Assembly (NCBI GenBank): GCA_038244815.1
Contig: JBBRTB010000001.1
Span: forward strand, 40,099 to 104,098
Reading direction: 5' to 3'
Origin: Thermoanaerobaculia bacterium
Lineage (GTDB): Bacteria > Acidobacteriota > Thermoanaerobaculia > Gp7-AA8
Length of the DNA: 64,000 nucleotides
Part shown: piece after piece, positions 1-64,000 of the stretch
Layout: every line of letters begins with the position of its first letter
Numbering within the stretch: the first letter of the stretch is position 1
Position numbers and translations under genes: made by a program
Notes under the pieces: generated by a model
Seen by the model: the letters and a program-made list of their open reading frames with translations, nothing else
Databases searched by the model: none
Told to the model about the DNA's origin: nothing

Positions 1-298
1 CAACTACTTTCTATCGACGTTCGTCGGAGTACAGCCTCCCGCGGATATGCCCAAAGACATCGAGCGCATCACCGACAAACAGGCCGTCCTCGCGGAGCTG
101 AAGCGGTCGTTCGAGGACCTGCGCCATGTGATCGCCAATGAGCCCGACGCCGATCTCGACAAGAGCGTGAACATGTTCGGGAAACCGGCCACACACCGCT
201 ACGTCTTCACCACCATCCTCAACCACCTCCACGAACACCTCGGCCAGTCCATCGCTTACGCGCGGATGAACGGGGTCGTGCCGCCCTGGAGCCGGTAA
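1..298 (+). CDS. DinB/YfiT-like (DinB_2) family protein, 5' end outside window
   Basis: ORF in frame from window edge; C-terminal helix with LNHLHEHLGQ metal-binding-like motif typical of DinB_2 four-helix bundle proteins. Confidence 0.45.
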   Translation, partial: NYFLSTFVGVQPPADMPKDIERITDKQAVLAELKRSFEDLRHVIANEPDADLDKSVNMFGKPATHRYVFTTILNHLHEHLGQSIAYARMNGVVPPWSR

Positions 299-301
299 GC
301 G

Positions 302-952
302 CTACGGTCTGCGGTACGTGCGGACGTACGAGGGCACTTCGACGCCGGGCGCCAGACGCTCGTCCGCAACGGGCGGCTGCGGCGTGAGTCGCAGCGGCAG
401 CACGCCCGCCCAGACCGGTAGCGCGTAGTCCTCTTCGTCGTCGACCGGCGGTCCGGTACGAATCTTCGCCGAGGCTTCGGCAATGGGCAGCGCCAGGACG
501 AGCGTCTTCCGCAGCTCGGTCTCGTTCGGCTTGCGCGCGTCGGCGGAGCGGCCGCGGGCGACGTGCTCCACGAGCGCATCGAGCACCCGGACCTTCTCAT
601 CGCGGTCGAGGACCTCGCGGGCCGTCCCGAAGACGACCGCCGAGCGGTAGTTCATGGAGTGATGAAACGCGGATCGCGCCAGGACCAGACCGTCGAGCAG
701 CGTGACGCAGACGCACGCTTCCACCCCTCCACGGAGCGAGCGCAGCATGCGGCTGGCCTGGGAGCCGTGGAAGTAGAGCGTCTCGCCGACACGGGTGTGA
801 ATGGTGGGGATGACCACCGGCTTCCCCTCCACGGTGAAGGCCACATGGCAGATCAGGGCCTCGTCGAGGATGGCGTGAACCGTGGCCGGGTCGTAGTTGC
901 CGCGCTCGGCCAGACGTCTGACGGTCGTTCGTTCTGTTTGCAGTTCGCTCAT
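302..952 (-). CDS. pyridoxamine 5'-phosphate oxidase-like FMN-binding (PNPOx-like split-barrel) protein
   Basis: 216-aa ORF; split-barrel FMN-binding fold signature (HVAFTVEGKPVVIPT...LYFHGS); divergent from MocR regulator. Confidence 0.75.
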   Translation of the reverse strand: MSELQTERTTVRRLAERGNYDPATVHAILDEALICHVAFTVEGKPVVIPTIHTRVGETLYFHGSQASRMLRSLRGGVEACVCVTLLDGLVLARSAFHHSMNYRSAVVFGTAREVLDRDEKVRVLDALVEHVARGRSADARKPNETELRKTLVLALPIAEASAKIRTGPPVDDEEDYALPVWAGVLPLRLTPQPPVADERLAPGVEVPSYVRTYRRP

Positions 953-976
953 ATGTGCTAGTACAATCCTTAGTAC

Positions 977-2272
977 GTGCTAGCACAACGTTACATCTCC
1001 GGGGACAGCAGCGTCAAGATCGCCGCATCTGTGGAGCAAGCTGTGGCCGCCGGAAGGGCTGCTCCGGGCGCGCTGCTTCCCTCCGTTCGCTCCGTGGCGG
1101 CCAGGCTGCGCGTCAGCCCTTCGACCGTCGCCGCCGCGTACAGGATGTTGCGCGACCGCGGCGTGGTCATCGCCGACGGCCGCCGCGGGACGCGCATTCG
1201 CGAGGCCGGACCGATCCTGGCCGCCTCCGCGCCGGTGCCCCCGGGCGTCCGCGATCTGGCCACGGGCAATCCCGACCCTCGCCTGATGCCGCCCCTGGGA
1301 TCGGTGCGGCCGAAGCAGCTTCTCTACGGTGGTCCGCTCAACGATCCCGATCTCCTCGACGCCGCGCGCGGGCAGTTTCACGATGACGGCGTTCCGGCGG
1401 ATCACATCGCCGTCATGAGCGGCGCGCTCGACGGCATCGAGCGTGTGCTGCGCGAGCATGTGCGCCCCGGCGATCGCGTCGTCGTCGAAGATCCCTGCTT
1501 CACCGGCGTGGCCGATCTGCTGGCGTCGCTGGCGCTGACGCCGGTGCCGGTCGCCGTCGACGACGAAGGCTTCCAATTCGACGATCTCCGGCGCGCGCTC
1601 TCCCGCCCCGCCGCCGCGCTCGTGGCCACGCCGCGCGCGCAGAATCCTACCGGCGCGGCGTTCTCCGAAAAACGCGCGCGGCAGATCCGGACGCTGCTGC
1701 ACGGGCATCCCGATCTGCTGCTGATCGAAGACGATCATGCCGGCGTCGTGGCCGGCGTTCCCTACAGGACGCTGGTCAGCCGCACTCACCACCGGTGGGC
1801 GGTGGTGCGGTCGGTCTCCAAATCGCTCGGACCCGACCTTCGCGTGGCCCTCGTGGCCTGTGATCCGGTGACGCTCGCCCGCATCGAAGGGCGGCAGACC
1901 CTGGGTATCCGCTGGGTCAGTCACGTCCTGCAGCGGACGGTGGCATCCCTCCTCTCCAATCGCAATGTGACCCGCCTGCTCGAGCGCGCTGCTGCGACGT
2001 ATACGGAGCGCAGAAATGCACTCCTCGGCGCATTGCGCGCGCACGGGATCGAGGCTCACGGCGCCTCCGGACTCAACGTCTGGATCGCCGTTCCCGACGA
2101 GTCTTCCGTCGTGCGGGGTCTCCTCGACCGGGGGTGGGCGGTCAACGCCGGCCAGCGCTATCGGATCAACACGCCGCCGGCGATTCGGGTCACCATCGCC
2201 GCCCTCGCGCCGCACGAGGCGCATCGGTTCGCGAACGACCTGCAGGGAGTGCTGACCGCGCGCGGACGAACC

Positions 2273-2284
<12 letters not shown>
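977..2284 (+). CDS. MocR/GntR-family transcriptional regulator with PLP-dependent aminotransferase domain
   Basis: N-terminal GntR wHTH (LPSVRSVAARLRVSPSTVAAAYRML) fused to class-I aminotransferase-like domain; GTG start. Confidence 0.85.
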
Positions 2285-4282
<1,998 letters not shown>

Positions 4283-4354
4283 CGCCAGCAGTATATGCAA
4301 CGCGCAAACCGCGACCGTTCATCCATCCGCAGCCGGCGGGAGAGCCGCTCCACG

Positions 4355-4843
4355 TCAGTGCAGACGCGCGGCCCGCGTGCCTTCGTACGGCACGCTCACG
4401 ACCTGCCCGTCGCCCGGCAGGACCATCGTCACCGCCGCCGGAGTGACCACGATGATGGGGATGCCCAGGCGGTGCGCTTCGAGGATGTCGGCCGCGGATG
4501 GGTTGGGCAGCGTTCGCGGGTGGGAGTGGATGACCGCCGCCGTGCCGTACGGAATCGGTCCCGCCCATTTCGCCGTGTGGAACTGGAGCTTCGACGGCCA
4601 GACGTCGCAGGTGAACCCGCCGTCATCCGCGATCACCAGAAACGCCGCGCGCTCCCACTCCACGCGGCCGTACCAGCCGAGATCGAGGACACGATCGGCG
4701 CAGGCGGCCACGTCCTCGCGCTGGAGCACGGTGCGGCTGAACGGATACGCGACCGTGGGCCACGTCACCTGCGACGGCGGGACGGCCATCGAGCCACAGC
4801 CAACCACACAAAACCAGAGCAGCGCGATCGATGGCCGGACCAT
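4355..4843 (-). CDS. JAB/MPN (JAMM) metalloprotease-domain lipoprotein
   Basis: Signal peptide with lipobox-like VVGC; exact JAMM motif E...HSHPRTLPNPSAAD (HxHx7Sx2D). Confidence 0.55.
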   Translation of the reverse strand: MVRPSIALLWFCVVGCGSMAVPPSQVTWPTVAYPFSRTVLQREDVAACADRVLDLGWYGRVEWERAAFLVIADDGGFTCDVWPSKLQFHTAKWAGPIPYGTAAVIHSHPRTLPNPSAADILEAHRLGIPIIVVTPAAVTMVLPGDGQVVSVPYEGTRAARLH

Positions 4844-4920
4844 GGAGGCACGATCGGCTGCACCGGGGAGTGAAGTCCTTTGAGAATTCTCGGAAAGATC
4901 TCCGAATTACAATCGCAGCG

Positions 4921-5518
4921 ATGCGGGCACGGTTTGGGGACTGCGTGATCGATACGGAAAACCGCGAACTGTCGCGTGCCGGCCGGTCCGTCAGTCTCAC
5001 ACCGAAAGCGTTTGCCCTGCTGGAGGCGCTGGTTCGGGCTTCCCCCCGCGCGATGTCGAAGGCCGACCTGTACGACCGGTTGTGGCAGGGCGTGTTCGTG
5101 GAGAGCGGCAACCTGCACACGCTCGTCGCGGAGATCCGCGCTGCCGTCGGTGATGAAGGGCACGAGATCATTCGCACCGTTCATCGCTTCGGTTATGCAC
5201 TGGCCGCCGAGCTGTTCTCCGAGGAGCTGGCCGGGGCGGTCCTGATCGTGGGATCGCGAGAGCTGCCGTTGCGCGAGGGGGAGAACATCATCGGCCGCGA
5301 GGTCATCAACACTCCCGACGTCTCGCGCCGTCACGCCCGCATCGACGTTCGTGGCAGCGAGATCACCATCGAGGACCTGCACAGCAAGAACGGCACATGC
5401 GTGGGCGGCCGGCGGATCAAATCGGCCTCGCTGAAAGATGGCGACGAGATCATCTTCGGCCTGACGCACGCCTTCATCCGCCTGGTGCGCAGCGATGTCA
5501 CGATGACCGCGCCCCCGC

Positions 5519-5535
<17 letters not shown>
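4921..5535 (+). CDS. winged-helix (OmpR/CadC-type trans_reg_C) DNA-binding domain fused to FHA domain; EmbR-like regulator
   Basis: N-terminal trans_reg_C-like region (LTPKAFALLEALV...LYDRLWQG...LHTLVAEIR) plus FHA (IIGREV...RRHARIDVRG...DLHSKNGTCVGG...DGDEIIFG); ATG 4921 chosen because 4831 start would overlap JAB gene. Confidence 0.65.
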
Positions 5536-8128
<2,593 letters not shown>

Positions 8129-8160
8129 GTCACTGGATGATACGCACGGGCCCGCTGATG

Positions 8161-8390
8161 GTTCGCAACGAGGCTGACACAACTCGCGGCTATCGCTTCA
8201 TGCCCTTGCGCGCGCGGATGGAAATGGATGGGACAGCCGACGAGGCCGAGAGCGTCGCGAAACTGATTCTCGAGATAGCGGCGATAAGAGAAGTGAATGG
8301 GCTCGTCGACGTTGGAGAACATGGCGATGGTGGTGGGCTGCGTCTTCAACTGCGTCGCGTAATAGAAACGGCGCGGCCTGCCCTTGACGC
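8161..8390. repeat. diverged copy (~95% identity) of the der 3' end plus 30 bp of its downstream flank
   Basis: 8161-8390 aligns base-for-base with 12253-12486 (authentic der C-terminus ...KTQPTTIAMFSNVDEPIHFSYRRYLENQFRDALGLVGCPIHF); no intact ORF. Confidence 0.7.
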
Positions 8391-8455
8391 TAGAGGGTGG
8401 CCAAAGGCCGGGGGAGGAGAGAGCGGCCCTTTGACGCCGCAGTGGAGAAAAACAA

Positions 8456-8893
8456 TCAGTTCCGGCGCCGGGCCCGTTGCGCTTTCAGCATTGCGAGATT
8501 CGCTTTCCATTGCTCGTACTGGGCGTCCGGCATGGGCGTGGGAATGATCTCGATCGTTTTTCGCCGCCGCGCATGCACGATCGTCAGTGAATTCGGCTTG
8601 CCGACCTTCAGCTCCGCGAGCCCGAGGACAAGATCGAGACCATCGCGAAACTGCAACGGTTTTCCGCTGATCCCTACGATGAGGTCGCCGGCTCGCAACC
8701 CCGCCTTCGCCGCAGGGCTGCCGGGATCGACGTCACGAACGTTCAGCCACGATGTTCGGTCGGCGGCGACTCTGTGAATCGTGAATCCGAATCCGAGATA
8801 CCCCGGTCGAACGGGGGCGGCGTCGTCACCACTCAGCGGGAACACCGCCGCGATCAGCGTGATTGCTCCTATCACTCTCAGAGATCTACTCAT
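8456..8893 (-). CDS. secreted PDZ-domain protein
   Basis: Signal peptide; PDZ core (GYLGFGFT...VDPGSPAAKAGLRAGDLIVGISGKPL). Confidence 0.6.
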   Translation of the reverse strand: MSRSLRVIGAITLIAAVFPLSGDDAAPVRPGYLGFGFTIHRVAADRTSWLNVRDVDPGSPAAKAGLRAGDLIVGISGKPLQFRDGLDLVLGLAELKVGKPNSLTIVHARRRKTIEIIPTPMPDAQYEQWKANLAMLKAQRARRRN

Positions 8894-10811
8894 GTCTTCC
8901 CTCGCGCAATTCAGCCCCCCAGACGATCGTCGCTTCCCCTCCGGCCGGCACCAACTTTGTCACGCAACTGTCTGAAATGCGCGGTTCGGCGCACAACCAG
9001 TACAAACCAGGTTCGATGTCAAACATGAATCCGTCCTCCGCCCGCTCGGCTGGAGGCCCTCCAGACCGTGGAAGAAACAGATCGGGCAATCGAAAGAACG
9101 CCGTGCCGTCACGAGTCATGAAAGGCCACGGTGGCGCGCCCGATGGCATCCTCACGTGCAGTCGTGCGGCCTTCGGAATCAATGTGATCCGCAGACTCTG
9201 CTCCGCCTCGTCGGATGCCGGAACATAGTTGAGCAGCTTTCTTGGCAATCCGGGCGCGATCACCGCGATGGCGACGGGCGACGCCGCCGGAACGGAAATC
9301 AGGAAGTCACCAGTCAGTCCGGTCGCAGTCCGCTGCGCCATTGAAGCCGGCGTGAGATAACGAATCATTGCCCCGGGCACGGCGTTGCCCGCGGCGTCGA
9401 GCAACGTCCCTCGAATGGTAACGGTCGACCGAACCAGCAGGGTGAGGTGTTGTTCCTCATCGTTCGAGACCGACGCACGCACCATGCCGCTGGTTGCAGA
9501 CTTCGCCGTCGCGTTTACTTGTCGGTCGCCCGCAGCGAGGCCCTCGAATCGGAATTCGCCCCTCTCGTTTGTCTGGCCTGATGCCTCCAGCGCCGTGTCG
9601 CGGAAAAGAAGGACTGCCGCGCGAACCGCATGACCTTGTTCATCGACGACGCTTCCGCTCACCGCGCCGCCGGGAAGCTCGATGCGCACCTTGGCACTCT
9701 CTTCATCCGGCCGCCGTTTCACGCTCACGGAAGGAACGTGAAGTTCGACGGGTGGCGCTCCGAATCGCACGACCGCGCGCCAGGTTCCCTCATGCGGCAG
9801 GATTCCGGCGAACTCCCCGTCGCTGTTTGTGCGGAAGGTCAGCCGCGAGCCGTCCTCCCAGATGAGCGCCACACCTCCGGAAATCGCGCGACCACCGACT
9901 GTGGCGCTTCCCTGAAAAGGAATGCTATCGATGCGGATGTTGAACAGGGTGTCCTGCAGCAGATCGACTTCGCTGGAGGTCACACGCGCGCCTTGGGATG
10001 TCAGAACGTCGAGTCTGTACAACCCCACGTTGAGCAGAGTCGTCGTCCACTCGCCGGCCTCCGTTGCCGTGCCGGATCGTACGAGCTCTTGATACGCCGA
10101 CTGTGGCACTGCGCGATTCAACCGCACTCGCCAGGGTTTGCCCCAGTAATCGACTGGCGGACTGATGAAGGCCTGCAATCTGATCAGCGATTTCAGAAAG
10201 ATTGCCTCGATATCAACTTCACGCGGCGCTTCGACGCGGATGCTCGCTTTTGAAACCGAAGAGAAGCCTTCTTTCTGCGCCACGATCGAGTACGTACCGC
10301 TCTCGACGTCGGCGAAGTCATACATCCCTTTGCGGTCGGTCACCGTCTGTCGCGTACGCAGTCGATTACGACGAGCATCCTCTTGTGAGAGTTCAGACGC
10401 GGGAACGAGCTCGACTTGAACGCCTTTCAGGCCGAAACTGTGATCCGAAACCTTGCCCACAACTGACGATCCGCGTGTGAGACGAAGAGTTCCGGCATCG
10501 ACGGTGCCTTGCGGCTGCAGGACGACGTTCCACCGATAAACAGGCGCGTAGCCTGACGCGTACAACTCTGCGTCGAACGTGCCGTCAGGAACACGACAAA
10601 TCCAGGCGCGATGCGCGACCTCGCAATCGCCACTGAACTCTCCGCCGTTATCGCCGCGAGACTGAAGGCGCAGACGCAGCGATTTCGGCGCGGATGTACC
10701 GCGCCCTTCCATCTCGAGTTGGCCGGTCAGGATCGCCGTGTTTTCGGCGGCGGCACCAGCAGCCGTAATCACGCACAACGCGGCGTAGCAACCGACGATG
10801 GATAAACGCAT
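8886..10811 (-). CDS. secreted multi-repeat carboxypeptidase-regulatory-like (CarbopepD_reg) domain protein
   Basis: Signal peptide MRLSIVGCYAALCV; several ~80-aa repeats with G.V.D..G.PV.GA.V......T...G.F.F..L..G pattern. Confidence 0.55.
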   Translation of the reverse strand: MRLSIVGCYAALCVITAAGAAAENTAILTGQLEMEGRGTSAPKSLRLRLQSRGDNGGEFSGDCEVAHRAWICRVPDGTFDAELYASGYAPVYRWNVVLQPQGTVDAGTLRLTRGSSVVGKVSDHSFGLKGVQVELVPASELSQEDARRNRLRTRQTVTDRKGMYDFADVESGTYSIVAQKEGFSSVSKASIRVEAPREVDIEAIFLKSLIRLQAFISPPVDYWGKPWRVRLNRAVPQSAYQELVRSGTATEAGEWTTTLLNVGLYRLDVLTSQGARVTSSEVDLLQDTLFNIRIDSIPFQGSATVGGRAISGGVALIWEDGSRLTFRTNSDGEFAGILPHEGTWRAVVRFGAPPVELHVPSVSVKRRPDEESAKVRIELPGGAVSGSVVDEQGHAVRAAVLLFRDTALEASGQTNERGEFRFEGLAAGDRQVNATAKSATSGMVRASVSNDEEQHLTLLVRSTVTIRGTLLDAAGNAVPGAMIRYLTPASMAQRTATGLTGDFLISVPAASPVAIAVIAPGLPRKLLNYVPASDEAEQSLRITLIPKAARLHVRMPSGAPPWPFMTRDGTAFFRLPDLFLPRSGGPPAERAEDGFMFDIEPGLYWLCAEPRISDSCVTKLVPAGGEATIVWGAELREGRHE

Positions 10812-10828
10812 TGCCCTCGTGGACGAGC

Positions 10829-11059
10829 TCAGGCGTGCAGGCACTGCTCGCCCTGGCAGGTCGGTTCGCAATAGGTTTCGCCGCTGCCGTCACTCCAGCA
10901 CGTGCGGGTGCCGACGCAGTTCGCATATTCGGGATAAGCCAACCCCGATACGCCGGAGAAGCAGTTCGCGTACGGTGCGCTGTCGTCGATGTAGCAATAC
11001 TGACATCCGCCGCCGCCACTACCCCCACCGCTGCCACCTCCGTGATTCCATCCCGCCAT
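10829..11059 (-). CDS. small Cys/Gly-rich peptide (76 aa; 8 Cys, G-S-G linker); possible 5' extension through in-frame TGA to a signal peptide at 11176
   Basis: Protein-like composition in this frame; the overlapping alternative frame is Ala/Arg junk; see finding. Confidence 0.4.
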   Translation of the reverse strand: MAGWNHGGGSGGGSGGGGCQYCYIDDSAPYANCFSGVSGLAYPEYANCVGTRTCWSDGSGETYCEPTCQGEQCLHA

Positions 11060-12049
11060 GCACTGCTCACCTGAAACGGTCGCGTCGCAGAAAACGCCCT
11101 CGTCATCAGACTGGGCGAACAGTCAACCGGGAACCATGAGCAGCACAATAACGAAGAACAATCGCGCAGATTTCATCTTCGCCTCCAACGCCACGACCAA
11201 ATATAGGTTCGAGGTGGAACTCTGTCCAGTAGTGCGAGGCGGAACTCTGTCAAGGAGTTCGAGGATAGGAAAAAGCATTTCGCGTTCGACTCTACGAAGT
11301 GCGAGATTCTGAAGCTTTAGAGTCTTTTCCCATGCGCGCTGACGGTTTTGGATCGATCTTCGCGAGAAGTATCGGTGGTTTCGTCATGGCGGCGGATGGA
11401 GCGAGCCGGGAGAGGTGACGTTCGCGGTGTTTGCGCTCCCGCGTGTGGGTGAGTGAGCAGGCTTCGGCCCGTCTGGTCACCAGCCTGCTGTGCTGGGCGG
11501 CACGCGCTCGCGGTTGACGCGTTGACCAGACGCTTGGAAACAGACACAGGCGGCACGCGCTCGCGGATCTCGATCCCCGTTGCCGACTGCACGATGTCCT
11601 GCACGCCTTCGAGGTGCTGAACGTTGAGCGCCGTCATCACGGACGTGCCGGTGGCGAGAATCTCCTCGACGTCCTGCCTCCGTTTGTCGTTGCGCGAGCC
11701 GGGGCCATTCGTGTGCGGCAGCTCGTCGACGACCACGCGTCGGAATGTCGCGCGAGGATCGCCTCGAGGTCCATTTCTCGATCACGACCTCGCGATAGCT
11801 CACCTCCTGTGCGGAATGACTTCGAGATCGCCGACGCGGGCGAGCGTCTCCGCGCGCCCATGCGACGCAGGCGAATCCGACGACGATATCGACGCCGGCG
11901 CGGCGTGCGCGTCGTCGACGCCATGCGCGCGGTTTTGCCGACGCCCGCGGCCATGCCGGCTGCGCCAGTTCCTCGGCTGTCGGCATGGTGGCGGTGCTGG
12001 ACAACGACCAACACGAAGGACGCCCCGGGGTACGTTCTGCTCGACGCCG

Positions 12050-12249
12050 AATCAGATCCGCACGTGCGAACGGCGAGCGGCCCGTGAGCACCTCGAACAG
12101 AGCGGCGCCGAATGCGAAGATGTCGGCGCGGTGGTCGACAGCTACCCCTCCACCTGCTCCGGCGACATGTACGCGCCCGTTCCCATGGCCTGGGAGGGAG
12201 CGGTGTCCGAACGGTCCGCGCCCTCTCTCGCCTCCACGAGCTTGGCGAT
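12050..12249 (-). pseudogene. Ser/Thr kinase remnant (internal ~200-bp fragment, frameshifted) fused to der 3' flank
   Basis: 12107-12249 about 94% identical to kinase 7497-7640 (encodes VAVDHRADIFAFGA..LTGRSPFAR); C8 homopolymer difference causes frameshift; no ORF. Confidence 0.6.
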
Positions 12250-12282
12250 CACGTTCGCAACGAGGCTGACACAACTCGGTTG

Positions 12283-13635
12283 CTATCGCTTCATGCCCTT
12301 GCGCGCGCGGATCACGAAATGGATGGGACAGCCGACGAGGCCCAGGGCGTCGCGAAATTGATTCTCGAGATAGCGGCGATAGGAGAAGTGAATGGGCTCG
12401 TCGACGTTCGAGAACATGGCGATGGTGGTGGGCTGCGTCTTCAGCTGCGTCGCGTAATAGAAGCGGCGCGGCCTGCCCTTGACGCTGGGCGGCTGATGCG
12501 CGCGCAGGGCGCCCTCCAGGATCTCGTTGAGCTCGGAGGTGCGGAACCGCTTTCGGTAACCGGCCACGATCTCGTCGATGCGCGGAAAGATCTTCTCGAC
12601 GCGACGCCCTGTCTTCGCGGAGATGAACTCGACCGGAGCGTACGGAATGAACTTCAGCATGAAGCGGATCTGGTCCTCGAATCTCTTGGCGTCGTCCTGC
12701 GAGTGCTCGCCGGCATCCCACTTGTTCACCAGCAGCATGGCCGCCCTCCCCTCCTCCTCGGCATATCCGGCCACGGTGGCGTCCTGGGCGGTCACGCCGT
12801 CCACGGCGTCGATCATCACGAGCGCGATCTCGCAACGCTCGATGGCCTTGCGCGCCGAGATGACGGAGAGCTTCTCCGCCTCGCCGGTCGTTTTTCCCTT
12901 ACGACGAATGCCCGCCGTGTCGATGAGGAGGTAGCGCCTGCCGCCGCGCTGGATCTCCGAGTCGATGGCATCGCGCGTGGTGCCGGAGATCGGCGAGACC
13001 ACCGAGCGCTCCTCGTCGGTCAGCCGATTGAGCAGCGACGACTTGCCGACGTTGGGCCGGCCGATGATGGCCACGCGGATCGGCGCGTCCTCCCCCTCGT
13101 CTTCCCCGGCAGCCGAGTCCGCGGGGACGATGTCCGCGATCAGGTCGGTGAGATCGTCGGTGCCCGCGCCATGCTCCGCCGAGATCGGCTGCAGACGTTC
13201 CAGGCCCAGCTCGTAGAACTCGTTGACGGCCGCTTGGGCGTCCTTACGGTCGATCTTGTTGACCACCAGAATGGTCTTCGCGGCATCGCGGCGGAGCTGG
13301 TTGGCGATGTCGCGGTCCTCCGGCAACACACCCGCGGCACCGTCGACGACGAAGAGGATGAGATCGGCATCGCCAAGCGCTCGTGTGGCCTGGGCCTTGA
13401 TCTCGCCGGCGTACGCGGACATCGGCGTGTCGCCGTACTCGAGCCCTCCCGTATCGGTCAGCTCGTAGCGGCGGCCGTCGTCGAGCGACACGACGCCGGT
13501 CAAGCGGTCGCGCGTCATTCCCGGCAGGTCGTGCGTGAGCGCCCGGCGCTGACCGGCCAGACGGTTGAACAACGTCGACTTGCCGACGTTCGGCCTTCCG
13601 ATGATGACGACGCGCTTCAGATTGTGATCGGCCAT
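12283..13635 (-). CDS. der: ribosome-associated GTPase Der (EngA), two GTPase domains plus KH-like domain
   Basis: Tandem G domains (GRPNVGKS twice, DTAG/DTGG, NKxD) and conserved C-terminal KH-like domain. Confidence 0.95.
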   Translation of the reverse strand: MADHNLKRVVIIGRPNVGKSTLFNRLAGQRRALTHDLPGMTRDRLTGVVSLDDGRRYELTDTGGLEYGDTPMSAYAGEIKAQATRALGDADLILFVVDGAAGVLPEDRDIANQLRRDAAKTILVVNKIDRKDAQAAVNEFYELGLERLQPISAEHGAGTDDLTDLIADIVPADSAAGEDEGEDAPIRVAIIGRPNVGKSSLLNRLTDEERSVVSPISGTTRDAIDSEIQRGGRRYLLIDTAGIRRKGKTTGEAEKLSVISARKAIERCEIALVMIDAVDGVTAQDATVAGYAEEEGRAAMLLVNKWDAGEHSQDDAKRFEDQIRFMLKFIPYAPVEFISAKTGRRVEKIFPRIDEIVAGYRKRFRTSELNEILEGALRAHQPPSVKGRPRRFYYATQLKTQPTTIAMFSNVDEPIHFSYRRYLENQFRDALGLVGCPIHFVIRARKGMKR

Positions 13636-14948
13636 ATGAGAAGAAACAGCAGCGCACCGATGGCGGTGTTGAAGAAATTGAGAACGCCGTTCGCCACCGG
13701 CGATCCCGCTTTACGGTTCCAGCTTCCGGCGATGCTTTCCAGGTATGAGCCGAGAAACGCGCAGACCGTCACGGCGATCATCACGCGCGTCCGGTATGCC
13801 ACCGGGAAGACCAGTTGCGCGGCGGTAGTCCCGGCCATGGCCACGACTCCGGCGGCGAGGATGCCGGCGACCGTCCCCTCAATCGAGACCGCTCCTTCAG
13901 TCCCCGGCTCGGCTCGGCGCATGGTGATTGGAAGAAACGCTCGCCGTCCCACGAGCTGTCCGATTTCTGACGCCGTCGTATCCGCCGCGGCCGTGGCCAG
14001 GGAAGCGATGCCCATGAACAGCGGGATCACGCCATACGGGATCTCCGCACGTGTAGCGCGCGACACTGCGATCGCGCAGATCGCCGCGACACCGGCGTTC
14101 GAGAATGCGTGACTGAAGTCGCGGCGCCCCTCTCGCTCCTGCGCCAGCCCGCGACGGCGCTTCGACGCGTAGCCGATCTTCGTCACCAGTGTTCCCACGA
14201 CGAAGAACGCCAGCAGCGCGATGTACAGCGGCCAGCCGGCACCGAGAAGAATGATCGCTCCGAGGATCCAGCCACCGATGAGGCCGGAGAGATCGACCGT
14301 GCGCAGGAGCCATCCCGCCAGCGCCAGGCCGGTGTGAATGGCCATCCAGATGAGCGCGCGTGGCGGCAGCCTGTAACCACGCATCGGCTCGATGGCCAGA
14401 ACCGCAAGCGTGACCGCCGCAGCGAACGGGACGGTGATGTTGTCGTCGATTCCGAGCGCGAGGCTTTCCACGATGGCCCCGGCAAAGACCGCCCCGATCA
14501 CAAAATGCATCGGCGGCCCGCCGAGCCACGCCGATACGGCCAGACCCGCGGCGCACCCGGCCACGATGAAGGCAAGGAGCCCTCCCCAGCTCTTGGCGCG
14601 ATTCCACCGCAGCGGGGTCCCGCCCCATCGCTGGCCGACGACCGTGGCGAAGCCGTCGCCGAACGCCAGCGTCGTCCAGGCCACCGCGGCGACCGGCAGG
14701 TTGTTCCGGAAGACGACGATCAGAACCAGAACCGCCAGCGGATAGAGCAGGATGCCCGCGTCCCAGCCCCGCTCGTGCCGCGCCACGCGAGTGCCTACGA
14801 TCCTGTGCAACACGAGCCAGTTGCTCAGAAGCGCGGCCAGAGCTGCGATCGCGGCCTGCCACCACGGGAGCCAGGCGAGCGTGAAAGCGAACAGTCCGAA
14901 GGCGATATGCAGCGATTTTCGGAGGTTTTCGCTCGGTTCGTGTGACAT
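13617..14948 (-). CDS. integral membrane protein: CTP-transferase-like (CdsA/polyprenol-kinase-like) N-terminal half fused to DUF92/TMEM19-like half
   Basis: Approx. 12 TM helices; GDGFATVVGQRWGG...NRAKSWGG resembles the CdsA/dolichol kinase signature; C-terminal half resembles DUF92 (KIGYASKRRRG...SHAFSNAG). Confidence 0.6.
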   Translation of the reverse strand: MSHEPSENLRKSLHIAFGLFAFTLAWLPWWQAAIAALAALLSNWLVLHRIVGTRVARHERGWDAGILLYPLAVLVLIVVFRNNLPVAAVAWTTLAFGDGFATVVGQRWGGTPLRWNRAKSWGGLLAFIVAGCAAGLAVSAWLGGPPMHFVIGAVFAGAIVESLALGIDDNITVPFAAAVTLAVLAIEPMRGYRLPPRALIWMAIHTGLALAGWLLRTVDLSGLIGGWILGAIILLGAGWPLYIALLAFFVVGTLVTKIGYASKRRRGLAQEREGRRDFSHAFSNAGVAAICAIAVSRATRAEIPYGVIPLFMGIASLATAAADTTASEIGQLVGRRAFLPITMRRAEPGTEGAVSIEGTVAGILAAGVVAMAGTTAAQLVFPVAYRTRVMIAVTVCAFLGSYLESIAGSWNRKAGSPVANGVLNFFNTAIGALLFLLIWPITI

Positions 14949-14973
14949 CGGCTGCTTACAATACTTGGCACTG

Positions 14974-16383
14974 ATGCCAGACACCAATCCCGTGCCACTC
15001 CTTTCCGTGGTCGTTCCCTGCTACAACGAGCGCGCCACCGTCGCCGAGCTCCTGCGACGGGTGAGAGAAGTTCCGATCGACAAAGAGATCATCGTGGTTG
15101 ACGACGCCTCCACCGACGGCTCGCGCGACGTCGTGGCCGCGCTCGCCGAGCAGTGGCCGGAGATCCGCCACATTCTGCAGGGCCTCAATCAGGGAAAGGG
15201 AGCGGCCATCCGCCGCGGCATCGCCGAAGCGCGCGGGGACATCGTCCTGATCCAGGACGCCGACCTCGAATACGATCCCGTCGACTACCCGAAGCTCGTG
15301 CAACCGATCGTCGACGGCCACGCCGACGTCGTGTTCGGCTCCCGCTTCGAAGGCTATCCCCGCCGGGTCATGCTCTACTGGCACCGCCTCGGCAACACCT
15401 TCCTGACGTTCCTGTCGAACATGACCACGAACCTCGATCTCACCGACATGGAGACCTGCTACAAGGCCTTCCGGCGCGAGGTGATCCAGTCGATTCCGAT
15501 CCGCTCCGACCGCTTCGGGTTCGAGCCGGAGATCACCGCCAAAGTCGCCAAACGCGGCTATCGAATCTTCGAAGTGCCCATCTCCTACTACGGCCGCGAC
15601 TACTGGGAAGGAAAGAAGATCAACTGGAAGGATGGACTCAGCGCCGTCTGGACGATCCTTCGCTACGGCCTGTTCTGGGATTCCTCGAGCGAGCCGCGCA
15701 CGTTCACCACGATCCGGCGGCGCGGGCGTCTCACTCGTTACAACAACTGGATCTGGGACCGGATGAAGCCGTACACCGGCCAGCGTGTGCTGGAAGTCGG
15801 CGCGGGCTCGGGCGCGATGACCCGATTCCTGTACGGCCGCGAGCTGATCGTGGTGACCGACCGGGAGACCGCGTATGTGGACCGGCTGCGCAACGCCTTC
15901 CGCCGCAGTCCCGGAATCACGGTGGAGCGCTTCGATCTCGAATCCGATGAGGCCCTGGCGTTCGCGAAGGATCGCTTCGACACGATCACGCTCATCAACG
16001 TGCTCGAGCACACGGCCGACGATGAAGCGGCCCTCCGGCGCGCGCACCAGATCCTCGTTCCTGGCGGCCGCGTGATCGTGTTCGTGCCGGCCTCGAAAGA
16101 GCTGTACGGATCGCTCGACGAGGGTATCGGACATCAGCGCCGCTACGAGCGGGACGAGCTCGCCGCGAAACTGGCGGTGAGCGGATTCGAGGTCGAGCTG
16201 GCCTCGTATCAGAACCGCATCGCCAAACTGGCCTGGCAATTCAACACGCTCCTCGGTCGCAGGGCGTTGCCGGCGGGCCAGTCGCGTCTGTTCGACGTCC
16301 TCGTACCGCTGCTGCGCGCGCTCGAAGGCGAGAACCCTCCGACCGGGCTGAGCCTCTTCGCGGTGGGAAAGAAGCCCGCATGA
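14974..16383 (+). CDS. GT2-family glycosyltransferase (Dpm1/polyprenol-phosphate mannose synthase-like) fused to class-I SAM-dependent methyltransferase
   Basis: LLSVVVPCYNE...VVDDASTDGS...DADLEYDP GT2 motifs; C-terminal half has VLEVGAGSG methyltransferase motif I; ATG 14974, 25 bp from the divergent membrane-protein start. Confidence 0.8.
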   Translation: MPDTNPVPLLSVVVPCYNERATVAELLRRVREVPIDKEIIVVDDASTDGSRDVVAALAEQWPEIRHILQGLNQGKGAAIRRGIAEARGDIVLIQDADLEYDPVDYPKLVQPIVDGHADVVFGSRFEGYPRRVMLYWHRLGNTFLTFLSNMTTNLDLTDMETCYKAFRREVIQSIPIRSDRFGFEPEITAKVAKRGYRIFEVPISYYGRDYWEGKKINWKDGLSAVWTILRYGLFWDSSSEPRTFTTIRRRGRLTRYNNWIWDRMKPYTGQRVLEVGAGSGAMTRFLYGRELIVVTDRETAYVDRLRNAFRRSPGITVERFDLESDEALAFAKDRFDTITLINVLEHTADDEAALRRAHQILVPGGRVIVFVPASKELYGSLDEGIGHQRRYERDELAAKLAVSGFEVELASYQNRIAKLAWQFNTLLGRRALPAGQSRLFDVLVPLLRALEGENPPTGLSLFAVGKKPA

Positions 16384-17189
16384 AACGCGCGGCGGTCATC
16401 CTCGCCGGCGGAGCGGGCACACGGCTCTATCCGCTCAGCTCCGAGGAGAACCCGAAGCAGTTTCTCAAGCTGTTCGAGGGCCGGTCGCTGCTCGAGAAGA
16501 CGTTCGCGCGGCTGACGCCATTGATCGGTAGCGAGGCGATCTTCGTCTCGACGAACGAGCGGTATGGCCGGAAGTGTCTCGAGCAGCTACCCGAGCTTCC
16601 GGCTTCGAATGTCATCACCGAACCGGCGCGCCGGAACACCGGTCCGGCCATCGCGCTGTGCACGTTCGAGATCGAAAAGCGCCTCGGCCAGTGCTCGCTG
16701 GCCTTTCTCGCATCCGATCACTACATCAGTGATGAAGCGGAGTTCGTCCGCGTGCTCGAGCGCGCCTTCGTGCATGCCGAAGGGCACGACGATCTCGTCA
16801 CCATCGGCATCGAACCGACGGAGCCGAACACGGGATTCGGCTACCTCGAGCTCGGCGAGGAGATCGCGCCCGGCGTGGTCCGGCTGCGCCGCTTCACCGA
16901 GAAGCCGTCGCGCCAGCGCGCCGAGGAGTTTCTGCGCGCCGGAAACTACGCCTGGAACGCCAGCATGTTCGTCTGGCGCACGAGCGTGTTCCGCCGGGAG
17001 CTGGAGCGCGCGGCGCCGGAGATCGCCGGCGTGACGCTCGCCAACTACGACACGATGCCGTCGATCTCGATCGACTATGCCCTGATGGAGAAGGCCTCCC
17101 GCGTGGCCACCGTCCGCGGCGAGTTCGGCTGGTCGGACGTCGGATCGTTCGAAGCGCTGGAGAGAGCGGGCGTCGTCATCCCGCGCTGA
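16380..17189 (+). CDS. mannose-1-phosphate guanylyltransferase-like nucleotidyltransferase (N-terminal domain only)
   Basis: VILAGGAGTRLYPLS..ENPKQF signature; ATGA start/stop overlap with upstream GT2-MT gene. Confidence 0.8.
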   Translation: MKRAAVILAGGAGTRLYPLSSEENPKQFLKLFEGRSLLEKTFARLTPLIGSEAIFVSTNERYGRKCLEQLPELPASNVITEPARRNTGPAIALCTFEIEKRLGQCSLAFLASDHYISDEAEFVRVLERAFVHAEGHDDLVTIGIEPTEPNTGFGYLELGEEIAPGVVRLRRFTEKPSRQRAEEFLRAGNYAWNASMFVWRTSVFRRELERAAPEIAGVTLANYDTMPSISIDYALMEKASRVATVRGEFGWSDVGSFEALERAGVVIPR

Positions 17190-18024
17190 AGAGCTTCTCC
17201 GCGTTGTCGTGGAGAATCCTTCGTTCGATGTCGGCTCCGAGGTTCAACGAGCGGAAGTCGTCGATGTTCTTCTTCATGGAAGCGACCCCTGGGGAAGGCC
17301 AGTCCGTGCCCCACAGCGCTTTGTCCGCCAGCTCGACGATCTTCGGCACGTACTTCTGGAGAGCCTTCGGAGGAATGCCCGACACGTCGATGTACACGTT
17401 GCGATGACGGCGGACGAGAAACGCCGCCGTGTCGCCATACAGCGGACGTCCGGCGTGGGCGAGGATGATCTTCAGCCGGGGGAAATCGACGGCCACGTCG
17501 TCGACCGGCATCGGGTCGGCGAACACGTTGCGCGCTCCGGGAAAGATCGAGGTGCCCGTATGAAACATGACCGGGACCGCCCGCTCCTCGCAGGCGCGAT
17601 ACACCTCGGCCAGCGGAGCCAGCGCGCCCCGATACGCGTTCGGCGAAAACAGCTGATGGGGCGGATGGATCTTGATCATGCCGATGCCGAGGTCGAGGAC
17701 GCGCCGGATCTCGCCGCGCACATCGCGATCGTGCAAAGGATTGACCGAGCCGACGGCGACGAGGCGGTCGCGATGATCCCTGGTGAAGTCGGCGATCCAG
17801 TCGTTGACCTCGCGCGTGAATCCCATGACATCGGGCGATACATAGTTGATGCAGCAGGCGCGCTCGACGCCGTTGTTGTCGAGATGGCGGAGCAGGGCAT
17901 CCGGTGACGACAGAGCTTCACGGGCGTCCTGGTGCGAGGCGTCGTCGACCAGAGCGAGCACTTCCGGTCTGACCATCGACCACGGCTGCACGTGAATGTG
18001 TACGTCGAAAACGCGATCCGGCAT
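17176..18024 (-). CDS. amidohydrolase-2 family (TIM-barrel metal-dependent hydrolase)
   Basis: N-terminal FDVHIHV metal-binding motif, later HAG..., D near C-terminus; start ATG 18024 overlaps GNAT stop by 1 nt. Confidence 0.8.
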   Translation of the reverse strand: MPDRVFDVHIHVQPWSMVRPEVLALVDDASHQDAREALSSPDALLRHLDNNGVERACCINYVSPDVMGFTREVNDWIADFTRDHRDRLVAVGSVNPLHDRDVRGEIRRVLDLGIGMIKIHPPHQLFSPNAYRGALAPLAEVYRACEERAVPVMFHTGTSIFPGARNVFADPMPVDDVAVDFPRLKIILAHAGRPLYGDTAAFLVRRHRNVYIDVSGIPPKALQKYVPKIVELADKALWGTDWPSPGVASMKKNIDDFRSLNLGADIERRILHDNAEKLFSAG

Positions 18025-18536
18025 CACGACATCATCATGAGCCGCATGCACACCGCGCTGGAGGGACAGCCATCCTGAAATTCGGGCGAGGCCAGCAGCT
18101 GCGGATTCACTTCATCGCGGTCGATCTTCCTGAAGCCCCGCTTCTGAAAATACTTCTCCGCCCCGGTCGTGAGCAGGTAGAACTCGCGCAACCCGCGCGC
18201 GGAGAGCCGGTCGAGGAGTTGCCGCACCAGACGGCGTCCCAGACCCTTGCCGCGATACCGCGGCGTCACGGCAATCGATCGGATCAGCGCCGCCATGTGA
18301 TACGCCTCCGCACCTCCGCAGGCCACGATCGTCCCGCCATCCCGCGCCACGACGAACGTCCGCCAATGTTCGTCCACACCGGCCACCGGAAGGTCGCTCT
18401 CCTCGAGGATCGCCTTGATGGCCGGGAGATCCGCGGCCGCAGCCGGTGCGATGACGATCTCTTCCACGGTGACCCGATCATAGCGTGTGTTGTAGCAGCC
18501 GGCTTCAGCCGGCTGACTGAAAGCCGGCCGCGACAC
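18024..18536 (-). CDS. GNAT-family N-acetyltransferase
   Basis: Acetyl-CoA-binding motif (RGKGLGRRLV), ~170 aa. Confidence 0.75.
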   Translation of the reverse strand: MSRPAFSQPAEAGCYNTRYDRVTVEEIVIAPAAAADLPAIKAILEESDLPVAGVDEHWRTFVVARDGGTIVACGGAEAYHMAALIRSIAVTPRYRGKGLGRRLVRQLLDRLSARGLREFYLLTTGAEKYFQKRGFRKIDRDEVNPQLLASPEFQDGCPSSAVCMRLMMMS

Positions 18537-18537
18537 A

Positions 18538-19257
18538 TCACCGCAATTCGAAGATCACGGAGACCGAATAGGAGACGTCCTGAGTGCCGGCCGCGACCGG
18601 CACTTCGCTTACTCCCGTCTCCGCGCGCATGGCCATGACACGTGGATATGGCACCGGCTGAGCCTGTCCCCCTTCGGAGATCGACAGCGCACGGCCGAGT
18701 GTGCGGCCTGCCGCCTGCGCCAGAAGCTGCGCCTTCGATCGCGCTTCGTCGTAGGCAGCGTGGATGGCCTGATCGCGCCCACGGGCCGGATCCGAGACCT
18801 CGAATTGCAGACCCGAGGACTGGTTCACCCCCGCGTTGACCGCGGACTGCAGCAGCTTGCCGGCCTCACCGATGTTGTCGCGCCGCACGGTGATGGTGTT
18901 CGAGACCTGATACCCGAGGATGCGCGGGAGTTTGTTCTGTCCGTAGTCCTGCTGGGGATAGATCGAGAAGTTCGAGGTGCGGATGTCCTTCTCCGCGGCA
19001 CCGGCTCGCTTGAGCGCTGCGATCGTCGCGGCCGTCTTCCGGTTGTTTTCGTTCACCGCCTGTTCGACGGTATCAGCGACGGTCTGCACGCCGACCGTGA
19101 AGGTGAACCGGTCGGGCGTGACGCTGGCGTGACCGTTTCCGCTCACGCTCACCGTCTCCATGGCCCCTGGCACCGGCTCGCGGACGGCCGTGGCCGGCTG
19201 GGCCATGGCCGTGACGCAGATGGCAGCCGCGATTGCGGCCGAGAGAAATGACTTCAT
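18538..19257 (-). CDS. SIMPL/DUF541 (YggE-like) periplasmic protein
   Basis: Signal peptide MKSFLSAAIAAAICVTAMA; SIMPL-family length and conserved N/C regions. Confidence 0.75.
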   Translation of the reverse strand: MKSFLSAAIAAAICVTAMAQPATAVREPVPGAMETVSVSGNGHASVTPDRFTFTVGVQTVADTVEQAVNENNRKTAATIAALKRAGAAEKDIRTSNFSIYPQQDYGQNKLPRILGYQVSNTITVRRDNIGEAGKLLQSAVNAGVNQSSGLQFEVSDPARGRDQAIHAAYDEARSKAQLLAQAAGRTLGRALSISEGGQAQPVPYPRVMAMRAETGVSEVPVAAGTQDVSYSVSVIFELR

Positions 19258-19328
19258 GCTTCCTCCTTGTTCCTGACTTAGAATGTCGCGCGCTCGTGAA
19301 ACGCTCACGCGCGCAGCTCGAGTTCCGA

Positions 19329-19562
19329 TTGGCAGACCCCAACGATAAAGTCCCCGGCCAGCCCGCCGGCCGATACTACGTCGACTCCCAGTGCATCGAT
19401 TGCGATCTCTGCCGCGAGACTGCGCCCGGGAACTTCATACGCAACGACGAAGCAGGCTTCTCCTACGTGTTCAAGCAGCCCGAGTCCCCCGATGAAGAGA
19501 CGCTCTGTAAAGACGCGCTCGACAACTGCCCTGTCGAAGCCATCGGAAACGACGGAACCTAG
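19329..19562 (+). CDS. small ferredoxin (single Fe-S cluster, CIDCDLC...C...C)
   Basis: YYVDSQCIDCDLCRETAP...CPVEAI motif; start uncertain (TTG 19329 is the first start after the divergent SIMPL gene). Confidence 0.6.
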   Translation: MADPNDKVPGQPAGRYYVDSQCIDCDLCRETAPGNFIRNDEAGFSYVFKQPESPDEETLCKDALDNCPVEAIGNDGT

Positions 19563-19621
19563 TGGAGTGTAACGGTGCGCGCACCGGGGTCCGGACGTTT
19601 CCGGGGAGCCTCGCGGCTCAT

Positions 19622-20047
19622 TCAATGCATCTTGTTGTCGATCGACACCTGATCGTGCCAGTCGTCGGCGAGCAGCACCTCGATCAGCTCCTGCAGCTCT
19701 TCCATGTGAAACGGCTTCGTCAGCGCAGCGGTCATGTTGTTGCCTTTCGTGATCGTCAGGATGTCGCCCTTCCCTGACGCGACGACCACCGGCGTTTTCT
19801 TTCCCTGCTGCGCGTACCAGGCGATCCACTCCTCGCCGCTCATGCCCGGAAGGTTGAGATCGAGCAGGATCAGGCGCGTGTCGGGATTCGATTTGAGAAT
19901 GTCGATGCCCTCGACGGCGCCGGAGGCGGACAGAACCTCGTACCCTCGCTTCTGCAGGTATGACTTGTAGAGCGCGAGTACATCCGGGTCGTCTTCGATG
20001 GCCAGGATCTTGTGGTTCTCCTGCTTATGACGAGTCATTTCGAGCAT
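19622..20047 (-). CDS. stand-alone response-regulator receiver (CheY-like) protein
   Basis: ILAIEDD...D(L)NLPGMSG...K receiver signature; no output domain. Confidence 0.8.
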   Translation of the reverse strand: MLEMTRHKQENHKILAIEDDPDVLALYKSYLQKRGYEVLSASGAVEGIDILKSNPDTRLILLDLNLPGMSGEEWIAWYAQQGKKTPVVVASGKGDILTITKGNNMTAALTKPFHMEELQELIEVLLADDWHDQVSIDNKMH

Positions 20048-20134
20048 CGATCTGGTCTCCGCCGTCCTCCACTTGCGAGTTCCGTGCTAACTGCTGAGTT
20101 GTCGGCGGCTTCGCAAATAACGAATAATCGCGTC

Positions 20135-20398
20135 GTGGGCATCGCGCTGTGGCTGCTGTGCGGAGTGACCGTCTTCGCGATCGCGCGATGGGTTCCCGCT
20201 GGCCGGCCATCCGGCTTCGGGCGCGAGCTGATCGTGGCGCTCGTGGTCTCGTTCGCCGCGGGACTAGGCGCCTCGTTGCTCGACTTCGGCGGCTGGGCGG
20301 AGCTCGACTGGCGCGCCGGCGTATTCGTGACGGCCTGCTCGTTCGCGGCGATCGGGTTCAGCCGGTCGATCGCTCTGGCAAAGCGGAGCGCGGCCTGA
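20135..20398 (+). CDS. GlsB/YeaQ/YmgE-family small membrane protein
   Basis: GIALWLLCGVTVFAIARWVPAGRPSGFG...LGASLLDFGGW pattern matches Transgly_assoc family; GTG start inferred. Confidence 0.5.
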   Translation: MGIALWLLCGVTVFAIARWVPAGRPSGFGRELIVALVVSFAAGLGASLLDFGGWAELDWRAGVFVTACSFAAIGFSRSIALAKRSAA

Positions 20399-21291
20399 GA
20401 TCCATCCGCGCCGCGGCCACGATCCTGCTCGTCGCACTCAACAGTCTCTTCTGGGGGATTCCGATCACGATCCTCGGACTGGTGAAGGTGGTGATGCCCA
20501 CAGCGGCGGCGCGGCGGCGCATCCGCACCGCTCTGACGGACCTCGGTTCGCGATGGAGCGGCACGAACAACCGCATCTTCGACGCCATGGTCAGGACGCG
20601 ATGGGACATCCGCGGCGTGGAGGGCCTGCGGCCTGAGGGTCACTATCTGATTCTCAGCAACCACGTGTCGTGGCTGGACATCTTCGTGCTGTTCCGCGCC
20701 TTCCACCGGCGCGTGGCATTCATGCGCTTTTTTCTCAAGCGGGAGCTGATCTGGTTTCCGATCATCGGACTGGCCTGCTGGGCCATGGATTTTCCGTTCA
20801 TGCGCCGTTACAGCCCCGCGTATCTGGCCCGCCATCCTGAAAAGCGCGGCCGCGATCTCGAGGCCACCCGCCGAACCTGCCGCCGCTATCGCAGGATCCC
20901 CGTGGCCATCCTCAATTTTCTGGAGGGGACGCGCTTCTCCGGGGAGAAGCACGCCGATCAGGATTCGCCGTATCGGAATCTGCTGCGGCCCCGGGTGGGA
21001 GGGACGGCGTTCGTGCTGGCGTCGCTCGGCGAGCAACTCGACGCCATCGTCGACGTCACCATCGTCTATCCCCGCCAGGACGTGACGCTGTGGGAGTTCC
21101 TCACCGGCCGCATCGAGGCCATCGTCGTACGGGCCCGGGTGCTGGAGGTGCCGCCGGAGTTCGTCAGCGCCGCCATTACCGAGCCCGGCCCGGCCCGGGA
21201 GAGGTTCCGGGAATGGATCGATGAGCTCTGGCTGGAGAAGGACGCTCTTGTCGAGGAGTTGCGTACCGTGATACCTTCGTACCATGGTTGA
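20188..21291 (+). CDS. PlsC/YihG-like lysophospholipid acyltransferase (start unresolved: 20188 ATG or as late as GTG 20482)
   Basis: HX4D motif (NHVSWLD), EGTR motif, N-terminal TM helix (ILLVALNSLFWGIPITILGLV) argues the start lies upstream of 20404; Arg-rich N-term from 20149 looks spurious. Confidence 0.7.
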   Translation: MGSRWPAIRLRARADRGARGLVRRGTRRLVARLRRLGGARLARRRIRDGLLVRGDRVQPVDRSGKAERGLRSIRAAATILLVALNSLFWGIPITILGLVKVVMPTAAARRRIRTALTDLGSRWSGTNNRIFDAMVRTRWDIRGVEGLRPEGHYLILSNHVSWLDIFVLFRAFHRRVAFMRFFLKRELIWFPIIGLACWAMDFPFMRRYSPAYLARHPEKRGRDLEATRRTCRRYRRIPVAILNFLEGTRFSGEKHADQDSPYRNLLRPRVGGTAFVLASLGEQLDAIVDVTIVYPRQDVTLWEFLTGRIEAIVVRARVLEVPPEFVSAAITEPGPARERFREWIDELWLEKDALVEELRTVIPSYHG

Positions 21292-21547
21292 AGCGAAATA
21301 CGAGATCGAGCGCGTGCAGACCGGCGTGCGCATCGAGAAGCGCATCCTCAAGGTCCTCAAAGGTCTGGCCGAATATCACGACATGTCCCTGGGCGACCTC
21401 CTGGAAGGCATCGTCCTGCACGCCTTCGAGGGCAAGGCTCCCTTCGGCAAGGAGAGCATCCGCAAGATCGGCGAGCTCCGGAAGGTCTATCACCTCGATC
21501 TCGGTGCCGCCGCCAGCCACAAACTCATCGAGCGCAAGCGGACATGA
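21284..21547 (+). CDS. small ribbon-helix-helix-like (CopG/Arc/MetJ-type) protein
   Basis: Beta-strand/helix pattern VRIEKRILKVLKGLAEYHDMSLGDLLEGIV; ATG overlaps acyltransferase stop (ATGGTTGA). Confidence 0.4.
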   Translation: MVEAKYEIERVQTGVRIEKRILKVLKGLAEYHDMSLGDLLEGIVLHAFEGKAPFGKESIRKIGELRKVYHLDLGAAASHKLIERKRT

Positions 21548-21738
21548 ACGATCGCGAGTTCGTTGCCGCCTCCGAGAGCACGACGCTGCCCGAGCTCCAT
21601 CACCGCGACCACGTTCGCGCCGCGTGGTGCTACCTCACCTGGCGCCCTTCGATTCTCGATCGGCTGTACCGGCCCGACACGATCCGCTCGGCGCGGGCGC
21701 GATGCTCGTTCGTGCTTCCCGACGCCGCCCGGGCGTGA
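21544..21738 (+). CDS. small hypothetical protein (64 aa), translationally coupled to upstream RHH-like gene
   Basis: ATGA overlap; no recognisable domain. Confidence 0.25.
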   Translation: MNDREFVAASESTTLPELHHRDHVRAAWCYLTWRPSILDRLYRPDTIRSARARCSFVLPDAARA

Positions 21739-21751
21739 CAGTCTCTGCCAT

Positions 21752-21791
21752 CTACGAAGATTTTCGTTGACGATACGAAACCCTTCGTATA
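21752..21791. promoter_or_regulatory. two adjacent dyad operators (ACGAA-N4-TTCGT and ATACGAA-ACCC-TTCGTAT) upstream of blaI-like gene
   Basis: Perfect 7-bp inverted repeat with 4-bp spacer 40 bp upstream of ATG; GGAGGA RBS follows. Confidence 0.4.
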
Positions 21792-21831
21792 GCTTCTCCG
21801 TATCGAGACTGAGAAGCGGAGGACTGGCAAG

Positions 21832-22218
21832 ATGACCGAGGCGATCCCGAGACCCACCGACGCGGAACTGACGATCCTCAGAGTGCTGTGGGAGCGAGGG
21901 CCGAGCACCGTGCGCGAGGTACATGATGCCCTGAGCTCGACTCAGGCCACGGGCTACACGACCGTTCTCAAGCTCATGCAGATCATGACCGAGAAGGGTC
22001 TGGTGGTCCGCGACGAGTCGGAGCGCGCGCACGTGTACGAGGCCAGTCACACCGAGCAACGCATGCAGCGGCACATCGTGGCCGACCTCGTCGAGCGGGC
22101 CTTCGGCGGATCGCCCGCGAAGCTGGTCCTCCAGGCACTGTCAGCACGCAAAGCGTCGCCGGCAGAGCTCAACGAAATCCGCGAACTTCTCGACAGACTG
22201 GAAGGAGACAAGCGATGA
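21832..22218 (+). CDS. BlaI/MecI/CopY-family transcriptional repressor
   Basis: wHTH (LTILRVLWERGPSTVREVHDAL...YTTVLKLMQIMTEKGLV) and C-terminal dimerisation helix typical of penicillinase repressors. Confidence 0.85.
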   Translation: MTEAIPRPTDAELTILRVLWERGPSTVREVHDALSSTQATGYTTVLKLMQIMTEKGLVVRDESERAHVYEASHTEQRMQRHIVADLVERAFGGSPAKLVLQALSARKASPAELNEIRELLDRLEGDKR

Positions 22219-24047
22219 ATACAGCCGATCTTCTAGGTGGACCGCTGGGTCATGCCGTCGGCCTGGCACTTCTGCACGCACTCTGGCAGGGCACGATCGT
22301 GGCCATCGTTCTCGCGGCCATCCTCACTCTTTCCAGCCGTCGCAGCGCGGCATTCCGCTACGGTCTGTCCTGCGCGGCACTGGCCATCGTGTTTGCTCTG
22401 GCCGTGATCACGGGCGTGCGCTCGTACAACCCGGGACCGGCCGTCACCGCGTCGCCGGCGGTGACCGCGGTCGCCGACGCATCGGCGGTCGATGACGCCG
22501 TCCTCATCGCGGCCAGCAGCACTCCCCGGTCGTGGCACGACACCTGGCTCGCCACGATTTCCACGCTTCTCGCGCACATCCCGCAGATCGTGGTCCTCTG
22601 GTTCCTGGGAGTGCTCGTGCTGACGCTTCGGCTGGCGGCGAGCTGGACGCGCACGCGCGCGCTGGCCACTCGAGGAGCGGTCACGGCGGACGAAACATGG
22701 CAACTCATGGCCGCGCGTCTCTCGCAGGCGCTGGGGTTGCGCAGGCCGGTGCGGCTCGTCGTGTCCGGCGGCGTGGACGTGCCCAGTGTGGTGGGATGGC
22801 TCAAGCCCGCCATTCTCCTGCCGGTGAGCAGTCTGACCGGCCTGACCTCCGAACAACTGGAGATGGTGCTCGCCCACGAGGTCGCGCACATCCGCCGTCA
22901 CGATTTTCTGATCAACGCGATGCAGTCGGTGGTGGAGACTCTGCTCTTCTACCATCCGGCGGTGTGGTGGCTGTCGCGACAGATCCGCATCGAGCGCGAG
23001 AACTGCTGCGACGATCTGGCGGTGTCGGTGTGCGGCGACGCCATCCTCTACGCCCGTGCCCTGGCGCAGCTCGAAGAACTGCGAACCTCACCGCTGCTGG
23101 CGATCGCGGCGAACGGCGGATCGCTGCTCGACCGTGTGCGGCGCCTCGTCGGCGCACACAGCGACCGGTCGCTCTTCTCCAGCGGCTGGACCGCCGCCGC
23201 GGCCATGGCCAGCTTCGTGGCCTTGCTCACGCTGACCACGGCGCCGATCCTCGCCGAGCGCCAGACCCCTCCGCCAGCGCCGCCAGCGAAGCCCGCGGTC
23301 GCACACGTGGATGTGCGCGCGCCGAAGCCTGCCACGGAGCCGACGCCGGAGCCCGACGAACTGGATGTGGACGTCGACGCGGTGGTTCCCGTTCCTGCCC
23401 TGCCGCCGGAGCCACCAGAACCGCCTGACCTCAGCGTCGTGCTTTCCAGCGTCGCGCCACGCGTCAGAGTGAGACCACGCGCGCTTCAGAGCCCCGTCCG
23501 GCACGGCTACATGGTTGCACCGACAGCACAAGCCGTCGTCGAGGGAGTCACCGGCGCGCTCGTGTGGGACGTCGACAACGAGGACCAGAGCTCCTCGCCC
23601 ACGCCTCCCGGGAAGCTGTCGGTCGACGAGCTGATCGCGCTGCGCGTACAGGGTGTGACGCCCGAATACATCCAGGAGATGCGCTCGATCGGATTCGGCA
23701 AGCTCTCCATCCGCGAGATCATCGCGCTGCGCAGCCAGGGCATCACCCCCGACGAGATCGGCAAGATGCGCTCCACGGGACTGGGCGATCTGAGCGCGCA
23801 CGACATCGTCGCTCTTCACGTTCAGGGTGTCACTCCCGATTACATCAGCGCGATGCGCACCGCGGGTGTGAACATCAAAACGGCCAACGAAGCCGTTTCG
23901 CTTCGCGTGCAGGGCGTGACGGTCGACTTCGTCCGCTCTCTCGCAGTGGCGGGCTATGAGCACCTCACCGTCCACGATCTGGTGCGTCTGGCCACATCGG
24001 GGGTCAATGCCGACTTCGTCCGGGAGATGTCGAAGTACAAGAAGTAG
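22215..24047 (+). CDS. BlaR1/MecR1-like M56 peptidase-family membrane sensor with C-terminal 29-aa tandem-repeat domain instead of a penicillin-binding domain
   Basis: 4 TM + HEVAHIRRHD zinc motif (M56); Pro-rich linker; 5 tandem repeats L..(E/D)(L/I)(I/V)ALR.QGVTP(D/E)(Y/F)I..MR..G; overlaps blaI stop. Confidence 0.8.
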   Translation: MNTADLLGGPLGHAVGLALLHALWQGTIVAIVLAAILTLSSRRSAAFRYGLSCAALAIVFALAVITGVRSYNPGPAVTASPAVTAVADASAVDDAVLIAASSTPRSWHDTWLATISTLLAHIPQIVVLWFLGVLVLTLRLAASWTRTRALATRGAVTADETWQLMAARLSQALGLRRPVRLVVSGGVDVPSVVGWLKPAILLPVSSLTGLTSEQLEMVLAHEVAHIRRHDFLINAMQSVVETLLFYHPAVWWLSRQIRIERENCCDDLAVSVCGDAILYARALAQLEELRTSPLLAIAANGGSLLDRVRRLVGAHSDRSLFSSGWTAAAAMASFVALLTLTTAPILAERQTPPPAPPAKPAVAHVDVRAPKPATEPTPEPDELDVDVDAVVPVPALPPEPPEPPDLSVVLSSVAPRVRVRPRALQSPVRHGYMVAPTAQAVVEGVTGALVWDVDNEDQSSSPTPPGKLSVDELIALRVQGVTPEYIQEMRSIGFGKLSIREIIALRSQGITPDEIGKMRSTGLGDLSAHDIVALHVQGVTPDYISAMRTAGVNIKTANEAVSLRVQGVTVDFVRSLAVAGYEHLTVHDLVRLATSGVNADFVREMSKYKK

Positions 24048-24056
24048 GAGATCACC

Positions 24057-24773
24057 ATGAAACGACTTCTTGCGGCGGCGCTGCTCTTCGCACTGGTGGC
24101 GTCGCCGGTCATGGCCTCCGACATTCACGGAGCGTGGACGATGACGCCGGGCGACCAGCCCGACAGGATCTACCTGTCCATGACCACGGGTGGGTGGCAC
24201 CAGTTCGGCCGCTCATTCACGCCTGAGTCGATGGGCGTTCGCTCATCGGACCTGTGGGCCACGACCACCACTCCGGTCAGCCTGAAGCTCGACCGCGACG
24301 CGGGTACGCTGGTTCTCGAAGGGACGTTCCGGAACGGAGATGGCGCCAGACAGTTCACGTTCGCTCCGAGCGGAACCTACGCTGCCGCTCTTCGTGCGAT
24401 GGGGCTGACCATCGATCTGCCGGACGACCGGTCGATCGAGGACGAGCTCTTCACGCTGGCCATCGTCGAGGTATCGCTGGATTACGTCCGCACGATGCGC
24501 GGGATCTTCCCCGAAGCCACGCTGCGCGACATGCGCAGGGCGCGCGGAGTGAACGTCACCCCCGAGTCGGTCAACTCTCTCCGTCAGGCCGGTCTCGCGC
24601 TCGACAGTCTCCGTTCCGCGGTCCGGCTCGTGGCGGTGGGAGCGACGGCCGACTACATCCGCTCGCTCCGCGCGGCCGGCGCGGGCTACACGAATCTGAG
24701 CACGCGCGATCTGGTTCAACTGGCAGCGGCCGGCGTCGACGCCCGATTCATCCGCAGCATGTCGAAACAATAG
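24057..24773 (+). CDS. secreted protein: N-terminal DIHGAWT domain plus C-terminal repeats of the same 29-aa type as the BlaR1-like sensor
   Basis: Signal peptide; shares repeat (ADYIRSLRAAG..L...DLV) and C-terminal ...ARFIRSMSKQ with neighbours. Confidence 0.7.
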   Translation: MKRLLAAALLFALVASPVMASDIHGAWTMTPGDQPDRIYLSMTTGGWHQFGRSFTPESMGVRSSDLWATTTTPVSLKLDRDAGTLVLEGTFRNGDGARQFTFAPSGTYAAALRAMGLTIDLPDDRSIEDELFTLAIVEVSLDYVRTMRGIFPEATLRDMRRARGVNVTPESVNSLRQAGLALDSLRSAVRLVAVGATADYIRSLRAAGAGYTNLSTRDLVQLAAAGVDARFIRSMSKQ

Positions 24774-24782
24774 GAGATCACC

Positions 24783-25745
24783 GTGAAAAGACTGTTCATG
24801 CTGTTTGGGATCTGCGCCCTGCTGGCATCCGCCGCCGCTGCCGACATCCATGGTGCCTGGACGGCCGAGGTCAGCGACGGCCCGCGGCTCCAGATGAACA
24901 TGACCTCGCGGAACAACCACAGCAGCTTCGGCCACACCATGACCGTGGACGAGTTCACCGGCCTATCCGATGCCGCGCTCCACGCGGCCACGCAGACAGC
25001 GGCGACGTTCTCGCTCAGCCGCGAAGCGGGAACCGTCTCGTTCGAGGGGACATTCAAGGATGGCTTCGGGGCCGGACAGTTCACGTTCAGGCCGAATCCT
25101 CAGTACCTGGCCTCTCTTCGCGGCATGGGCGTCAACTTCGAAGAGAGCGGCCGCGACAACGACCAGATGCTCACCATGACCATGACGGACGTCTCGTCGT
25201 CGTTCATCCGCTCCATGCAGGCGGAGGGCTATCGGGTCTCCGCCGACAAATACCTCTCCTTCCGGATCTTCGGCGTCACCCCGGAGCTGGTGCGGGAGCT
25301 GCGCTCGCTCGGCTATGACAGGATCGAGGCCGATGACCTCGTGGCCACCCGCATTCACAAAGTCACTCCCGACTACATCCGCTCCATGCGTGCCGCCGGG
25401 TATCCGAACCTGACGCTCGACGATCTCGTGGCCACCCGCATTCACAAGGCCACCCCGGAGTTTCTCGACCAGATGCGATCGCTCGGCTACTCCAGTCTCG
25501 ACTTCGACGATGCCATCGCATTCCGGATCCATCGCGTGACCCCCGAGTTCATCCACGATCTTCGCGATCTCGGTTACACGAACGTGCCGGCCGACGAGCT
25601 CGTGGCCATGCGCATCCACAACGTCACCCCACAGTTCATCCGGGAGTTGAAAGAGGCCGGCTACGAGAACATCCCGGTCGAGAAACTCGTGAGCATGCGC
25701 ATCCACGGCATCGACGCGAACTTCGTGCGGAAGATGAATCGCTAG
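24783..25745 (+). CDS. secreted paralog of 24057-24773 with ~7 tandem repeats (DDLVATRIHKVTPDYIRSMRAAGYPNLTL)
   Basis: Signal peptide; N-terminal domain alignable to upstream paralog (DIHGAWT...GQFTF.P); highly regular 29-aa repeats. Confidence 0.7.
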   Translation: MKRLFMLFGICALLASAAAADIHGAWTAEVSDGPRLQMNMTSRNNHSSFGHTMTVDEFTGLSDAALHAATQTAATFSLSREAGTVSFEGTFKDGFGAGQFTFRPNPQYLASLRGMGVNFEESGRDNDQMLTMTMTDVSSSFIRSMQAEGYRVSADKYLSFRIFGVTPELVRELRSLGYDRIEADDLVATRIHKVTPDYIRSMRAAGYPNLTLDDLVATRIHKATPEFLDQMRSLGYSSLDFDDAIAFRIHRVTPEFIHDLRDLGYTNVPADELVAMRIHNVTPQFIRELKEAGYENIPVEKLVSMRIHGIDANFVRKMNR

Positions 25746-25760
25746 CGCTAGCTGTGCGTC

Positions 25761-25827
25761 CTGGGGCCTCGGGCCTCGGGCCTCGGATTACGGCTGAGTT
25801 GCACCCAGCACCCAGCACCGAGCACCC
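25761..25827. repeat. tandem heptamer repeats (GGCCTCG)x3 and (CACCCAG)x3 in convergent intergenic spacer
   Basis: Direct reading; first block is the reverse complement of the GAGGCCC heptamer found inside imuB/dnaE2. Confidence 0.5.
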
Positions 25828-26840
25828 TACCAGTGCTTGACCGCTCGTCTCTTGCCGGCGCGGGACGGCTGCCACCCGAGCTGCACTACCTCGAAGTCGG
25901 AAGCCTTCAGCGCGGCGAAGGCCGGATTGAGAATGTCGTTGTCCCAGCTCGTGTCGTACGTGCCGCTCACATAGAGGTCGCTTCCGTTGTCGGCGACGAT
26001 GAGGCCGTAGGTCTTCATGGCCTGGAAGATCCGCCGGAGCGGATCGGAAAACGACGAGAGATCTTTCGATCCCTTGAGTCGCAGCCGTGCGCCCATCGGC
26101 AACGCGCCGGCGGTCTCGCCAGCGCGATGCGACCCGGGAAAGACGTAGCCGTTGGTGCGGCTCACCGTCACGCGGAAGGCGTGGCGGATGGGATCGGAGC
26201 CGTAGACCTCGTCGTAGCGCACGAGACCGGGCAGGATGGCCAGGCCGGCGGCATCGGCGCTCGTCCATCCGTCCGGCCGTCGCGCGTTGGAGTCGAGCTG
26301 AAACACGGCACCCGATCCCGCTTCCCATTGCGAGCCGTTCCAGCTCAGGGCGTAGAGCTCGAAGAGGATGCGGTTGTCGCGGTCGACGATGAGCATGTGA
26401 CGGTCGCCATCCGCGTTCGGATCGCCGCCGGCCAGGCCTCCCTCGATCCACTTCTGCTGAGTCTTCGCTTCCTCCGGAATCGGATAGCCCGGCGGCCTCC
26501 CGGGTGCGCCGCTGTCACTCTCGTCGTCGTACTCGAACGTCACCGGAACGAGCGGCTGTGAACCGGAGACGACGATGTAGGGCATCCCGTAGATCGGGGA
26601 CGAGGAGTCGCCGTCTGCCCCGAAGTCGGGGTGCATCCCTCGCGTCAGACCGATGAAGGCGATGAACGCGGCGCTGTTCGGGTCGGCCGGCGCGGCGCTG
26701 ATGTCGGTGTTCCACCAGTTCCCGGGAGGAAACAGCGGAAGCGGAGCGGGCAGCGCGCCGCCTGGCACGGGCGCCTGACCCAGCGCGGCCGAGGCAACCA
26801 GGCAGCCGAGGAGCGCGAGCGTGGTGTGCACTCGCTTCAT
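25827..26840 (-). CDS. secreted hypothetical protein (337 aa)
   Basis: Signal peptide; no family recognised; last gene of a 3-gene minus-strand operon. Confidence 0.6.
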   Translation of the reverse strand: MKRVHTTLALLGCLVASAALGQAPVPGGALPAPLPLFPPGNWWNTDISAAPADPNSAAFIAFIGLTRGMHPDFGADGDSSSPIYGMPYIVVSGSQPLVPVTFEYDDESDSGAPGRPPGYPIPEEAKTQQKWIEGGLAGGDPNADGDRHMLIVDRDNRILFELYALSWNGSQWEAGSGAVFQLDSNARRPDGWTSADAAGLAILPGLVRYDEVYGSDPIRHAFRVTVSRTNGYVFPGSHRAGETAGALPMGARLRLKGSKDLSSFSDPLRRIFQAMKTYGLIVADNGSDLYVSGTYDTSWDNDILNPAFAALKASDFEVVQLGWQPSRAGKRRAVKHW

Positions 26841-27178
26841 CCGCCTCGCGCCGCTTTGATCAGCGCCTCCATGTGCGAGAGATAGCGTTCGAAGGCCCGC
26901 CGCCCCGCCGCCGTCAGCGAATAATCCGTGCGTGGAATCCTCCCGTTGAACGACTTTTTGCAGTTGAGGTAGTTCGCTTCCTCGAGCTTGCGCGTGTGCA
27001 CGCTGACGTTGCCGTCGCTCGTCTCCAGGATGGCCTTCAGTTCGTTGAACGAGAGGCTGGGGTTGACCGCGAGCGCGCTGACGATGGCCAGGCGAGTCTT
27101 CTCGTGGATCAGCCGGTCGAAGTCGGGGATCTTCGTCTCCACGACAGGCTGTAGTCTTCGTGCCGTTGCTTTAGCCAC
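26837..27178 (-). CDS. winged-helix transcriptional regulator (HTH_34/ArsR-like)
   Basis: RLAIVSALAVNPSLSFNELKAIL...GNVSVHTRKLEEANYL...DYSLTAAGRRAFERY; GTG start overlapping upstream membrane-protein stop. Confidence 0.55.
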   Translation of the reverse strand: MAKATARRLQPVVETKIPDFDRLIHEKTRLAIVSALAVNPSLSFNELKAILETSDGNVSVHTRKLEEANYLNCKKSFNGRIPRTDYSLTAAGRRAFERYLSHMEALIKAARGG

Positions 27179-27758
27179 CGTAACTCCTTGCGATGATGAA
27201 GCCGAAGATGACGTGCAGGCCGCCGAAGCCGGCGCCCATGAGAACGTTTCCGACCGACAGCGGGACGAAACAGGCTGCCAGCCCGAGGAGCATGAACAAG
27301 GCACCCATGAGCGGAACGACGCGGATGGAGAACGACCCGCTGCTGATGAATGACGCGCCGTACAGCAGCAGCCAGACCGCGGGCAGCGGCGTGAACACTC
27401 CGGCTCGTGCCAGCACGCCCGTGATCAGCGCCGCGGCGATGAGCGGGGCGCTGTAGGAGACGAAGAAGCGGCGGGCCGGACCGCCGGTCAATGAAAGGTT
27501 GGCGCGCCGCGCCTTGAGCAACATCGTCACCGCGGCGATGGCGGCAGCGACGAGCGCATCGCCAATCCACACACTCATCCAGAGGTGCGGATCCGATTCG
27601 AGCGGCCCCGCTACGATGGCGGTGACGATGGCCGTCGCTCCGATCGCGGAGCCACCCCAGCCCGGAATGGACGTGAACGAGGAGGCGCGATCCATGGCCT
27701 CACGGATCGTGCGGATGCTGTTCAGCGCGTGATCGTGGATGGCGACGCGTTCCGTCAC
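27171..27758 (-). CDS. hypothetical integral membrane protein (~5 TM)
   Basis: Hydrophobic segments; co-oriented with wHTH regulator and secreted protein. Confidence 0.5.
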   Translation of the reverse strand: MTERVAIHDHALNSIRTIREAMDRASSFTSIPGWGGSAIGATAIVTAIVAGPLESDPHLWMSVWIGDALVAAAIAAVTMLLKARRANLSLTGGPARRFFVSYSAPLIAAALITGVLARAGVFTPLPAVWLLLYGASFISSGSFSIRVVPLMGALFMLLGLAACFVPLSVGNVLMGAGFGGLHVIFGFIIARSYGG

Positions 27759-27822
27759 AAGGCGATCTTAAGCGCTTTACTGCGGAAAGTGTGATCGCCT
27801 ACGCTGCCCAAAACATCGAGAG

Positions 27823-28542
27823 TCATTTGATCGTTCGGGCCACGGCCGATTCGCCGCCGGCGGCCGCGGCGCGATCGACGAACCACCAGCTCTCGAGTTC
27901 GCCTGCCGTGGCCCGAGTGATGGGACAGTCCCCACCGCGCCTCACCTCGTCGATGACCGTCCGCTTCGACTCCCCTGCAGCGAGGATCATGCGCAGCCCG
28001 GCATCACGAATGACCGGCAGAGTGATGGTCACCCTCCACTGATTCAGCCGCGGCACGAACACCTCGGCGGCGATGCGATCGGTGACGCCGAGTACGTCCG
28101 TGTCCGGAAAGAGCGACGCCGTGTGACCGTCGTCGCCCACGCCCAGAAGCACGGCGTCGATGCGGGCGATGCCGAGCTGCTTCCAGTCGCTCTCGAACTG
28201 GCGGGCCGTTCCGGCCGGATCGCCGAGCTCGGTCTTGAACCGCAGGAACTCATGCCCCGGCGGGATGCCGTCGCGGAACAACGTGCGCTGGATCATGGCC
28301 GCGTTCGATTGCGGATCATCGAGCGGAACATACCGTTCGTCGACCACCACCCAGATCACCGCGCGCGCGGCCAGCTCCTGGCGATACGGACCGCCTCCGA
28401 GGAGCTCGTAGAGCGGTTTGGGCGTCGAACCGCCGGAGAGGGCCATGACGGAGCGCTGCTTTCGCTGGGCGACTTCGAGAACCGTCTCCGCGGCGCCGCG
28501 AACGAGGTCCCCGGCCGAATCGAAAATGCGCAGGTTCATCAC
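27823..28542 (-). CDS. pgl: 6-phosphogluconolactonase
   Basis: Glucosamine/galactosamine-6-P isomerase fold; GVGDDGHTASLFP motif; downstream of opcA. Confidence 0.85.
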   Translation of the reverse strand: MMNLRIFDSAGDLVRGAAETVLEVAQRKQRSVMALSGGSTPKPLYELLGGGPYRQELAARAVIWVVVDERYVPLDDPQSNAAMIQRTLFRDGIPPGHEFLRFKTELGDPAGTARQFESDWKQLGIARIDAVLLGVGDDGHTASLFPDTDVLGVTDRIAAEVFVPRLNQWRVTITLPVIRDAGLRMILAAGESKRTVIDEVRRGGDCPITRATAGELESWWFVDRAAAAGGESAVARTIK

Positions 28543-29593
28543 GAGCCGCGGACCTGTCCGGCCAGTTGCATGGCCAGCGGAAGCGACCGCACGAACACTT
28601 TGTCCGATTCGGGACGTTTGAGCTGACGCACGATCAATCTGTCCACACCACGGCCACGAACGCGCGTCACGCAGTCGAACGTCTGCGAGCTTCCATCGAC
28701 GGACGCGATGAGCACATCGCGCTCCGTGTCCCGATGGATCGTGGCCTCGCCCCCGTCATCGAAGCCCATTCTGACGGCGGCGAGGCCTCCGTCCTGGCCT
28801 CCCCGGTCGAGCTGGAACGAGCAATCGATGTCCGTGGAGCCGCTCTGGGCCATCAGCCAGGAGGCGTAATAGAGCGACTCGATCGACTCCCCGAACAGAC
28901 CCTGCCCGCTGCCAGCGGCGTTGACGCTAAGGCTGCGGATGCGCGGCAGGCGCCTGCGCATCGACAGCGCGTCGAACAGCGAAGCCGTAACGACACGCCA
29001 GTCTTCCAGCCGCATCCAGTTGAGATCGGCAGGCGCCGTGAACGTGCGCTCGGCAATCTGACGGAGCCAGACCAGATCGTCGACCGAGTCAAACCGCGCG
29101 GAGTCGACGATGAGGCGATCGGCCACGTCGAGGAGCGTCTCGACATAGGAGTGATCTTCGTTCGGCAGGTCGCCCACCCACCACACCGCCACGGGCATGT
29201 CGGGAATGAGCAGTGCATTCACGAGCGGCGGGATATGCCGGACCCGTTCTCCTCCCGCAACGATGGCCACTTCTTCGGAGCAGACCTGCTTGTTCCCGTT
29301 GACCCGATGGCAGTTCGCGCTGATCCAGGAGGAAATGGCGGGCGGCGAGTCCATCTCGGCGCGGATGACGATCGACCGCTGCGGCACGGCCTCGCTGACG
29401 CGGGCCAGCGTCTCGCTGGCCTGGGAGTGGTCCCGCGAATCGGTCGTGTGAGCGACCACGTTCCAGAGCGCCGCGCGGGTCAGGGCGTTGTCGCCCTGCC
29501 CCTCGTTGCGCCATAGCGAGGCCAGGCTTTTCTCGATCGCCGAGTAGTCGACGGCCATCTCTTCGCCGGCCCGGGCCCGGGCCAGATCGCCGC

Positions 29594-29597
<4 letters not shown>
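28539..29597 (-). CDS. opcA: glucose-6-phosphate dehydrogenase assembly protein OpcA
   Basis: OpcA-family similarity; ATG 29597 overlaps zwf stop (ATGA); the long upstream extension to 30071 is an artefact. Confidence 0.75.
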
Positions 29598-31141
<1,544 letters not shown>

Positions 31142-31158
31142 GAGCGATCAATTGTAGT

Positions 31159-33018
31159 TCAGCGAAGATCGCGTGGCAGAGGCCACTCCGGACAACCTGT
31201 GGCCGCGCGTGCAGCCAGCCGAGTGGCCGTGGCCTGCGCTCCCACCGCGAACGCCGCCCGCGCCAGCGCCCAGTCGCGCGTAAACGGATCGTCGAGGCGG
31301 TCGAGCGTCTGCGCGAAGCGCGCATCGTTCTCGGCGAATGCTGAGAGCGCCAGCACGTCGGCGTCTCCCTCCGCCTCCTTCCTCGACCGGGCCACCTCTC
31401 CGCGCGCCTCGGCACTTCGACGAAGGGCGATGAGTGCGCGGCCGCGGTAGTACGCCACCGAGCTCACCGCGCGCGTGCGCCGGTACGGCCGGTAGTGGAT
31501 CGCCTGCAGACGCTCCAGGATCTGATCCGCCGAGGCCGGATCGCCGGCGCGCAGCAGCGCCACCGCGATCGAGAACGAGCGCGCCGGCGAAGTCGTGCCG
31601 GCGAGCTCGCGCAGCGCGGCGGCGCGTAGCTGGGCAGGCGGCGAAGGCGGAACGTTCTCCGGCAACCACGTCCCCGCAGTGGCCAGATCATTCTTCTCCA
31701 TGGCTCCGCTCACCGCGAACGTCGCGGTCCATAGATAGTCGTCTTCCTTCTGAAGATCGCCGGGGATGCTCAGCACGACGGCGACGGCGACGATGAGCGC
31801 GCCAGCCACAAAAGCGCGACGCTCGATCAGGGTGACGACTCCGATCCCGCCGAGCGCGGCCAGACCGATGAGTAGCGGCAGGCGATGGCGGGTTGTAACG
31901 AAGAACGCCACCGGCGCCACCGCCGCGCACATCGTGTAAACGATGAGGGGCACGGCGTACGGCCGTGCTGAGAAACCGTACAGCGCCAGCGGAACGAGCA
32001 GAGCCCAGGAGATCCACACTCCGCCGAGGGCGCGATCCTTGAGGACCATCGACGGGACGTCGTACGCGTCGTACGCGGAGACGAGCAGCCTGGCCTTCCG
32101 GGCGATCAGCATGACGGCGTGCCCCGGATAGGCCTCGGCGAATGCAAAAGCCTTTTGCGACCAGTAGCGATTCGCTTCCTCGCGCGAGAGCGGCCGGCGC
32201 AGGGCTCGCGCGGCCACCACACGATAGGCCACGTGCATCGTGTCCGGCCCCGGAATGGTCTGCTCGATGTCCTTGACGATTCGCGGCGGAACGCCGCCGT
32301 AACCGGTCGAGTTCGCGTTCATGCCTTCGTAGAAGACCGTGCCGGGATCCATGAGCAGGAGGCTTCCGGTCATGGCGCGATTGACGAGAAGCACGACGAA
32401 CACGGGCAGTGCCACCCCGGCAATGAACAACGCGTACGGCCTGATTCTCCGCCGCTCCCCGGCCGGCCGGGAGCCCGTCTCGTGGACGAAGAGCAGCGCA
32501 ACGGCGGCCAGCAGAGCCACGGGCCGGTAGATGATGGCCAGGCCGAAACAGAGACCGGCCGCAAACCGCGACCTCGTGAGCAGCATCAGGCCGAGGGAGC
32601 TGAAGAGCAGCAGAAAGATCTCCGGCTCGAGATCGGTCGCGTTCACCAGCGCGGCTCTGCTGCCGAGGATGAGCACCGCGGCGATGACACCGGCTGCGAA
32701 CCCGCGCAGTCGCGATGCCATCACGGCCGCGATTGCGGCGACGGCGCTGAGCAACACGATCTGGAGCGTCCGGATGCCGTGAACGCCCAGTCCGATGGCC
32801 CGCAGCAGCGCGATGGTCCACAGATAGCCGGGACTGAGATCGGGAATGCGGTCCCGCGGAATGGCGCCGCTTAGCAGCTCCCCGGAAAACTCGAAATACT
32901 TCGCGAAGTACGTGCGATCGGCAATCGAGTCGATGAGGATCACGCGAAAGATCGTCGCCGCAACGAGCGCCACGCCGAAGGCGATCCATGCGCGCCGCCT
33001 CTCCCGATCGTTCATCAC
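31159..33018 (-). CDS. polytopic membrane protein, GT39/GT83-like (PMT/ArnT-type) glycosyltransferase with C-terminal helical repeats
   Basis: More than 10 TM helices with PMT_2-like topology; C-terminal soluble TPR-like region. Confidence 0.5.
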   Translation of the reverse strand: MMNDRERRRAWIAFGVALVAATIFRVILIDSIADRTYFAKYFEFSGELLSGAIPRDRIPDLSPGYLWTIALLRAIGLGVHGIRTLQIVLLSAVAAIAAVMASRLRGFAAGVIAAVLILGSRAALVNATDLEPEIFLLLFSSLGLMLLTRSRFAAGLCFGLAIIYRPVALLAAVALLFVHETGSRPAGERRRIRPYALFIAGVALPVFVVLLVNRAMTGSLLLMDPGTVFYEGMNANSTGYGGVPPRIVKDIEQTIPGPDTMHVAYRVVAARALRRPLSREEANRYWSQKAFAFAEAYPGHAVMLIARKARLLVSAYDAYDVPSMVLKDRALGGVWISWALLVPLALYGFSARPYAVPLIVYTMCAAVAPVAFFVTTRHRLPLLIGLAALGGIGVVTLIERRAFVAGALIVAVAVVLSIPGDLQKEDDYLWTATFAVSGAMEKNDLATAGTWLPENVPPSPPAQLRAAALRELAGTTSPARSFSIAVALLRAGDPASADQILERLQAIHYRPYRRTRAVSSVAYYRGRALIALRRSAEARGEVARSRKEAEGDADVLALSAFAENDARFAQTLDRLDDPFTRDWALARAAFAVGAQATATRLAARAATGCPEWPLPRDLR

Positions 33019-33051
33019 CCTCTATGCTATCCTCCCGCGCCGGGTGACCTG

Positions 33052-34344
33052 ATGCCTCAAAATGGCCGGCGCGTCGCCGTCGTTCGCGGCGTGCGCACTC
33101 CTTTCGCAAAATCCGGAACCGTCTACGCGCGCCTGACCGCGCTCGATCTCGGCAAGATGGCCGTGACCGAGCTCGTGGAGCGCACCGGCGTCGATCCATC
33201 ACAGGTCGACGAGCTCGTCTTCGGCAACGTCATCCCCTCGGTCAAAGCGCCCAACATCGCCCGCGAGATCGTCCTGGGAACCGGTTTGCCGAAGAAGATT
33301 CCCGGCTACGCGGTGGGCAAGGCCTGCGATTCCGCGGCCCAGGCCATCACCTCCGGCGCCGATCTGATCTACCGCGGCTACGCGGACACGGTCATCGCGG
33401 GCGGGTCGGAGTCGCTGTCGGACGTTCCGATTCTCTTCTCGCGAAACATGTCCGAGGCCTTTCAGCGCGCGGCCAAGGCCAAGAGCCTGGCGGCGAGGCT
33501 CGGCGCGTTCCGGAAGATCCGCCCGAAAGATCTCGCTCCCGACACACCGGCGATCGCCGAGTCGACGACCGGCCTGAGCATGGGCGAGTCGGCCGAGAAG
33601 ATGGCCAAAGAGAACGGCATCTCGCGCGAGGCCCAGGACAAGTTCGCGCTGCAGAGCCACCACCGCGCCGCCAGGGCGACGCAGGACGGGCGGTTCAAGG
33701 ACGAAGTGATGACCGTCATCGTGCCGCCGAAGTACGACACGGTGGTGGAGACCGACAATCTCATCCGCGGCGACTCGACGCTCGAAGCGCTTTCGAAGCT
33801 CAAACCGGTCTTCGACCGCAAGTACGGCACGCTGACCGCGGGCAACTCGTCGTCTCTCACCGACGGCGCCGCCGCCGTGCTGCTGATGTCGGAAGAGAAA
33901 GCGAAGGCCGCCGGCTACAAGCCGATCGGTTATCTGCGCAGCTACGCCTACGCGGCGACCGATCCGTTCGACCAGTTGCTGCAGGGACCGGTGTTCGCGC
34001 TGCCCATCGCGCTCGAGCGCGCCGGACTGACGCTCAAGGACATCGGCGTGATCGAGATGCACGAGGCGTTCGCCGCGCAGGTACTGTCGAACATCCAGTG
34101 GATCGGCTCGAAGAAGATCGCCCAGGAGAAACTGGGACGCAGCGAGCCGGTCGGCGATATCGATCCCGAATCGATCAATCCTACCGGTGGCTCCATCGCC
34201 CTCGGACATCCGTTCGGCGCGACCGGTGCGCGCATCGTGACCACCGTCTGCAACGAACTGCAGCGCAGCGGGCAGCGGTATGGGCTCGTGACGATCTGCG
34301 CGGCCGGGGGAATCGGCGTGGCGCTGGTGCTCGAGGCGGAATAG
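33052..34344 (+). CDS. acetyl-CoA C-acyltransferase (thiolase family)
   Basis: Thiolase active-site Cys context (GKACDSAAQ), C-terminal CAAGG and GHP motifs. Confidence 0.9.
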   Translation: MPQNGRRVAVVRGVRTPFAKSGTVYARLTALDLGKMAVTELVERTGVDPSQVDELVFGNVIPSVKAPNIAREIVLGTGLPKKIPGYAVGKACDSAAQAITSGADLIYRGYADTVIAGGSESLSDVPILFSRNMSEAFQRAAKAKSLAARLGAFRKIRPKDLAPDTPAIAESTTGLSMGESAEKMAKENGISREAQDKFALQSHHRAARATQDGRFKDEVMTVIVPPKYDTVVETDNLIRGDSTLEALSKLKPVFDRKYGTLTAGNSSSLTDGAAAVLLMSEEKAKAAGYKPIGYLRSYAYAATDPFDQLLQGPVFALPIALERAGLTLKDIGVIEMHEAFAAQVLSNIQWIGSKKIAQEKLGRSEPVGDIDPESINPTGGSIALGHPFGATGARIVTTVCNELQRSGQRYGLVTICAAGGIGVALVLEAE

Positions 34345-34426
34345 GTCGTCGGTCGTGGGTCCCGGGGGCGTTCGAGCTGCGAAGCTCCCGCGACCGGCGA
34401 CCGGCGACCCCTATAATCGCAGTCGA

Positions 34427-35806
34427 ATGAAATCGCTTCTGGCCGTTCTTTTCCTCACCGCAGCAACCACTCTCCATGCCGCCGTTCCCCCGCTCGACCC
34501 GGCCACGCGCCAGCTGGTGCACGACATCTACCAGCAACTCATCGAGATCAACACGACCGAGTCGGCCGGCAACATGACCACGGCGGCAGAGGCGATGGCG
34601 GCGCGGCTTCGGGCGGCGGGATTTCCCGCGTCGGATGTCCGCGTGCTCACCCCGGAGCCGCGGCATGGCAACCTGGTGGCCCGGCTCCACGGGAACGGAA
34701 CGAAGAAGCCGCTGCTGTTGCTCGCCCACCTCGACGTGGTGGAAGCGCGGCGCGAGGACTGGACGACCGATCCGTTCAAGCTCATCGAACAGGACGGCTA
34801 CTTCTATGCCCGCGGGACCGGCGACGACAAGGCCATGGCCGCGATCTGGATCGCCACGCTGATCCGGCTCCGGCAGGAGCACTTCGTTCCCGATCGCGAC
34901 ATCATCGTGGCCCTGACCTCTGATGAAGAGAGCGGCGACTACAACGGGGCGAAGTGGCTCCTCGACAAGCATCGCGATCTGATCGATGCCGCGCTGGCCA
35001 TCAACGAGGGCGGAGGCGGCGCCATCAAGGACGGCAAGTATCTGTACAACGGCGTCGGCGCGAGCGAAAAGGTGTACGTGACATTCCTCCTCACCGTCCG
35101 GAACAAGGGCGGACACAGCTCCGTCCCGCGGAACCCGAATGCGATCTACCAGCTCGCCGACGCCCTGACGCGGCTCGCGCACTACGACTTCCCGGTCAGG
35201 CTCAACGAAGTCACGCGCGCATATTTCCATCGGCTGGGAGAGATCGAAGGCGGCGATCTGGGCGCGGACATGCGTGTGCTCGCGGATCGGGACGACATGG
35301 CCGCGGCCGCCCGCGTTGCGGAGACTCCCGCACTCAACGCGCGCATGCGCACGACCTGTGTGGCCACGAGACTGGCCGCCGGTCACGCCGACAACGCGCT
35401 GCCGCAAACGGCCACGGCCACCGTGAACTGCCGCGTGTTGCCCGGCGAGGATCCGGAAGCGGTGCGCGGCACGCTCCTGAGCGTGATCAACGATCCGGCC
35501 GTCGAGGTCACCTGGATCGACAAAGCGAAGCCCAGTGTCCCTTCGCCCCTGGATCCCGCGATCATGCAGCCGGTCGAATCGCTGACGCGTGAGTTCTGGG
35601 ACGTGCCCGTCGTGCCGCTCATGGCTGCCGGCGCGAGTGACGGTCTCTATCTGCGCAATGCCGGCATCCCGACGTACGGCCTCTCCGGAATCTTCGGCGA
35701 CATCAACGAGAGTCGCGCGCACGGAAAGGACGAGCGCGTCGGGGTGAAGCAGTTCTACGACGCCGCACAATTTCTCTATTCATTGGTGAAAAGGCTCGCT
35801 TCGTGA
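34427..35806 (+). CDS. secreted M20-family metallopeptidase (ArgE/DapE/CPG2-like)
   Basis: Signal peptide; HLDVV, GTGDDK, EESG metal-ligand motifs. Confidence 0.8.
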   Translation: MKSLLAVLFLTAATTLHAAVPPLDPATRQLVHDIYQQLIEINTTESAGNMTTAAEAMAARLRAAGFPASDVRVLTPEPRHGNLVARLHGNGTKKPLLLLAHLDVVEARREDWTTDPFKLIEQDGYFYARGTGDDKAMAAIWIATLIRLRQEHFVPDRDIIVALTSDEESGDYNGAKWLLDKHRDLIDAALAINEGGGGAIKDGKYLYNGVGASEKVYVTFLLTVRNKGGHSSVPRNPNAIYQLADALTRLAHYDFPVRLNEVTRAYFHRLGEIEGGDLGADMRVLADRDDMAAAARVAETPALNARMRTTCVATRLAAGHADNALPQTATATVNCRVLPGEDPEAVRGTLLSVINDPAVEVTWIDKAKPSVPSPLDPAIMQPVESLTREFWDVPVVPLMAAGASDGLYLRNAGIPTYGLSGIFGDINESRAHGKDERVGVKQFYDAAQFLYSLVKRLAS

Positions 35807-37845
35807 GCGTGGTGCACGCGGTCTGCCCGCACGACTGTCCCGATACCTGTTCGATGGATGTGACCGTCGAGAACGGCCGGGCCACGCGCATCGACGGCAA
35901 CCGCGAGCATCCCGTCACGCAGGGATTTCTCTGCACGAAGGTGTCGAAGTATCTCGAGCGCACGTACCACGCCGAACGCCTTCTCTATCCGCAGATCCGC
36001 ACCGGCACGAAGGGTCAGGGCAAGTTCCGCCGCGCCACCTGGGACGAAGCGCTCGCACTCGTCGCCACGCGCCTGCAGTCGATCATCGATTCTCCGGACG
36101 GACCGCAGGCCATCCTTCCCTACTCGTACGCCGGGACCATGGGTCTGATCCAGGGATCGTCGATGGATCGCCGCTTCTTCCATCGCATCGGGGCGTCGCT
36201 GCTGGCACGCACGATCTGTTCGTCCGCCGGCGGCGAGGCGCTCCATCTCACCTACGGCACGCGCATGGGCACGGACACGGAGAGCGTCGGCGAGGCCAGG
36301 CTGATTCTGCTGTGGGGCACGAACACACTCACCGCCAACCCGCATCTCTGGCCGTTCATCCGGAAGGCGAAGGAGAACGGCGCCAGCGTGGTCTGCCTCG
36401 ATCCGCTGCGCACGCGCACGGCGGCCGCCTCCGACCAGCACATCGCGCTGCGCCCCGGGACGGATGCGGCGTTTGCGCTGGCCATGATGCACGTCCTCTT
36501 TCGGGAGAAGCTCGACGACCGCCGGTATCTCCAGGAGATGACCCAGGGATGGGAAGGTCTGCGCCAGCGCGTGCTGAACGAATACCCGCCGGAGCGCGTG
36601 GCGAAGATCTGCCGCGTCCCGGCGGACACGATCGAGCGTCTGGCCATCGAGTACGGGACAAAGCGCCCGGCCTTCATCCGGCTCAACTACGGATTGCAGC
36701 GCCACGCCGGCGGCGGGTCGGCGGTGCGTGCGATCTCGCTGCTGCCCGCGGTGACCGGCTCGTGGAACGACGCCGGCGGCGGCTGCCAGCTCTCGACCTC
36801 GAAGACCTTCTCCCTGAATGAGAGTGCGCTGGAACGGCCCGATCTCATCGCCCCCGGCACGCGCACCATCAACATGTCGCGCCTGGGCGAAGCGCTCGTC
36901 GATCTCCACAATCCCCCGGTCCGGGCCATGATCGTCTACAACTCGAACCCCGCCGCGGTCGCGCCGCAGCGCCAGAAAGTGCTGCAGGGCCTGGCGCGCG
37001 AGGATCTGTTCACGGTCGTCCTCGAACATTTCCAGACCGACACCGCCGACTACGCCGACGTGATTCTTCCGGCCACGACGCAGCTCGAGCACGAGGACCT
37101 GCACAAGGCTTACGGACATCTGTATCTCATGTTCAATCATCGCGCCATCGATCCGCTCGGAGAGTCGTTGCCGAACAGCGAGATCTTCCGCCGCCTCGCC
37201 GCGACGATGGGCCTTCCCTTCCCCGAGCTCCGCGAATCCGACGACGAAATGATGCGTCAGGCGTTGCCCGCGACCGTGTCGCTGGACGAGCTGCGCGCCA
37301 GAGGCTGGATGCGCATCGATGTCCCCTCGCCCCACATGCCGTTCAAGCTGGGCACGAGATTGTGCACACCCAGCGGCAGGATCGAGATCGAATCACCTCG
37401 ATTCACCGCCGCGGGCGTCGATGCCCTGCCCTCGTACGTTCCGCCTTACGAGTCGGAGGAACGCGATCCGGAGCTGGTTTCCCGCTACCCGCTGGCATTG
37501 ATCTCTCCGCCCGCGCATGAATTCCTGAACTCGACGTTCGTGAACGTCCCGTCGCTTCGCCGCTCGGCCGGCAAGCCGACGCTGGAGATCCACGCCGACG
37601 ACGCCATGCAGCGCGACATCGGCGCGGGCGACCGGGTGTCCATCTACAACGATCGCGGAACCTTCGTGGCCGAGGCCGTGATCACGGACCGGGTGCGGCC
37701 GGGCGTGGTGTCCGCGCCGTCGGTGTGGTGGCCAAAGCTGACCGGCAGCCGCACCAACGCCAACCACACCACCTCGGAAGCGCTCACCGATCTGGGCGCG
37801 GGTGCCACGTTCTACGACAATATGGTGGAGGTGCGCCCGGCATGA
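35803..37845 (+). CDS. molybdopterin (bis-MGD) oxidoreductase catalytic subunit with N-terminal Fe-S cluster
   Basis: CPHDCPDTC...C motif, MopB catalytic and C-terminal molybdopterin dinucleotide-binding regions. Confidence 0.85.
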   Translation: MSVVHAVCPHDCPDTCSMDVTVENGRATRIDGNREHPVTQGFLCTKVSKYLERTYHAERLLYPQIRTGTKGQGKFRRATWDEALALVATRLQSIIDSPDGPQAILPYSYAGTMGLIQGSSMDRRFFHRIGASLLARTICSSAGGEALHLTYGTRMGTDTESVGEARLILLWGTNTLTANPHLWPFIRKAKENGASVVCLDPLRTRTAAASDQHIALRPGTDAAFALAMMHVLFREKLDDRRYLQEMTQGWEGLRQRVLNEYPPERVAKICRVPADTIERLAIEYGTKRPAFIRLNYGLQRHAGGGSAVRAISLLPAVTGSWNDAGGGCQLSTSKTFSLNESALERPDLIAPGTRTINMSRLGEALVDLHNPPVRAMIVYNSNPAAVAPQRQKVLQGLAREDLFTVVLEHFQTDTADYADVILPATTQLEHEDLHKAYGHLYLMFNHRAIDPLGESLPNSEIFRRLAATMGLPFPELRESDDEMMRQALPATVSLDELRARGWMRIDVPSPHMPFKLGTRLCTPSGRIEIESPRFTAAGVDALPSYVPPYESEERDPELVSRYPLALISPPAHEFLNSTFVNVPSLRRSAGKPTLEIHADDAMQRDIGAGDRVSIYNDRGTFVAEAVITDRVRPGVVSAPSVWWPKLTGSRTNANHTTSEALTDLGAGATFYDNMVEVRPA

Positions 37846-38624
37846 TGGCTTACGCGTTCGCCGGAATCCTGATGACCGTCGTCTGGATGGCGATCATCTA
37901 TCTCAATGAGACGCACAATCTCCTGAGCTGCGATCATTTCAAGACCGTCGGACTCAAATTCTTCGGCTATGGCTGGCTGGGACTCTTCCTCATTCTCCTC
38001 GGCGTGCTCGTGGCGAACGCGGCGAGCAACCCGGCCCGGGCCAGCGATCTGGCGCGCACACCGTTCTACGCGCTCTTCTCGCTGCACGCCATTCTGGTGA
38101 TGTTTCTGATCGGCTGGTGGCTGGCCACGAGCCGCCCGCCCCTCCGCGAGTTCCTGAGCATCCAGCGCGAGCGTCCCGGCGAGGCGGTGCTCACGGGGCT
38201 GGCCGTCGGAGTGGGCGGATGGGTATTCACGCTCGTCGTGGCATTCGCCATCGCCATGCTGCTCAACGCCGCCGGTCTGATCGGGAATCCGAAGCCGTCG
38301 CCGGTGATCGGGTTCATGGCCTCGATGCCGATCTGGAAGAAGGCACTGCTGGTTCTGTCGGCGATGACCGTGGAAGAAGCATTCTTCCGGGCCTGGCTGC
38401 AGAAGCGGGTCGGCCTCATCGCCTCCACGACGCTGTTCGCTCTCGCGCATTTCACGCTCGGTCAGCCGCTGCTGCTGATCGGCGTGGCAGTGATCTCGCT
38501 CGTCATCGGTTTCACGTTCTACCGCACGAAGAATGTTGTGCCCGGCGTGATCGCGCACGGCGTGTTTGACGCCGTGCAGCTCTTCGTGATCATCCCGATC
38601 GCCTTTCAGGTGGCAGGCCTCTGA
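37842..38624 (+). CDS. CPBP-family (CAAX protease-like) intramembrane metalloprotease
   Basis: EEAFFR, FALAH and HGVFD motifs on TM helices; ATGA overlap with upstream gene. Confidence 0.75.
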   Translation: MMAYAFAGILMTVVWMAIIYLNETHNLLSCDHFKTVGLKFFGYGWLGLFLILLGVLVANAASNPARASDLARTPFYALFSLHAILVMFLIGWWLATSRPPLREFLSIQRERPGEAVLTGLAVGVGGWVFTLVVAFAIAMLLNAAGLIGNPKPSPVIGFMASMPIWKKALLVLSAMTVEEAFFRAWLQKRVGLIASTTLFALAHFTLGQPLLLIGVAVISLVIGFTFYRTKNVVPGVIAHGVFDAVQLFVIIPIAFQVAGL

Positions 38625-38629
38625 TCGCG

Positions 38630-40909
38630 ATGACCTCACGCGCAGCGGATCGGCGCGATCTCTGGTGCATGGCGCTTCTCGTGGGCATCGCAACAGTCTT
38701 TTTCTCGGACGTGCTCTTCGCCGGTAGCAACTTCTACTACCGCGATCTGTTCATCTACCACTTCCCGATGAAACACATTGTCCGGGAGGCGATGATCAGC
38801 GGCGAATTCCCATTCTGGAACCGCTTTTACTCGAACGGCCAGCCCCTCGCTGCCAATCCTGCGTATGAGCTCTTTTATCCACCGCAGTGGCTGATTCTCA
38901 CCGGCTCGTACACCTTCGGGTTCGCTCTTCACATCCTCTTTCATGTCTACGCTGCCCTCGTCGGAACATTTCTCCTGTTGCGGACGATGACGCTCGGCCG
39001 CGCCGCGGCAACCTTCGGGGCACTCTCGTTCGGCATGGGCGGCTTCCTTCTCGGATCCATGACGATGCTGCCGACATTTTTCGTCTGGGCGCTCGCACCC
39101 CTGGTGGGATGGAGCATCGTTCGGGCGTTGTGCGCACCGGGCCCTTCGACCGTCGCGGTGGCGGCTCTTCTGGCGGGTGTGCAATTGATCATCGCCGAGC
39201 CGATGGCCATCCTGCAGGTGTGGCTGCTGATCGCGGTGTGCGTGCTGGTATTCGCTCGCCGCCAAACGGGCGTCCTGGCCGCGATCGGCGGGGCAGCGAT
39301 GCTCGTGGCCGCCGTTTTGATCGTTCCGGCGATCGACCACGCCCGGGACTCCGCTCGGTCGCGTGGGATCGCCTTCAACGTCGTTCGGCAGTATTCGCTG
39401 CCGCCCTCTCGCCCGCTGGAGATGGCCATTCCACACCTCTACGGTGTTCTCGACCCGTTCGCCGCTGCGTATTGGGGGGCGGCGGCCTTCGATCGTGGCG
39501 CGCCATATCTCTCCAGCCTTTACAACGGCATCGCCGTGGCCATTCTCGTCCTGGCCGGACTGATTCTTCGCGCACGGGGCTCGTTAACCGTCGTGGTGCT
39601 GAGCCTCATCTCTTATCTGCTGGCCATCGGCGATCGCACCCCGTTACTACGGGCCCTGTACGACGCCGGAATCGCGCGGGGCATTCGTTACCCCGAAAAG
39701 TTCGCCGCCCTCGCCGTCGTCACGATGACGTTCTTCGCAGCATCCATCGCTGACCGCCTGCTCTCAGGAGATGAGAAGGCGCGCCGGTCCGCGATCGCGG
39801 CGGGACTGATCATCTTCCTGATCAGCGTCGTGCCTCTGTTCTTTGCGCGATCACTCGGCCAGCCAAGGCTGGAAGCTCTGGCGCGGAGAGAGTGGCTGAT
39901 CGGACTGGCCTTCGCTGCCGCGGCCACGTTACTCCTGGCCGCTCTTCCGCGCGTCCCCCGACGGGCCTGGCTGCTGGTGGCATTCGCGGTGGTGCTGCTC
40001 GACCTCGTCCTCGTCGACAGTGAGCTCGTCACGCGCATGCCCAGGTCATTCTTCACGCCACCAGCCGTCGTGGCCGGCTTCGAGGCCGATCGAAACGACT
40101 ATGAAGTCATGCATCGCGGCGAATGGAACGCGGAGGATCCGAACTATCACGCGCTGCGCGCCGCCTTCGGCCCGTGGTTCTCGCGCAATGGACTGCAGCC
40201 ATTCTCACTCGACGCCTGGGGAGTGCGCAGCGCGCTCGAGCTGGACTTCGACGAGACAGCACTTCTCCCAACTCACGATCTGCTCGATGCGATGATGAAG
40301 GTCGGCAACCGAGGATTTGCGCACTGGGCGGAATCGTTCGCAGCGATCTCGAATGTGCGTTATCTGGTCGACTATCTTCCACTTGCCAATGTGCTCTCGC
40401 AGCATGGGCCGGTCGAGCAGGCCCGAATGGTTCGCCTGACGCATCTCCCTTCGACAGGGCGCTACTACTTTCCGCAGCAGATCGTGCATGCCCTGACCCC
40501 GGACGATGTCGTCGCATTCATCGAGAGAACCGGCATCCAGCGGCCGGTCGCGTTCGTGCCGTTCGTCCCGCCAACACCGGCACGGGCGCAAGTGCTGAAT
40601 GTGAGCGAGCGTGCAAACGGTGCCACGATCGACGTCATATGCGAGGAGAGGGCACTTCTCGTGGCCACGGTCACACGCCACAAGTACTGGCACGCAACGA
40701 TCGATGGAAAGCCGGCGCCGCTGCTTCCGGTGAACATCGCCTATCAGGGATTGATGGTGCCGGCCGGCCGCCACCGAGTGGAGATGCGTTATCGCAACCC
40801 GCTCGTCATCGCGGGGGGGATGGTGACCGTGCTGAGCGTCGCGGCGTGCGCAGCCGTGATCGCTACTGCTCCGACACGACCACGCCATCGCCCTCGAAGC
40901 GGATCTTGA
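38630..40909 (+). CDS. YfhO-like large polytopic membrane protein (putative lipid-linked glycosyltransferase)
   Basis: N-terminal ~12 TM region, large C-terminal extracytoplasmic domain and terminal TM, as in the YfhO family. Confidence 0.5.
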   Translation: MTSRAADRRDLWCMALLVGIATVFFSDVLFAGSNFYYRDLFIYHFPMKHIVREAMISGEFPFWNRFYSNGQPLAANPAYELFYPPQWLILTGSYTFGFALHILFHVYAALVGTFLLLRTMTLGRAAATFGALSFGMGGFLLGSMTMLPTFFVWALAPLVGWSIVRALCAPGPSTVAVAALLAGVQLIIAEPMAILQVWLLIAVCVLVFARRQTGVLAAIGGAAMLVAAVLIVPAIDHARDSARSRGIAFNVVRQYSLPPSRPLEMAIPHLYGVLDPFAAAYWGAAAFDRGAPYLSSLYNGIAVAILVLAGLILRARGSLTVVVLSLISYLLAIGDRTPLLRALYDAGIARGIRYPEKFAALAVVTMTFFAASIADRLLSGDEKARRSAIAAGLIIFLISVVPLFFARSLGQPRLEALARREWLIGLAFAAAATLLLAALPRVPRRAWLLVAFAVVLLDLVLVDSELVTRMPRSFFTPPAVVAGFEADRNDYEVMHRGEWNAEDPNYHALRAAFGPWFSRNGLQPFSLDAWGVRSALELDFDETALLPTHDLLDAMMKVGNRGFAHWAESFAAISNVRYLVDYLPLANVLSQHGPVEQARMVRLTHLPSTGRYYFPQQIVHALTPDDVVAFIERTGIQRPVAFVPFVPPTPARAQVLNVSERANGATIDVICEERALLVATVTRHKYWHATIDGKPAPLLPVNIAYQGLMVPAGRHRVEMRYRNPLVIAGGMVTVLSVAACAAVIATAPTRPRHRPRSGS

Positions 40910-42242
40910 AGCCTCCCTGCTCTGTGGCGGCGATCATCACGTCGTGGAGCGACTGGTCGTCGACCACGGTCGGGATCAGGTTTCCGGTCCAGGCCACGAC
41001 GGCATTGGATGAGATCGACAGCGGATACTCCTTCGTCACACGCATCGTCAGCGGCTCGATCGACGTGGAGATGGCCAGCGAGCCCTTGCCGAAGATCTTC
41101 ACCGTGTCGACCTTCCTCTGGTACGCCGAGTCGTAGATCGGTTCGACGCGATAGGTGAGCGTGTCCTCCAGTGCCAGCAGGTTGCTCCCCTCCACGTAGA
41201 TGAACTCCTCACTCAGGTCGAGCAGGAACGTCTTCCGTCCTTTCTCGTAGACAAAGATCTTGCCGTGGCCTTGCGCCTTGACCAGGGTCTGGGCGCTGGT
41301 GCCGAGGAGTCCCGATTCGGCGACGAACTTGAGATTGCCCGAATAACTCGACACCGTTCCGCGCTTCACGTACACGCTGCGCTCGAAGTTGATCTCCAGA
41401 AATCCGTTCTCGTGAAGCACGAAGGTCTTCGACGCTCCCTCGATCTTCCGATCGAGCAGAATGTGCTTCTCCTCGGCCGGCTGCAGCTCGTCGACGGCCT
41501 CCTGCAGCTTCCGCGCAGCCGTATGGCCGGCCGCTCCCGTTATCGCGCGCGAGTCGGGTTCCGGCGGGGGAACCGGAACGCGCGCCGGGATCGGCGTGGG
41601 AACGCGGTTCGGCACGACCGTCTCGTCTGGATCACTCTTCGGCCTGGCCACGGCCGGCTGCGTACGCGTGTCCGCCGGCTGCTTGAGCGCCGGGATCTTC
41701 GCCGTGGTCACATCGCCTTTCTGGTACGACGCCGCGGTCAACGGCGACTGAACGATCTGCCGGACTTCCTGCTCGACCTCGCGCACCAGCTTGTCCGCGC
41801 TCGCAAACTTCAGGTGCTCGATGGCCAGGTTGTACTTGCGCCGTGCCCGGTACAGCAGGCCGAGGTAGAGATGCGACTTCGCGTAATTGGGACGCAGCTC
41901 CACGGCCCGCAGGAGAAATCCCTCCGCATCATCCAGCTTTCCCTGTTTGAACAGAATCAGTCCGAGATTCGAGTGCAGGATGAACACCTGCGGATTCTCA
42001 CGGGCCAGGCGGCGATAGATCACTTCCGCTTCCGGATAGGCGTTGGTCTTGAAGTAGACCATACCCAGCAGGTTCAGAACCTCGGAGTCATCGGGACGGA
42101 GCTTCTGAGCGTTCTCGAGCTCTCGCCGTGCCTCTCCGTATCGCGCTTCCTGAAACGCCTCGCGGCCACGGTTGAAGTGGAGAAGAAACACGCCCTGGTC
42201 GAAGGGCGCCTGGAGCGGAGTCGCATTATCCCGGTCGGGCAT
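40863..42242 (-). CDS. TPR-repeat protein fused to AIM24/DUF124 domain
   Basis: 3-4 TPR units N-terminal; C-terminal 220 aa match AIM24-family pattern (GSL..AESG..GT...QG.G.IF...G). Confidence 0.55.
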   Translation of the reverse strand: MPDRDNATPLQAPFDQGVFLLHFNRGREAFQEARYGEARRELENAQKLRPDDSEVLNLLGMVYFKTNAYPEAEVIYRRLARENPQVFILHSNLGLILFKQGKLDDAEGFLLRAVELRPNYAKSHLYLGLLYRARRKYNLAIEHLKFASADKLVREVEQEVRQIVQSPLTAASYQKGDVTTAKIPALKQPADTRTQPAVARPKSDPDETVVPNRVPTPIPARVPVPPPEPDSRAITGAAGHTAARKLQEAVDELQPAEEKHILLDRKIEGASKTFVLHENGFLEINFERSVYVKRGTVSSYSGNLKFVAESGLLGTSAQTLVKAQGHGKIFVYEKGRKTFLLDLSEEFIYVEGSNLLALEDTLTYRVEPIYDSAYQRKVDTVKIFGKGSLAISTSIEPLTMRVTKEYPLSISSNAVVAWTGNLIPTVVDDQSLHDVMIAATEQGGFKIRFEGDGVVVSEQ

Positions 42243-42260
42243 GCGGAGGCGATTGTAACG

Positions 42261-42938
42261 TCACTGCGTACCGAGATAGCGGATACCGGGGACGATGGCC
42301 ACGATCGGCTCGGCGATCCTGTTCGCGAATCCGCCATGCAGCGACGGCTTCTTCCCGGCGGCGAAGATGACCGGCTGGCCATACGGATGTCCGTAGTACA
42401 CGGTCAGTGCGCGCTTCACGTACATCGTGGTCTCGTCGTACGGGGGGATGCCGCCGTACTTGAGCACTGCGTTCGGGCCGGCGTTGTACGCGGCCAGTGC
42501 CCGGGGCAGGTCGGAGAACATCTCCAGCATCACGCGGAGATGCAGGATGCCGGCGCGGATGTTCTGGTCGGGATCGTGGACCTCTGTCACGCCGTAGTGC
42601 CTGGCCGTCTCGGGCATGAGCTGCATGAGGCCGCGCGCACCTTTCCGCGACACGCACATCGGATCGAAATCCGACTCGACCTGGATGACCGCGCGGACCA
42701 GCGTGGCATCGACGCGGAACTTCTTCGCATACTTTTCGATGAGCGGGTCGTACCGAGAGGCCCGATCGTGCTTGCGGGCCAGCCACTGGAAATTCGTCAA
42801 CGACGGGTGGCCCTTCTCCCGGCCGGTGGGAACGTTGTAGATGACTTTGCTGCCGTCGCTCTTGATGACGAGCTGGACCTGCGCGGAGGCGGCGGACGAG
42901 ACCAGGAGCACCGCCAGAAACACACCCGTGACACGCAT
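42261..42938 (-). CDS. secreted lytic transglycosylase (SLT domain)
   Basis: Signal peptide; ESDFDP...GARGLMQLMP...AYNAGP catalytic motifs. Confidence 0.8.
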   Translation of the reverse strand: MRVTGVFLAVLLVSSAASAQVQLVIKSDGSKVIYNVPTGREKGHPSLTNFQWLARKHDRASRYDPLIEKYAKKFRVDATLVRAVIQVESDFDPMCVSRKGARGLMQLMPETARHYGVTEVHDPDQNIRAGILHLRVMLEMFSDLPRALAAYNAGPNAVLKYGGIPPYDETTMYVKRALTVYYGHPYGQPVIFAAGKKPSLHGGFANRIAEPIVAIVPGIRYLGTQ

Positions 42939-43136
42939 TGCCCAAAATGGTACCACTTCAGCGAAGAAGTCCTGACACGCCGGAAAGCATTTCAGCCTTC
43001 CCGACGTCCGTGTGCGGCGGTTTGCGCTATGATTGTCCTGTTCCGTACAACGGGTTTTGCGCCGGGCCCTCTCTCGGGAGCGTCCCCGGGTCTGTTGTCC
43101 GTCCGACGCAGGTACGTGAATGCAGGAGAACCCTCT

Positions 43137-43508
43137 ATGGACGGACTTCTTCGGTCGCTCATCAAAACAGTCCGGCGCCGTCTAAAAGCAGACGAGGAAG
43201 TCACGGTCGAAGCCGTGACTCGCGAGCTCGGTTACACCCGGCAGTACATCTCCGGACGATTCCATCGCACGACCGGACGGCTGCTGAGCCACTTCCTCAA
43301 GGAGAAGCGGCTGGAAAAAGCGGCGCGTCTTCTTCGTGCCGGGAACCTGCGCGTGTCTCAGATCGCGCGCCGGTGCGGATTCGACTCCGAGAACTACTTC
43401 CGCCAGCAGTTCCGCCAGCGCTACGGGATGTCACCGCGCCAGTTCCGGACGTCGACGGCCAGCCGCGGCCTTCACCCCCTGTCGAAGCCCGCCTCGGTCC
43501 AGATGTAG
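43137..43508 (+). CDS. AraC-family HTH domain protein (short, 123 aa)
   Basis: Two HTH_AraC helices (RELGYTRQYISGRFHRTTG...IARRCGFDSENYFRQQFRQRYGMSPRQFR); the long upstream ORF extension is antisense artefact. Confidence 0.7.
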   Translation: MDGLLRSLIKTVRRRLKADEEVTVEAVTRELGYTRQYISGRFHRTTGRLLSHFLKEKRLEKAARLLRAGNLRVSQIARRCGFDSENYFRQQFRQRYGMSPRQFRTSTASRGLHPLSKPASVQM

Positions 43509-44119
43509 CGGAGCGTGTTCGCGTCGAGCGTCCGCGACGCGATGGCATCGCGGAGGAACAGGAGCACGCGCCGAACCGACGAGTGCGGAACCTGCGTCTT
43601 CGCGAGATAGGCCCGATGCCCTTCGGCCGACTCGAACGTGATCGATCGAAGGACGCTGGTCAGGCGCACGACGCTTCCCTGGATCGTGATCTCCTGCCAC
43701 TCCCCTTTGTTCGCGTAGCGCATGTAATAGCGGCGGTGGAAGAGGCGCACCTCGCTGGCGTCGCCGATGCGGAGCGGCTTGCCGCTGTACATGGGAACCG
43801 ACCGGATACGGAATCCACGCGCTTTGGCCGCGGCCGCGGCCGTGGCGATCTCACCCGCCAGAGCCTCGTCGACGATCTCGCGCTCGCGAAGGAGGAGGAT
43901 CCAGTCGTTGCTGGCCGCATCGACGGCGCGGTTGAACTCCGCGCGGTGCGCGGCGATCCGGTCGCGCGGCGGAATCTCGAGGACGAGTTGCTCCAGGCGC
44001 GAGAAGTGCGGCGTCAGCGCCTGAAGCTCGTCGGCGTGAACGTGCCCGAAGGTGATCACCGAGAGTTGCAGCGTGGCCGGAGCGGTGGCGTCAGCGAGTC
44101 GGTCCCACGCCGCCGGCAC
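43472..44119 (-). CDS. hypothetical protein, degenerate GT2-like fold
   Basis: LSVITFGH and NDWILLLRERE resemble GT2 N-terminal strand and DxD region; weak. Confidence 0.4.
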   Translation of the reverse strand: MPAAWDRLADATAPATLQLSVITFGHVHADELQALTPHFSRLEQLVLEIPPRDRIAAHRAEFNRAVDAASNDWILLLREREIVDEALAGEIATAAAAAKARGFRIRSVPMYSGKPLRIGDASEVRLFHRRYYMRYANKGEWQEITIQGSVVRLTSVLRSITFESAEGHRAYLAKTQVPHSSVRRVLLFLRDAIASRTLDANTLRYIWTEAGFDRG

Positions 44120-44121
44120 GT

Positions 44122-44910
44122 TTACTCTCCGAGGTCTTCGCGGATGCGGGCGATGCGCACGGCCTTGCCGGTGGCCTCATCGATCTCCACGAGGACACCG
44201 GACAGCCGGACGTCCCGCTTGGCCACCTCGAGCTTCTTCGGTGTGTTCATGAGAAAGCGATGCAGCGCTTCGTCGGGACGGAATCCGATGACGGAATCGT
44301 ACGCGCCGGTCATGCCGACGTCGGTCTGATAGCCGGTGCCGTTCGGCAGGATCCTCTCGTCTGCGGTGGGCACGTGCGTGTGCGTGCCCAGGACGGCGGA
44401 GACACGGCCGTCGAGGTAGCGGCCCATGGCCTGCTTCTCGGAGCTCGCTTCGCCGTGAATGTCGACGATGATCACCTTCACCTGCTCGCCGATCTCCTTG
44501 AGCTCCTTGTCGGCACAGTAGAAAGGATTGTCGACCGGCGGCATGAAGACGTTGCCCATGAGCTGCAGCACGGCCACACTGACGCCGCCCGCGGTCTGCC
44601 GGATCACTTTGCCCGTCCCTGGATTTCCGGCCGGATAGTTGGCGGGCCGGATCACGTGCGGATAGTGGTCGTAGTTGTCGACGAAATCCTTCTTGTCCCA
44701 GATGTGATTGCCCGACGTGTAGGCGTTGATGGGAAGCTCGGAAAGCTCCTCCATGATCGCTTCGGTCACGCCGAAGCCGCCGGCCGCGTTCTCGACGTTC
44801 ACGATCGTGAAGTCGATTTTCTCGCGGTCGACGACGTGCTCGAGCTTCTGGTGCAGCGCTCGACGGCCGGGCTGGCCGACGACGTCACCGATGTAGAGGA
44901 CTCTGATCAT
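44122..44910 (-). CDS. ymdB: YmdB-family metallophosphoesterase (TIGR00282; 2',3'-cyclic-nucleotide phosphodiesterase)
   Basis: IGDVVG...GNH...GTHTHV metallophosphatase motifs; conserved rny-ymdB linkage. Confidence 0.85.
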   Translation of the reverse strand: MIRVLYIGDVVGQPGRRALHQKLEHVVDREKIDFTIVNVENAAGGFGVTEAIMEELSELPINAYTSGNHIWDKKDFVDNYDHYPHVIRPANYPAGNPGTGKVIRQTAGGVSVAVLQLMGNVFMPPVDNPFYCADKELKEIGEQVKVIIVDIHGEASSEKQAMGRYLDGRVSAVLGTHTHVPTADERILPNGTGYQTDVGMTGAYDSVIGFRPDEALHRFLMNTPKKLEVAKRDVRLSGVLVEIDEATGKAVRIARIREDLGE

Positions 44911-44914
44911 TTTA

Positions 44915-45007
44915 GGGTCATTCTGAGCGCCGCAGAGCGCGAAGAATCCGGGCGGAGGCGGACCGCCCCCCAGATCCTTCGCCGTCTCCGCGGCTCAGGA
45001 TGACACA
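44915..45007. repeat. ~95-bp imperfect palindromic intergenic element (copy A), rny-ymdB spacer
   Basis: GTCATTCTGAGCGCCGCAGAGCGCGAAGAATCCGGGCGG...CCGCGGCTCAGGATGAC; ~85% identical to 59825-59917. Confidence 0.5.
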
Positions 45008-45026
45008 GTGCGCTGCGCGCAACGTG

Positions 45027-46592
45027 TCACTTCGCGTACTCCACGGTTCTCATCTCCCGGATCACGGTCACTTTGATCTGTCCCGGATACTGCAGCTCGG
45101 ACTCGATCTTGCGGGCCACGTCCTTGGAGAGCCAGATGGATTGTTCGTCGCTGATCTTCTCGGCGTTCACGATGATGCGCAACTCGCGCCCGGCCTGGAT
45201 GGCGAAGCTCTTCGAGACACCGTCCATGCTGTTGGCGATCGACTCCAGCCGCTCCAGGCGATGCACGTAATTCTCGAGAATCTCACGGCGTGCGCCCGGC
45301 CGGGCCGCCGACAGCGCGTCCGCGGCGTTGACCAGCACCGCCTCGACCGTCGTCGGATCGTAATCGCCGTGATGGCATTCCATGGCGTGGATGATCTCGC
45401 GCTTCTCGCCGTACTTGTCGAGCACCTGACGTCCCAGCTCGAGATGCGTGCCTTCCATCTCCCGGTCGATGGCCTTGCCGATGTCGTGCAGCAACCCGCC
45501 GCGCTTGGCGATCGTGTCGTTGACCCCGAGCTCGACCGCCATCAGCGCCGCCAGCTGCGCAACCTCGAGTGAGTGCACGAGCACGTTCTGCCCGTACGAG
45601 GTCCGGTACCGCAATCGTCCCAGCAGCTTGAGCACTTCGGGATTGATATCGGTGATGCCCAGTGAGAACGCCGCGGCCTCCCCTTCCTCGAAGAGCTTCT
45701 GGTCGAGCTCCTGCCGTACTTTCTCGACGAGCTCCTCGATGCGGGCCGGGTGAATGCGTCCGTCCTGCATCAGGCGCTCCAGCGAAATTCGCGCGATCTC
45801 GCGGCGGATCGGATCGAATCCCGACAGAATCACCGCTTCGGGCGTGTCGTCGACGATGAGATCGACTCCCGTGGCCAGCTCGAGCGCGCGGATGTTGCGC
45901 CCTTCACGGCCGATGATGCGGCCCTTCATGTCTTCCGACGGCAGGTCGACGACGGAGACGGTGTTCTCCGCGACGTAGTCCGAGGCCATGCGCTGGATGG
46001 CCATGCCCAGGATCTTGCGGGCCTTCTGCGTGCCCAGCTCGGTGGCCTCGGTCTCGATGCGCTTCACGATGTTGGCGGCGTCGAGCTTGGCTTCGTTCTC
46101 GATGCCGCGGATCAGTTCCTGGCGGGCCTGCTCGGCGGTGAGGCCGGCCACCTGCTCCAGTTTCCGGCGCTGCTCCTCGAACATCTGATCGAGCTGGCCC
46201 TCACGCCGTTCCACATCCTTCTCGCGGCTGGCGATGCCCTGATCGCGCTTCTCGACCTCGTCGATGCGGGCATCGATCTGCTGGGTCTTCCGGTCGATGT
46301 TCTCTTCTTTGGATTGGAGCCGCTGCTCCGACTTCTTCATCTCGTCGCGGCGTTGCTGAGCCTGCTTGTCGAACTCCGACCGCATCTGCAGCAGTTTTTC
46401 TTTCGCTTCGAGACTGGCTTCCTTGACGCGCGCCTCGGCCGACTTGCGGGCGTCTTCGACGATGCGCTCGGCCTCGCGGCGCGCTTCGACGAGCTGCGCC
46501 TCGACACGCTTGCGGTTGACCATCGCCCAGAGCAGGGCGAGCACGATGGCGCCTGCGACGCCAATCGCAATTCCTGTGATGATGGGTACCAA
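45027..46592 (-). CDS. rny: ribonuclease Y
   Basis: N-terminal TM, coiled-coil, KH domain, HD domain (HDIGK). Confidence 0.95.
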
Positions 46593-46629
46593 ACTCCACC
46601 TCCCTCGAGGGAGGCTCGCGCAGTAGAGG

Positions 46630-46850
46630 AAAAAAACTCGGAGATCCCCGCCTGAGCCGTGTGGAGATTCTCACTCGAACCTGTAAAAGAACAGGTGGGC
46701 GCCCTACTGGGACCGTTTTGGCTACCTTCTATACCCGGTGAAGGGCGAAGGCGTGCTCGCGATCCGCAGACCCGGACACCCGAAGCAAGAATTACGGTTC
46801 AAGCGTTAGATCGTTCATCACGCACTCTGCAGGGATTCTCCGAAAATTCT
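46630..46850 (-). ncRNA. ssrS: candidate 6S RNA (SsrS), co-transcribed downstream of zapA
   Basis: ~220-nt non-coding gap between zapA and rny; 5' CGGAGAAUCCC pairs with 3' GGGGAUCUCCG to close the molecule; ends in U7 run; zapA-ssrS synteny is widespread. Confidence 0.35.
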
Positions 46851-46865
46851 TTTACGTCTGATGAC

Positions 46866-47156
46866 TCAACTGATTACCTTGTTGAGCCGCTCCGATATTT
46901 CCTCCGTTTTCTCGATCCATATTCCCCTGGCGCCTTGGCGCTGGTTCCGGAACCGGGAAAACTCATCAGCGATATTGAGAGCTGCCAGGATCGCGATTTT
47001 CATCGGATCGACCGTCGCGACTTCCGCGGCCACCTCTCGCATCCTGGCATCGACAAACCGCGCAAGCTCCATTAAATAATTCGGGTCCCCTTCCCCGCGA
47101 ACGTGGTACGCCTGACCAAAGATCTCTACCTCGGTCGAATCGTGTTTTCCGGTCAT
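46866..47156 (-). CDS. zapA: cell division protein ZapA
   Basis: 96 aa; ZapA family N-terminal beta region and C-terminal coiled coil. Confidence 0.85.
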   Translation of the reverse strand: MTGKHDSTEVEIFGQAYHVRGEGDPNYLMELARFVDARMREVAAEVATVDPMKIAILAALNIADEFSRFRNQRQGARGIWIEKTEEISERLNKVIS

Positions 47157-47318
47157 CGGGAAAAGTTACCGCGCGCGGATTATACGGGATTTATCTTTCG
47201 ACGTCGGGCCGGTTCTCAGCCAGCCCTGTCTGGCGAGCCCGGGTAGTGCGGCGTCATGCAGATGGAACAGGGCCCTGACGGGTGCGGGGTGCCTCAGGAG
47301 TAAAGCGCAGCTCACGCT

Positions 47319-47642
47319 TCATCGCCGGTCGGAGGACTTCGCGATTCTCGTGATGCGCAGCGGTTTCGCATCCCTCACGGTCGTCTCTCCACGCGCGAGC
47401 TCTTCAAGGCCGCGAGCCACCGACTCCAGCGCATTGCGATTGCGGAAGAGCCACACCTCGGATGTGGGGATCGTCACTTGCGGTTCGAGAATGATGTTGC
47501 CTCGACCGTCGCGATAAACATCGAACGTCGCGTCACTTAGGTCTTTCAGCGCGGCGCCTGGAGACACGCGCTGGCGATTGTCGGGTCTAACGTCGCGAGC
47601 GACGAGCTCTCGGTCGTTCTGGTGTTTCATGGTCTGACCCAT
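47319..47642 (-). CDS. hypothetical protein, possible SpoVT/AbrB-like swapped-hairpin DNA-binding domain
   Basis: Weak pattern (RVSPGAALKDL...GNIILEP); no partner gene. Confidence 0.35.
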   Translation of the reverse strand: MGQTMKHQNDRELVARDVRPDNRQRVSPGAALKDLSDATFDVYRDGRGNIILEPQVTIPTSEVWLFRNRNALESVARGLEELARGETTVRDAKPLRITRIAKSSDRR

Positions 47643-47738
47643 TCTGCCATCCTGGGGCAGGCTGGGCGGGATTTGCCACTACCCCAGCCGTTGCTTTACG
47701 CCTGATTACCGCCTATCGTATGGGCGCAGGCTCCCCAG

Positions 47739-48560
47739 ATGGCTGCACCGGCTCGACCACTCTCCTCACAGTTCCGACTTCTCGATCTCAGGCCGAGCCA
47801 GGCGAAACCTGTCCTCGTCCCGCCTCTTCAACCGGTAGAACGCGGGCAGCGCGAAGCGCTCAGAAATCTTCGGGCCTCGCTCGATCCGGCCATCGCGCGG
47901 CACCTCACGAGCGCCACCGAGCTGATTCGCGCACTCGACAAAACCCGGCGCGAAGACTTCCTCCCCACCACGGTCGACGCCATCGACACGCTCCTGGGCG
48001 GTGGGCTGCGCCGCGGGAAAGTCGTCGAGCTCGTGGCCCGCCGCGCCACGGGCCGCTTCTCGATTGTCCTCTCGGCGCTGGCCGCGGCCACCTCGATCGG
48101 TGAAGCGGCGGCGCTCATCGACGTCAGCGATCACTTCGACCCGCAGATCGCCGAAGAGGCCGGAGTCGATCTGCGCCGTCTGCTGTGGGTGCGTCCGAAG
48201 ACGATGAAGGACGCGGTGCTGGCGGCGGAGCTGATCACGGCCACCGGCTTCCAGCTCGTGGTCATCGATGCGGGGCTCCATCCCGTACGTGGACGGCGCG
48301 TTCCCGACGCCACCTGGGTCCGTCTCGCTCGCGCGGCCGAATCGCACGGCGCGGCCATGCTCATCTCGGCACCGTACCCGTTCACGGGAACCGCATCCGA
48401 AGCGCTCATCCGCGGTGAGAGAACGCGCGTGCAATGGCTGGGCAGCGGAAAGTCGCCGCGGCTCCTCGGCGCCATCACCACCGATTTCCGGCTGGAGAAA
48501 CATCGTCATCGAAAACCGGGCGCGCCGGCGACCTGCGACCTGAGGCCGGTGACGCCATGA
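47739..48560 (+). CDS. imuA: ImuA (RecA/SulA-like inactive ATPase) of the ImuA-ImuB-DnaE2 mutasome
   Basis: RecA-fold remnant (LDTLLGGGLRRGKVVELV), position directly upstream of imuB with start/stop overlap. Confidence 0.65.
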   Translation: MAAPARPLSSQFRLLDLRPSQAKPVLVPPLQPVERGQREALRNLRASLDPAIARHLTSATELIRALDKTRREDFLPTTVDAIDTLLGGGLRRGKVVELVARRATGRFSIVLSALAAATSIGEAAALIDVSDHFDPQIAEEAGVDLRRLLWVRPKTMKDAVLAAELITATGFQLVVIDAGLHPVRGRRVPDATWVRLARAAESHGAAMLISAPYPFTGTASEALIRGERTRVQWLGSGKSPRLLGAITTDFRLEKHRHRKPGAPATCDLRPVTP

Positions 48561-50125
48561 CGCGGATCGCCTGCTTCTACGTCCCGATGTTCCCGCTGGC
48601 GGCGCGGCTGCGCAGCGAGCCGGAGCTGCTGGAAGAAGCGCTGGCCATCGTCGAGGGGAACGGCAACAACGCGCACGTGGTCGCGGCGACACGGCGCGCG
48701 CGCACGAAAGGCATTCGCCCCGGCCACTCGCTCGCCCAGGCGCGATCGATTCTGCCGAAGCTCATCGCGCGCGGCCGCGACGCCGCATGCGAGCACACCG
48801 CGCAGGAAGCGCTGCTCGAAGTCGCGGAGACGTTCTCGCCGCGCATCGAAGACGCCGGCGACGGCGTGGTGTACCTCGATGTCACAGGGATGGAGCGACA
48901 TTACCAGGCCTCGGGCCTCGGGCCGCAGGCCTCGGTCGAAATCAGGGCGGGGGAAACCGAGGCCCGAGGCCCGAGGCCCGAGGCCTCTCCCGAGCTCCTG
49001 CTCGGCCGCGAGGCCATCCGCCGCTGTGACGCCATCGGATTGCCGGCGCGCGCCGGCATTGCCGCGAGCAAGCTGGCGGCGCGTGTGGCGGCGGAGCTGC
49101 CGAAGTCGCCGCGCGTCGTCGAGCCGGGTCAGGAAGCGGAGTTTCTCGCACCGCTGCCTCTGACGCGACTGGCGCCCGAGGTGAATGCGGCGATGACGCT
49201 GGACCGGTGGGGAATCACGTCGATCGGCGACCTGGCCCGTCTTCCCGAAAGCGAAATTGCCAGCCGTCTCGGCGAGTGCGGCCGCGATCTGCACTCCGCG
49301 GCGCGCGGCATCGATCCGACACCGCTCATTCCGCGCCCCTTGCCGCCGGAGTTCCGCGAAGGGCTCGACCTGGAGTGGCCGCTCGTGGCGCTCGAGCCGT
49401 TTCTCTTCATCGCCAGCGCCGCGCTCGACCGGCTGACCAAACGGATGGAAGTGCAGGGCTTCGCCTGCACGCGGCTCGAGCTGACGATGCAGCTCGAACC
49501 GGATGGGTTTCATTCGCGCGCCATCGAGCTTCCGGCGCCGACGCGCGATGTGAAGACGATGCTGACGCTGCTGCGCCTCGACCTCGAGAAAACACCGCCC
49601 GGCGCGCCGGTCACCGGATTCGTGATCGTCGCCCATCCCGACCGCCCGCGGCGCGCGCAGTTGTCGCTGTTCGGTCCCGCCGCACTCTCGCCGGAGAAAC
49701 TGGCCACGACGATCGCCCGCCTCGTCTCACTCCTCGGCGACGGCCGCATCGGCATGGCCACGACGGTCGACGGTCATCTGCCGGAGCGTTACTCGATCGC
49801 CGACTACGCCCCTCCTGCCCCGCCCGACGCGCGGAAGAAACCGCCGCGCAGCCGGGGACTGCTGGCCGTGCGCGTGTTCCGCCCGCCCATCCCCGTCGAG
49901 GTCATCACGCGTGTCGTCGGCGGCGAAATGCAGATCGAGAGGATCGAAGGAGACGGCGACGTCTCCGGCCCCGTGCGCATCTCCTCCGGCCCCTGGCGCA
50001 TCGAAGACGGCTGGTGGAAAGACGCCCCCGCCGCGCGCGAGTACTGGGACGTGGAGGTAGGAGCGAGCGTGTATCGGGTGTTCCAGACTTCCGAGGGGTG
50101 GAGGGTGGATGCGAGGTACGACTGA
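48558..50125 (+). CDS. imuB: ImuB (Y-family DNA polymerase-like, catalytically inactive) with in-frame repeat insertion
   Basis: UmuC/DinB-like palm (ACFYVPMFPLAA...YLDVTG) lacking acidic triad; C-terminal ImuB-specific region. Confidence 0.85.
48906..48987. repeat. palindromic heptamer-repeat element inside imuB: (GGCCTCG)n left arm plus GAAACC(GAGGCCC)3GAGGCCT right arm
   Basis: Read directly; encodes in-frame ...GLGPQASVEIRAGETEARGPRPEA... Confidence 0.55.
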
Positions 50126-50130
50126 GGAGA

Positions 50131-50575
50131 AATACAAAATGCAAAATGCAGAATTTAAAATTAAACAACCGCCTCGCATTCAGGATCGCGCGTTCGATTT
50201 TGCATGTCGGATCGTTCAGCTTCATCGCACGTTACTTCGGACAGGACCCACGGCACGGCGGCTTGCAAATCAACTCCTCGATGCCGGTACGTCAGTCGGT
50301 GCCAATCTCGAAGAAGCTGAAGCCGGCCAGAGTAAACCCGACTTCATTTCAAAGTGCCGCATTGCGCTCAAAGAAGCGCGTGAAAGCCTTTACTGGCTTC
50401 GCTTATTCGCAGGCACAGAAATCGTCAAGCCGGATCAACTCGCACCGATCATTCAGGAGGCACGCGAGATCGTCGCGATTCTGACGACGATCGTTCGAAA
50501 CGCGACAAAGTCGCGTTAACGATTTTTACTTTCAACATTCTGCATTTTGCATTTTGCATTTTGCATTTTGCATCT
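50131..50575. mobile_element. low-GC insertion carrying a four-helix-bundle (23S rRNA IVS-type) gene, bounded by inverted (TGCAAAA)n heptamer repeats
   Basis: Left AATACAAAATGCAAAATGCAGAAT, right ATTCTGCA(TTTTGCA)4TCT (inverted); local GC far below flanks; sits between imuB stop and dnaE2 start. Confidence 0.55.
50139..50519 (+). CDS. four-helix-bundle protein (TIGR02436 / 23S rRNA-intervening-sequence protein family)
   Basis: Family hallmark ...FISKCRIALKEARESLYWLRLF...; ATG lies inside the left inverted repeat. Confidence 0.8.
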   Translation: MQNAEFKIKQPPRIQDRAFDFACRIVQLHRTLLRTGPTARRLANQLLDAGTSVGANLEEAEAGQSKPDFISKCRIALKEARESLYWLRLFAGTEIVKPDQLAPIIQEAREIVAILTTIVRNATKSR

Positions 50576-50600
50576 ATTCCACAGCTCGCTCACGCTCGCC

Positions 50601-53600
50601 ATGTCCCACGGACGAAAACCAACCAGAAACCTCGACGCGTTAAACATCACGTACTCGCCTCCCGGCGAGACGAAGGAGAAGGTCAAAGCCCGCGCCACGA
50701 GCGTGCCGCTCTCCTCCCAGTACGACCACATCCCGTTCGTCCACGAGAAATTCGGCGGGACGAAGCCGGATGAAGCGCCGCCGGAGCCGGCGCCGCCGAA
50801 ACGGAGCACGACGAGAACGAAAACGCGTCCGTACGCGGAGCTGCATGCCGCCAGCGCGTTCTCGTTTCTCGATGGCGCGTCGCTGCCTGAAGATCTCATG
50901 TACCAGGCAGCGGAACACGACCTGCCGGCCATGGCGCTCGTCGACACGAACGGCGTCTACGGCGCACCGCGCTTCTACGGCGCGGCGAAGAAGACCGGAG
51001 TCCGAGCCCTCGTCGGCAGTGAGCTCGTCCTCGAAACCGAGGCCCGAGGCCCGAGGCCCGAGGCCTGCCTCACCCTCCTCGTCGAGAACCGCACCGGCTA
51101 CAGGAACCTCTGCAAGCTCGTGACGGCGGGGGCCGCCGGACGAGAGAAGGGCAAAGCGCGATTCACCTGGGATCTCGTCGAACAGTACGCGGAAGGGCTG
51201 CACTGCCTCACGCGCGCGGACGATGAAACCGCCGGCCGGATCGCCGGTATCTTTCCGAACCGGACGCACGTCGAGCTGCAGCGTCACTTCCGCCGCGACG
51301 AAGAGCGCCACAACATCCGCCTCATCGATCTGGCGCGCCGCCTGAGACTCCCGCTCGTGGCCACCAACGGCGTGCGTTACGCACGGCCGCAGGACAAGGA
51401 GCTGCACGACGTCCTCACCTGCATCCGCGAGAAGACTCACGTCGACAAGGCCGGGCGTCTGCTCGGCGTCAACCGCGAGCGTTCCATCAAGTCAGCGGCG
51501 GAGATGAGCCGTCTCTTCGCCGATCTGCCCGAAGCGCTCGACGGCGCCTGGTCGCTCGCGAACACGCTCGACTTCACGCTCGCCGACCTCGGCTACCAGT
51601 TTCCCGACTACCCGCTTCCCGCCGGCGAGACGAACAACTCCTTCCTGCGCAAGATCGCCTGGAACTCGGCCAAAGCGCGCTTCCGGCCGCTGACCGCCAA
51701 AGCGCAGATGCAGGTCGAGAAAGAGCTGAACATGATCGAGAAGCTCGATCTGGCCGGCTACTTCCTCATCGTCTGGGACATCGTGCAGTTCTGCGGCCGC
51801 GAGAAAATCCTCGTGCAGGGCCGCGGATCCGCCGCGAACAGCGCCGTCTGTTACGCGCTCGGCATCACCGCGGTCGATCCGGTGAAGATGGAGCTGCTGT
51901 TCGAGCGTTTCCTCTCCGAGGAGCGCGGCGAATGGCCGGACATCGATCTCGATCTGCCTTCGGGCGATCAGCGCGAGAGAGTCATCCAGCACGTCTACCA
52001 GACCTACGGCGTGCACGGTGCGGCCATGACCGCGAACGTGATCACGTACCGCGACCGCTCCGCCGCGCGCGAAGTCGGCAAAGCGCTCGGCTACTCGCTC
52101 GAGCAGGCCGACAAGCTCTCGAAATGCGTCTCCACCTGGAACTTCGGCGAGATCAGGGAGGCCATCGAGAATCTCGCCGGCGAGCTGGAGAAAACGGGAT
52201 TCGATCCCGCCGACCTGCGCGTGCAGCACTTCATGCGCCTCTACCTGCAGATCCAGAATCTGCCGCGCCACCTCGGCCAGCATTCGGGCGGGATGGTGAT
52301 GGCCAAAGGACGCCTCGACGAAGTCGTGCCACTCGAGCCGGCCTCGATGCCCGGCCGCGTGGTCATCCAATGGGATAAGGAGGACTGCGCCGATCTCGGC
52401 CTCATCAAAGTGGATCTCCTGGGACTGGGGATGCTGGCGGCGATCGAAGAAGCGCTGCCGACGATCCGCACCAACGAAGGCATCGATGTCGACCTCGCTC
52501 ACCTGCCGGAAAACGATCCCGCCGTCTACAAGATGCTCAACGAGGCCGACACCGTCGGCATGTTCCAGGTCGAGAGCCGCGCGCAGATGGCGTCGCTGCC
52601 GCGCAACGCGCCGAAGAAGTTCTACGACATCGTGGTGCAGGTCGCCATCATCCGTCCCGGACCGATCGTCGGCGGCATGATCCGGCCGTTCTTCGATCGC
52701 CGCCAGGGCAAGGCGCCGGTCGAATATCCGCATCCCTGCCTCGAGCCGATCCTCAAGCGCACGCTCGGTGTGCCGCTCTTTCAGGAGCAACTGCTGCGCA
52801 TGGCTATGGTGGCGGCGAACTTCACCGGCGGCGAGGCCGAGGAACTGCGCCGGGCCATGGGGTTCAAGCGTTCGATGGAGCGCATGCACGACATCGAGAA
52901 GCGGCTGCGCGAAGGCATGACCAGCAACGGCATCGATCTTCCCGCCCAGGAGCAGATCGTGAAGTCGATCACCGCGTTCGCGCTCTACGGCTTCCCGGAA
53001 TCGCACGCGGCGAGCTTCGCGCTCATCGCCTACGCCAGCGCGTATCTGAAAGCGCACCACTCCGCGGCGTTCTACGTCTCGCTGCTGAACGCGTGGCCGA
53101 TGGGTTTCTACCATCCGGCCACGCTCGTCAAGGACGCGCAGCGGCACAAGACCGGCGTGCTGCCGATCGACGTGAATCACTCCGGCTGGATGTGCCGCTG
53201 GGAAAACAACGGCGTGCGCATGGGGATGCGGTTCATCAAGGGACTGCGCGAAGCGACCGCGAAGAAGATCGAGGCCAATCAGCCGTTCACGTCGACGGAG
53301 GATCTCGCCTGGCGCTGCCGGCTGCGTGACGACCAGCTCACCAAGCTCGCCCACGCCGGCGCGCTCGGCTCACTCGGATTGACGAGACGCAACGCGCTCT
53401 GGCAGGCCGCCAAAGCGGCGAAACCGGCCGGAGAGCTGTTCGAAGGAAACCGAGGCCCCAGGCCCGAGGCCCGAGGCCTGCTTCCGGAGATGTCCGCGAT
53501 CGAGAACACGATGGCCGACTACCACACCATGGAGCTGACGACCGGTCCGCATCTCATCGAGCATTTCCGTTCGCAGCTCGAGAGAGACAACATCCTGTCG

Positions 53601-53903
53601 GCCGCGGATCTGACGCGCATCCCCAGCGGCCGGCGTGTCACGACCGCCGGCGCGGTCATCGTGCGCCAGCGTCCCGGGACGGCGAGGGGATTCGTGTTCC
53701 TCACGCTCGAAGACGAGACCGGTCTCTCGCAGGCCATCGTCAGCCCGGCGCTGTTCAGCGATCAGCGCTCGACGATCCTCGGACACTCCGGCCTGATCGT
53801 CGAAGGCATTCTCCAGAACACGGATGGGCAGTGCTCGGTGAAGGCGGAGAAGTTCTGGCCGCTGCCGGGCGTCGACGAGATCCAGAGTCACGACTTTCAT
53901 TGA
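50601..53903 (+). CDS. dnaE2: error-prone DNA polymerase DnaE2 (Pol III alpha family), two in-frame repeat insertions
   Basis: PHP domain, Pol III alpha catalytic region (GRGSAANSAVCYALGIT), no tau/beta-binding tail; follows imuA-imuB; ATG 50601 (upstream 54 nt are repeat sequence). Confidence 0.9.
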   Translation: MSHGRKPTRNLDALNITYSPPGETKEKVKARATSVPLSSQYDHIPFVHEKFGGTKPDEAPPEPAPPKRSTTRTKTRPYAELHAASAFSFLDGASLPEDLMYQAAEHDLPAMALVDTNGVYGAPRFYGAAKKTGVRALVGSELVLETEARGPRPEACLTLLVENRTGYRNLCKLVTAGAAGREKGKARFTWDLVEQYAEGLHCLTRADDETAGRIAGIFPNRTHVELQRHFRRDEERHNIRLIDLARRLRLPLVATNGVRYARPQDKELHDVLTCIREKTHVDKAGRLLGVNRERSIKSAAEMSRLFADLPEALDGAWSLANTLDFTLADLGYQFPDYPLPAGETNNSFLRKIAWNSAKARFRPLTAKAQMQVEKELNMIEKLDLAGYFLIVWDIVQFCGREKILVQGRGSAANSAVCYALGITAVDPVKMELLFERFLSEERGEWPDIDLDLPSGDQRERVIQHVYQTYGVHGAAMTANVITYRDRSAAREVGKALGYSLEQADKLSKCVSTWNFGEIREAIENLAGELEKTGFDPADLRVQHFMRLYLQIQNLPRHLGQHSGGMVMAKGRLDEVVPLEPASMPGRVVIQWDKEDCADLGLIKVDLLGLGMLAAIEEALPTIRTNEGIDVDLAHLPENDPAVYKMLNEADTVGMFQVESRAQMASLPRNAPKKFYDIVVQVAIIRPGPIVGGMIRPFFDRRQGKAPVEYPHPCLEPILKRTLGVPLFQEQLLRMAMVAANFTGGEAEELRRAMGFKRSMERMHDIEKRLREGMTSNGIDLPAQEQIVKSITAFALYGFPESHAASFALIAYASAYLKAHHSAAFYVSLLNAWPMGFYHPATLVKDAQRHKTGVLPIDVNHSGWMCRWENNGVRMGMRFIKGLREATAKKIEANQPFTSTEDLAWRCRLRDDQLTKLAHAGALGSLGLTRRNALWQAAKAAKPAGELFEGNRGPRPEARGLLPEMSAIENTMADYHTMELTTGPHLIEHFRSQLERDNILSAADLTRIPSGRRVTTAGAVIVRQRPGTARGFVFLTLEDETGLSQAIVSPALFSDQRSTILGHSGLIVEGILQNTDGQCSVKAEKFWPLPGVDEIQSHDFH
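51033..51068. repeat. GAAACC(GAGGCCC)3GAGGCCT element inside dnaE2 (copy 2)
   Basis: 34/34 nt identical to imuB copy; encodes ETEARGPRPEA. Confidence 0.55.
53445..53481. repeat. GAAACCGAGGCCCCAGGCCCGAGGCCCGAGGCCT element inside dnaE2 (copy 3, 1 substitution)
   Basis: Encodes NRGPRPEARG in frame. Confidence 0.55.
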
Positions 53904-53980
53904 CCTACCAGAATCAGACCCACCGGCCTCGATCGATCCGCGATACCATGCCCGCTTCCCGGACAAATTGAAGGAGTGGA

Positions 53981-54832
53981 ATGATGGTCTCTCGACGGAT
54001 GGCTCCCGCCCTCGGTGCTCTGGCACTGCTCGTGACCGCGGCTGCATATGCAGGCCCGGCCAAAGGCACGTTCACCGTGAACGGCAAGACGATGAACCTG
54101 AAGTACGCGTACGCGACGACGAAGGCAAACCCGTTCGACAAGAAGAAGACGGACGTCTTCGTCATCGTCACGGACAAGGATCTCCCCGAGGGTGCGTTGT
54201 TCGATGAATTCGCGCAGATGGACCTGAGCGACAAGGGCATTTCCGGATTCACCGTCGAGATCGACGCGGACAAGTCGGTGAACAGCGGAACGCTCTTCAG
54301 CCCGGCGTTCAAGAAGATGCATCAGTTCTCATCGGTCGGAAAGCAGAAGGTCGACCTCAAGACCATGACGAAAAGCAGCGTCGCCGGAACGATCTCTATG
54401 CCGGCCGACGATTTCTTCGACGAGAAATATCAGTTCACGGCCACATTCGACGTGCCGGTACAGACGAAGCCGGCCGAGAAGCCGGTCGTACTCAAGGGCA
54501 CACCGCTGCCTGCTGATGGCGGCGAGCCGGCGAAAGCATGGGAGTCGTACCGGAAGGCCATGCGTTCCGGCGACCTCGCCGCGATCCGCAAGACCGTTGC
54601 GAAAGAACTGGTCAAGAGCACCGAAGATCCCGATTTCAAGAAGATGCTGCCGCTCATCCAGTCGATGCAGCCGAAAAAGGTGAAAGTGAACGGCGGCAGC
54701 GTGGACGGAGACAACGCCACGCTTCTGGTCGACTCACTCGACGAGAAGGACACGAAGGGAACCGTCACCATGCACCGTGAAGGTGGTCAGTGGAAGCTGG
54801 TCAAAGAGTCGTGGAAGACCAGCGCGGATTGA
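53981..54832 (+). CDS. secreted Lys-rich hypothetical protein (lower-GC gene)
   Basis: Signal peptide; 11% Lys, atypical composition versus neighbours. Confidence 0.55.
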   Translation: MMVSRRMAPALGALALLVTAAAYAGPAKGTFTVNGKTMNLKYAYATTKANPFDKKKTDVFVIVTDKDLPEGALFDEFAQMDLSDKGISGFTVEIDADKSVNSGTLFSPAFKKMHQFSSVGKQKVDLKTMTKSSVAGTISMPADDFFDEKYQFTATFDVPVQTKPAEKPVVLKGTPLPADGGEPAKAWESYRKAMRSGDLAAIRKTVAKELVKSTEDPDFKKMLPLIQSMQPKKVKVNGGSVDGDNATLLVDSLDEKDTKGTVTMHREGGQWKLVKESWKTSAD

Positions 54833-54842
54833 ACCGCTACGC

Positions 54843-55535
54843 TCACTGATCGGTGCACTGATAGACGCCTCGTTTCTGTTCGTCCGAATCGTAATAAGGG
54901 CTGATCGGCTCGGCGATCAGCCCTCTCTTGTACCGCTCCGCGTCCCTGACGACGATGCCTCTCACCTCGTCGGGATCAAAGACAATGGAGACGTTGTAGA
55001 CGCGTAGCTGCCACTGACCCGTCGGACTGACGTTGTTTCCTTTGTAGCGGATGGTCCCGCGATATCGCCTAGCCGTGAAAGGGTCGAGAACAACGTGGAT
55101 CGGCGTCTCGATGGCTACTGTCTCGCCAGAACGATCGATCAGCCGGACATAGGCGCAGGCATCCAGCGGCTTGCTCCCGTCATTCGAGATGATGGCTTTC
55201 CAGCCGTACGTTCCCTGCGGCATCGGATAGTGCCCGTCGTCGAAGAGAAACCGCGTCTGCGGCGAGCGGATCGTCACGTCCATCCATGCCGGCCTCAGGT
55301 CGGTAATGGGCGCGTTGAGAACGCCGGGCGCCAGATCGACGATCTGGGGATGACGAATCCGATCGGACAGCTCCACCATCGTCTGGTACGTGGCCGCGGA
55401 GTCGCTTTCCACACGCCCCACGCGCACAGCCGCGTCGCGCAGGAGCAGATCCGACGGGTCGATGACGAAGTAGGCCAGCGCGAATCCGAGCAGTCCCGCG
55501 CAGAATGCCATGACGCCCGCGGCGCGGCTCGTCAT
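54843..55535 (-). CDS. membrane-anchored hypothetical protein
   Basis: N-terminal TM (MAFCAGLLGFALAYFVI); ATGA-coupled to upstream small ORF; long N-terminal ORF extension is artefact. Confidence 0.45.
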   Translation of the reverse strand: MTSRAAGVMAFCAGLLGFALAYFVIDPSDLLLRDAAVRVGRVESDSAATYQTMVELSDRIRHPQIVDLAPGVLNAPITDLRPAWMDVTIRSPQTRFLFDDGHYPMPQGTYGWKAIISNDGSKPLDACAYVRLIDRSGETVAIETPIHVVLDPFTARRYRGTIRYKGNNVSPTGQWQLRVYNVSIVFDPDEVRGIVVRDAERYKRGLIAEPISPYYDSDEQKRGVYQCTDQ

Positions 55536-55726
55536 CGCTGTGGCTCCGCCATCATTTCGTGGACGCTGTGCAGCCGTTCTTCCAGACGCTGCAGGCGTTT
55601 GATCAGCAGCCGGTCGGCAAACGAAGGCTGCCGCGACCAATGCCCGAGGGCCGCACCGAAAAGAAGGAACACCAGCGCGATGAGAAACGTGGCGACGGGA
55701 GAGACGCGATCGCGCCACACCCTCAC
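55532..55726 (-). CDS. small single-TM protein (64 aa)
   Basis: TM helix plus charged coiled tail; overlaps both neighbours by 4 nt. Confidence 0.35.
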   Translation of the reverse strand: MRVWRDRVSPVATFLIALVFLLFGAALGHWSRQPSFADRLLIKRLQRLEERLHSVHEMMAEPQR

Positions 55727-56262
55727 TGGTACTCCTTCGCCTGGATCTCGATCTTACTGACCGCTGCCTGCGAGTATGTGAGCTCGTCTTTTGCCATGCG
55801 TTGCGCGCCGGCCTCGAGCTTCACGCCATCCTTGTGTTTCTCGACGACGAAGTCGTCCGCGGTGCAGTACTCGAAATAGAGGTCCAGCAACACCGCCGTC
55901 GCGCGCGTGTTCGTGACCTTGTACGTGATCACATACGTCCTGCCGATCGAGTAAGGCGTGGAACTGAGCTGCCCTTCGAGCTTCACGCCTTCGGGAGCGA
56001 CGATCGCTTCCGGCTCCTGGTACGAGGTGGCATGCACCGCTTCCACCACGGGGACTGCCGCCGGGAGCGCCGATCGGGGCCTGGCCGAGGGCCGCAGATT
56101 CTGAGCGGCCTTCTCGTTTGCGTCCACCTGGGTTCTCACGGTGTCGAGGCGGCTCGACAGCTCGTGACGATGCCGGGCATCGTCCGGAGGTTCGTGGATA
56201 TAGCCCGCGGCCGCGACGACCAGCAGTCCGCCGAGCGCGGCGAAGACCGGCCCCGCACGCAT
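55723..56262 (-). CDS. secreted/anchored hypothetical protein
   Basis: N-terminal hydrophobic segment; first gene of a 3-gene overlapping operon. Confidence 0.45.
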   Translation of the reverse strand: MRAGPVFAALGGLLVVAAAGYIHEPPDDARHRHELSSRLDTVRTQVDANEKAAQNLRPSARPRSALPAAVPVVEAVHATSYQEPEAIVAPEGVKLEGQLSSTPYSIGRTYVITYKVTNTRATAVLLDLYFEYCTADDFVVEKHKDGVKLEAGAQRMAKDELTYSQAAVSKIEIQAKEYQ

Positions 56263-56289
56263 GCGCAGTCATTGTAGGACGACCCCTGG

Positions 56290-56997
56290 CTACTCGAGCT
56301 CCCGCGCCTGCATGCGCTCGCGGAAGTAATTCTGTCCGCGGTCGTAGCCGACGCGGAACGCCGCGGTGCGGCACGGGCCGGGATAGCACGTCTCGATGTA
56401 GGCGACGACATCGTCGTAGTCGCGGCCACGGGTGGTCGGATGCAGAGCCGCCTCGAAGCCGGATCGATAGTCGGCCTCGATCGGACCGAGCTCCTGGCCG
56501 CGCGATCGAAGGTAGTCGCACTCGCGATCCTGCAGCGCGAGCCACCACGCACGCCGCCCGCCCTGAACGGGCCGAGATCCCGCGCGCTCGAGCAGATTGC
56601 GAGCCTGCGTCTCCTGCGTCGAGTCGCGCGCATCGACGATGACGAGGGCATTGCCGTTACGGATGGCCTCTTCGTAAAAGTAGAGATCCTCGTTCGGGAT
56701 GCCGTGCGTGTAACGGTCGATCGCGGCGCGCGCCGCGGATCCGAGGGCCGTTCCGATCAGCGCCGTGGCGATCGTGCCCACGCCGAGTACCGGCCCGAGG
56801 CCTGGCAGGAACGTGGCCAGGCCCTGACCGGTGATGCCGCCGATGGCGGTACCGCCACCCTTCCCGTGCTCACGGAACGAAGATTCGCCACGGGTCAGGG
56901 CGTTGATCTGGCGCTCGTCGAATCCGTGCGTCCTCAGGACGTGCATCGCGTCTTCCGCTTCTGCCGGGGACGCGAAGATAGCGGTGACCGTGCTCAT
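56290..56997 (-). CDS. DUF1269/YflT-like general-stress-type protein
   Basis: N-terminal alpha/beta unit (VTAIFASPAEAEDAMHVLRTHGFDERQI) plus Gly-rich hydrophobic core; ATG 56997. Confidence 0.45.
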   Translation of the reverse strand: MSTVTAIFASPAEAEDAMHVLRTHGFDERQINALTRGESSFREHGKGGGTAIGGITGQGLATFLPGLGPVLGVGTIATALIGTALGSAARAAIDRYTHGIPNEDLYFYEEAIRNGNALVIVDARDSTQETQARNLLERAGSRPVQGGRRAWWLALQDRECDYLRSRGQELGPIEADYRSGFEAALHPTTRGRDYDDVVAYIETCYPGPCRTAAFRVGYDRGQNYFRERMQARELE

Positions 56998-57062
56998 GAC
57001 GTCCTCACGCCGGGGAGGCGTGCACGCTTTCGGCCAGACCGGACGCGCGTACAATCGCTGCG

Positions 57063-58145
57063 ATGAGCATGAACCCCGTTCTGCCGCTTCCGGCAGCGGA
57101 TGCCGGCCCCACGCCGCAGCTGGTGGGGAGGCGCGTGACGGCGGAAGAGATCGCCGCATGGACTCTGCTTGGGGCGCTGCTCCTGTTCGTGCTCTTTCAG
57201 CATCTGGTCTCCGCGGCCGTGGTGGCCCTGGCGCTCTATGTGATCCTCGAAGGTGTCACCAAACGGATCTCCCGCAGGCTGTCGGGCAGTACGGCGCGTC
57301 CACTGGCCGTGCTCATCGTCACGGCTGTAACGGCGGCGCTCGTCGTGGGAGCGATCGCTCTCGCTGTGACGATGATCCGCCATGGAGCCACCACCATCCC
57401 GGACATGATGAACCAGATGGCCGAGATCCTCGGCTCGGTCCGCCTGTGGCTCGGCGGCGTTGGTCACGAGTTCATCCCCGACGTGATGACCGACGCCGAG
57501 GATCTGAAAGCGACGATCGCGCTGTGGCTGAAGGCGCACGCGCAGACGCTCCGCGCGGGCGGCATGTACATCGGCGTCGGCCTGGTGCACGGCATCATGG
57601 GTATTCTTCTGGCGATCCTGGTCTTCTTCCGCCACGTCACGCACCACGATGAAGCGCGTCGCGGACCGCTGGCCCGTCACCTGGTCGACAAGATGGACCG
57701 GTTCAGCGACGCCTTCGCGCGCGTGGCCACGGCACAGATCAAGATCTCCATCGTCAATACGACGCTGACCGCCCTCTACCTGCTGGTGGGATTGCCGCTG
57801 TTCGGCATCCACGTTCCGTTCGCGTCGACGCTCGTGCTGGTCACATTCGTTTGCGGGTTGATTCCCGTGGTCGGCAACCTGATCTCGAACACGATGATCT
57901 GCATCCTGTCCATGGGCGTATCCGTGACCACCGCGTTCGCCTCGCTGGTGTTTCTCGTGGTCATCCACAAGCTCGAGTACCTGATCAACTCGCGGCTCGT
58001 GGGCGGGGAAACCGATTCCCAGGCCTGGGAGATCCTGATGGCCATCATTCTCGGCGAAGCGGCCTTCGGGATCGGCGGCGTCGTGCTTGCCCCGATCGTC
58101 TACGCGTTCGTAAAGCGCGAGCTCACCGATCGCGGTCTGGTCTAG
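57063..58145 (+). CDS. AI-2E family transporter (PerM/YdiK-like permease)
   Basis: 8 TM, conserved C-terminal EYLINSRLVG...GGVVLAPIV region. Confidence 0.8.
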   Translation: MSMNPVLPLPAADAGPTPQLVGRRVTAEEIAAWTLLGALLLFVLFQHLVSAAVVALALYVILEGVTKRISRRLSGSTARPLAVLIVTAVTAALVVGAIALAVTMIRHGATTIPDMMNQMAEILGSVRLWLGGVGHEFIPDVMTDAEDLKATIALWLKAHAQTLRAGGMYIGVGLVHGIMGILLAILVFFRHVTHHDEARRGPLARHLVDKMDRFSDAFARVATAQIKISIVNTTLTALYLLVGLPLFGIHVPFASTLVLVTFVCGLIPVVGNLISNTMICILSMGVSVTTAFASLVFLVVIHKLEYLINSRLVGGETDSQAWEILMAIILGEAAFGIGGVVLAPIVYAFVKRELTDRGLV

Positions 58146-58152
58146 CCACGCT

Positions 58153-58740
58153 CTAGACCGGAAGGATCCGGTCGATCCTGGCGGCCAGGACGAAATCGCT
58201 GCGCGTGAGTCCGTCGATCTTGTGCGTCCAGATCTCGATACCCACCTTTCCCCAGGCCAGATGAATGTCAGGATGATGCCCTGCCCGTTCCGCCAACGCG
58301 CCGACAGCGTTCGTGAATGAGAGCGCCTGCGCGAAATCAGGAAAGCGGAACTCCTTCTCCAGGTGGTGCCCGTCCACTACGCGCCAGCTCGATCCAAGCT
58401 CGCGCGCCACGGCGGCGAGCTCGGCTCCCGCGAGCGGGGGTACGCCACCTTTGCACGGAATGCACTCCTCGGCCGCGAGCGTCGACGCGTTCGTCGCGGT
58501 GCGATCGCGGACCAGCCGCGCGAACTCGTCCGCGGTGATGTGGTGCCGGAATATCTCCGCGTTGTCGATGCAGACGACGGGCACGTCACTCGTGTAGCGG
58601 CGGCGCAGTTCCGGATCGTTGTCGATGTCGATCTCCTCGATGCGCACGTCGAGGCCTGAGGAACGCATGACCGCTTTTGCCTCGTCGCAAAGACGACAAT
58701 CGCGGCGGGTGTACATTGTCACGTCGATCGCCGGCGCCAT
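58153..58740 (-). CDS. glutaredoxin-like (CxxC) domain fused to pterin-4a-carbinolamine dehydratase (PCD/DCoH)
   Basis: N-terminal YTRRDCRLCDEAK thioredoxin-fold; C-terminal E...HHPD...W...H....G....D PCD signature. Confidence 0.7.
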   Translation of the reverse strand: MAPAIDVTMYTRRDCRLCDEAKAVMRSSGLDVRIEEIDIDNDPELRRRYTSDVPVVCIDNAEIFRHHITADEFARLVRDRTATNASTLAAEECIPCKGGVPPLAGAELAAVARELGSSWRVVDGHHLEKEFRFPDFAQALSFTNAVGALAERAGHHPDIHLAWGKVGIEIWTHKIDGLTRSDFVLAARIDRILPV

Positions 58741-58756
58741 GCCGGGAGCTTATCCG

Positions 58757-59524
58757 ATGTCTCCGCAGAACGTCCTGAACCTCGATAGAAAAGTGGCGCT
58801 CATCACCGGAGCGTCGCGTGGCATCGGGCGGGAGACCGCACTACGGATGGCCGAGGCCGGTGCACGCGTGGTGGTGAATTACAACCGGAGCAGAGACGAA
58901 GCAGAAGAGCTGGTCCGCGCCATCGGAGAGAGCGCCATCGCCGTTCAGGCCGATGTGGCGGACCCTGGCGACGTCGAGCGCCTCGTCGACCGCACGCTCG
59001 CGGTCCACGGCCGCGTCGACATCGTGGTGAACAACGCCGCGCTCTACGCCGACAACCGATTCGATGGCGACGACTACGCGGCCTGGCAGGAGGGCTGGCG
59101 GCGCACGTTCGCGCTCAATGTCTTCGGCGCCGCTAACGTCGCTTTTCTGGCCATGCGCTCGATGCGGCAGACCGGCGGCGGCAGGATCATCAACGTCGCT
59201 TCCCGTGCCGCGTTCCGCGGGGAGACGGAATTCGCGGACTACGGCGCGTCGAAGGCCGCGCTCGTCAACCTCACGCGATCCATTGCCCGTGCCTGTGCAA
59301 AAGACGGAATCATCGCCAGCTGCGTCGCGCCCGGCTTCATCGAGACCGAGATGGCGCGCGCGTCCCTGGAGCGGGATCGACACGAGATCGTCGGCCAGAT
59401 CCCACTCGGACGCGTGGGCACACCGGAGGAGGTCGCCGGCGTCATCCTCTTTCTGGCCTCGCCGCTGGCCGGCTATCTCAATGGAGTGACCATCGACATC
59501 AACGGCGGTTCGTGGTTTCACTGA
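58757..59524 (+). CDS. SDR-family oxidoreductase (FabG-like)
   Basis: TGASRGIG Rossmann motif, NNAA, S...YxxxK catalytic triad. Confidence 0.9.
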   Translation: MSPQNVLNLDRKVALITGASRGIGRETALRMAEAGARVVVNYNRSRDEAEELVRAIGESAIAVQADVADPGDVERLVDRTLAVHGRVDIVVNNAALYADNRFDGDDYAAWQEGWRRTFALNVFGAANVAFLAMRSMRQTGGGRIINVASRAAFRGETEFADYGASKAALVNLTRSIARACAKDGIIASCVAPGFIETEMARASLERDRHEIVGQIPLGRVGTPEEVAGVILFLASPLAGYLNGVTIDINGGSWFH

Positions 59525-59608
59525 GGGTGGCAGACGGTTTCGAAGCAGGGCGCCGAGGAAGCGGTGGAGGGGGCGGCTCAGAATTTGCTGTGAGTGTAGT
59601 GAGGCGTC

Positions 59609-59809
59609 ATGATGTCTTCGATTTTCATCACACTGATTGTCATCGCTGCCGCGGTCGCGCTCGGTGTGGCACTGGCGTATCTGCCGATGCGGCTGCTCCT
59701 TTCCCACCTCGCCAGAAACGTGCGCGAGTTCATCCAGCGCCAGCGCGACCGCCGCACGAGTTCCCGCGACACGCCGGACCGGCGCAATGAAGCGCCGCAG
59801 CAGCCCTGA
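59609..59809 (+). CDS. small TM protein (66 aa), hypothetical
   Basis: Single hydrophobic helix then basic tail; weak. Confidence 0.3.
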   Translation: MMSSIFITLIVIAAAVALGVALAYLPMRLLLSHLARNVREFIQRQRDRRTSSRDTPDRRNEAPQQP

Positions 59810-59824
59810 GGCGAACCGTTACAA

Positions 59825-59917
59825 GTCATTCCGAGCGCCGGAGAGCGCGAGGAATCTGGGCGGGGGAGCACACCGCCTCCGCCCGAATTTCTCGCCGTCT
59901 TCGCGGCTCGGAATGAC
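59825..59917. repeat. ~95-bp imperfect palindromic intergenic element (copy B), convergent spacer; overlaps tlpA stop
   Basis: GTCATTCCGAGCGCCGGAGAGCGCGAGGAATCTGGGCGG...TTCGCGGCTCGGAATGAC. Confidence 0.5.
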
Positions 59918-60418
59918 TCAGCGGGCCAGGGCGGATTCGAGCGCCGTGGTCATGGCCGCATCCCTCATGTCCACGATTCCGAAGTGTTTCCAGACGATGT
60001 TCCCGGACCGGTCGACGATGACCGAGGTCGGAATCACCGACGTCTTGAAGATCGTGGCCAGGTTGCCGTCGGGATCGACCACGATCGGGTAGGCGATCTT
60101 CTCATCGGCAACGAACGGCTTGACGTCGGCGGCACCCCCTTCGTCCACGCTGACGCCGATGACCTTGAATCCGCGGCTGGCATACTTCGCGTGGAGTTTC
60201 TGCAGTTCCGGGATCTCGAAGCGGCATGGACCGCACCACGTCGCCCAGACGTTGAGCAGAACGACGTTGCCCTTCTCGCCGGCGATATCGAACGGCCGCC
60301 CATCGAGCCACTGCGCCTTGTACGCCGGCATGGGCGGACCGGACGGCTTGACCACGGTTTCCTGTTGGTGGCAGGCGGCGATGAGCAGCAGCGCCGCGAA
60401 CGAAAGACATTTCTTCAT
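59918..60418 (-). CDS. TlpA-family thiol:disulfide oxidoreductase lipoprotein
   Basis: Lipobox LLIAAC; WATWCGPC redoxin motif. Confidence 0.85.
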   Translation of the reverse strand: MKKCLSFAALLLIAACHQQETVVKPSGPPMPAYKAQWLDGRPFDIAGEKGNVVLLNVWATWCGPCRFEIPELQKLHAKYASRGFKVIGVSVDEGGAADVKPFVADEKIAYPIVVDPDGNLATIFKTSVIPTSVIVDRSGNIVWKHFGIVDMRDAAMTTALESALAR

Positions 60419-60958
60419 CTACAACCCCTCACCCGGCCCTGTCGGCTCGATGTGCAGCGCGTTCGTGATGCGATTGAAATAGTTGAAGAGCCCGGCCATC
60501 GCCGAAATCTCGAGGATCTCTCCCTCTTCGTAGTGCTTGCGCAGCCTTGCGAACAACTCGTCGCCAACCCGATTGGCGTCGAAGGTGAGCTGCCGTGCGA
60601 ACTCCAGCGCCACTTTCTCCCTTTCCGTGAACGGCCCGCTCTCGAAGTCGACGAGCTGATCGAGCTGCTGATCGGTGGCTCCATGCCGCGCAGCCTGCGC
60701 GGTGTGGGAGCGGTTTCAATACTCACACGAGTTGAGCCGCGACACCAGCGACGCCACCAGCTCCTTCGTCTTGACCGGCACCGTACCGGTGTTCGTGATG
60801 GCCTGAAGGTGCGCCGCCATCGTTGTCAGGATCTCCGGCCGGTGGGCGTAGATGCGGAACATGTTCGGCACGTTCCCGCGCTGCTCCCCCACCCGATTGA
60901 AGAGATCGAGGACTTCACCGCCAACCTGATCTTTCGAGAGTCTCGTCAGTCGAGCCAT
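60419..60958 (-). CDS. AhpD/carboxymuconolactone-decarboxylase-family protein with in-frame UGA at the active-site CxxC (candidate selenoprotein CEYU)
   Basis: ORFs 60716-61237 and 60419-60613 share a frame; joined sequence ...SRLNSCEY-U-NRSHTAQAARHG...EREKVALEFARQLT fits CMD-family core; hairpin 13 nt after UGA. Confidence 0.55.
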
Positions 60959-60961
60959 GCC

Positions 60962-61001
60962 CCATTGTAAAAACAAAAACGCCCCGCAAATTGCGGGGCG
61001 T
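60962..61001 (-). terminator. Rho-independent terminator downstream of rplY
   Basis: ACGCCCCGC-AAUUU-GCGGGGCGU stem-loop followed by UUUUUGUUUUU on minus strand. Confidence 0.55.
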
Positions 61002-61031
61002 TCGTCTGCAGCGTCGCACGGCAGGAAAAAT

Positions 61032-61694
61032 CTACTCTTCCGCCTTCTCTTCGACTTTGCCCTTCTTGATGAGTTCGGGCTCGGCCGGCACGGCGCCCGC
61101 TTCCACCGGCGCCACTTCCTCGACGACTTCCGCGCGCGCATGCGTGACGCCCATGACGACGCGCTCCGGATCCTCGAGAATCTTGATGCCCGTTGGCACT
61201 TTGAGATCCGACACGCGAATGTAGTCGTGCATGCCAACCTCTTCCACGTTCACGTCGATCGCGTCCGGAATCGCTCCCGGCAGACACTCTACGTGAAGCT
61301 CGCGGATCTGCCAGTCCAGGACGCCGCCTTCCTTCACACCACGAGACGTCCCACTGAGATGCACAGGGACGTTGACGCGGACAACCTCGTCCATCATCAC
61401 GCGGACGAAGTCGATGTGGATCATCTTCCTGGAGATCGGATCGATCTGGATGTCCTTGATCATGGCGTGACGCTGCTGATCGGTGCCCGTCATCTTGAGC
61501 AGGAAGATCGAACGCACCCCGTGCTCGCTCTTCTGAACCAGCTCCGCCACCGACTTGCGGTCGACGGTGATCGCCACCGGCTCACGATGGCCGCCGTAGA
61601 CGACGGCAGGCACACGGCCTTCGCGGCGCAGCTTCTTCGCGATTTCTTTCCCCACCGACTCCCGGCGCACGACTTCCAAACTCACCTCGGCCAT
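61032..61694 (-). CDS. rplY: 50S ribosomal protein L25 / general stress protein Ctc
   Basis: L25/Ctc N-terminal beta-barrel (RVPAVVYG...EPVAI) plus acidic C-terminal extension. Confidence 0.85.
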   Translation of the reverse strand: MAEVSLEVVRRESVGKEIAKKLRREGRVPAVVYGGHREPVAITVDRKSVAELVQKSEHGVRSIFLLKMTGTDQQRHAMIKDIQIDPISRKMIHIDFVRVMMDEVVRVNVPVHLSGTSRGVKEGGVLDWQIRELHVECLPGAIPDAIDVNVEEVGMHDYIRVSDLKVPTGIKILEDPERVVMGVTHARAEVVEEVAPVEAGAVPAEPELIKKGKVEEKAEE

Positions 61695-61760
61695 AAAGCT
61701 CCCCTCAACGGATTTCGACAAAAGTTGGGAAAGTCGGGGCGGCCCGGCCTTATTCCCGGC

Positions 61761-62708
61761 TCACATTTCGAACAGCGAGCTCACCGAGTCCTCGTCGTGG
61801 ATCCTCTTGATCGCCTCGGCCAGAAGCTCGGCGATCGACAGGACGTGCAGTTTCGGACACTCCTGCTCCTTGTCGGTCATGGGCATGCTGTTGGTGGCGA
61901 ACACCTGATCGAGCTTCGACTTGTTGATCCGCTCGACCGCAGGTCCGGAGAGGACGCCGTGGGTGCAGGAGGCCGAAATGGACCGCGCGCCCTGGGCCAG
62001 CAGCGCCTCGACGGAGTGGATGAGCGTCCCGCCCGTATCGATGATGTCGTCGACGACGAACACGTTCCGGTCCTCGACGTCGCCGATGATGTGCATGACC
62101 TCGGTCTGGTTGGCGGCGGTGCGGCGCTTGTCGATGATGGCCAGGGTCGCGCCGAGGCGCTTGGCGTAGGCGCGGGCGCGCTCCACGCCCCCGGCGTCGG
62201 GCGAGACGATGGTCAGGTCGGTCATGTTCAGCTTCTTGAGATGTCCGACGATGACCGGCGCGGCGAAGAGATGATCGACGGGGATGTTGAAAAAGCCCTG
62301 GATCTGGGCGGCGTGCAGGTCGAGCGTCAGGACGCGGTCGGCGCCCGCCGCGGTGATGAGATCGGCCACGAGCTTGGACGTGATGGGAACGCGCGGCTTG
62401 TCCTTCCGGTCCTGTCTGGCATAGCCGTAATACGGGATCACCGCCGTGACGCGCCGCGCAGAGGAGCGCTTGAACGCGTCGAGCATGATCAGCAGCTCCA
62501 TGAGGTGATCGTTGACCGGAGGACAGGTGGGCTGGATGACGAAGACGTCGGCGCCGCGCACGTTCTCGTCGATCTGCACGTAGTTCTCGCCGTCGGAAAA
62601 ACTGTAGAGCGTGACGTGCCCGCATTCGACGTCGAGGCGTGCGCAGATCTCCGAGGCCAGGGCCGGGTGGGCCCGGCCGGAGAAGACTTTCAGCAGCGGA
62701 CTGTGCAA
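61761..62708 (-). CDS. prs: ribose-phosphate pyrophosphokinase
   Basis: PRPP-binding VDHL...DDIIDTGGT motif, 315 aa. Confidence 0.95.
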   Translation of the reverse strand: MHSPLLKVFSGRAHPALASEICARLDVECGHVTLYSFSDGENYVQIDENVRGADVFVIQPTCPPVNDHLMELLIMLDAFKRSSARRVTAVIPYYGYARQDRKDKPRVPITSKLVADLITAAGADRVLTLDLHAAQIQGFFNIPVDHLFAAPVIVGHLKKLNMTDLTIVSPDAGGVERARAYAKRLGATLAIIDKRRTAANQTEVMHIIGDVEDRNVFVVDDIIDTGGTLIHSVEALLAQGARSISASCTHGVLSGPAVERINKSKLDQVFATNSMPMTDKEQECPKLHVLSIAELLAEAIKRIHDEDSVSSLFEM

Positions 62709-62855
62709 GCGGCGGAGATTATACAGAGGGAAGGGCTATGCGGGACTGGCCCGTCGTGAGCGGGCCGGCTCCCACCATCAACCGCGTGCAGATGCAGTTC
62801 GAGGCGATGAAATGGGTGCGCTACCCGGGCGACTGCGGATCTGAGGCACCCCGTT

Positions 62856-63500
62856 CTACCGGCAGTCCTCTACATCTTTGCCATCGACGCGATAGACCGT
62901 CACATGCGACCGCGAGCCGTATCCCTTTCTCACGAACGGGCGCGCGGACTTCGGCCCCGTGCCGATGAAGACGTCGATATGCGCTCCGCCGAAGTGGCCG
63001 CGATCGTTGGCCACGAACTTCCCGTCGTGGACCGTTCCATCCGGAAGCCGTGCGCCTTTCAGTTGCGGGATGTAAAGGGTCGATCCGAGTCTCACGAAAC
63101 GAGGATTGACGGCAATGGTGCGGTAGGGAACGAGCGCACAACCCGTGCTTCCGATTCCGTAGCGGGACTTGAGGACCCGAAAGCGGCTCTCGCCGCGCAC
63201 TCTCCCGTCGTACATCACCGTGCGGCCGTCGCGGAGCCAGCCGGTTCCTTCCATCATCAATTCTCTTCTGAATTTCCGCGTCGTCGTCGCGATCACGTGC
63301 CCGCGCACGTCGCGAAGCTCGGCAGTGCGTTTACCGCGATAACGCGACGACGATTCGTCGATCACCCAGTAGAACGTCATCAGCGCGCGTCCCACTCTCT
63401 TGTGGGTCGCTGCCCAGGCGGGGAGAGCGATCGCGCAGGTCAGTACGATCGCGGCGATGGCACGTCGGGAGAATCCCGAGGCGTTCGGATCCCTGCCCAC
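62856..63500 (-). CDS. secreted 3D-domain (MltA-like) protein
   Basis: Signal peptide; IAVNPRFVRLGSTLYI...GHFGGAHIDVF matches 3D-domain Asp-containing motifs. Confidence 0.6.
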   Translation of the reverse strand: MGRDPNASGFSRRAIAAIVLTCAIALPAWAATHKRVGRALMTFYWVIDESSSRYRGKRTAELRDVRGHVIATTTRKFRRELMMEGTGWLRDGRTVMYDGRVRGESRFRVLKSRYGIGSTGCALVPYRTIAVNPRFVRLGSTLYIPQLKGARLPDGTVHDGKFVANDRGHFGGAHIDVFIGTGPKSARPFVRKGYGSRSHVTVYRVDGKDVEDCR

Positions 63501-63596
63501 GGCCGGATCATACCGTGGCGTTCGGGGCGGCCCGGCGCGGTGGCCGAGGCCGGTCGGTGCCGGACGCGAATCGGCATCCGGCGATCAGCGAGGTGT

Positions 63597-63673
<77 letters not shown>

Positions 63674-63733
63674 CTGATCGAGGCGAACGGGATTCTACGG
63701 GTCGCAACACGCCGCGGCAACTGCTGATTTCCC

Positions 63734-64000
63734 CTATGACGACGCACGCCACAACGTAACCAGCACTCCCACGCCGACGAGGATGAGCAGCAGGGGCCAG
63801 AAAAAGCTGCGCGACTTCACTGGTTTTTCGCCCTCTGCGGGCTGAGTGGTGGCCGAGGTGTCCAACGTTGCGCTCGTCGATGCGGTGCTCGACTCCGTCG
63901 CCGGCGCGGTCTCCAGCGGCGAAGTCACACTCGGCGAAGTCACACTCGGCGTCGGCGTTGGAGCGGCTGTCTGCGTGGCCACGAACGCCGGAGGTGTCGT
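63734..64000 (-). CDS. partial ORF: Thr/Ser/Pro-rich low-complexity region ending in a C-terminal TM helix; 5' end outside window
   Basis: ORF continues to window edge; composition only. Confidence 0.3.
   Translation of the reverse strand, partial: TTPPAFVATQTAAPTPTPSVTSPSVTSPLETAPATESSTASTSATLDTSATTQPAEGEKPVKSRSFFWPLLLILVGVGVLVTLWRASS

What the first reader, a model, noticed from the sequence alone, without database searches (positions are those of the whole stretch)
10829..11176. Small secreted Cys/Gly-rich peptide gene whose signal peptide is interrupted by an in-frame TGA
In one frame the sequence reads MKSARLFFVIVLLMVPG-TGA-LFAQSDDEGVFCDATVSGEQCMAGWNHGGGSGGGSGGGGCQYCYIDDSAPYANCFSGVSGLAYPEYANCVGTRTCWSDGSGETYCEPTCQGEQCLHA. 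That is a canonical signal peptide, then a stop, then a 10-Cys glycine-linker peptide in the same frame. The next in-frame start codon (the ATG at 11059, MAGWNHGG...) lies after the would-be cleavage site. Either a very recent nonsense mutation (TGG/GGA to TGA), a sequencing error, or regulated readthrough. The peptide sits directly upstream of the large secreted CarbopepD_reg protein. Its composition resembles bacteriocin or RiPP-like Cys-rich peptides.
Basis: seen in the sequence. Interest (0 to 1): 0.5.

Follow-up and report, generated by a model that had tools for sequence, protein, structure and literature searches.

The report
Stop-interrupted small secreted cysteine-rich protein gene
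A soil acidobacterium carries a copy of a rare, undescribed gene for a small secreted disulfide-rich protein, and a stop codon inside the export signal has most likely knocked this copy out recently, so the stop itself is ordinary while the gene family and its conserved three-gene cassette are new.

Summary
Window 11176..10829 (- strand) reads as a signal peptide, then TGA (11125..11123), then a 97-codon, 10-Cys, Gly-linker protein in the same frame.

It is a real gene. A profile search of 1.84 billion proteins found 29 relatives, all from metagenomes, with no Pfam, NCBIfam or PDB match. Every relative examined has an uninterrupted signal peptide, and none starts at MAGW. In 6 of 6 distinct homologue loci long enough to show it (and in the window itself), the gene is first in a cassette of small Cys-rich protein, then a ~630-aa CarboxypepD_reg-repeat protein, then a ~145-aa HtrA-like PDZ protein. 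All three products look exported.

TGA is the normal stop in this genome. There is no SECIS-like structure, and homologues have Ser, Pro, Val or Ala at that position, never Cys. An independent assembly of run SRR19962014 carries the same TGA.

The cassette lies in a ~4.1-kb insertion between der and a Ser/Thr kinase gene. The insertion is flanked by 234-nt, 94% identical direct repeats and also holds a deleted kinase remnant and a frameshifted kdpD remnant.

Best reading: a recent, genuine nonsense allele (young pseudogene). Programmed readthrough and a RiPP or bacteriocin role are not supported. The C-terminal domain folds confidently but has no known structural match.

The parts
11200..11228 (-). 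Sigma-70-like promoter TGGACA-17-TATATT upstream of the small gene
   Evidence: 10 of 12 matches, the only such site in 8100..12400. Homologue loci have an equivalent TTGAC-N17-TAnAnT before their genes. Function is inferred.
11207..11256 (.). Two tandem 25-nt direct repeats (ACAGAGTTCC core) overlapping the promoter
   Evidence: (family D5, 84% identity). The repeat is not found in homologue upstream regions. Meaning unknown.
11182..11186 (-). Shine-Dalgarno GGAGG, 5 nt before ATG 11176
   Evidence: Read directly from the sequence.
11126..11176 (-). Codons 1-17 of the signal peptide (MKSARLFFVIVLLMVPG)
   Evidence: It aligns with the signal peptides of the homologues.
11123..11125 (-). In-frame TGA at codon 18, at position -4 from the predicted AxA|Q signal-peptidase site
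   Evidence: The same base triplet is present in the independent Logan contig L001. In the alignment this position is Ser in P0003 and P0006 and Pro or Val in the others. The Ser codons are TCC and AGC.
10832..11122 (-). The remaining 97 codons: end of the signal peptide (LFA|Q), a 2-Cys N-terminal module, a Gly/Ser linker and an 8-Cys C-terminal domain. The stop is at 10829..10831.
   Evidence: all family-invariant Cys, Gly and Asn residues are retained. AF2 gives pLDDT 80-95 for the C-terminal domain.
10829..11059 (-). The 76-aa MAGW... ORF, as called in the NCBI and Logan records (P0001). It is an annotation artefact of the interruption.
   Evidence: Its Met aligns with the internal Met (Ile in P0007) of the CM[FA]G motif.
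8886..10811 (-). Second cassette gene: a 641-aa exported protein with CarboxypepD_reg repeats, intact
   Evidence: Pfam hit at 6.4e-32. Signal peptide seen. Full-length 41-45% identity to the partner genes in L002-L007.
8456..8893 (-). Third cassette gene: a 145-aa protein with an N-terminal signal or anchor and an HtrA/DegS-like PDZ domain, intact. Its start overlaps the stop of the previous gene by 8 nt.
   Evidence: It is conserved in L001-L007.
8161..8391 (-). Direct-repeat copy B: a remnant of the last ~200 nt of der, with a 2-nt deletion, plus the der-kinase junction. It lies just upstream of the intact kinase gene.
12253..12486 (-). Direct-repeat copy A: the 3' end of the intact der gene plus the junction. 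It is 94.4% identical to copy B over 234 nt.
12059..12249 (-). Remnant of the Ser/Thr kinase gene. It is 90.6% identical to 7639..7448, covers aa 182-245, lacks aa 8-181 and contains a frame change.
11548..11957 (-). Remnant of a kdpD N-terminal domain, split over two reading frames and truncated
   Evidence: Pfam PF02702 profile positions 10-83 in one frame (E 0.04) and 86-148 in another (E 3.5e-22). Three-frame translation.

Best explanation
The locus is a member of a rare, undescribed family of small Sec-exported, disulfide-rich proteins from soil bacteria. The host here is a Thermoanaerobaculia-class acidobacterium.

The protein has four parts: a signal peptide, a 2-Cys module, a Gly/Ser linker and an 8-Cys C-terminal domain. 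The C-terminal domain carries the motif CQYCY..APYANCFS..NCxGTRxCW.DGSG..CEPxCxGxxC followed by exactly 3 residues. The gene is the promoter-proximal gene of a conserved three-gene cassette. The other two genes encode an exported CarboxypepD_reg-repeat protein and an exported or anchored PDZ protein.

In this genome, codon 18, inside the signal peptide, is TGA. Under the standard code that this genome uses, translation ends after a 17-residue hydrophobic peptide. The copy is therefore a nonsense allele, that is, a young pseudogene. At most, trace amounts of full-length precursor would arise from ordinary near-cognate UGA misreading. The mutation is recent, because the downstream 97 codons keep every family-invariant residue and the two partner genes are intact.

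What is shown:
- the stop and its position
- the family and its uninterrupted relatives
- the cassette
- the standard genetic code
- the absence of a recoding signal
- the location in a ~4.1-kb repeat-flanked insertion that also holds two decayed gene remnants

What is inferred, for the normal function of intact copies:
- Sec export and cleavage after AxA.
- Five disulfides.
- The N-terminal module pairs with the CarboxypepD_reg protein.
- The invariantly placed hydrophobic C-terminus (aromatic or variable residue, then A/V/I/T-COOH) is bound by the co-encoded PDZ protein, as HtrA/DegS-type PDZ domains bind C-termini.
For: - Sequence and stop.
- Family: 7 hits in 5.8 billion clusters and 29 hits in 1.84 billion representatives. 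All relatives have intact signal peptides. The one apparent exception, P0011, is a gene-call artefact.
- Cassette: conserved in L001-L007, and partially in L008/L009, with different flanking genes.
- Standard code: TGA ends 21 of 33 confident ORFs.
- No recoding signal: the downstream fold has z = -1.16, and there is no Rfam hit at E <= 10.
- Not assembler-specific: the Logan contig equals window 8319..12179 with 0 mismatches.
- Decay context: direct repeats plus kinase and kdpD remnants. The relative L011 has der directly followed by the kinase gene, with no cassette. GC3 is 0.67-0.70 in the cassette against mostly 0.80-0.90 in the confidently coding ORFs of the window.
- Module-partner correlation: small proteins that share only the N-terminal module sit upstream of distant CarboxypepD_reg homologues, have no PDZ gene and have polar C-termini. 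All 25 CQYCY-type members end 3 residues after the last Cys with A/V/I/T.
- PDZ type: HtrA/DegS-like.
Against: - Nothing downstream of the stop is degraded. The promoter, the SD and both partner genes are intact. That is also what continued use of the gene would look like.
- The read-level allele frequency is unknown, and the Logan contig probably derives from the same reads as the MAG.
- No close orthologue exists (best full-length identity about 47-51%), so the ancestral codon and dN/dS cannot be determined.
- The functional model, with PDZ binding the C-terminus and the N-module binding the large protein, rests on co-occurrence in few loci (6 distinct homologue loci plus the window with a PDZ gene, against 2 distinct without) and has no experimental support.
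Confidence: 0.78

Rival explanations
1. The TGA is not the state of the functional population. It is a consensus or sequencing error, or one allele of a polymorphic site, and most cells carry a sense codon such as TCA or TGG.
For: The source is a metagenome-derived contig. All four proteins tested are singletons seen in one sample. The rest of the gene and the operon are perfectly preserved.
Against: An independent assembly (Logan, SRR19962014) gives the identical 3861 nt, including the TGA. A substitution that creates a stop is not a typical assembly artefact. Neighbouring gene remnants show real decay in this segment.
Confidence: 0.12
2. The TGA is decoded by programmed recoding, either as selenocysteine or by regulated readthrough, so that the full precursor is made.
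For: UGA is the stop codon most prone to near-cognate reading, and UGA followed by C is reported as a weak terminator. This rests on my own knowledge of Poole et al. 1995, which is listed as a reference in PMC9841425. That paper itself calls UGA_C a weaker terminator in a eukaryotic system. The ORF after the stop is intact.
Against: No relative has a stop or a Cys at this position. The residue lies in a cleaved signal peptide, where selenocysteine would have no role. There is no SECIS-like or otherwise significant structure (z = -1.16) and no Rfam match. TGA-C is a normal gene end in 5 of 21 TGA-terminated ORFs here. No tRNA-Sec is found in the window.
Confidence: 0.04
3. The annotated 76-aa protein that starts at ATG 11059 (MAGW...) is the real, functional, non-secreted product.
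For: Gene callers chose it. An AGGTGA lies 7 nt upstream of that ATG.
Against: This Met aligns with the internal Met (Ile in P0007) of the CM[FA]G motif. All relatives extend upstream with two more Cys and a signal peptide. By general knowledge, an 8-Cys disulfide domain without an export signal would sit in the reducing cytoplasm. The promoter and the strong SD precede ATG 11176, not 11059.
Confidence: 0.03
4. The organism uses a genetic code in which TGA is a sense codon (table 4 or 25).
For: None beyond the single in-frame TGA.
Against: 21 of 33 high-confidence ORFs, including aconitase, the kinase, DUF92, the glycosyltransferase and DnaE, end at TGA. The genome is 65% GC and belongs to Acidobacteriota.
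Confidence: 0.005

Closest known systems
The unnamed metagenomic protein family P0002-P0020, P0027-P0030 and P0032 ('hypothetical protein' in JGI)
   Same: Same architecture and motifs. Full-length members found by the first search are about 47-51% identical; identity over the aligned part ranges from 28 to 62%. Same position as first gene of the cassette of small protein, CarboxypepD_reg protein and PDZ protein.
   Different: The window copy is the only one with a stop codon inside the signal peptide.
PDZ recognition of protein C-termini by HtrA-family proteins, such as DegS sensing the YxF-COOH ends of outer-membrane proteins in E. coli (established knowledge)
   Same: The co-encoded PDZ protein scores best against HtrA, DegP and DegS PDZ domains. 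The small protein has an invariantly positioned hydrophobic C-terminus. PDZ gene presence tracks that C-terminal domain type.
   Different: The PDZ protein here has no protease domain. Binding is untested. This is a 'works like' proposal, not a membership claim.
Sec-dependent bacteriocins and RiPP precursors
   Same: Small, Cys-rich, Gly-rich and exported.
   Different: There is no leader-core organisation with a double-glycine site and no adjacent modification, immunity, C39 or ABC genes in 8 loci. The product is about 94 aa with a folded 8-Cys domain. The YcaO/ThiF genes 3.4 kb from one variant locus (L031) are not conserved elsewhere.
Bacterial selenoprotein genes (in-frame UGA plus SECIS)
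   Same: An in-frame UGA in an otherwise conserved ORF.
   Different: No SECIS, no Cys-containing homologues at that site, and a position within a cleaved signal peptide.
Ordinary nonsense pseudogenes in recently acquired DNA
   Same: A single premature stop relative to all homologues. The gene lies in a repeat-flanked insertion next to two decayed gene remnants, with atypical GC3.
   Different: Apart from the one codon, the gene and its operon show no further decay.

Membership tests
CQYCY-type small secreted Cys-rich protein family (undescribed, defined here by alignment A3) | 8-Cys C-terminal domain with CxxC...NC...C-x5-C-x9-C-x3-C-x4-C spacing and invariant Gly and Asn residues | tested here: met
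   Invariant columns C40, C43, C69, C75, C85, C89, G91 and C94, and near-invariant N53, C54 and G71, are all present in the window sequence. Profile E-value for the 76-aa part is 2.8e-31.
CQYCY-type small secreted Cys-rich protein family | The protein ends exactly 3 residues after the last Cys, with A/V/I/T as the last residue | tested here: met
   The window ends ...C-L-H-A. All 25 aligned members obey the rule.
CQYCY-type small secreted Cys-rich protein family | Uninterrupted N-terminal Sec-type signal peptide ending in AxA|Q | tested here: not met
   The signal peptide is present and homologous, but it is broken by TGA at codon 18. Relatives are uninterrupted. The copy is therefore a disrupted member.
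CQYCY-type small secreted Cys-rich protein family | First gene of the cassette, followed by a CarboxypepD_reg-repeat protein and then a PDZ protein | tested here: met
   Window genes at 10811..8886 and 8893..8456. The same order is seen in L002-L007.
Selenoprotein gene | A SECIS stem-loop immediately downstream of the UGA | tested here: not met
   The 71-nt fold is not better than shuffles (z = -1.16; 25 of 200 shuffles do as well). No Rfam family matches at E <= 10.
Selenoprotein gene | Homologues carry Cys, or Sec, at the aligned position | tested here: not met
   Aligned residues are Ser, Pro and Val in the close homologues (A1) and also include Ala in the wider alignment (A3). None is Cys.
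Selenoprotein gene | selA, selB, selD and tRNA-Sec in the genome | not testable with these tools
   Only 64 kb of the genome is available. No tRNA-Sec is found in the window.
RiPP or bacteriocin precursor | Adjacent modification, processing or export genes (YcaO, LanM, radical SAM, C39-ABC, immunity) | tested here: not met
   None is present in the window neighbourhood or in L002-L009. The only conserved neighbours are the CarboxypepD_reg and PDZ proteins.
RiPP or bacteriocin precursor | A non-Sec leader peptide, such as a double-glycine leader | tested here: not met
   All members have a classical n-h-c signal peptide with AxA|Q, judged by inspection. No SignalP-type tool was available.
TGA-reassigned genetic code (tables 4 and 25) | TGA absent as a gene terminator and frequent in-frame | tested here: not met
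   TGA terminates 21 of 33 confident ORFs.
Nonsense pseudogene | A premature stop relative to all full-length homologues, with no recoding signal | tested here: met
Nonsense pseudogene | Further degeneration, or relaxed selection, downstream of the stop | tested here: not met
   All invariant residues are retained. If it is a pseudogene, it is a very young one. dN/dS is not computable without close orthologues.
Nonsense pseudogene | The stop is fixed in the population, shown by read support | not testable with these tools
   Only assemblies are available. Two assemblies agree.

The most novel reading that the evidence does not exclude
The most novel reading not excluded concerns intact members of this family. 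They would be the ligand or cargo subunit of a previously undescribed three-component extracytoplasmic module of soil Acidobacteriota. The 8-Cys domain would have a fold with no solved counterpart. Its fixed hydrophobic C-terminus would be captured by the co-encoded stand-alone PDZ protein. The 2-Cys N-terminal module would dock onto the CarboxypepD_reg-repeat protein. That N-terminal module is also combined with other Cys-rich 'payload' domains in related two-gene cassettes. On this reading the window copy is a natural knock-out of the ligand gene.

A still more novel variant, that the UGA is deliberately read through, has a probability of only about 0.04.
Probability: 0.3. Interest if true: 0.5.

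Novelty: new member of a known kind. Interest (0 to 1): 0.3.

Why it matters
The interrupting stop is an ordinary event, and it shows that the database entry (a 76-aa 'MAGW' protein) is a mis-annotated fragment.

The by-product is more useful. The work defines a small, rare family of exported disulfide-rich proteins: 29 clusters among 1.84 billion representatives, with no Pfam, NCBIfam or PDB relative and no structural match in the PDB or BFVD searches that could be run. It also defines a strictly conserved cassette with a beta-sandwich repeat protein and a stand-alone PDZ protein. That gives a concrete, testable hypothesis for a PDZ-ligand pair in poorly studied soil Acidobacteriota.

The repeat-flanked insertion between der and the kinase gene also documents how such a cassette arrives in a genome and starts to decay.

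Tried and rejected
- Reassigned code: rejected by stop-codon usage.
- Selenocysteine or a structured readthrough signal: no significant fold and no Rfam hit.
- Weak UGA-C context as evidence for leakiness: weakened, because TGA-C ends 5 of 21 TGA-terminated ORFs here. The primary paper PMC398062 is not held.
- The alternative frame ORF 10648..11148 (-): it has non-coding-like codon-position GC (0.61/0.66/0.59) and was not investigated further.
- Lipoprotein idea (TGA derived from TGC, giving a ...VPG-C lipobox): no homologue has Cys there.
- First AF2 run with 7 sequences: unusable, pLDDT 38.
- Pfam on all 25 members gave only sub-threshold noise; the best repeated hit was Notch LNR at E 0.034 in 4 members.
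- The GTDB species-representative scan with A2 found no relative.
- The JGI metagenome scan added only one locus, L028.
- The last two context look-ups (P0015, P0023) hit contigs too short to show a third gene.
- Literature searches found nothing on this cassette or family.
- A three-way comparison of the two repeat copies with L011 gave mixed derived changes (3 against 5). It does not distinguish in-situ duplication from import from a related strain.

Full report
**1. The observation**

The next in-frame canonical start is the ATG at 11059. The sequence after the predicted AxA|Q cleavage site holds 10 Cys and a GGGSGGGSGGGG linker.

A GGAGG lies 5 nt before ATG 11176. The only sigma-70-like site in 8100..12400 (TGGACA-17-TATATT, 10 of 12 matches) lies at 11228..11200 on the same strand.

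**2. It is a real gene family, and the part before the stop belongs to it**

- A search of 5.8 billion protein clusters with the read-through sequence returned the 76-aa MAGW ORF itself (P0001, present in NCBI and Logan, from a 288-kb contig) and six relatives of 99-122 aa.
- A profile search of 1.84 billion representatives found only 29 proteins at E <= 1e-3.
- All of these are metagenomic, unnamed or 'hypothetical', and lack Pfam domains.
- Every relative has an uninterrupted N-terminal signal peptide ending in A-x-A|Q, as does L028. The exceptions are gene-call or contig-edge artefacts.
- The one short call, P0011, has an in-frame upstream ATG that encodes an intact signal peptide.
- tblastn aligns window residues 1-115, across the stop, to L005, L008 and L009.
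- The Met of 'MAGW' aligns with the internal Met (Ile in P0007) of the CM[FA]G motif.

**3. Anatomy of the family (alignment A3)**

- A signal peptide.
- An N-terminal module with two Cys, typically PDPCxGTMDIDTCMF.
- A Gly/Ser linker.
- A C-terminal domain with eight Cys: CQYCY..APY[AG]NC[FY]S..NCxGTRxCW.DGSG..CEPxCxGxxC.
- The chain always ends exactly three residues after the last Cys, with A/V/I/T as the final residue.

The window copy keeps all invariant positions.

There is no match in Pfam, in NCBIfam or to PDB sequences.

**4. Context: a conserved three-gene cassette**

In the window the small gene is followed by two genes:
- a 641-aa CarboxypepD_reg-repeat protein with a signal peptide (10811..8886);
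- a 145-aa protein with an N-terminal signal or anchor and an HtrA/DegS-like PDZ domain (8893..8456), overlapping the previous gene by 8 nt.

The same order, small protein then a ~620-640-aa CarboxypepD_reg protein then a ~145-153-aa PDZ protein, is found in every homologue contig long enough to show it: L002/L003, L004, L005, L006 and L007. L008 and L009 break off inside the second gene. The second and third genes are 41-50% identical to those of the window.

The flanking genes differ between loci, so the cassette is a self-contained unit. Homologues also share a promoter-like TTGAC-N17-TAnAnT and an SD in front of the small gene.

Small proteins that share only the N-terminal module and carry a different Cys-rich C-terminal part (P0021, P0033) also sit directly upstream of distant homologues of the large protein (25-27% identity, 728-733 aa). 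Those loci have no PDZ gene, and their C-termini are polar.

From this I infer that the N-terminal module goes with the large protein, and that the CQYCY domain with its fixed hydrophobic C-terminus goes with the PDZ protein. The sample is small: 6 distinct homologue loci plus the window, against 2 distinct loci. This is inference only.

**5. What the TGA is**

- The genome uses the standard code. Among ORFs of at least 150 codons with strong coding-type GC3, 21 of 33 end in TGA. These include aconitase, the kinase, DUF92, the glycosyltransferase and DnaE.
- TGA-C, the context found here, is a normal terminator in 5 of those 21.
- The RNA downstream of the stop folds no better than shuffled controls (z = -1.16).
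- No Rfam family matches 10700..11500 even at E <= 10.
- The residues aligned to the stop are Ser (P0003, P0006, P0008) and Pro, Val or Ala in the others, never Cys. The site lies in a signal peptide that is cut off after export. Selenocysteine is therefore not supported.
- The Ser codons in homologues are AGC and TCC. The ancestral codon in the window lineage cannot be determined. TCA (Ser) and TGG (Trp) are both one step away.
- The Logan assembly of run SRR19962014 is identical to window 8319..12179 over 3861 nt, TGA included. The stop is therefore not specific to one assembler. Allele frequency in the reads could not be checked.

**6. The cassette lies in an insertion that shows other decay**

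The host is a Thermoanaerobaculia-class acidobacterium: Der is 73-83% identical to that of MAGs with this name. In the relative L011, whose Der is 82% identical, the PD40 Ser/Thr kinase gene follows der directly. None of the der-flanks of the relatives contains the cassette.

In the window, der (13635..12283) and the kinase gene (8182..5519) are separated by about 4.1 kb. The separating segment is bounded by a 234-nt direct repeat of 94.4% identity: 12486..12253 is the der 3' end plus junction, and 8391..8161 is a der 3' remnant, with a 2-nt deletion, plus junction.

The segment also contains:
- a 191-nt kinase remnant, 90.6% identical to 7639..7448, covering aa 182-245, lacking aa 8-181 and changing frame;
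- a kdpD N-terminal domain remnant split over two frames, with PF02702 positions 10-83 and 86-148.

GC3 of the cassette genes is 0.67-0.70, against mostly 0.80-0.90 in the confidently coding ORFs of the window. It resembles that of the cassette in other loci.

The layout is what a single-crossover integration of DNA carrying a der-kinase junction would give. It is also what an old local duplication with insertion would give. The three-way comparison does not decide between them. Either way, the TGA sits in acquired, partly decayed DNA.

**7. Conclusion and mechanism**

The most likely explanation (about 0.75 to 0.8) is a genuine, recent nonsense mutation in the first gene of the cassette. The ribosome stops after 17 residues, and no exported Cys-rich protein is made beyond trace near-cognate readthrough. 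The two downstream genes have their own ribosome-binding sites, remain intact and may still be expressed.

The 76-aa protein in the databases is an annotation artefact.

Rivals:
- a population polymorphism or consensus error (about 0.12);
- programmed recoding (about 0.04);
- a functional 76-aa product (about 0.03);
- a reassigned code (refuted).

The bacteriocin or RiPP reading is not supported. The proteins have Sec signal peptides rather than leaders, the product is a folded ~94-aa protein, and no modification or export genes are conserved nearby.

**8. Novelty**

The stop is ordinary. The family, its apparently unmatched fold and the conserved pairing with a CarboxypepD_reg protein and a stand-alone PDZ protein are undescribed in Pfam, NCBIfam, PDB and the searchable literature. 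They give a testable ligand-PDZ hypothesis.

Noticed in passing
window 8161-8391 and 12253-12486: A 234-nt direct repeat of 94% identity (der 3' end plus der-kinase junction) brackets a ~4.1-kb segment. That segment is absent between der and the kinase gene in the related MAG contig L011. The layout looks like a single-crossover integration or an old duplication with insertion.
   Followed up: partly
window 12059-12249 (-): A remnant of the neighbouring Ser/Thr kinase gene. It is 90.6% identical to 7448-7639, with an internal deletion of aa 8-181 and a frame change.
   Followed up: yes
window 11548-11957 (-): A kdpD N-terminal (P-loop) domain remnant split across two reading frames and truncated. 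It is a frameshifted pseudogene fragment just upstream of the cassette.
   Followed up: yes
window 11207-11256: Two tandem 25-nt direct repeats with an ACAGAGTTCC core overlap the promoter-like site of the small gene. They are not present upstream of the homologues. They could be a regulator binding site or a local duplication.
   Followed up: partly
L030 287-2841; L031 5001-7553: The N-terminal 'PDPCQGTM(D/N)IDTCM(F/W)' module is also fused to unrelated Cys-rich C-terminal parts (P0021-23, P0026, P0031, P0033). In the two such loci examined (P0021 in L030; P0033 in L031-L033), the small gene sits upstream of longer, distant CarboxypepD_reg homologues and there is no PDZ gene. This suggests a modular 'address plus variable payload' design.
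   Followed up: partly
L031 8524-10363: A 50-aa ORF followed by ThiF-like and YcaO genes lies about 3.2 kb downstream of one cassette variant. It could be a separate RiPP cluster. It is not conserved in other loci.
   Followed up: no
L030 3730-5640: A PD40 Ser/Thr kinase gene also lies near a cassette variant in an unrelated farmland contig, as it does in the window. Whether the kinase association is more than coincidence is unknown.
   Followed up: no
window 16795-16888 (-): ARAGORN calls a 94-nt tRNA-Leu(gag) here, but Rfam does not. The call lies antisense inside a full-length NTP_transferase gene (16380-17189 +). It is probably a false positive.
   Followed up: yes
window 46641-46838 (-): A 6S (SsrS) RNA gene, 76 bits against Rfam RF00013.
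   Followed up: no
window 38001-40000: A strongly negative AT skew (-0.27). It coincides with a 779-aa YfhO-like membrane protein ORF (38570-40909 +).
   Followed up: partly

Follow-up and report, generated by a model that had tools for sequence, protein, structure and literature searches.

Among described regulatory systems, those closest to the locus reported here are BlaI/BlaR1 and MecI/MecR1 of Staphylococcus aureus and Bacillus licheniformis, in which the gene for a PF03965 repressor adjoins that for a membrane zinc protease (PF05569), the operators are palindromes overlapping the promoter, and the sensor-protease cleaves the repressor. A penicillin-binding domain is present in only about 6% of M56/BlaR-like proteins; the commonest M56 class has no recognisable C-terminal domain, and a BlaI gene lies near 96% of M56 proteins (PMC13492132). 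Pairs of M56 and BlaI proteins that do not sense beta-lactams, termed atypical BlaIR systems, include CenIR of C. difficile, the copper-responsive PetR/PetP of Synechocystis, BlaIR of M. tuberculosis and M. abscessus, and PvmSR of P. aeruginosa (PMC13492132; 10.64898/2026.08.03.742534; 10.1101/2020.07.31.226407).

Here we describe a locus from a Thermoanaerobaculia bacterium (Acidobacteriota), contained in a 64,000-nucleotide stretch of DNA that was analysed as a whole and is called the window below. The locus resembles BlaI/BlaR1 and MecI/MecR1 in its adjoining repressor and protease genes and in palindromic operators that are predicted to overlap the promoter, and the expected mechanism would likewise be cleavage of the repressor by the sensor-protease. 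Different from those systems, it has no penicillin-binding or transpeptidase-like sensor domain and no linked beta-lactamase or PBP gene; its sensor consists of a Pro-rich tether and helical repeats of 29 aa, with one part of the sensor module encoded separately as a soluble protein. [quoted passage not shown] We hypothesize, at about an even chance of being right, that the locus is an autoregulated proteolytic signalling operon of the BlaI/BlaR type with a two-piece periplasmic sensor.

Operon organization and operators

All four open reading frames recognised in the initial annotation are present where it had placed them, on the forward strand: blaI (21832-22218), the gene for the M56 protease (22215-24047), and the genes for two secreted proteins, S1 (24057-24773) and S2 (24783-25745). 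Judged by their arrangement in the sequence, they are a single tightly coupled operon. The blaI stop and the M56 start overlap by 4 nt as ATGA (22215-22218), and an identical 12-nt TAGGAGATCACC followed by ATG or GTG is found at both the M56/S1 and the S1/S2 junctions, so that blaI-M56-S1-S2 would be one transcription and translation unit.

The two dyads earlier noticed upstream of blaI proved to be the sole matches to the form TACGAA-N4-TTCGT(A/T) in the 64-kb window, compared with none in any of 100 shuffles; no additional operator copies occur in the window. Dyad 1 (TACGAAgattTTCGTT, 21753-21768, forward strand) overlaps with its right arm a -35-like hexamer, TTGACG, at 21767-21772, and dyad 2 (TACGAAacccTTCGTA, 21774-21789, forward strand), whose arms form a perfect palindrome, occupies the 17-nt gap that separates TTGACG from the -10-like hexamer TAGCTT at 21790-21795. 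We infer from these hexamers a promoter around the dyads; a generic promoter scan passed over it and found none. In related loci dyad 1 is kept as CTACGAA-N4-TTCGTTGAC, and of 54 related genome loci, 51 have the core CGAA-N4-TTCG ahead of blaI. Both dyads recur together at 57 places among all the loci fetched, with fixed spacing and within a TTGAC / TAnnnT frame; of 63 adjacent dyad pairs, 60 have a centre-to-centre distance of 21-23 nt, and TAnnnT stands at a constant distance behind them. The two palindromes likely overlap the promoter of blaI-M56-S1-S2.

The BlaI repressor and the M56 sensor-protease

The blaI-like gene encodes a winged-helix repressor of 128 aa that matches PF03965 (E 3e-28, profile positions 2-114 of 115) with its N-terminal winged helix and C-terminal dimerisation helices and, in the PDB, the BlaI proteins of M. 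tuberculosis (2G9W, E 6.5e-12) and S. aureus (1SD4, E 3.7e-5). The protein is free of cysteines, which rules out a CopY-type C-terminal CxCxxxxCxC metal site, and it scores 45 bits against TIGR02698, below the cut-off of 122. Unlike S. aureus BlaI, it does not have the N101-F102 cleavage site: 'slvlNFak' aligns with 'klvlQAls', with Q-A in place of N-F, while the helix around this position (FGGS...LVL) is conserved. To our knowledge, the N-F site is not universal within the BlaI/MecI/CopY family. Against the anti-phage defence models of PADLOC, BlaI gave only weak winged-helix cross-hits, and neither S1 nor S2 gave any.

The M56 protein, 610 aa long, begins with a BlaR1-type membrane zinc-protease domain (aa 1-347, 22215-23255, forward strand; PF05569, E 2e-33), whose last transmembrane helix is aa 324-347. 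With HEVAHIRRHD at nt 22875-22904, and with H221, E222, H225 and E241 invariant among 44 homologs, the domain is BlaR1-like and intact, having both HExxH and the downstream Glu. AlphaFold2 models it at a pLDDT of about 80-95, and the best PDB fold matches of the protein (Foldseek) are the cryo-EM structures of S. aureus BlaR1, 8EXQ/8EXP, at a probability of 1.0. A Pro-rich acidic linker follows (aa 348-465, 23256-23609, forward strand) that is predicted to be disordered: its pLDDT is mostly below 50, and aa 341-465 contain 27 Pro in 125 residues, with a pI of 4.5. The periplasmic end of the protein consists of five tandem 29-aa two-helix repeats, the number given in the initial annotation (aa 467-610 and the stop codon, 23613-24047, forward strand), which are modelled with a pLDDT above 90 in a regular helix-turn-helix pattern. 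There is no PF00905 (penicillin-binding/transpeptidase) or beta-lactamase match in the M56 protein, whose C-terminus is all-helical repeats; of the NCBIfam models, blaR1_generic reaches 75 bits where its cut-off is 400, and sensor_BlaR1 and sensor_MecR1 fall far below 1200. The PF03965 and PF05569 matches, and the missing PF00905 match, bear out the description of the locus as a BlaI/M56 module without a penicillin-binding domain.

Secreted proteins and the 29-residue repeat

S1 (24057-24773, forward strand, with TAGGAGATCACC ahead of its start) is a protein of 238 aa with a signal peptide, a small beta domain (ND), and four or five degenerate repeats, of which the last two alone score well. 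S2 (24783-25745, forward strand), which has a GTG start behind TAGGAGATCACC, comprises a signal peptide (aa 1 to about 20), a six-strand ND (aa 22-104), and seven 29-aa two-helix repeats (aa about 122-320), the first of them degenerate; its AlphaFold2 model has a pLDDT of 91 and a pTM of 0.79, and it has 1,941 homologs. The earlier count of about seven repeats thus holds for S2, and that of three for S1 does not. The ending in MSK that was ascribed to all three repeat proteins is seen in the M56 protein (...FVREMSKYKK) and S1 (...FIRSMSKQ), and is not common to the three, since S2 ends in ...FVRKMNR.

S1 and S2 are 38% identical across the N-terminal domain and repeats (E 7e-36). The M56 C-terminus aligns with the last five S2 repeats at 37% identity over 141 aa, gapless (E 5e-36), and with S1 at E 8e-20; by these alignments the similarity of the repeats is far beyond chance, in agreement with the proposal that one extracytoplasmic repeat is common to the M56 protein and its co-encoded secreted paralogs. 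No DNA-level periodicity is left, which suggests that the repeats are old. The ND was sought in the M56 linker and none was detected.

The 29-residue helical-repeat module replaces the usual penicillin-sensing domain and is undescribed. A check against Pfam, which the initial annotation had proposed, and against NCBIfam and PDB families returned no match for the repeat or for the beta domain: no Pfam or NCBIfam family is above cut-off on the repeats of the window proteins, all matches being short single stretches, and PDB sequence and profile searches with the repeats gave designed repeat proteins only, or nothing. In homologs, a few unrelated families over cut-off on the repeats were judged spurious, reflecting summed repeat scores only. 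None of the described helical-repeat families compared (TPR, Sel1, HEAT, PPR, TALE, mTERF, ankyrin) gave a profile or fold match; the superhelical two- or three-helix repeats of TALE, BurrH and mTERF are among the closest known, without a TALE or mTERF family match. That an M56 protein should lack a recognisable sensor domain is by itself nothing out of the ordinary.

The repeat was found in 4,123 protein clusters (50% identity), mostly M56 proteins of Acidobacteriota. These clusters come mostly from uncultured soil members of the phylum. The soluble protein has a fixed 6-7 repeats with stricter R-I-H-G-V-T-P conservation, and the tethered M56 array has 2 to 11, less conserved. The number of repeats in the M56 protein does not correlate with that in the protein encoded next to it (rho -0.06), and so there is no sign of lengthwise pairing.

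Split, fused and orphan loci

Of the 68 genome loci with enough flank, 52 have a gene for a secreted ND-repeat protein immediately after BlaI and M56. Where the M56 protein has repeats and no ND, in loci found through M56 motifs alone, a separate ND-repeat gene is directly downstream in every case (33/33); where M56, ND and repeats are fused in one gene, it is absent in all ten informative cases, and these operons hold blaI and the sensor only (10/10). Judged by gene content, split and fused architectures are mutually exclusive in relatives, the two never occurring together. A soluble-type repeat profile outscores the M56-type profile in all 25 soluble proteins, in 96% of 53 fused sensors, and in 24% of 62 M56-with-repeat proteins. 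The remaining 16 of the 68 loci (24%) contain orphan ND-repeat genes that lack an operator and have neither an M56 nor a BlaI gene within 8 kb, which indicates that the module also exists alone and that the soluble protein can function by itself. Of the findings that the initial annotation held to be contrary to its reading, namely a well-characterised domain with known ligand behind the repeat and secreted paralogs commonly occurring elsewhere without M56 partners, neither is borne out in full; the core of that reading holds, and as a whole it is partly supported.

A purely structural account of these patterns would have the repeats serve as a stalk across the periplasm or as a module that anchors to the envelope, for example by binding the cell wall, and would make S1 and S2 envelope proteins derived from a duplicated sensor tail, their adjacency being historical and not a sign of joint function. 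The variable number of M56 repeats behind a long Pro-rich tether would suit it, as would the orphan copies; we nevertheless hold it to be very improbable, because the adjacency is kept in different classes of Acidobacteriota and in several further phyla, and complements the fused architecture, which mere history would not predict, and because S, fixed in its architecture, evolves under strong purifying selection.

A proposed two-piece sensor and its alternatives

Because the repeats of the fused sensors are of the soluble-protein type, we read S1 and S2 as the detached half of a two-piece sensor, that is, as a co-receptor. BlaI would bind the two dyads and keep the operon repressed; the soluble ND-repeat proteins S1 and S2 would be the ligand-binding half of the sensor and would dock on the tethered M56 repeat array, probably through repeat-to-repeat contact; and a periplasmic signal altering this contact would switch the cytoplasmic zinc protease, leading to cleavage of BlaI and de-repression. 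As S1 and S2 are encoded inside the operon, their level would feed back on the sensor. Several observations count against a two-piece sensor: the uncorrelated repeat numbers (rho -0.06), the orphan genes (16/68 loci), the Q-A that aligns with the S. aureus N-F cleavage site, and the inferred promoter hexamers on which the generic scan is blank. The M56 protein also keeps repeats of its own, and might for that reason bind the signal unaided.

The main rival to the co-receptor reading is a decoy or effector role, in which the M56 repeats sense the signal directly and S1 and S2 are an induced periplasmic output that binds, sequesters or neutralises the same molecule by way of these repeats, giving protection and negative feedback. 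There are parallels: the sensor domain of BlaR1 is related to class D beta-lactamases and BlaR1 induces BlaZ or PBP2a, and the carbohydrate-binding ectodomains of RsgI anti-sigma factors are similar to those found in the enzymes under their control. S1 and S2 are the sole non-regulatory genes under the operators, as this model too predicts, with no other operator copy in the window; the repeat array that the M56 protein has kept is well folded; orphan ND-repeat genes without M56 imply an autonomous binding function; and an S1-like second gene, seen in 10 of the 81 sequences of the survey (80 loci and the present window), is a duplication of the kind frequent in effectors. We consider the role unlikely, however, since the fused operons contain no such effector, since the soluble-type repeats of the fused sensors make the soluble protein correspond to the sensor ectodomain itself, and since the tethered repeats, less conserved and variable in number, are unlike a specific ligand site. 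Where the initial annotation had suggested a ligand/decoy or co-sensor arrangement, the fused-versus-split pattern favours the co-sensor and falls short of proof.

A sign-specific version of the co-sensor idea is that S1 and S2 are feedback inhibitors, which would keep the protease off while bound to the M56 repeats and be removed by envelope stress or by their own proteolysis, much as ExoR, a periplasmic Sel1-repeat protein, acts on ExoS/ChvI, and CpxP on CpxA. The fused/split pattern and the repeat type hold for this version too, and S is encoded within the operon that it would shut down, as is typical of homeostatic inhibitors. It seems to us quite improbable: the fused relatives carry the module in covalent linkage, where it cannot be titrated away, there is no evidence of a protease site or instability in S, and nothing separates inhibition from activation.

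Implications

Under the co-receptor reading, the system would join the sensors that rely on a soluble partner in the periplasm, such as LuxP-LuxQ, TorT-TorS, ChvE-VirA, and ExoR-ExoS. In these, as would be the case here, a soluble periplasmic protein delivers or gates the signal to a membrane sensor, and ExoR is likewise a helical-repeat protein under feedback control. LuxQ, TorS, VirA and ExoS are histidine kinases, whereas the sensor here is a protease; and LuxP, TorT, ChvE and ExoR, unlike S1 and S2, are not known to be homologous to their sensor's ectodomain. We know of no fused-versus-split series for any of these pairs. We propose, more tentatively, that the ND and 29-aa repeat may be a new family of periplasmic ligand-binding folds, whose split form would be a diffusible co-receptor docking repeat-to-repeat on a membrane-tethered protease, possibly the first 'binding-protein-dependent' pathway of BlaR-type regulated proteolysis.

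The locus defines a large and coherent subgroup of M56 proteins without a penicillin-binding domain (the 4,123 clusters), and this subgroup offers a confidently modelled ectodomain, a conserved operator/promoter design, and a natural fused/split series. It also provides experimental handles, with the operator available for reporter fusions and the soluble protein for ligand screening and crystallography, as well as a genetic prediction, that the separate gene is needed only where the sensor is without the beta domain. Should the co-receptor reading hold, it would reveal a new input mode for regulated-proteolysis signalling, in a pathway that is widespread among Acidobacteriota of the soil, that occurs in several other phyla as well, and whose fused and split versions make the mechanism directly testable.

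Gene organization of the operon

All four open reading frames that the initial annotation had placed in the operon were recovered at the same coordinates. The first (21832-22218, +) encodes a 128-aa product that is, by its domain match, assigned to the BlaI/MecI/CopY family of repressors (PF03965, E 3e-28); its nearest solved relatives are the BlaI proteins of M. tuberculosis (2G9W, E 6.5e-12) and S. aureus (1SD4, E 3.7e-5). The blaI stop codon overlaps the start codon of the next gene, for an M56 protein of 610 aa (22215-24047, +; PF05569, E 2e-33) that contains HEVAHIRRHD and in which H221, E222, H225 and E241 are invariant. The two genes that follow, S1 (24057-24773, +) and S2 (24783-25745, +), encode signal-peptide proteins composed of a small beta domain (ND) and 29-residue helical repeats, and begin after identical junctions, TAGGAGATCACC-ATG/GTG, a sign of translational coupling and tandem duplication. 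In the public annotation S2 starts at an internal ATG (24798) and is 315 aa long. A start at the GTG at 24783 gives S2 the MKR... N-terminus of the family, and the TAGGAGATCACC junction found before S1 also precedes this GTG, so that the 320-aa form is more likely correct.

The M56 protein was modelled with AlphaFold2 on 44 homologs. Its membrane/protease domain is confident (pLDDT about 80-95) and is followed by a Pro-rich acidic linker (aa 348-465), predicted to be disordered (pLDDT mostly <50), and by an all-helical repeat tail that is again confident (pLDDT >90). Foldseek ranks the cryo-EM structures of S. aureus BlaR1 first among the PDB matches of the model, with probability 1.0. No penicillin-binding domain was found in the M56 protein, which scores 75 bits against the NCBIfam blaR1_generic model (cut-off 400).

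Operator dyads and putative promoter region

Two palindromes upstream of blaI, read as BlaI operators, were borne out by a pattern search: dyad 1 (21753-21768) and dyad 2 (21774-21789) are the sole matches to TACGAA-N4-TTCGTA (<=1 mismatch) in the 64 kb, and 0/100 shuffled sequences matched. Related loci share a conserved layout, namely CTACGAA-N4-TTCGTTGAC, 2-5 nt, TACGAA-N4-TTCGTA, and then TAnnnT. The core dyad lies 5' of blaI in 51/54 genome loci, the two dyads co-occur at 57 places among the genome and metagenome loci, and of 63 adjacent pairs 60 have a centre-to-centre distance of 21-23 nt. Outside the blaI promoters, further copies of the operator were found neither in the window nor in related loci totalling about 1 Mb. 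A TTGACN motif shares bases with the right arm of dyad 1, and the 17-nt spacer before TAGCTT is filled by dyad 2; we infer from this arrangement a promoter that BlaI would occlude. A generic promoter scan called no promoter at the dyad region.

Between the putative -10 element and the ribosome-binding site of blaI lies an inverted repeat (21792-21817, +; GCTTCTC...GAGAAGC, then GGAGG), with a counterpart at this position in about 30 related loci. In the relatives, the pairing partner of the GGAGG Shine-Dalgarno sequence is a CCTC(C/T)C stretch, the flanks co-vary, and the loop always contains CGTA, half an operator arm. The inverted repeat could be a hairpin that sequesters the Shine-Dalgarno sequence or a third protein-binding site; its 5' arm may be untranscribed if transcription begins about 7 nt past TAGCTT.

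Flanking genes

Just 5' of the operators is a 64-aa ORF (21544-21738, +), and about 28 related loci have a conserved 133-aa protein in its position (for example, L032 1337-1738). The ORF keeps the N-terminal FV...TLP...HR(D/N)HVR.AW.YL and the C-terminal R.SFVLPD but lacks the middle, and looks like what an internal deletion would leave of the 133-aa protein. An 87-aa ORF (21284-21547, +), probably a genuine small gene, begins before the stop of the acyltransferase-like gene upstream of it (20149-21291); 28 related loci conserve this ORF (MVEAKYEIERVQTGVRIEKRILKVLK...). On the other side, 15 nt past the S2 stop, the 7-bp unit CCTCGGG is repeated in tandem 3.9 times (25760-25786, +), in the gap that precedes a convergent gene for a 337-aa signal-peptide protein (25827-26840, -). 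A canonical terminator was looked for behind S2 and not found. The convergent gene is conserved in this place in 16 related loci; in other sub-clades its place is taken by a convergent gene of about 1,040 aa. Neither convergent gene is conserved across the whole family, and they are therefore not counted in the unit. Conserved neighbours were also considered as clues to function and rejected, as both the downstream genes and the upstream synteny, which consists of two small ORFs and an acyltransferase, vary by sub-clade; the flanking synteny looks like shared ancestry and not part of the unit.

The ND-repeat module

Counts and alignments establish that the 29-residue repeats are real and are carried by the M56 tail, S1 and S2: five in the M56 protein (aa 467-610), seven in S2 (the first degenerate), and four or five, degenerate, in S1. 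The M56 tail and the final five repeats of S2 form a gap-free alignment (37% identity, E 5e-36); the tail also matches S1 (E 8e-20), and S1 and S2 are 38% identical across the N-terminal domain and the repeats. An MSK ending had been claimed for all three proteins and does not hold for S2, which ends in FVRKMNR. At the DNA level neither tandem repeats nor an 87-bp periodicity are left in the repeat genes, and the repeats are accordingly taken to be ancient.

The AlphaFold2 model of S2 (29 homologs; pLDDT 91, pTM 0.79) consists of a signal peptide, ND as a beta domain of six strands (aa 22-104) and seven repeats of two helices each, and neither ND nor the repeats match anything known in Pfam, NCBIfam, PDB or Foldseek. 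When all four proteins were searched against Pfam and NCBIfam, only short, sub-threshold matches fell in the repeat zone; PDB searches with the repeat proteins, by sequence and by profile, returned either no match or only repeat proteins designed de novo; and Foldseek with the S2 model gave no match at E<=1e-3. Models of defence systems were negative. Among homologs, DUF3744, HTH_39, HTH_91, HHH_5, TPR_23 and a few others reached the cut-off only by scores summed over short stretches, and Decapeptide and Glycos_trans_3N stayed below it; all such matches in the repeats were judged to be spurious, repeat-summed noise.

Metal sensing through the conserved His of each repeat was considered and set aside: M56-type repeats have Gln or Val in its place, there are no cysteines, and a structural role, as in the TPLH motif of ankyrin repeats, is equally likely for this residue.

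Distribution of the module

S2 has 1,941 homologs in a set of 5.8 billion proteins, all unnamed or "hypothetical"; those with a named source come from MAGs of Thermoanaerobaculia and Acidobacteria. When one genome per GTDB species was scanned, 536 stretches were confirmed, mostly in Thermoanaerobaculia and other Acidobacteriota, with a few in Eisenbacteria, Verrucomicrobiia and Methylomirabilota. A repeat profile of 58 positions, run on 1.84 billion representatives (clusters at 50% identity), matched 4,123 clusters at E<=1e-3, of which 1,053 reach E<=1e-30. The best 148 of these clusters comprise 62 repeats-only M56 proteins, 53 fused M56 proteins (ND following the membrane domain and preceding the repeats) and 25 ND-repeat proteins that are short and soluble; the rest are fragments. 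The module is thus overwhelmingly a BlaR-type sensor ectodomain. Some of the fused proteins have N-termini that we take to be Bacteroidota-like, and five of these are M56 by Pfam.

Fused and split architectures

In 52 of the 68 loci with at least 2.6 kb upstream (from a set of 80 genome loci and the window), BlaI and a repeat-bearing M56 gene lie directly 5' of the ND-repeat gene on the same strand; at loci with short flanks the partial upstream ORF, where visible, ends in repeats. To remove selection bias, 80 metagenome loci were fetched by M56 motifs alone. The association of sensor and secreted protein described in the initial annotation was upheld by this survey: where the repeat-bearing M56 protein lacks ND, a separate ND-repeat gene comes next in 33/33 informative loci. 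Fused M56-ND-repeat genes are not followed by one (4/4 metagenome loci), and individual look-ups of six more fused proteins found no other ND or repeat ORF nearby (10/10 in total). The domain order of the fused proteins is M56-ND-repeats, which excludes read-through of the split form as their origin. A soluble-type repeat profile scores higher than the M56-type one in 96% of the 53 fused and 100% of the 25 soluble proteins, but in only 24% of the 62 split M56 proteins; the repeats of fused sensors are thus of the soluble-protein type, and those of split M56 proteins form a type of their own. The soluble protein has 6-7 repeats with a strict R-I-H-G-V-T-P core; the tethered M56 array has 2 to 11 with looser conservation.

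By a Rosetta-stone-type argument, these mutually exclusive architectures suggest a partnership between the soluble ND-repeat protein and the ND-less M56 protein, in which the soluble protein would be the equivalent, in detached form, of the single-chain ectodomain. The argument favours a two-piece sensor with S1/S2 as co-receptor, to which we give an even chance. Against this model, repeat numbers of M56 proteins and neighbouring ND-repeat proteins are uncorrelated (rho -0.06), and the N-F cleavage site of S. aureus aligns with Q-A in the window BlaI.

The main rival, in which S1/S2 are an induced decoy or effector for the same molecule, draws on the folded repeats kept in the M56 protein, on S1/S2 being the only non-regulatory genes behind the operators, and on the existence of orphan ND-repeat genes; we give it about half the chance of the two-piece sensor. 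Feedback-inhibitor and purely structural readings are less likely. The orphan genes (16/68 loci) are found among the more distant matches (38-54% identity), with no same-strand M56 or BlaI gene within 8 kb and no operator. They include a sub-family (L062-L068 and L073-L079; 38-41% identity to S2) in which two members, L067 and L073, lie directly after a gene for a large membrane protein, presumably a MacB/FtsX-type ABC permease.

Comparison with known systems

The facts at the locus fit a BlaI/BlaR-type circuit, in which the repressor would bind its own promoter at two operators, a signal would be sensed outside the cytoplasm, and the zinc protease would cleave the repressor and so de-repress the operon. 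A BlaI gene is found near 96% of M56 proteins, the commonest M56 architecture has no recognisable C-terminal domain, and only about 6% are true beta-lactam sensors (PMC13492132). Studied pairs that do not respond to beta-lactams are PetR/PetP, which responds to copper (10.1101/2020.07.31.226407), PvmSR (10.64898/2026.08.03.742534) and mycobacterial BlaIR. The window locus is a member of both the BlaI and M56 families, but is not a beta-lactam sensor of the BlaR1/MecR1 type. What is new here is a large, well-folded and undescribed ectodomain module that occurs in fused and split forms, together with a sharply conserved design of operators and promoter.

Follow-up and report, generated by a model that had tools for sequence, protein, structure and literature searches.

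The 6S RNA is a small RNA that regulates RNA polymerase. Its central bubble mimics an open promoter, and the RNA sits in the active site of the RNA polymerase holoenzyme that carries the housekeeping sigma factor. In this way it restrains transcription in slow growth, and its release follows when the polymerase, using the 5' strand of the bubble as template, makes a short product RNA (pRNA). A different kind of control acts on translation, through hairpins that sequester the Shine-Dalgarno (SD) sequence; the ROSE and fourU RNA thermometers are examples.

In beta- and gamma-proteobacteria the 6S gene, ssrS, lies immediately after zapA, and in Escherichia coli a dicistronic ssrS-ygfA transcript is processed to 6S RNA (PMC7641849). 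In Bacillus subtilis, RNase Y cleaves 6S-1 RNA in the 5' central bubble in vitro; that study did not demonstrate a specific role of the enzyme in 6S processing in vivo (PMC10578484). B. subtilis RNase Y also controls its own synthesis through the leader and the early ORF of its gene, rny: the enzyme cleaves in the 5' UTR and in the first ~100 nt of the ORF, and RNase J1 follows (PMC10303841).

The zapA-rny locus

The locus described here lies in a 64-kb stretch of DNA (the window) from an uncultured Thermoanaerobaculia (Acidobacteriota) MAG. RNase Y relatives likewise place the window in Thermoanaerobaculia, the closest of them (94% identity) coming from another MAG of this class. The protein-coding genes of the conserved block are all on the minus strand:

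46866-47156 (-): zapA, 96 aa (Pfam ZapA PF05164, E = 6.4e-17)
45027-46592 (-): rny, encoding RNase Y of 521 aa, with a UUG start at 46590-46592 (Pfam RNase_Y_N, KH and HD domains)
44122-44910 (-): ymdB, encoding a YmdB-family metallophosphoesterase, the last gene of the block (Pfam YmdB PF13277, E = 6.6e-103)

The spacer from the zapA stop codon (46866-46868) to the rny start codon measures 273 nt (46593-46865). No ORF in the ORF listing is confined to it. Two long ones, 46201-46674 (-) and 46659-47075 (+), overlap it, and both are off-frame or antisense readings over rny and zapA in GC-rich DNA. A preliminary description of this DNA had given a 270-nt spacer without an ORF. The zapA gene lies 5' of rny in nearly all Acidobacteriota loci, ymdB lies 3' of rny in most loci (nearly all in Acidobacteriota), and the order zapA-6S-rny-ymdB is conserved. 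The ORFs that border the block, one of 107 aa upstream (47319-47642 (-)) and one of 215 aa downstream (43472-44119 (-)), have no Pfam match.

The arrangement resembles that of E. coli ssrS (zapA-ssrS-ygfA; RF00013) in several respects. A closing stem, a central bubble and an apical stem are common to both RNAs, zapA directly precedes the RNA in the same orientation, and close downstream comes a protein gene, with no recognisable terminator in most relatives. The two loci differ in the downstream gene, which is ygfA (5-formyltetrahydrofolate cyclo-ligase) or an EVE-domain gene there and rny-ymdB here, and in the host, Proteobacteria there and Acidobacteriota here; in addition, the copy in the window has a lineage-specific U7 tail. 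The zapA-adjacent position, which the preliminary description had called typical of 6S RNA, agrees with the report on beta- and gamma-proteobacteria (PMC7641849). B. subtilis, with its 6S-1 and 6S-2 RNAs, is comparable in being an organism that has 6S RNA and uses RNase Y, but the Firmicutes rny loci that we examined have no 6S RNA upstream.

A 6S RNA gene in the spacer

Judged by sequence and predicted structure, the spacer encodes an ordinary 6S RNA (ssrS) of a Thermoanaerobaculia (Acidobacteriota) bacterium, at about 46639-46842 (-). The assignment is carried by a match to the Rfam 6S/SsrS family RF00013 at 46641-46838 (-), with 76.2 bits where the gathering score is 46.4 (E = 3e-13). The match covers model positions 1-187 of 187, untruncated, and lies 30 bits over the curated threshold; a permissive local Rfam search gave the same 6S result. 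The 6S sequence has a predicted folding energy of -96.1 kcal/mol (z = -5.74), which none of 200 shuffles equals. All the computable characters of RF00013 were found, namely the score, a rod of ~180-200 nt with a bubble (here 198-204 nt) and compensatory changes. Neither RF00013 nor our own covariance model R1 (see below) detects a second 6S copy in the 64-kb window. The parts of the RNA are as follows:

about 46639-46842 (-): 6S RNA (ssrS), comprising the Rfam match at 46641-46838 and the outer closing-stem pairs
46834-46816 with 46663-46646 (-): closing stem, 16 bp (consensus structure mapped to the window)
46815-46805 with 46672-46664 (-): internal loop (consensus structure)
46804-46796 with 46681-46673 (-): internal stem, 9 bp (consensus structure)
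46782-46795 (-): 5' strand of the central bubble, 14 nt, GUAAUUCUUGCUUC (consensus structure, aligned to the Rfam bubble), with the predicted start of the pRNA template
46682-46696 (-): 3' strand of the central bubble, 15 nt, ACCUGUUCUUUUACA (Rfam alignment and consensus structure), with a possible small CCUG/CAGG hairpin
46781-46747 with 46729-46697 (-): apical stem (consensus structure)
46746-46730 (-): apical loop (consensus structure)

The 6S candidate that the preliminary description proposed on the minus strand is borne out by the full-length RF00013 match, 76.2 bits against 46.4 in the very scan it had suggested, and by covariation in 48 related loci. Its two closing-stem segments, 46832-46842 and 46639-46649, are located as it had them, and the central bubble, for which it had suggested a fold prediction, is left unpaired over 14 and 15 nt of its strands in the consensus structure. 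In the outermost part of the closing stem, CGGAGAAUCCC (46842-46832) stands opposite GGGGAUCUCCG (46649-46639); the exception among the 11 positions is an A.A mismatch, and one of the 10 pairs is G.U. Since the outward extension of this stem, UUUCGGAG/CUCCGAAA, is conserved in relatives, the gene would extend beyond the Rfam match to about 46639-46842. In the region of the 3' bubble strand, CCCACCUG and CAGGUUC are nearly invariant among relatives. From its membership in the family, the window 6S RNA is expected to bind the holoenzyme and to template pRNA; by analogy with E. coli, copying of pRNA would probably begin near 46795.

Of 40 loci scanned with Rfam, 26 (17 in a first sample of 20 and 9 in a second) have a full-length 6S RNA immediately 5' of rny and in the same orientation, and all the Rfam 6S matches among these loci were in Acidobacteriota. 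A first alignment of 18 diverse 6S copies (MAFFT and RNAalifold) misaligned the apical region and recovered only 28 pairs, and it was replaced by a closer subset and a covariance-model alignment. The RNAalifold consensus of 11 closer copies has the textbook 6S architecture. Model R1, a covariance model built from these 11 copies and their consensus structure, scores the window 6S RNA at 194 bits and, in each of 48 related Acidobacteriota loci, finds a single copy, which precedes rny directly and is oriented the same way. In the alignment of 49 sequences, which was fitted to the model structure and so favours pairing, 94% of cells pair against at most 48% in slid controls, a margin that is still large. 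Of the 49 pairs in this alignment 25 are changed on both sides, and none of 500 shuffles reaches the observed values. On this comparison, the 6S structure is kept in related genomes through compensatory base changes.

A putative zapA-ssrS-rny-ymdB transcription unit

The distance from the zapA stop codon to the 6S RNA is ~20 nt and that from the 6S RNA to rny is 48 nt. Three features upstream of the 6S RNA bear on how it might be transcribed and released:

47179-47184 (-): TATAAT -10 box, putative operon promoter, 22 nt upstream of the zapA ATG (read from the sequence)
46863-46888 (-): predicted hairpin at the zapA 3' end, formed by GGCUCAAC, a 10-nt loop and GUUGAGUC, with the UGA stop codon (46866-46868) in its 3' arm
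46843-46862 (-): A/U-rich single-stranded linker CAUCAGACGUAAAAGAAUUU between the zapA hairpin and the 6S RNA, a putative 5' processing site

All 29 relatives inspected have a TATAAT-like hexamer 28-42 nt ahead of the zapA ATG, in most cases TGCTATAAT (extended -10); the box in the window carries CCG where the relatives have TGC. There is no conserved -35 before zapA among these 29 relatives, and it is because of the poor -35 that the consensus promoter scan left the box unreported. From its conservation we infer that the box is the promoter of the operon. The same scan calls no minus-strand promoter or terminator in 46300-47400. By eye, no hexamers with plausible spacing are seen in the 20-nt gap between zapA and the 6S RNA or in the 3' part of the 6S RNA, and the linker in the gap, which varies in sequence among relatives, contains no conserved -10 at a fixed distance. 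The negative scan of 46300-47400 thus gives nothing in favour of a separate promoter for the 6S RNA or of a canonical terminator; the 6S RNA and rny might possibly have a non-consensus internal promoter.

The zapA 3' hairpin is predicted in most relatives, with clade-specific stems. In an alignment of 26 relatives (A6), 89% of cells pair as compared with at most 41% in slid controls, and 3 of the 8 pairs are changed on both sides. The hairpin probably serves in 3'-end protection or as a processing determinant. Each side of the 6S RNA has a short A/U-rich linker and then a hairpin. This is the layout expected for excision from a precursor. From it, the conserved promoter, the short distances and the negative scan we infer a single zapA-ssrS-rny-ymdB transcript from which the 6S RNA would be cut out. 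The unit would be driven by the conserved extended -10 promoter (TATAAT 47184-47179), and the 6S RNA would be excised at the A/U-rich single-stranded linkers that flank both of its ends. After excision, the zapA mRNA would end in the hairpin at 46888-46863 and the rny mRNA would begin shortly before a second hairpin, at 46614-46599.

The region between the promoter and zapA has a peculiarity of its own. A GGTAAC(T)TTTTCC block abuts the zapA ATG (47157-47190 (-) in the window, ~29 loci) and is almost invariant in the closer relatives, and neither the window nor the equivalent regions of these ~29 loci have an ordinary SD at normal spacing. This suggests a very short zapA leader with an unusual translation-initiation or regulatory signal.

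The hairpin of the rny leader

The second hairpin includes the ribosome-binding site of rny:

46599-46614 (-): anti-SD/SD hairpin, with CCUCCC at 46614-46609, a UCGA loop at 46608-46605 and GGGAGG at 46604-46599 (sequence and predicted fold)

The palindrome CCTCCCTCGAGGGAGG at 46614-46599 (-) has the SD, GGAGG (46603-46599), in its 3' arm, 6 nt before the UUG codon. As RNA it forms 6 bp (CCUCCC/GGGAGG) with a UCGA tetraloop (-9.8 kcal/mol), a loopless 8-bp helix being impossible. The minimum-energy fold (-14.1 kcal/mol) has a 5-bp inner stem with an outer helix, CUCUAC (46628-46623)/GUGGAG (46599-46594), stacked on it, and the SD is paired; for the SD region a pairing probability of 0.76 is predicted. 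The palindrome of the preliminary description is therefore real and does hold the SD in its 3' arm, but it had been placed 2 nt off (46597-46612 instead of 46599-46614) and taken for 8 bp rather than 6 bp and a tetraloop. Since the hairpin also occurs in a sister clade that has no 6S RNA in the spacer, we regard it as part of the rny leader rather than of the 6S module.

Of 72 Acidobacteriota rny leaders about 70 have a complement of the SD upstream of it, whether or not a 6S RNA is present. An equivalent SD hairpin is predicted in ~47 of the 49 6S-linked loci, in all 20 sister-clade loci and in the outgroup loci L074 and L077; among Firmicutes and Omnitrophota, most loci have a weak one or none. 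The stem sequence is clade-specific and comes in at least five versions, in which the anti-SD changes along with the SD:

anti-SD CCUCCC with SD GGGAGG
anti-SD CUCCUU with SD AAGGGG
anti-SD CCCUCGA with SD UCGAGGG
anti-SD CCCCU with SD AGGGG
anti-SD CCCCC with SD GGGGG
anti-SD UCUCCU with SD AGGAGG

In an alignment of 40 sequences (A4) the hairpin is 88.9% paired against 50-69% in slid controls, which remain this high because the pyrimidine-rich and purine-rich arms pair in several registers. There is one clear compensatory swap (U-A to C-G), and it follows clade boundaries, which amounts to few independent events. Taking these observations together, with statistical support that is moderate, we consider it likely that the rny SD hairpin is a conserved functional element. 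The start codons are also worth pointing out: rny begins with UUG or GUG in 46 of the 49 6S-linked loci as compared with AUG in 19 of the 20 sister-clade loci, a comparison of two clades only. The non-AUG starts would fit an extra damping of translation downstream of an abundant RNA, as far as two clades can tell.

As to what the hairpin does, translational damping has roughly an even chance of being its role, the main alternative being protection of the 5' end. If damping is the role, the pairing of GGAGG with the upstream CCUCC, together with the UUG start, would limit RNase Y translation from read-through of the abundant RNA. With this step added, the joint account, consisting of ssrS at 46639-46842 (-), its excision from a zapA-ssrS-rny-ymdB unit and an SD hairpin that would limit RNase Y translation, is one in which we have high confidence.

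In the main alternative, the CCUCCC/GGGAGG hairpin is no translation brake and mainly protects the 5' end of the rny mRNA from a 5'-to-3' exonuclease. The hairpin begins only ~25 nt past the 3' end of the 6S RNA, so that after removal of the 6S RNA a stem near the new 5' end and a strong ribosome-binding site would shield the rny mRNA. With the zapA 3' hairpin across the 6S RNA, excision would leave each of the two flanking mRNAs with a terminal stem. A possible parallel is B. subtilis, where digestion of the rny leader by RNase J1 is blocked near -15, possibly by initiating ribosomes (PMC10303841). However, the stem always takes in the SD itself and not any convenient upstream sequence, and it is retained in the sister clade, whose leader is a different, longer structured RNA. 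We therefore see protection as a somewhat unlikely main role, and return to damping as the preferred one.

Damping would have partial counterparts elsewhere. In B. subtilis, too, it is the 5' part of the rny mRNA through which the synthesis of RNase Y appears to be controlled, and the mechanism proposed there turns on ribosome occupancy of the initiation site (PMC10303841). The abstract of that study describes no SD-sequestering hairpin, and the Firmicutes loci that we examined mostly have no stable equivalent. The ROSE and fourU thermometers are similar in that a local stem-loop directly before the start codon has the ribosome-binding site as its 3' arm. They differ in having mismatches that allow melting, in place of which the rny leader has a perfect GC-rich 6-bp helix; the rny hairpin has no Rfam matches to thermometer families. 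A function as an RNA thermometer was rejected on account of this perfect GC-rich helix, and a function as an RNase III site because the stem is too short.

The hairpin might also simply be functionless, a C-rich stretch and a G-rich SD pairing by chance in a GC-rich genome. Within the window there is a good deal to say for this. The pattern CCTCC-N2-8-GGAGG occurs once against 0.81 expected, the local fold at the rny start has z = -0.6 (the median over relatives is -1.36), and a paired SD is predicted for 12 of the 28 other SD-bearing genes of the window (47 genes, with crude start-codon calls). The 50-69% pairing in the slid controls of the leader alignment points in the same direction. The idea that the palindrome is remarkable by itself was accordingly dropped, since the pattern count, the shuffle z-score and the gene comparison are all at background. 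With the window statistics at chance, the case for the hairpin depends entirely on its recurrence among relatives. That recurrence is difficult to reconcile with chance pairing: the SD complement is present in about 70 of the 72 leaders although the surrounding leader is unalignable between clades, and the anti-SD differs in step with the SD (CCUCC/GGAGG, CCCCC/GGGGG, CCCUCGA/UCGAGGG). A functionless hairpin is thus improbable in our estimation. The masking of the rny ribosome-binding site suggested in the preliminary description is plausible and supported by conservation across relatives, but in this genome alone the hairpin is no better than chance.

The U7 tract and termination

Directly after the closing stem of the 6S RNA comes a run of uridines:

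46630-46636 (-): U7 tract directly 3' of the 6S closing stem (sequence), a possible leaky terminator in this genome only

The preliminary description counted this tract among the typical parts of a 6S RNA. It is indeed present at 46636-46630, but a run of at least five U within 18 nt of the 6S end is found in only 8 of the 49 loci, including the closest relatives of the window, and in 33 of the 49 the U runs within this distance do not exceed three. Going by this distribution, the U7 tract is local to the window and to a minority of its relatives, and stands outside the conserved design. It may stop part of transcription in this genome.

A stronger version of this is that the closing stem and the U7 tract make an efficient intrinsic terminator, so that the 6S RNA is a separate transcription unit and rny has its own promoter. 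The GC-rich closing stem reaches right to AGUUUUUUU, and, as read from the sequence, the A-rich AAAAGAA upstream (46853-46847) could pair with the U tract; A-tracts do pair with the U tract in some terminators. However, the loop of such a hairpin would be the entire 6S RNA. An intrinsic terminator combines a compact GC-rich hairpin with a conserved U tract, and the only stem before U7 is the long-range 6S closing stem, which together with U7 is not called by the terminator scan. Moreover, the U tract is absent in 41 of the 49 loci, which keep the same gene order and spacing, and the 48-nt gap is too small for a promoter outside the 6S RNA, none being detected there. An efficient terminator at this position is accordingly quite improbable, and we retain the reading of one zapA-ssrS-rny-ymdB transcript, probably with the 6S RNA cut out.

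A different RNA in the sister clade

The sister clade consists of Thermoanaerobaculia loci L029-L048 and L071, whose RNase Y is 61-64% identical and whose zapA-rny spacer has 160-190 nt. Here another conserved RNA stands where the 6S RNA would be (e.g. L039:2751-2895). It starts right after the zapA stop codon with AGGCGAGGCGUCGGC..., and its predicted fold consists of a closing helix, a CCCCGAG hairpin, a helix of ACACGA with UCGUGU, and two arms, CGAGUGG/CCCUCG and CGGAAG/CUUCCG. In the alignment 30 columns are invariant and the mean column identity is 61%; the z-score of the fold is only -1.82, and RNAalifold on a MAFFT alignment results in a poor consensus. The sister-clade RNA has no Rfam match at E up to 1. 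We rejected the possibility that it is a divergent 6S RNA, as it matches neither Rfam nor R1 and has a branched fold with no large bubble. Its occurrence in the zapA-rny slot means that structured RNAs other than 6S can occupy this slot.

It might be argued on this ground, and because the RNA of the window precedes rny by 48 nt in the same orientation and shows neither a promoter nor a terminator that could be recognised as its own, that it too is a structured cis-acting rny leader or zapA 3' UTR that resembles a trans-acting 6S RNA, but this is very improbable in view of the full-length match 30 bits beyond the curated threshold, the conservation with covariation of the large central bubble and flanking helices that form the functional core of 6S RNA, and the fact that operon embedding is normal for 6S, E. 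coli ssrS-ygfA being a processed dicistronic transcript (PMC7641849).

Implications

The zapA-6S order was already known and the RNA is a further member of RF00013, so that knowledge of 6S RNA itself is unchanged by this locus. What the 6S call provides is the correct non-coding RNA annotation for an unannotated Thermoanaerobaculia genome. It also extends the zapA-ssrS linkage, known from beta- and gamma-proteobacteria, to Acidobacteriota, with a different downstream partner; in the searchable literature we found no report of rny-ymdB as the downstream partner of 6S RNA in this phylum. The tight conserved coupling of the 6S RNA with rny-ymdB suggests joint expression of transcription control and mRNA-decay control in the phylum. 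The conserved SD hairpin, for its part, is a simple testable candidate for setting the dosage of RNase Y outside Firmicutes.

One may go further and imagine an Acidobacteriota module in which the 6S RNA and RNase Y come from one precursor, with excision of the RNase Y type, uncoupling by the SD hairpin and the non-AUG start, and possible feedback by the 6S RNA. In such a module a global transcription brake (6S RNA) and the main mRNA-decay endonuclease (RNase Y) would share one precursor. RNase Y or a similar A/U-specific endonuclease would cut the hairpin-flanked linkers, in which case RNase Y would set the fate of its own mRNA, and the SD hairpin and non-AUG start would uncouple RNase Y output from 6S output. 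In E. coli, extended -10 promoters without a recognisable -35 have been reported as the class most sensitive to 6S RNA. The promoter upstream of zapA is putatively of this kind and, if sensitive to 6S RNA, would close a feedback loop. The sister clade would then have swapped the 6S RNA in the slot for an undescribed structured RNA. As a whole we regard this module as speculative and rather unlikely.

Other features of the window

An inverted repeat with 31-nt arms (94% complementary) and a 19-nt spacer, composed of GGCCTCG heptamers, is located at 48906-48986 (+) within ORF 48434-50125. It lies in frame in an ImuB-like gene (Pfam IMS family), beside a RecA-fold (ImuA-like) gene at 47739-48560, and has weak, sub-threshold matches to microRNA precursor models on both strands. 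A comparable long hairpin with microRNA-type matches is present in another locus (L037:5493-5592). The GGCCTCG heptamer arrays are dispersed in the window (25758-25789, 48907-48985, 51034-51065 and 53454-53478), and an 18-mer of the array has 13 matches with up to 3 mismatches against 0.48 expected. By their sequence, the arrays look like a REP-like repeat family. Finally, there is a tRNA gene at 63600-63673 (-) (Rfam tRNA, 72.1 bits), whose anticodon loop, CUCCGGA, gives a putative CGG anticodon for proline.

Follow-up and report, generated by a model that had tools for sequence, protein, structure and literature searches.

Tandem heptanucleotide arrays and hairpins lying in frame within the mutasome genes imuB and dnaE2 of Thermoanaerobaculia

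How did near-identical stretches of DNA come to lie in frame at three places within imuB and dnaE2, two genes of a bacterial mutasome operon, and do they persist as a mobile element, a peptide, a switch, a folded structure or a tolerated repeat? The 64-kb stretch of Thermoanaerobaculia DNA analysed here (the window) contains the following genes of this operon:

47739-48560, forward strand: imuA (RecA-like), first gene of the operon; PF00154 match (E-value 1e-12), syntenic in related loci
48557-50125, forward strand: imuB, catalytically inactive Y-family polymerase homologue of 522 aa, ATG at 48557; PF00817
50109-50519, forward strand: IVP gene, small four-helix bundle of the 23S rRNA intervening-sequence protein family, Avd-like; PF05635 (E-value 3e-18)
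50598-53903, forward strand: dnaE2, error-prone Pol III alpha homologue by its Pfam domains, probable start ATG 50598

The imuB product is 100% identical to database protein P0001, and ImuB homologues in Thermoanaerobaculia are annotated as ImuB or Y-family polymerase. DnaE2 contains the Pfam domains PHP, DNA_pol3_alpha, finger, HHH_6 and OB, and its homologues are annotated as error-prone DNA polymerase.

A first-pass annotation of the window had described a 34-nt element, GAAACC(GAGGCCC)3GAGGCCT (GAAACCGAGGCCCGAGGCCCGAGGCCCGAGGCCT), in both polymerase-related genes. The 34-mer is present twice as an exact match and once with one mismatch, although the coordinates had been off by 1-3 nt, and no match is expected in shuffled sequence; a 14-mer, GAGGCCCGAGGCCC, has 13 matches with at most one mismatch, against 0.07 expected. 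The fourth heptamer block reported by that annotation is likewise found, and the repeats of the window are:

48906-48935, forward strand: left arm of the imuB hairpin, about four units of GGCCTCG with two imperfections; peptide QASGLGPQAS
48936-48955, forward strand: hairpin loop in imuB, different in sequence from the loops of the relatives L111, L113, L114 and L115
48953-48986, forward strand: copy 1 of the 34-mer, exact match, right arm of the imuB hairpin, (CGAGGCC)x4; peptide ETEARGPRPEA
51033-51066, forward strand: copy 2, exact match, dnaE2 site 1, four-unit single-arm array; peptide ETEARGPRPEA
53446-53479, forward strand: copy 3, one substitution, dnaE2 site 2, four-unit single-arm array; peptide NRGPRPEARG
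25760-25786, reverse strand: array of the same heptamer, (CCTCGGG)3.9, intergenic between convergent ORFs
25801-25826, forward strand: array of an unrelated heptamer, (GCACCCA)3.9, adjoining the preceding one

The copies are four-unit tandem arrays of the heptanucleotide CGAGGCC and not a discrete 34-nt mobile element. Comparison of the sequences supports the earlier view that their likeness is at the level of DNA and not of the peptide, because the frames, and hence the peptides, differ and because the arrays are near-invariant while the flanking codons diverge. The accompanying claim that each copy adds ETEARGPRPEA is right for copies 1 and 2, whereas copy 3 lies in a different reading frame and encodes GNRGPRPEARGL. 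A role for the hydrophilic peptide as a functional loop motif, with the nucleotide likeness as a by-product, would be in keeping with the peptide shared by copies 1 and 2 and with the retention of NRGPRPEARG in several DnaE2 orthologues, but this reading is largely refuted by the frame of copy 3. Orthologues have unrelated peptides or nothing at these sites, the arrays are more conserved in nucleotides than the flanking synonymous positions, the region is modelled as disordered, and we regard a selected peptide as extremely improbable.

Across orthologues the three genic sites hold nothing, the same array, or in-frame hairpins of other heptamers, and mapping onto structures bears out the expectation that they are insertion-tolerant surface loops of ImuB and DnaE2. 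The imuB insert, about +81 nt in the window relative to orthologues, corresponds to residues 113-142 of ImuB, which form a loop of pLDDT <50 between the strand at 104-108 and the helix at 145-159; of 83 lineages, 53 lack an insert here and 28 have one of more than 45 nt. At dnaE2 site 1 the array occupies a β-hairpin loop of the PHP domain, a loop whose variability extends to Taq Pol III alpha. In L111 this position is a single-unit native GAAACCGAGGCCCGC (ETEAR), the window and L112 are longer by exactly 21 nt (four units against one), and L114 and L115 have no array; the array has grown from the native GAAACCGAGGCCCGC. Site 2 falls in the HHH_6-OB linker, which is hypervariable among orthologues and of about normal length in the window; L111, L112 and L115 have an orthologous array of four units here (84-87% nucleotide identity among the four lineages). 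The description of three insertions of an element therefore holds only in part.

These comparisons bear directly on the proposal, made in the first-pass annotation, of a small mobile element resembling Rickettsia palindromic elements. In a broader form, the arrays and hairpins would be non-autonomous miniature elements akin to RPEs, MITEs or REPs, perhaps preferring hairpin loops or permissive sites and in frame by chance. The CGAGGCC unit is used five times within the window, some genomes are rich in (GAGGCCC)n loci (Myxococcales HKST-UBA02, Polyangia SMAG_U4460), presence at the imuB site is patchy, and in L153 one imuB-site insert is nested. Furthermore, bona fide REP-like palindromes lie in frame in the dnaE2 linker of L160, L162 and L163, and another occupies an intergenic spot syntenic with the position of a heptamer hairpin in L113. 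Against this, no sequence beyond the heptamer is conserved: the GAAACC prefix is absent from the imuB orthologue of L111 and altered at dnaE2 site 2 in L111 and L115, and the exact 34-mer was found in 0 of 110 loci of other genomes picked for (GAGGCCC)3; elsewhere it occurs only in L112, where it occupies the orthologous sites of dnaE2. Arrays of at least three GAGGCCC units without the prefix occur in many high-GC phyla, their unit numbers (3:60, 4:21, 5:8, 6:5, onward) decaying as in ordinary simple-sequence repeats. The units vary between sites, and therefore no master copy can have been pasted; the arrays show no visible target-site duplications or terminal signatures and no linked transposase. 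The site 1 array has its origin in a native sequence, and the arrays at dnaE2 site 2 and in imuB are inherited vertically. Transposition of such an element is accordingly quite unlikely. The repeats are, as had also been suggested, probably recombinogenic; the two dnaE2 sites are identical over 37 nt in the window and again in L112, including a shared imperfect last unit, GAGGCCT-GC.

The same annotation had raised the possibility of a phase switch. Because a unit of 7 nt is not divisible by three, a change by one unit shifts the frame, so that slippage by one unit could toggle imuB or dnaE2 and make induced mutagenesis heritably on or off, as at the contingency loci of Haemophilus, Neisseria and Campylobacter. 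Three tracts lie inside two essential mutasome genes, and unit number varies between relatives (one against four at dnaE2 site 1). However, established contingency tracts of heptamers and tetramers are far longer than the four units seen here, and demonstrably polymorphic. Copy numbers of 6-23 have been cited (PMC4679880). The four units are stable at dnaE2 site 2 in all four lineages that share the array and in the imuB right arm of the window, L111 and L114; the only length difference observed among relatives amounts to three units (21 nt) and keeps the frame. The imuB frame is intact in 83 of 83 lineage consensus sequences, and we find a switch very unlikely and unsupported, because no frameshifted allele was seen among these or the compared dnaE2 relatives.

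The palindrome reported in imuB stands: its arms, of 31 nt and 94% complementary, fold as RNA at -69 kcal/mol (z = -5.2), and the left arm has an orthologous arm in L111 and L113. The array pair makes a perfect in-frame hairpin with arms that evolve together. Both arms switch jointly from CGAGGCC to CGAGGAC in L114 and to GGCGACC in L115; across five relatives, compensatory changes affect 12 of 30 pairs and 95% of cells are paired, a level of covariation matched by 0 of 500 shuffles. Stem mismatches, read on the sense strand, comprise 15 G.U and 23 A.C, and this lack of a G.U excess is the expectation for a strand-symmetric process at the DNA level. Where orthologous sites have diverged to 84-87% nucleotide identity, hairpins persist and their arms are about 93% complementary, and 21 of the 28 imuB inserts, built from different units, fold at -40 kcal/mol or lower. 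Copies 2 and 3 in dnaE2 have no complementary arm, and their fold is no better than that of shuffles (z = 0.7 and -1.7).

The membership in a repeat family that had been suspected is evident from related loci of Thermoanaerobaculia, a group of soil bacteria, in 852 kb of which there are 192 period-7 arrays, compared with 54, 29, 1 and 0 for periods 5, 8, 10 and 11. They comprise at least 40 distinct units, and 135 (70%) are paired with an inverted array of complementary unit. Units per array are distributed as 3:49, 4:111, 5:29 and 6:3, with a sharp fall beyond about 30 nt, a clustering perhaps partly attributable to the detection threshold used. The arrays of the window fall within this class of heptamer simple-sequence repeats, which spans the lineage and usually takes the form of inverted pairs giving perfect hairpins of about 28 bp. 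The most likely interpretation, to which we give about an even chance, is that the arrays are made and homogenised by slippage, template switching and local conversion and merely tolerated by selection. Replication slippage would amplify a 7-nt seed and homogenise the units of an array; template switching between hairpin arms (quasi-palindrome correction) would keep the arms complementary, and a unit change would therefore sweep both; the identity of 34-37 nt between sites would come from ectopic conversion, or from templated copying, among neighbouring arrays with a unit in common. Selection would act only as a filter, the genic survivors being stop-free and of frame-keeping total length, so that array length would shift in steps of three units, and the arrays would be translated as disordered low-complexity loops. 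The clustering at four units is not obviously predicted by free slippage, the persistence of hairpins in diverged orthologues could equally fit selection for structure, and the different hairpin classes at the same sites hint at targeted insertion or a need for a hairpin.

Selection for structure also has to be weighed around the IVP gene, which lies between two further arms:

50130-50161, forward strand: left inverted arm, (AAATGCA)n
50536-50573, forward strand: right inverted arm, (CATTTTG)5.4, reverse complement of the left-arm unit

These arms (30-32 nt, 84-87% complementary) retain their architecture in relatives with other units, among them TGAATGT (L111) and AATTAAG (L112), and at least 24 loci, every one of them in the mutasome operon, have covarying inverted arms around the gene. 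An IVP homologue has the same position and strand in most related loci, and a search of these gave 54 matches, each either within the imuB-dnaE2 spacer or immediately upstream of dnaE2. Long perfect stems could be selected as dsRNA, or as cruciform DNA, controlling the SOS mutasome operon; the candidates are the imuB hairpin, hairpins found in some lineages where imuA meets imuB, and a stem of about 28 bp that would enclose the IVP gene. One conceivable role is that of RNase III sites that limit imuB and dnaE2 mRNA and excise the IVP segment in the manner of 23S rRNA intervening sequences. Such a function would be consistent with the covarying arms of imuB and IVP, whose architecture is kept while the sequence turns over, with the narrow arm length of about four units, with imuB-site hairpins of varied units, some nested, in at least 21 lineages, and with the peak of array density in the imuB-dnaE2 spacer (1.82/kb, against 0.20/kb in flanking DNA). 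It is nevertheless unlikely: most lineages lack the imuB insert, the dnaE2 copies have neither partner arm nor fold, the transcribed strand has no G.U enrichment, similar hairpins are dispersed at comparable density through unrelated intergenic regions, and no Rfam family matches.

Long heptanucleotide simple-sequence repeats have reportedly been described in bacteria by Mrazek et al. in 2007. They likewise consist of tandem 7-nt units, typically about four, with period 7 over-represented against neighbouring periods, many convergent inverted pairs able to form stem-loops, genome-preferred units, and length and sequence differing between close relatives. Over-representation of heptamer repeats in bacteria is documented (PMC4692102, PMC4679880), with Xanthomonas GGGAATC (most arrays of four units, 70 of 186 in convergent inverted pairs) and Nostoc GGGGAYT (PMC4692102) and the TAACTGA of Beggiatoaceae and cyanobacteria (PMC4679880) as examples. 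The published repeats are essentially intergenic with one dominant unit per genome, whereas dozens of units coexist in the clade studied here, in-frame arrays and hairpins recur at loop sites of conserved genes, and arms switch unit together. The Rickettsia palindromic elements reportedly described by Ogata et al. in 2000 are similarly palindromic DNA in frame at surface positions of conserved proteins, with an extra peptide that varies with frame; they are, however, 100-150 bp long with a conserved consensus and spread to many unrelated genes, while only the architecture of tandem heptamers and inverted arms is conserved here, neither dnaE2 copy forms a palindrome, and no sign of transposition is seen. 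Cyanobacterial STRR heptamers with nested small dispersed repeats, reportedly the subject of Elhai et al. in 2008, share the arrays, hairpin-forming repeats, nesting and occasional genic occurrence, but belong to another phylum, with AT-richer fixed units and dispersed repeats of conserved 21-27 nt sequences, and we know of no reported association with imuB or dnaE2. The Leptospira-type intervening sequences of 23S rRNA, said to have been described by Ralph and McClelland in 1993, resemble the IVP cassette in placing a PF05635 four-helix-bundle ORF between inverted repeats able to pair as a long stem; unlike them, the cassette lies between imuB and dnaE2 and not in rRNA, has tandem-heptamer arms of lineage-specific units, and is vertically conserved in the operon.

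In many bacteria, induced mutagenesis is driven mainly by the ImuA-ImuB-DnaE2 mutasome. In the window its genes form an operon, the nearest database proteins to which come from metagenome-assembled genomes of Thermoanaerobaculia (Acidobacteriota):

47739-48560, imuA, RecA-like
48557-50125, imuB (PF00817)
50109-50519, small gene of family PF05635 (the 23S rRNA intervening-sequence protein, IVP; an Avd-like four-helix bundle)
50598-53903, dnaE2

Both imuB and dnaE2 have longest open reading frames (from 48434 and 50547) whose beginnings lie upstream of the probable start codons. For ImuB, the database protein (P0001) starts at the ATG at 48557, giving a 4-nt overlap with the imuA stop, and dnaE2 probably starts at the ATG at 50598, the extension from 50547 merely running through a (CATTTTG)n arm.

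The first-pass annotation described a 34-nt repeat present three times in these genes, and the copies are indeed there: the exact 34-mer, GAAACCGAGGCCCGAGGCCCGAGGCCCGAGGCCT, occurs at 48953-48986 in imuB (copy 1) and at 51033-51066 in dnaE2 (site 1, copy 2), and a version with one substitution at 53446-53479 (dnaE2 site 2, copy 3). Shuffled sequence contains no match to the 34-mer, and the 14-mer GAGGCCCGAGGCCC, allowing up to one mismatch, occurs 13 times against an expected 0.07. Tandem Repeats Finder reports period 7 and 4.1 copies at all three sites (matches 100%, 100% and 90%), an independent custom scan reproduced the period-7 arrays, and the window counts are nine arrays of period 7 versus none of periods 8 and 9. 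The peptide ETEARGPRPEA, previously read at every copy, is encoded by copies 1 and 2 but not by copy 3, which uses a different frame and encodes GNRGPRPEARGL; because of this change of frame, selection at the level of the peptide is essentially excluded as the origin of the similarity. Likewise, the proposed palindrome is real at the imuB copy, where a left arm of about four GGCCTCG units (48906-48935) gives a hairpin with 31-nt arms that are 94% complementary (fold -69 kcal/mol, z = -5.2), but neither dnaE2 copy is palindromic, and both fold no better than shuffles. Two further arrays lie away from the operon:

25760-25786, (CCTCGGG)3.9, an array of the same unit on the opposite strand, in the 81-nt gap between convergent open reading frames
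25801-25826, (GCACCCA)3.9 array, a different heptamer, in the same gap and 15 nt from the (CCTCGGG)3.9 array

The (GCACCCA)3.9 and (CCTCGGG)3.9 arrays are non-complementary, and their region folds no better than shuffles. The window also contains a (CGACCGG)3 array at 34387-34409, 32 nt inside the start of the open reading frame 34355-35806 and within an overlapping minus-strand frame (34181-35770), as well as short tandem duplications at 63917-63951 (15-nt unit x2.3, 100%), 11210-11264 (25-nt unit x2.2), 7371-7431 (30-nt unit x2.0) and, near the imuB 3' end, 49963-50002 (21-nt unit x1.9). A perfect 18-nt inverted repeat internal to dnaE2, CTGGCGGCGATCGAAGAA / TTCTTCGATCGCCGCCAG, occupies 52434-52451 and 52689-52706, 237 nt apart.

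The best-supported reading of the three sites is that they are heptanucleotide simple-sequence repeats. The DNA of related loci used for comparison consists of consensus sequences from metagenome assemblies, with regions delimited by tblastn spans; the close relatives compared are L111, L112, L113, L114 and L115. The imuB arms GGCCTCG/CGAGGCC are common to the window, L111 and L113, with loops that differ among them, and L111 imuB is without the GAAAC prefix; L114 carries GGTCCTC/CGAGGAC in every unit of both arms, and L115 has arms GGTCGCR/GGCGACC. At dnaE2 site 1, L111 has just GAAACCGAGGCCCGC (ETEAR), a loop of basal length; in the window and in L112 the site is longer by exactly 21 nt (four units versus one), and in L114 and L115 the loop is an unrelated TDDSR. 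Site 2 bears a four-unit CGAGGCC array in the window, L111, L112 and L115, preceded by GGAAAC, AACAAC, GGAAAC and GAAAAC, respectively. The arrays are thus inherited at fixed positions, and the prefix lies outside any transposing unit. Whole-unit change in copy number among the close relatives is seen at dnaE2 site 1; the site 2 array and the right arm of the imuB hairpin show none. Parsimony on dnaE2 favours the window and L111 as sisters (77 sites versus 41 and 48), and three units were probably lost from site 1 in L111; whichever its direction, the change is a frame-preserving step of 21 nt. In the window, as in L112, sites 1 and 2 share a stretch of 37 identical nt that takes in the imperfect last unit GAGGCCT-GC; plain slippage of an L111-like seed would not give this identity, and templated copying or conversion within one gene would.

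The first-pass annotation favoured a small mobile or recombinogenic repeat family analogous to Rickettsia palindromic elements, and the likeness is that palindromic DNA stands in frame in conserved genes. A scan for (GAGGCCC)3 in one genome per species returned more than 110 loci, spread over many high-GC phyla (Myxococcota, Thermoanaerobaculia, Vicinamibacterales, Streptomyces and others); among the matches listed, no constant prefix was found, the loci often adjoin arrays of related heptamers, and the unit counts of (GAGGCCC)n decay like those of ordinary simple-sequence repeats (three units, 60; four, 21; five, 8; etc.). In the sequences searched, the exact 34-mer is confined to the window and the orthologous sites of L112, is absent from the 110 (GAGGCCC)3 loci listed and has a different prefix in orthologues, so that a discrete 34-nt element is rejected by both the orthologue DNA comparison and the locus-wide search. 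Unlike Rickettsia palindromic elements and MITEs, the 34-mer copies have neither a conserved consensus with element termini nor, outside imuB, a palindrome. REP and REPIN sequences have a conserved palindrome tagged with GTAG or CGTC and go with a RAYT transposase, whereas the arms here are variable tandem heptamers without such tags. The dnaE2 sites of other loci do hold other in-frame structures, namely hairpins with arms of eight-base repeats (L185, L192, L193) and REP-like palindromes GTCATCCTGAGC...GCTCAGGATGAC (L160, L162, L163). That the arrays or hairpins are nevertheless inserting elements of some kind is distinctly improbable in our estimate; no target-site duplication is visible at the array boundaries.

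At all three sites the inserts fall in loops of the polymerases. In an alignment of 120 ImuB homologues the basal form is 495 aa long and reads GMERHF-DDEH-ELGR at the insert site, and about half of the homologues are interrupted at precisely this point by a hypervariable insert, 5-65 residues long. In an alignment to E. coli Pol IV this insert follows the AYLDVT strand immediately and precedes the next helix; in an AlphaFold2 model of moderate overall quality (mean pLDDT 66.8), residues 113-142 have pLDDT <50 and lie between a strand (104-108) and a helix (145-159), with flanks above 80. Both DnaE2 sites are variable loops in homologue alignments: site 1 aligns with a PHP-domain β-hairpin loop, which in Taq Pol III α is expanded as well, and site 2 lies in the linker that joins the HHH_6 domain (854-932) to the OB fold (1014-1089). 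All three sites should tolerate extra, disordered residues.

A metagenome scan with the ImuB alignment yielded 80 imuB loci, and the imuB site was compared across 83. In-frame inserts come and go among orthologues, a feature shared with Rickettsia palindromic elements and MITEs, at dnaE2 site 1 and at the imuB site, where 53 of the 83 loci have no insert and the remainder divide into two with a short insert and 28 with one exceeding 45 nt. Three quarters of the long inserts (21 of 28) fold at -40 kcal/mol or below; their arms are built from GCAGAGC, GGTTGCC, GGGGAGT, GGGAGTC, GCGAGCA and other units, and non-periodic palindromes or single-arm arrays make up a few of the inserts. The L153 insert (7350-7570) is 222 nt long, in frame, folds at -143.7 kcal/mol and has one heptamer hairpin nested in the loop of another. 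The imuA-imuB junction of L153 holds two further interleaved pairs of heptamer arms, and heptamer-arm hairpins lie directly upstream of the imuB start in L148 (6888-6994), L149 (116-185), L152 (2576-2675) and L180 (5036-5123); in L149 the GCGAGCA unit is used both in the junction hairpin and in the internal one.

With a 7-nt unit, not a multiple of three, inside the imuB and dnaE2 reading frames, gain or loss of units might be supposed to switch these genes off and on, as had been suggested. Contingency loci are long tracts with high slippage rates, whereas every site here has four units, and we hold such phase variation to be very improbable, no positive evidence for a switch having emerged. 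Internal stops are absent from the 83 imuB sequences, and no out-of-frame length variant occurs among the orthologues or these 83 sequences, which are consensus assemblies and as such hide minority alleles.

The wider class of heptamer arrays was surveyed in 852 kb, comprising the window and L112-L195, with detection thresholds set by the authors. Arrays of period 7 number 192, versus 54 of period 5, 29 of period 8, one of period 10 and none of period 11. At least 40 heptamer units are in use, and three to five units per array is the usual size. Of the 192 arrays, 135 are paired with an inverted array of complementary unit within 1.5 kb, and the spacing of these pairs is bimodal, with loops of 9-53 nt or of about 350-400 nt enclosing the PF05635 gene; 13 of the 31 short-loop pairs (up to 60 nt) are in frame in imuB, and most of the others are intergenic. 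Per kb, the imuB-dnaE2 spacer has 1.82 arrays, imuB 0.32, flanking DNA (coding and intergenic mixed) 0.20 and dnaE2 0.041. A general enrichment in the mutasome genes is therefore rejected, dnaE2 being below flanking DNA and the imuB figure being owed to a single hot-spot; the hot-spots are the imuB loop and the spacer. A peak at four units appears only when imperfect arrays are merged, and we give it little weight because perfect runs show no clean peak, their lengths forming a shoulder over 25-30 nt and breaking off above ~30 nt. Heptamer repeats are over-represented in bacteria, and the GGGAATC arrays of Xanthomonas, mostly of four units, form convergent inverted pairs in 70 of 186 cases (PMC4692102); TAACTGA arrays are found in Beggiatoaceae and cyanobacteria (PMC4679880). 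The four features of such long bacterial heptamer repeats that we tested, namely tandem copies, an excess of period 7, change in copy number and convergent inverted pairs, were all found here.

The two arms of the hairpins evolve together. Among the five close relatives, 12 of 30 stem pairs have undergone compensatory double changes and 95% of cells are paired; none of 500 shuffles matched this covariation, and slid registers collapse. Watson-Crick pairs make up ~93% of positions in a set of 34 stems drawn from imuB hairpins and IVP flanks. One explanation is that the hairpins are selected as structures, which we regard as unlikely. Selection on the sense-strand RNA was tested through transition-type mismatches in the stems, and the result was negative: there are 15 G.U versus 23 A.C, with no sense-strand G.U bias, so that complementarity is maintained symmetrically between the strands. 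Such symmetry is the prediction of a DNA-level process and lends no support to sense-strand RNA selection alone; selection for a perfect duplex is compatible with it. A search of Rfam returned no known RNA family, just sub-threshold matches to miRNA-like hairpins.

The anatomy of the sites and their comparative pattern are observations; for the mechanism behind the simple-sequence repeats we infer from what is known of slippage and quasi-palindrome-associated template switching, both established processes. Slippage would make the heptamer units and homogenise them, template switching between hairpin arms would keep the palindromes perfect and spread a unit change through both arms, local conversion would be the source of the identity between sites, and selection would let only stop-free, frame-preserving versions in loops survive. 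Three observations fit this model less well, namely that arm length varies so little, that near-perfect stems persist for so long and that different hairpin classes occur at the same sites, and for these reasons structural function and mobility are retained as alternatives.

A bolder proposal, to our minds rather unlikely, is that the heptamer-arm hairpins form a distinct, undescribed class of self-renewing palindromic repeats, with arms of about four units and a unit always changing in both, recurrently in frame in mutasome loops, bracketing the Avd-like gene and kept by a dedicated mechanism or function, e.g. RNase III-processed double-stranded RNA that gates SOS mutasome expression, or the IVP protein recognising the repeats. 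In the literature searched we found no account of heptamer-arm hairpins in frame at recurrent imuB/dnaE2 loops, of unit turnover with joint change of the arms, or of heptamer-flanked PF05635 genes in the mutasome operon, an absence that is no proof of novelty. If the ordinary reading holds, the sites are a clear natural case of non-triplet repeats and palindromes living inside essential protein genes, limited to disordered loops, changing length in steps of three units and renewed in sequence by concerted evolution; this would aid the annotation of inserts in metagenomic proteins and give insight into the origin of loops and disordered regions. If instead the hairpins are functional, they would add a new layer of control over the mutasome, making the Avd-like gene of the imuB-dnaE2 spacer a candidate accessory factor.

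That gene (PF05635 match, E 3e-18) is bracketed in the window by inverted arms of 30-32 nt, 84-87% complementary, the cassette spanning 50109-50573. At least 24 related loci have an IVP gene bracketed by inverted repeats. In most related loci, among them L111, L115, L129, L133, L142, L143, L149, L150, L158, L170 and L184-L194, the gene is on the operon strand between imuB and dnaE2. Its flanking units vary by lineage (AAATGCA, GAATGCA, TGAATGT, GAAGGCA, GAAGTTC, GAATTCC and others) and the arms remain ~93% complementary; two tandem copies occur in L160, L164, L168 and L180, and remnants in L112 and L115. Each of the 54 IVP matches lies either within the imuB-dnaE2 spacer or just upstream of dnaE2, with none elsewhere in the ~1.6 Mb of DNA searched. 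A tie to (GAGGCCC)n arrays is rejected, as no IVP homologue occurs in the 110 (GAGGCCC)3 loci listed or elsewhere in the window. This confinement to the mutasome spacer marks the gene as a conserved operon component and not as a proliferating autonomous partner of the hairpins. It shares with the intervening-sequence cassettes of 23S rRNA a PF05635 reading frame bracketed by inverted repeats able to form a long stem; those cassettes, however, sit in a 23S rRNA helix and are excised by RNase III, whereas this gene lies between imuB and dnaE2. It could be a mutasome accessory factor or an excisable RNA cassette.

A REP/MITE-like palindrome of ~90 nt, GTCATTCYGAGCGCCG...CGGCTCRGRATGAC, is present twice in the window, at 44916-45003 and 59824-59918. 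In L160, L162 and L163 the HHH-OB linker of DnaE2 contains in-frame members of a related palindrome family, whose translation reads ...VILSR...LRMT.... The first window copy lies just beyond the stop of a 521-aa minus-strand open reading frame (45027-46592) that, by synteny, looks like the counterpart of the RNase Y gene of L113, and at the site corresponding to this palindrome L113 has a heptamer hairpin, (AGGCCTT)4.
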